A DNA stretch of 5,947 nucleotides, from positions 1 through 5,947 of the forward strand of contig JAEOSI010000148.1 of NCBI GenBank assembly GCA_016840425.1, given 5' to 3'. The DNA comes from Candidatus Wukongarchaeum yapensis. Its GTDB lineage: Archaea; Asgardarchaeota; Wukongarchaeia; Wukongarchaeales; Wukongarchaeaceae. This document shows positions 1 through 5,947 of this stretch, piece after piece. The first letter of the stretch is position 1; each line of letters starts with the position of its first letter. A program made the translations under genes and the position numbers. Under the pieces are notes generated by a model. The model ran no database searches, had not been told where the DNA came from, and saw nothing but the letters and a program-made list of their open reading frames with translations.

Positions 1-2
1 AA

Positions 3-674
3 GAAATAACCCCTCACATAAAGAAAGACGCGATTCTTACAGAAATTACTTCCATAAAAGCCTCCGTAGTAGAATCTTTAAGGGAGGCTTCTAGAACCCC
101 TATAAACGTGATAAGCCTTCATCCTATGTTTGGTTCTGGAGCAAAAAGTTTGGAAGATCTAAACATCGTTATCATACCCGTAACCGAAAAAAGTGAGGAA
201 ATTGCAAAGTCTTTAGGCGAATTTTTTAGAAAAGATGGTGCCAACATAATATTTTCAACTTTTGAAGAGCACGACCTCATAATGGCCTACGTTCTTGGTT
301 TACCTCACAGCGTAGGAATGATAATTGCTTCAATGATGGCGGAAAGCGGAATCTCGCCCAAAAGATTCAGGGAGTTTGCAGGATCAAGCTTTAAACTTCT
401 ACTCACCTTAACTGAATCTATAATATACCAAGGACCAGAACTCCCCACACTCATACATCTAACTAATCCCCATTCAGAACCCGTTATTAAAGGTTTTAAA
501 GACCGCTTACTCCACCTTACAAGCGCCATAAAAAACGAAGATCCAACAGCATTTGAAGAAATTTTCTCCAAGGCATCCATTTACCTTTCAAAAGACCCTC
601 TCTTTAAAGAAGCCTATAAACGGATGTACAAAGCAATAGAAGCCATAAAAAAAGAGACAAAACAGGTTAAATAA
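3..674 (+). CDS. tyrA: Prephenate/arogenate dehydrogenase (TyrA family), 5'-truncated by the window edge
   Basis: The frame is open from position 3 (EITPHIKKDAILTEITSIKASVVESLREASRTPINVISLHPMFG...), so the true start is upstream of the window, not at 108. TyrA motifs: xEITSIK (D-V-x-S-x-K equivalent), SLHPMFG (catalytic His), EEHDLIMAYVLGLPH (dimerisation-domain HD..ma...lpH), FAGSSF. Confidence 0.9.
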   Translation, partial: EITPHIKKDAILTEITSIKASVVESLREASRTPINVISLHPMFGSGAKSLEDLNIVIIPVTEKSEEIAKSLGEFFRKDGANIIFSTFEEHDLIMAYVLGLPHSVGMIIASMMAESGISPKRFREFAGSSFKLLLTLTESIIYQGPELPTLIHLTNPHSEPVIKGFKDRLLHLTSAIKNEDPTAFEEIFSKASIYLSKDPLFKEAYKRMYKAIEAIKKETKQVK

Positions 675-705
675 AAAGAGTTAAAAATGCTATAAACCCA
701 TAAAT

Positions 706-731
706 GAGTTAAGTTTATTAAGGTTTTAAGA
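706..731 (+). promoter_or_regulatory. Candidate BRE/TATA promoter of cimA
   Basis: GAGTTAAG-TTTATTAA (714-721) and TAAGG-TTTTAAGA (724-731) are two overlapping purine-rich plus TTTAWWA candidates in the tyrA-cimA spacer. Which one is used cannot be decided from sequence. Confidence 0.45.
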
Positions 732-805
732 TCTTTAATGGGTTTAGTTAACTTCAACCCTTGGTTCCCTTAACTGTATATTTTTGCGGAGCAAGACCCG
801 TTTTC

Positions 806-822
806 TGAGGTGTTTTAGGTGA
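806..822 (+). promoter_or_regulatory. Shine-Dalgarno site(s) for cimA
   Basis: TGAGGTG at 806-812 (10 nt before ATG 823) and AGGTGA at 817-822 (6 nt before in-frame GTG 829). Both match the archaeal GGAGGTGA consensus. Confidence 0.7.
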
Positions 823-2397
823 ATGGAAGTGAATACTTTATTGGATCGTAAAGATGTTTTTTCCTACGATGAAGAAGTTATTAAAAGATTAAAAAATGTG
901 CGGATTCTTGATACAACTTTGCGTGATGGGGAACAAACCCCTGGATGCATCCTAACTCCTCCTCAAAAGGTTAAAATCGCTCGAGCCTTAGATGAGTTTG
1001 GAGTTCACGTGATTGAGGCCGGGATGGCTATAACAAGCGTGGGTGAGCGTGAAGGAATAAAAGCAGTTAAAAGAGAAGGGTTAAATGCCGAGATCTGCGG
1101 TGGTTGTCGTGCAGTAATAGTCGACATAGAACGATCTCTTGAGTGTGATGTGGACAGTATACACCTAATAGTGCCTAGTTCAGAGCTTCACAGGAGAGAA
1201 AAGTTCGGAAAAACTTTGGAAGAAATTCTTGGCCTTACCGTAAAATGCATAGATTTTGCTAAAGATAACGGCCTTATAGTAGAGTTAAGCGCCGAAGACG
1301 GTTCAAGGGCAGACATAGACGACCTAATAGCCCTTTTCTCCACAGGTAAGGAGGCTAAAGCTGACAGGTTTTGTATCTGTGACACTGTTGGCATAGCTGT
1401 CCCTGAAAAGATCTATGCCCGATTTCAAATCCTTACAGAAACTTTTCCCGATATTCCTATAAGCGTCCACTGTCATAACGACTTTGGTTTGGCTGTAGCT
1501 AACACAATTGCGGCGCTAAAAGGAGGATCAAAACAGTTTCATGGCACGGTAAACGGTGTGGGAGAAAGGGCAGGCAATGTCGCCATAGAGGAAGTCATCA
1601 TGACTTTAAAAGCTCTATACGACGTAGAATTACCAGTTAAAACAGAGAAAATCTTCGAGCTTTCTAGACTGGTTTCAGACAATATGAACCTCCCTATAGC
1701 TTTTAATAAACCATTGGTTGGCGAGAACTCTTTTGCCCACGAGTCTGGGATACACTCTTCCGCCGTATTGAAAAACCCAGAAACATACGAACCCATCCCT
1801 CCCAATATAATAGGAAGAAGAAGACGCTTAGTAATGGGAAAACATGCAGGGAAAAAAGCCCTCAAAGAAGTTTTAGAAGAGTTCGGTTTTCACGTAACTG
1901 ACGACCAACTTGTCGAGATCTTTGAGAAGATGAAAAAACTCGCAGATCTTGGAAAAAAGGTAACGGACTCAGACCTTGTAGCCATAGCAGAAACAGTTAC
2001 TGAGGGAATGATAGAAGAAGCTGTGAAACTTGACGAATTGACCGTAGTAACTGGTAACAAAATCACGCCCACCGCAAGCGTTAAAATAGCTACAAACAAG
2101 AAAGAAATTTTTTCATCAGGCTTCGGAACAGGCCCGGTGGACGCAGCAATGAAAGCCATAGAATCAGCATTAAAAAACACAGAAATCCCGCAAATCCACC
2201 TCGCAGACTACCACGTCGACGCCATAACAGGAGGAACAGAAGCAGTAGTAAACGTAAGAATAACCCTAAGAAAAGGCGATAACATGATCACAGCAAGCGG
2301 AGCAGGCGGAGACATAGTAATGGCAAGCGTCGAAGCAATGCTCACAGGCTACAACAAAATGCTCGCCCTAGAAAAAAGAAAAAACAACAAAAAATAA
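823..2397 (+). CDS. cimA: (R)-citramalate synthase, archaeal type (DRE-TIM metallolyase with LeuA-type C-terminal allosteric domain)
   Basis: DTTLRDGEQTPG, HCHNDFGLAVAN, GVGERAGN and FAHESGIH mark the LeuA/CimA/homocitrate synthase family. Segments VIEAGxAITSxGEREGIK, EGLNAEIC, ECDVDSxHLxVP, GLIVELSAED, ADRxCxCDTVG and KLDELTVVxGNKITPxASVK closely match methanococcal CimA as I remember it. LeuA is less likely but not excluded. Confidence 0.82.
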   Translation: MEVNTLLDRKDVFSYDEEVIKRLKNVRILDTTLRDGEQTPGCILTPPQKVKIARALDEFGVHVIEAGMAITSVGEREGIKAVKREGLNAEICGGCRAVIVDIERSLECDVDSIHLIVPSSELHRREKFGKTLEEILGLTVKCIDFAKDNGLIVELSAEDGSRADIDDLIALFSTGKEAKADRFCICDTVGIAVPEKIYARFQILTETFPDIPISVHCHNDFGLAVANTIAALKGGSKQFHGTVNGVGERAGNVAIEEVIMTLKALYDVELPVKTEKIFELSRLVSDNMNLPIAFNKPLVGENSFAHESGIHSSAVLKNPETYEPIPPNIIGRRRRLVMGKHAGKKALKEVLEEFGFHVTDDQLVEIFEKMKKLADLGKKVTDSDLVAIAETVTEGMIEEAVKLDELTVVTGNKITPTASVKIATNKKEIFSSGFGTGPVDAAMKAIESALKNTEIPQIHLADYHVDAITGGTEAVVNVRITLRKGDNMITASGAGGDIVMASVEAMLTGYNKMLALEKRKNNKK

Positions 2398-2412
2398 ACA
2401 AAAGAAAAAAAT

Positions 2413-2441
2413 CTCCCCTTCTTTCTTCCCTTCCACCTTTT
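2413..2441 (+). terminator. Pyrimidine tract after the cimA stop, possible archaeal U-rich terminator
   Basis: CTCCCCTTCTTTCTTCCCTTCCACCTTTT begins 15 nt after TAA. Further T runs follow at about 2475-2495. Confidence 0.4.
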
Positions 2442-2511
2442 AATGACCAAATATCTCTTTCACTAAGCTATATCTTCCTTTTTCTCTGGTTTTCAAAATC
2501 ATAAAAAAAAT

Positions 2512-2550
2512 AGAAATTTTTGTGAAAAAATATTTTTCACAATTTTTTCT
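2512..2550. terminator. Hairpin between convergent cimA and ARPP-1 genes, probable bidirectional terminator
   Basis: Perfect 10-bp inverted repeat TTGTGAAAAA (2520-2529) / TTTTTCACAA (2533-2542) with an ATA loop, extended by AGAAA (2512-2516) / TTTCT (2546-2550). Flanked by A8 (2503-2510) and T-rich runs. Confidence 0.6.
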
Positions 2551-2565
2551 TTTTATTGTCTTTTT

Positions 2566-3717
2566 TTATTCTTGGTTTATTGATTGTTGTTGTGGTGTTG
2601 GCGGCGGCAGATTTCTTGAAATCTCTTCTGGTGTCAGGATGCGTTGTACTTGTGCTGTTTCTAATACCCGTCTTGGTTTTATTTTTTCTAGGCTGGATTT
2701 TCCTACTGCGTAGAAGTGTGCTATTTTATTTTCGTTTATGAGAGTTATTCCATGCCATCCTCCGTCTGATGAACTGAATTCGACGACGTAACCTAGTCCT
2801 GTTCCTTTTCGTGGTTCAATTTTAGAAGTTTTTTCGCTTAATGTTTCTAACGCTTTTCTATGTGCTTCTGACGTGCTAATTTTTTCCTTTTTTTCTTCTT
2901 CTTTTCCGCTTTTTTCCTTAATTTGTTGTCTTAGTAGGGTCTCAGATATATATCCTTTTAATACGTCAGTTCTGAAGTCTTTCCAAGCTTTTTGATTGCC
3001 GTAAAATTCGTAAGCGATAACTTCACCGTCTACAAGCACCGTGATGCCGCATTGACCTTCAACGTCCTTAAACTTTGATAGGTATTCTTCTATTTCCTCT
3101 TGTTTCGTTTCAATCATGTCAAGATAACTTCTTGTGGGTGCTTTGCTTCTTTCTATTCTCATGAGTTCACTGTAAGCTTCTACCGAGTCCCAAAGCATTG
3201 ATTGGTCTCCTTGTGTTTCCATAAGCCTCCTTGAAATACTTTGGTTCATTCTAGCTCCTGAGGTCTTAAATTTCCGCGTCTCTTTTCCACCATCAAACTG
3301 TATTCTTCCCCCATCTAATTGTGTCCCATAAGTCCACCTGGAGGCTTCTATACACCGTGCTGGTATAGGTAAGGGATTGCTCTTTTTACGCCCAGCAGGG
3401 ATAAGGATCGGTTCATAGACGGTTCTATCTTGCTTGCCCCCTTTAACTGTTTGCAGGAAAGGAATAAGTACCGGTTTTTCTCCCACATTTACTGCTTCTA
3501 ACTGGCCAACTAATTCTGAAACCTGTTCCTGTATCCATGCTACTTCTAATTCTTCAGCCTCTCGGATGGTGATAAAGTCTAAACCCTGATCTTGAAGAAT
3601 TAAAGGTATGACCGCCATGTTTTCATAAGCCTGGACTTCCCCAAATTTCAAAATCCTCGTCATATCCCCGACAAAGTCTTCCACAACTTCTTTCGCAACA
3701 TCTACATTATTACTCAC
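2566..3717 (-). CDS. ARPP-1 / DUF6569 family domain protein, 383 aa, GTG start
   Basis: NVGEKPVLIP..VKGGKQDRTV.EPILIPAG....IPARCIEASRW matches the ARPP-1 pattern N....PvLi..Ge.l.G.KQnR.....ilvp.....ipv.CvE..RW. Also present are QSMLWDSV (Q..vW..v) and GQCGITVLVDGEVIAYEFYG..KAWK.F...VLKGY. Has a K/E-rich insert (KEKSGKEEEKKEK) and a Pro/Gln disordered tail. Confidence 0.8.
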   Translation of the reverse strand: MSNNVDVAKEVVEDFVGDMTRILKFGEVQAYENMAVIPLILQDQGLDFITIREAEELEVAWIQEQVSELVGQLEAVNVGEKPVLIPFLQTVKGGKQDRTVYEPILIPAGRKKSNPLPIPARCIEASRWTYGTQLDGGRIQFDGGKETRKFKTSGARMNQSISRRLMETQGDQSMLWDSVEAYSELMRIERSKAPTRSYLDMIETKQEEIEEYLSKFKDVEGQCGITVLVDGEVIAYEFYGNQKAWKDFRTDVLKGYISETLLRQQIKEKSGKEEEKKEKISTSEAHRKALETLSEKTSKIEPRKGTGLGYVVEFSSSDGGWHGITLINENKIAHFYAVGKSSLEKIKPRRVLETAQVQRILTPEEISRNLPPPTPQQQSINQE

Positions 3718-3729
3718 ACTTATCTCGCC

Positions 3730-3757
3730 CCTATAAACCTTAAAAATAGGTTTTTAT
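3730..3757 (-). promoter_or_regulatory. Candidate BRE/TATA promoter of the ARPP-1 gene
   Basis: The minus strand reads AAAAACC-TATTTTTAAG-GTTTATAGG. The TTTTTAAG box starts about 30 nt before GTG 3717, which fits a leaderless transcript. A second box, TTTATAGG, would put the transcription start inside the ORF. Confidence 0.45.
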
Positions 3758-4034
3758 ATTCTTTGAAGCTCAAAAATTTAAACGCATTTAAAGCTGTTTA
3801 ATATGTTTCCTCCTAAACTTCTCTAAGAATCTGACCCCAAGAAATAACATCTAGTTTATTTATTTACCTTTCACCTTCTTATTTCTTATCATTCCCATAC
3901 CTCTTTAATTACCAAATTTTCAATCTATTCTAAGAAACCAGATATACAAGCTACTAAACCTACCATTCAGTATACCCTCTTTAATACTAGAGAAATTTTA
4001 GAACCAACGTTCATATAACAACAGTTTTTTGGGT

Positions 4035-4457
4035 TTATTTCCATCTTTTTTTCTTTTTTGCATTTCTTCTCGCTAGTATTGCTAATATTACGGCTAGTCC
4101 TTGGAGGGTAAAAAGGAGTCGCATGGCTTCTAAAAGCCCCTCGATTATAGCTACGAATATGAATAATATTATGAGCGTTATTAAGCCTATTCCTGCCCCT
4201 ATAATTATTAGAAATCTTCCTGTAAAGAGGTGTTCCTTGCTTATTGCTATACCACCTAAAATAACCGTTATGCCCCCAAAAGCAGCTAAGATAAAAATTA
4301 TGACAAAAATGGTGCGGAAAAAGTTTTCGTATTCGGGTAATTCTTTTGTTAGCCAGTCTGTTAATAATTTCCAAAACCAGGGGAATATGCGCCAATTAGT
4401 TAATATGAAAAGTATTCCAGAAATAAATGCATAAAAAACAGCTTTCTTATATCTCAA
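4035..4457 (-). CDS. Uncharacterised 4-TM membrane protein, 140 aa, TTG start
   Basis: Hydrophobic segments at about aa 7-22, 50-72, 82-105 and 113-129. Gly-rich packing motifs (FGGITVILGG, GRFLIIIGAGIGL), an amphipathic helix after TM1, and basic termini (MRYKK; RRNAKKKKRWK) fit the positive-inside rule. A BRE/TATA lies just upstream. Confidence 0.75.
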   Translation of the reverse strand: MRYKKAVFYAFISGILFILTNWRIFPWFWKLLTDWLTKELPEYENFFRTIFVIIFILAAFGGITVILGGIAISKEHLFTGRFLIIIGAGIGLITLIILFIFVAIIEGLLEAMRLLFTLQGLAVILAILARRNAKKKKRWK

Positions 4458-4485
4458 GGTCGGTCGGAAAATTTTTGGGAAAATC

Positions 4486-4500
4486 GATTTTAAATCTTTC
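4486..4500 (-). promoter_or_regulatory. BRE/TATA promoter of the 140-aa gene
   Basis: The minus strand reads GAAAG-ATTTAAAA. The predicted transcription start is about 4463, a few nt before TTG 4457. No SD is visible, consistent with a near-leaderless transcript. Confidence 0.5.
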
Positions 4501-4562
4501 TAAGAAAAAATTAGCGATAATTTTCCCAGTATGCCTACATAAACCTTTAAAATAAATTTTTT

Positions 4563-4625
4563 CAAATTCTTTTAATATATTATTATAGTCGTTTTAATGG
4601 TTTTAGTTTAGGTATTTTGTGAGGT
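4563..4625 (+). promoter_or_regulatory. TATA box and SD of the 223-aa gene (divergent promoter region 4458-4632)
   Basis: CAAATTC-TTTTAATATAT (4563-4580) and GTGAGGT (4619-4625), 7 nt before TTG 4633. Confidence 0.55.
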
Positions 4626-4632
4626 TTTTCCT

Positions 4633-5304
4633 TTGGCTTTTAACTGGATACTATTTTTGATTATTTTTGGGGCTTTTTTTTCTGTTTTCTTTTTGCTTGG
4701 CAGGATGAAAAACAAACTGATTTTAAGAGACATCGGGCAAGAAATCGAAGGAATTTTGACAAAATACGTTACCGGGGTAAAAATTTTGGGAAAATCTTCA
4801 AGGGCTGCAGCTTTTTCCTTTAGCTTGTCCAAAGAAGCTCCCTTTAACTCTTTAGATATCACGGTAGTTTTAGGTCATAGGGGCACTCTTGGATATTACA
4901 TAAAAAAAGCGTTTAAAAGATCTTTAGACAAAATCGCTTTCGATGCAGATTTTAAACACAAACCAAAAGCAGAATTCATAATCGTTCCAAAAAGTGAAAC
5001 AAAGTTGATCAGCGAGTATAAAGAACACTTAATGAAGTTTCAACTGGTAAAAATCAATAAAGCAGAAATCGATGATTTTTACATGATCCGTGCTTCAAAC
5101 GAAAGCATCGGAAAACAAATTTCAACAAACAAAAGAATTTTCAATCCTCTTTTAAAAATAAAGCCCTTCGTTTTCAGCGTCTCCATAGGTAAAGAAGCGC
5201 CAAATATGCGCGCAATATTTTACCTTCCCTCTTATTTAAAGGATATGAAAATCACCATAAACTTTCTCTTCATTCTAGGAGAACTACTCCAAAAATCAAA
5301 GTGA
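4633..5304 (+). CDS. Single-pass membrane protein with a cytosolic alpha/beta domain; putative CCDC47 (DUF1682, PAT complex)-like, 223 aa, TTG start
   Basis: Good SD. N-terminal TM (aa 5-22) is immediately followed by G-R-M-K-N, then a K-rich globular domain whose motifs line up in order with CCDC47 (see findings). The CDS is well supported; the family call is a by-eye remote homology. Confidence 0.65.
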   Translation: [223 protein letters not shown]

Positions 5305-5338
5305 ACTGCTACCCCAAAATAGACTAAAAAAACGTAAT

Positions 5339-5372
5339 AAAAAGGATTATATTTTAATTATAACCCTTTTTT
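5339..5372. terminator. Hairpin between the convergent 223-aa and 169-aa genes, probable bidirectional terminator
   Basis: AAAAAGGATTATA (5339-5351) / TATAACCCTTTTT (5359-5371): 13-bp stem with one mismatch and a 7-nt loop, giving a T-run on the downstream arm of each strand. Confidence 0.6.
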
Positions 5373-5393
5373 CATCCTCTGTTGTGCTAATTG

Positions 5394-5903
5394 TCAGAAC
5401 TCTTCTGTTCTGAGACCGATTAAACCGGCTATAAGTAAGAATAATGCACCGATAGGTATTGGATATATGGTCGCAGCTCCTAGATTATCGTCGAGGACTG
5501 TGTATCCCATTAAGGTGAAAGCAAAACCAGCAATTGCGGCAAGAATTAAGAATATTCCTCCTGTCTTTGGGTCAAAAAACGTAATTAGAAACCCTAATGC
5601 TACTAGTGCTAAGGTTGCTGCCCAAAGAATCATCATAGTTTGTCCATCATCAGCACCCCATACTTCTTTCCATGCGTCTACCGAAAAGAAGCTTCTTTCT
5701 GTATAGCCTACATCCGGATATTCAAGGATGCCATATTCATCGGCAGAGACTGTGACTGGACCAAATCCTGCAGAAACACGGAAATATGCGTAAAACAGTC
5801 CTATAACCCAGGTTGCATCAAGCCCATTAAAGTCGACGTAAAAAACTGATATCGGCAATACCATTGCAAAAATCGTTAGGCCTAATACCGAGTTTTTTCC
5901 CAT
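5394..5903 (-). CDS. Uncharacterised 4-TM membrane protein with a large first loop (tetraspan, claudin-like layout), 169 aa
   Basis: ATG preceded by GGGGTT about 6 nt upstream; an in-frame stop 8 codons upstream fixes the start. TM1 is about aa 5-21, followed by an aromatic/acidic loop (about 22-88) and three closely spaced TMs (about 90-110, 115-135, 147-164). Confidence 0.78.
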   Translation of the reverse strand: MGKNSVLGLTIFAMVLPISVFYVDFNGLDATWVIGLFYAYFRVSAGFGPVTVSADEYGILEYPDVGYTERSFFSVDAWKEVWGADDGQTMMILWAATLALVALGFLITFFDPKTGGIFLILAAIAGFAFTLMGYTVLDDNLGAATIYPIPIGALFLLIAGLIGLRTEEF

Positions 5904-5947
5904 ATTATTAACCCCATAACTAAATTAGGAATTGGTAGATTAAAGTT

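Follow-up and report, generated by a model that had tools for sequence, protein, structure and literature searches.

We report that a protein-coding gene in the Asgard archaeon Candidatus Wukongarchaeum yapensis specifies a small membrane protein whose modeled structure was shown to have the fold of eukaryotic CCDC47, including both its transmembrane helix and its cytosolic globular domain. The fold, the predicted membrane topology, the collinear match, and a profile link that is transitive point the same way, and we regard homology of this protein to the CCDC47 core as very probable. On the whole, we favor the reading that it is a divergent CCDC47-core homolog acting as a membrane scaffold, and we hold this combined reading with somewhat more belief than doubt. 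The PAT complex of eukaryotes pairs CCDC47 with Asterix, and in the translocon CCDC47 adjoins TMCO1 (PMC9630114, PMC7505659). Its globular domain contacts eL6 and rRNA helix H25, and its basic C-terminal coiled-coil reaches Sec61 and the tunnel exit (PMC7505659).

A conserved gene for a single-pass membrane protein

The stretch of DNA that was analyzed, referred to below as the window, is 5,947 nucleotides long and comes from a genome assembly of 2.16 Mb in 277 contigs that is 92% complete. Metagenomes of marine sediment and marsh, produced by several studies, contain near-identical DNA. The gene occupies positions 4633-5304 of the plus strand, stop codon included, and encodes 223 amino acids from a TTG start. 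A Shine-Dalgarno-like GAGG, read from the sequence, lies 8 nt 5' of the TTG (4621-4624, plus strand) and is kept in the nearest relative (L001). It falls within an AT-rich divergent intergenic region of 175 bp (4458-4632), whose TATA-like boxes precede the GAGG and are likewise kept in L001, and which the gene has in common with an upstream gene for a 140-aa membrane protein. When the 241-nt stretch comprising the intergenic and start regions (4440-4680) was aligned with L001, the two were 95% identical. An in-frame stop is found about 7 codons 5' of the TTG, giving an open frame of 230 aa, and the next gene begins 89 nt past the stop codon of the 223-aa ORF; therefore, the protein cannot extend at either end.

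Close orthologs of the protein were 88-97% identical, and four of the five were exactly 223 aa long, the fifth being 199 aa long. Relative to the ortholog in L001, dN/dS was 0.24 at a dS of 0.21, and the gene is therefore under purifying selection. These observations confirm 4633-5304 as a real gene encoding a transmembrane helix and a basic domain. An exhaustive phmmer search of 1.84 billion representative sequences returned 17 matches only, mostly of the same architecture. The matched proteins were 159-255 aa long, except for one of 590 aa (P0021) with a short repeated match, which was left out of the family set.

Both flanking genes lie on the minus strand and encode 4-transmembrane proteins of no known family, one divergent and 140 aa long (4035-4457), the other convergent and 169 aa long (5394-5903). 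Each is kept only within the genus, so the gene context gives no functional clue, and the window holds no transporter gene adjoining 4633-5304. Minus-strand ORFs in two frames overlap at 3967-4457. The 140-aa ORF, with its four transmembrane helices and its conservation in the relative (E = 3e-52), is likely the true gene of this pair; the 142-aa ORF (3967-4395), which contains no transmembrane helix, is probably spurious. Elsewhere, the window has two genes of ordinary amino-acid biosynthesis, one for the C-terminal part of a prephenate dehydrogenase (3-674, plus strand) and one for a 524-aa enzyme of the isopropylmalate/homocitrate synthase family with HMGL-like, HCS_D2, and LeuA_dimer domains (823-2397, plus strand). 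Also encoded there is a protein of 383 aa in which the ARPP-1 domain is full-length (2566-3717, minus strand; PF20208, 168 bits, E = 3e-49). The ARPP-1 family owes its name to an association with ARG and rhodanese-phosphatase-superfamily genes.

Domain architecture and predicted topology

A preliminary description of this DNA had proposed that the protein consists of one N-terminal transmembrane segment and a globular domain, and this architecture was borne out. The sole hydrophobic helix comprises residues 5-23 (4645-4701, plus strand); a 4-residue uncharged N-terminus precedes it, and a +3 cluster (G-R-M-K-N-K) follows. From the positive-inside rule, we infer an N-out/C-in (type III) orientation, in which the globular domain would be cytoplasmic. 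The juxtamembrane motif G-R-x-K-N occupies residues 23-27 (4699-4713, plus strand), and its G23 and N27 are nearly invariant across the family. The remainder of the protein is a basic alpha/beta globular domain (residues 45-223; 4765-5301, plus strand) with a pI of 9.9, which closes with a helix at residues 202-221 and has no charged tail. Conserved residues of the domain are R83, D99, P119, E122, and P190. All members of the family have one transmembrane helix and a basic domain, with pI values of 9.1-10.2. The AlphaFold2 model (mean pLDDT, 90.7; pTM, 0.85) features a long transmembrane-plus-juxtamembrane helix at residues 2-44, a mixed beta-sheet with helices, and the final helix at 202-221, the domain extending to residue 223.

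The eukaryotic proteins taken for comparison, all assigned to PF07946/DUF1682, comprised the CCDC47 chains of 7TM3, 6W6L, and 9I78, yeast YNR021W, S. pombe C2G5.01, and Arabidopsis At5g49945. The window protein resembles them in its single transmembrane helix, in a juxtamembrane G-[KR]-x-[KR]-N helix, in an alpha/beta domain predicted to be cytosolic, and in its predicted orientation. Unlike CCDC47, it has neither a signal peptide nor an acidic lumenal N-terminal domain, the transmembrane helix beginning at residue 5, and its core is about 40 residues shorter. It also lacks the C-terminal basic coiled-coil, or latch helices, as the chain stops at residue 223, just past core helix 202-221. Whereas CCDC47 resides in the ER, the archaeal protein is predicted to reside in a prokaryotic plasma membrane.

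The modeled structure is closest to CCDC47

When the model was compared with known structures, the highest score was obtained for CCDC47 in 7TM3 (chain 4; score, 18.3; rmsd, 2.9 Å), a chain onto whose residues 135-397 the alignment placed 218 of the 223 archaeal residues. It was followed by Chaetomium CCDC47 (9I78 chain 4; 17.2), CCDC47 in 6W6L (chain 7; 13.1), and the mycobacterial protein TtfA (6T84; 12.3), and the first unrelated fold scored 7.0. The chains in 7TM3 and 6W6L were confirmed to be CCDC47. A Foldseek search with the AlphaFold2 model gave an E value of 5e-9. In AFDB-SwissProt, ranks 1-12 were all occupied by CCDC47 orthologs, with TM-scores of 0.67-0.79 over essentially all 223 residues, and these orthologs spanned vertebrates, Arabidopsis, S. 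pombe, and yeast. Among AFDB clusters, those named DUF1682 or CCDC47, together with unnamed ones, had TM-scores of 0.71-0.82, as opposed to 0.40-0.53 for DUF3137 clusters; the best, at 0.82, was A0A524E9S6, of the Heimdallarchaeaceae type. Structure-based identity to CCDC47 was 10-14%. In a feature search of the Atlas, clusters named "hypothetical protein" from bacteria reached 0.96-0.97 and one of CCDC47 reached 0.79; we took these values as leads only.

The preliminary description had also paired short motifs of the archaeal and human proteins by eye. As sequence, these pairs are not significant, given the 10-14% identity and the outcome of the phmmer and hmmsearch comparisons with PDB sequences described below. 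One human motif that it quoted is exact: it is found at residues 258-282 of CCDC47 and is collinear with archaeal residues 114-136 in the structural alignment, in which residues 2-223 lie on 135-397.

A transitive sequence link to PF07946

Pfam searches at E values of up to 10 detected no match between PF07946 (gathering cut-off, 27.7 bits) and the window protein, nor any in the host genome. The sole Pfam match of the window protein, DUF1699, was at chance level and was rejected. Among PDB sequences, a single-sequence phmmer search with the window protein found nothing relevant, and neither the archaeal profiles A1, A2, and A3 in hmmsearch nor a Heimdallarchaeaceae protein (P0022) in phmmer detected a CCDC47 chain; therefore, the sequence link runs only via the Pfam model.

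PF07946 matched 5 of 18 family representatives, collinearly from the transmembrane helix onward, the best of them at 26.8 bits and thus below the cut-off. Three relatives exceeded it (L029, 35.0 bits; L028, 32.6 bits; L034, 27.9 bits), and in L034, the transmembrane-plus-juxtamembrane stretch alone yielded 27.9 bits. Run over 400 genomes of the phylum, PF07946 found the same genes as the family profile, with 40 genomes at E values of 0.01 or less and 13 above the cut-off; it found no match in 14 control prokaryotes. Relatives without a tail passed on profile positions 7-206 alone (G047, 36.8 bits; G119, 36.4 bits), and the K/E-rich tail of other members therefore does not drive the matches. 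Conservation between the archaeal and eukaryotic proteins was strongest in the transmembrane segment and the juxtamembrane G-[KR]-x-[KR]-N helix.

The clade of the window protein aligned over 217 columns with the long forms of Heimdallarchaeaceae (hhalign, 99.5%; E = 4.4e-23), and a pairwise BLASTP comparison of the window protein with a Heimdallarchaeaceae long form gave an E value of 5e-9. Some of the Heimdallarchaeaceae forms score above the PF07946 cut-off, and homology to the CCDC47 core is therefore supported. Judged by these comparisons, the membership of the window protein in PF07946 would be transitive only, through its relatives. Together, fold and family-level profile link uphold the view of the preliminary description that the gene encodes a prokaryotic version of the CCDC47 transmembrane helix and cytosolic core that ends after the last core helix.

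Family range and paralogy

With the family profile, the gene was found in 116 of 400 genomes of the phylum, representing 33 of 85 genera and often carrying two copies. The phylum's largest family was nearly devoid of it (1 of 135 genomes). Matches in word-indexed profile searches (A2 and A5) were archaeal only. The class to which the host belongs consists of three species in the taxonomy used, each of which has two paralogs of the gene. Among the Asgard loci examined, tail-less proteins were confined to this small class, and in most others the protein ended in 5-70 further residues forming a basic tail. Outside Asgard, the short representatives P0007 and P0008 were also without a tail.

In the host genome, the second paralog lies on another contig (C118). 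By BLASTP, it was the protein closest to the window protein (29% identity; E = 9e-25), and the copy in a CstA cluster of the sister family was the least similar (E = 7e-5). The maximum-likelihood tree placed the window protein weakly (92/76) with a clade of CstA-linked and Bathyarchaeia members, where its terminal branch is long, at 1.7 substitutions per site. The AU test did not reject a single clade of the window protein and C118-type paralogs (p = 0.27). As to possible orthology of the window gene with the sister family's CstA-cluster copy, the BLASTP results would speak against it and the tree weakly for it, and the AU test does not decide. At the C118 copy, the gene order known from other Asgard families is retained, with a nucleotidyltransferase gene upstream and Nnr downstream. 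Where the clade has the motif D-R-E-N-x-x-H, the window protein has G-H-R-G-T-L. Given its long branch, its missing tail, and the presence of C118 in the syntenic position, the window gene looks like a relocated, fast-evolving, tail-less paralog. The suggestion that it may be an ancestral, minimal form of CCDC47 is thus not favored, most relatives being tailed. Divergent, tail-less, and without a conserved context, the window copy is the most derived and least informative member of the family.

Downstream of the C118 paralog, and on its strand, lies a gene for a 186-aa 4-transmembrane protein with a C-terminal zinc ribbon. This pair of genes (L022:7974-9359) is kept in the genus and in the sister family (L055:6312-7696 and L024:4628-6235; phmmer E = 1e-22). 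Complex prediction for the two proteins gave a score of 0.00, which speaks neither for nor against binding. An AFDB cluster labeled "Zinc-ribbon domain-containing protein" contains a 289-aa entry whose residues 8-195 match the CCDC47-like model (TM-score, 0.68); only the name suggests that the rest of the entry includes a zinc ribbon.

Relation to Heimdallarchaeaceae long forms, CstY, DUF3137, and TtfA

Heimdallarchaeaceae proteins of about 300 aa, labeled "DUF1682 domain-containing protein" at NCBI (P0047, P0051, and P0022), belong to the same family as the window protein and have its transmembrane helix, motif, and core fold. They differ in that they pass PF07946 by themselves and in that they possess a linker and a 47-residue K/E/R-rich C-terminal helix (252-298), which is absent from the window protein and is collinear with the post-core helices of CCDC47. 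They differ also in genomic context, with a Ras-family GTPase gene directly upstream that has no counterpart at the window gene. In three Heimdallarchaeaceae loci (L027, L028, and L029), this gene is on the same strand as the CCDC47-like gene (PF00071, 110 bits; e.g., L029:7301-7870). Ras-like genes also occur near the CCDC47-like gene in two other families (L030 and L032). Small GTPases are numerous in Asgard genomes, and all these associations may be due to chance.

CstY was described by Castillo and Saier in 2010 as a protein of about 210 aa with a single transmembrane segment that co-evolves with CstA and ArsA (PMC2963123). That study reports a CstY in Thermococcus kodakarensis and draws no link between CstY and CCDC47. 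The window protein, with 223 aa and one transmembrane helix, is of the same build. Members of the family are found at the CstY position in Bathyarchaeia (L056) and in Asgard gene clusters (L039, L040, and L054), the latter three lying beside or inside cstA-cstX-arsA-arsA clusters. In L056 (3394-8870), the gene order is cstA, family gene, small-protein gene, arsA, and arsA. By position and size, members of the archaeal family match the CstY of cstA-arsA(Get3) operons, which the family thereby includes. Unlike CstY, the window gene is located outside a cstA/cstX/arsA cluster, and none of these genes is present in the window. The cluster common to an Asgard archaeon (L054:2142-7080, on contig C16 of G398) and a TACK archaeon (L056:3394-8870) consists of cstA, the CCDC47-like/CstY gene, one or two genes for proteins of about 90 aa (DUF7990 in L056), and one or two genes for single-domain ArsA/Get3.

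A Bathyarchaeia protein labeled DUF3137 at NCBI (P0007) scored 31.7 bits with PF11335 (cut-off, 26.1 bits) and 26.8 bits with PF07946. It thus passes the former and nearly passes the latter, so that it bridges the two Pfam families. PF11335 (DUF3137) has matches in Bacteroides thetaiotaomicron and none in the window protein or the host genome. The DUF3137 fold is related to that of the window protein, and the structural likeness (TM-score, 0.40-0.53) is clearly below that of CCDC47. TtfA, the trehalose monomycolate transport factor A (6T84), was compared by fold alone; its match was far weaker than that of CCDC47 and left the transmembrane and juxtamembrane parts uncovered. CCDC47, CstY, DUF3137, and TtfA appear to form one superfamily across the three domains of life, within which the modeled Asgard proteins are structurally the nearest to CCDC47. 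The caution in the preliminary description that relatives might occur elsewhere was well placed: Bathyarchaeia have them in cstA-arsA operons, there is a bridge to bacterial DUF3137, and the fold is common with TtfA. On account of these relatives and ties, the family is no clean Asgard-plus-eukaryote signature protein.

Candidate partners and proposed function

We searched for the partners that the compared systems would lead one to expect. Asterix/WDR83OS (PF03669) was not found in the host genome, and none of 400 genomes of the phylum had a match above the cut-off. Across the phylum, PF03669 yielded stop-interrupted weak matches only, a result to be read with the caveat that small transmembrane proteins can escape HMMs and that the controls contained no positive. 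CstA was not detected in the 92%-complete host genome. The same genome has one EMC3/TMCO1-family insertase gene, on contig C78, and a single full Get3/ArsA gene, the latter on contig C48, separate from the window contig. No eL6 was found in it, and a ribosome contact of the CCDC47 type therefore need not exist.

We propose that the protein is a membrane-anchored cytoplasmic scaffold at the plasma membrane. Its transmembrane and juxtamembrane helix would dock on a polytopic partner, as in the pairs CCDC47-Asterix, CstY-CstA, and TtfA-MmpL3, and its basic globular domain would lie at the cytoplasmic face of the membrane, where it would most likely aid the assembly or biogenesis of multi-pass membrane proteins. 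Lacking latch helices, the protein would neither reach the ribosomal tunnel exit nor form a CCDC47-like wedge beside SecY, so that any role at the translocon would be scaffold-like and not gate-regulating. A role in membrane-protein biogenesis is put forward tentatively and may well not be the correct one.

The chief alternative is that the protein serves one particular transporter or membrane enzyme as a dedicated accessory subunit, much as CstY or TtfA does, and is no general factor of membrane-protein biogenesis; its likeness to CCDC47 would then reflect only the common ancestry of an adaptor fold. We consider this conceivable, though on the unlikely side. The tree points in this direction by its weak (92/76) placement of the window protein with CstA-linked and Bathyarchaeia members, whose genes sit in cstA-cstX-arsA-arsA clusters in both Asgard archaea and Bathyarchaeia and match CstY (PMC2963123). 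However, the host genome has no CstA, its sole Get3/ArsA gene is on C48, the window gene has no transporter gene next to it, and BLASTP matches the window protein best to C118 (E = 9e-25) and worst to the CstA-cluster copy (E = 7e-5). The gene could also be a relic, a duplicated copy left without the partner and the tail it once had and drifting with little or no function. Its terminal branch of 1.7, the loss of the basic tail, the replacement of D-R-E-N-x-x-H by G-H-R-G-T-L, neighbors unconserved beyond the genus, and a second copy (C118) that holds the conserved syntenic position would all fit such a relic. Yet a drifting gene is hard to reconcile with a dN/dS of 0.24 at a dS of 0.21, with a 223-aa frame intact in four of five close relatives, with the retention of the family-invariant residues R83 and D99, with conserved start and promoter-like regions, or with an AlphaFold2 model of very high confidence, and we deem a relic improbable.

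Finally, the likeness to CCDC47 might be convergent, both proteins having arrived without common ancestry at a common membrane-anchored alpha/beta sandwich. An identity of 10-14% and the failure of three archaeal profiles to find CCDC47 among PDB sequences would be expected in that case. Against it, the match is full-length and collinear, extending over the transmembrane helix and the G-[KR]-x-[KR]-N motif next to it; relatives exceed the PF07946 cut-off both with the tail and without it (36.8 bits for G047 and 36.4 bits for G119, on profile positions 7-206 alone); and the predicted topology is the same, with a single transmembrane helix followed by a cytosolic domain. Convergence is therefore the least credible of these explanations, and we consider it very improbable. 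Returning to the favored reading, a divergent CCDC47-core homolog acting as a membrane scaffold, one may extend it to the origin of the eukaryotic protein: CCDC47 may descend from an archaeal family that was already scaffolding multi-pass biogenesis beside SecYEG, a YidC-like insertase, or Get3. This extension is speculative, and we would not bet on it. If it were true, the archaeal proteins, the tail-less window copy included, would show that the PAT arm of the multipass translocon had a forerunner before eukaryotes that worked without Asterix, with CstY as a specialized cousin in cstA-Get3 operons and with the Heimdallarchaeaceae forms already having the ribosome-reaching basic helix.

Implications for the CCDC47 family

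Automatic annotation at NCBI and UniProt already describes some of the Heimdallarchaeaceae long forms as DUF1682 domain containing. A literature search found no paper pairing CCDC47, DUF1682, PF07946, or "multipass translocon" with Asgard archaea, and the accessible portion of the supplements of Eme et al. (2023) makes no mention of CCDC47, DUF1682, PF07946, or the multipass translocon. In a 2025 study, the multipass translocon and the PAT complex are called strictly conserved across eukaryotes, and TMCO1 is the only component for which an archaeal ancestry is considered (PMC12572126). The Asgard translocon components given in a 2024 study are Sec61, OST, and TRAP, and CCDC47 is not listed (PMC11417166). 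What is new here is a prokaryotic, minimal CCDC47 core without detectable Asterix.

The window copy is divergent, tail-less, and poor in context, and the value of the finding therefore lies in the family and not in this locus. The family ties together four separate names: CCDC47, CstY, DUF3137, and TtfA. Its proteins, at 220-300 aa, offer a small and tractable means to probe the CCDC47 core by itself, free of Asterix and of the lumenal domain and latch helices, and the connection of the CstY branch to Get3-type ATPases gives a concrete starting point for asking how Get3 engages the membrane in archaea. As a family that has this core and is widespread in archaea, it would add one more eukaryote-like part of membrane biogenesis to those predating eukaryotes.
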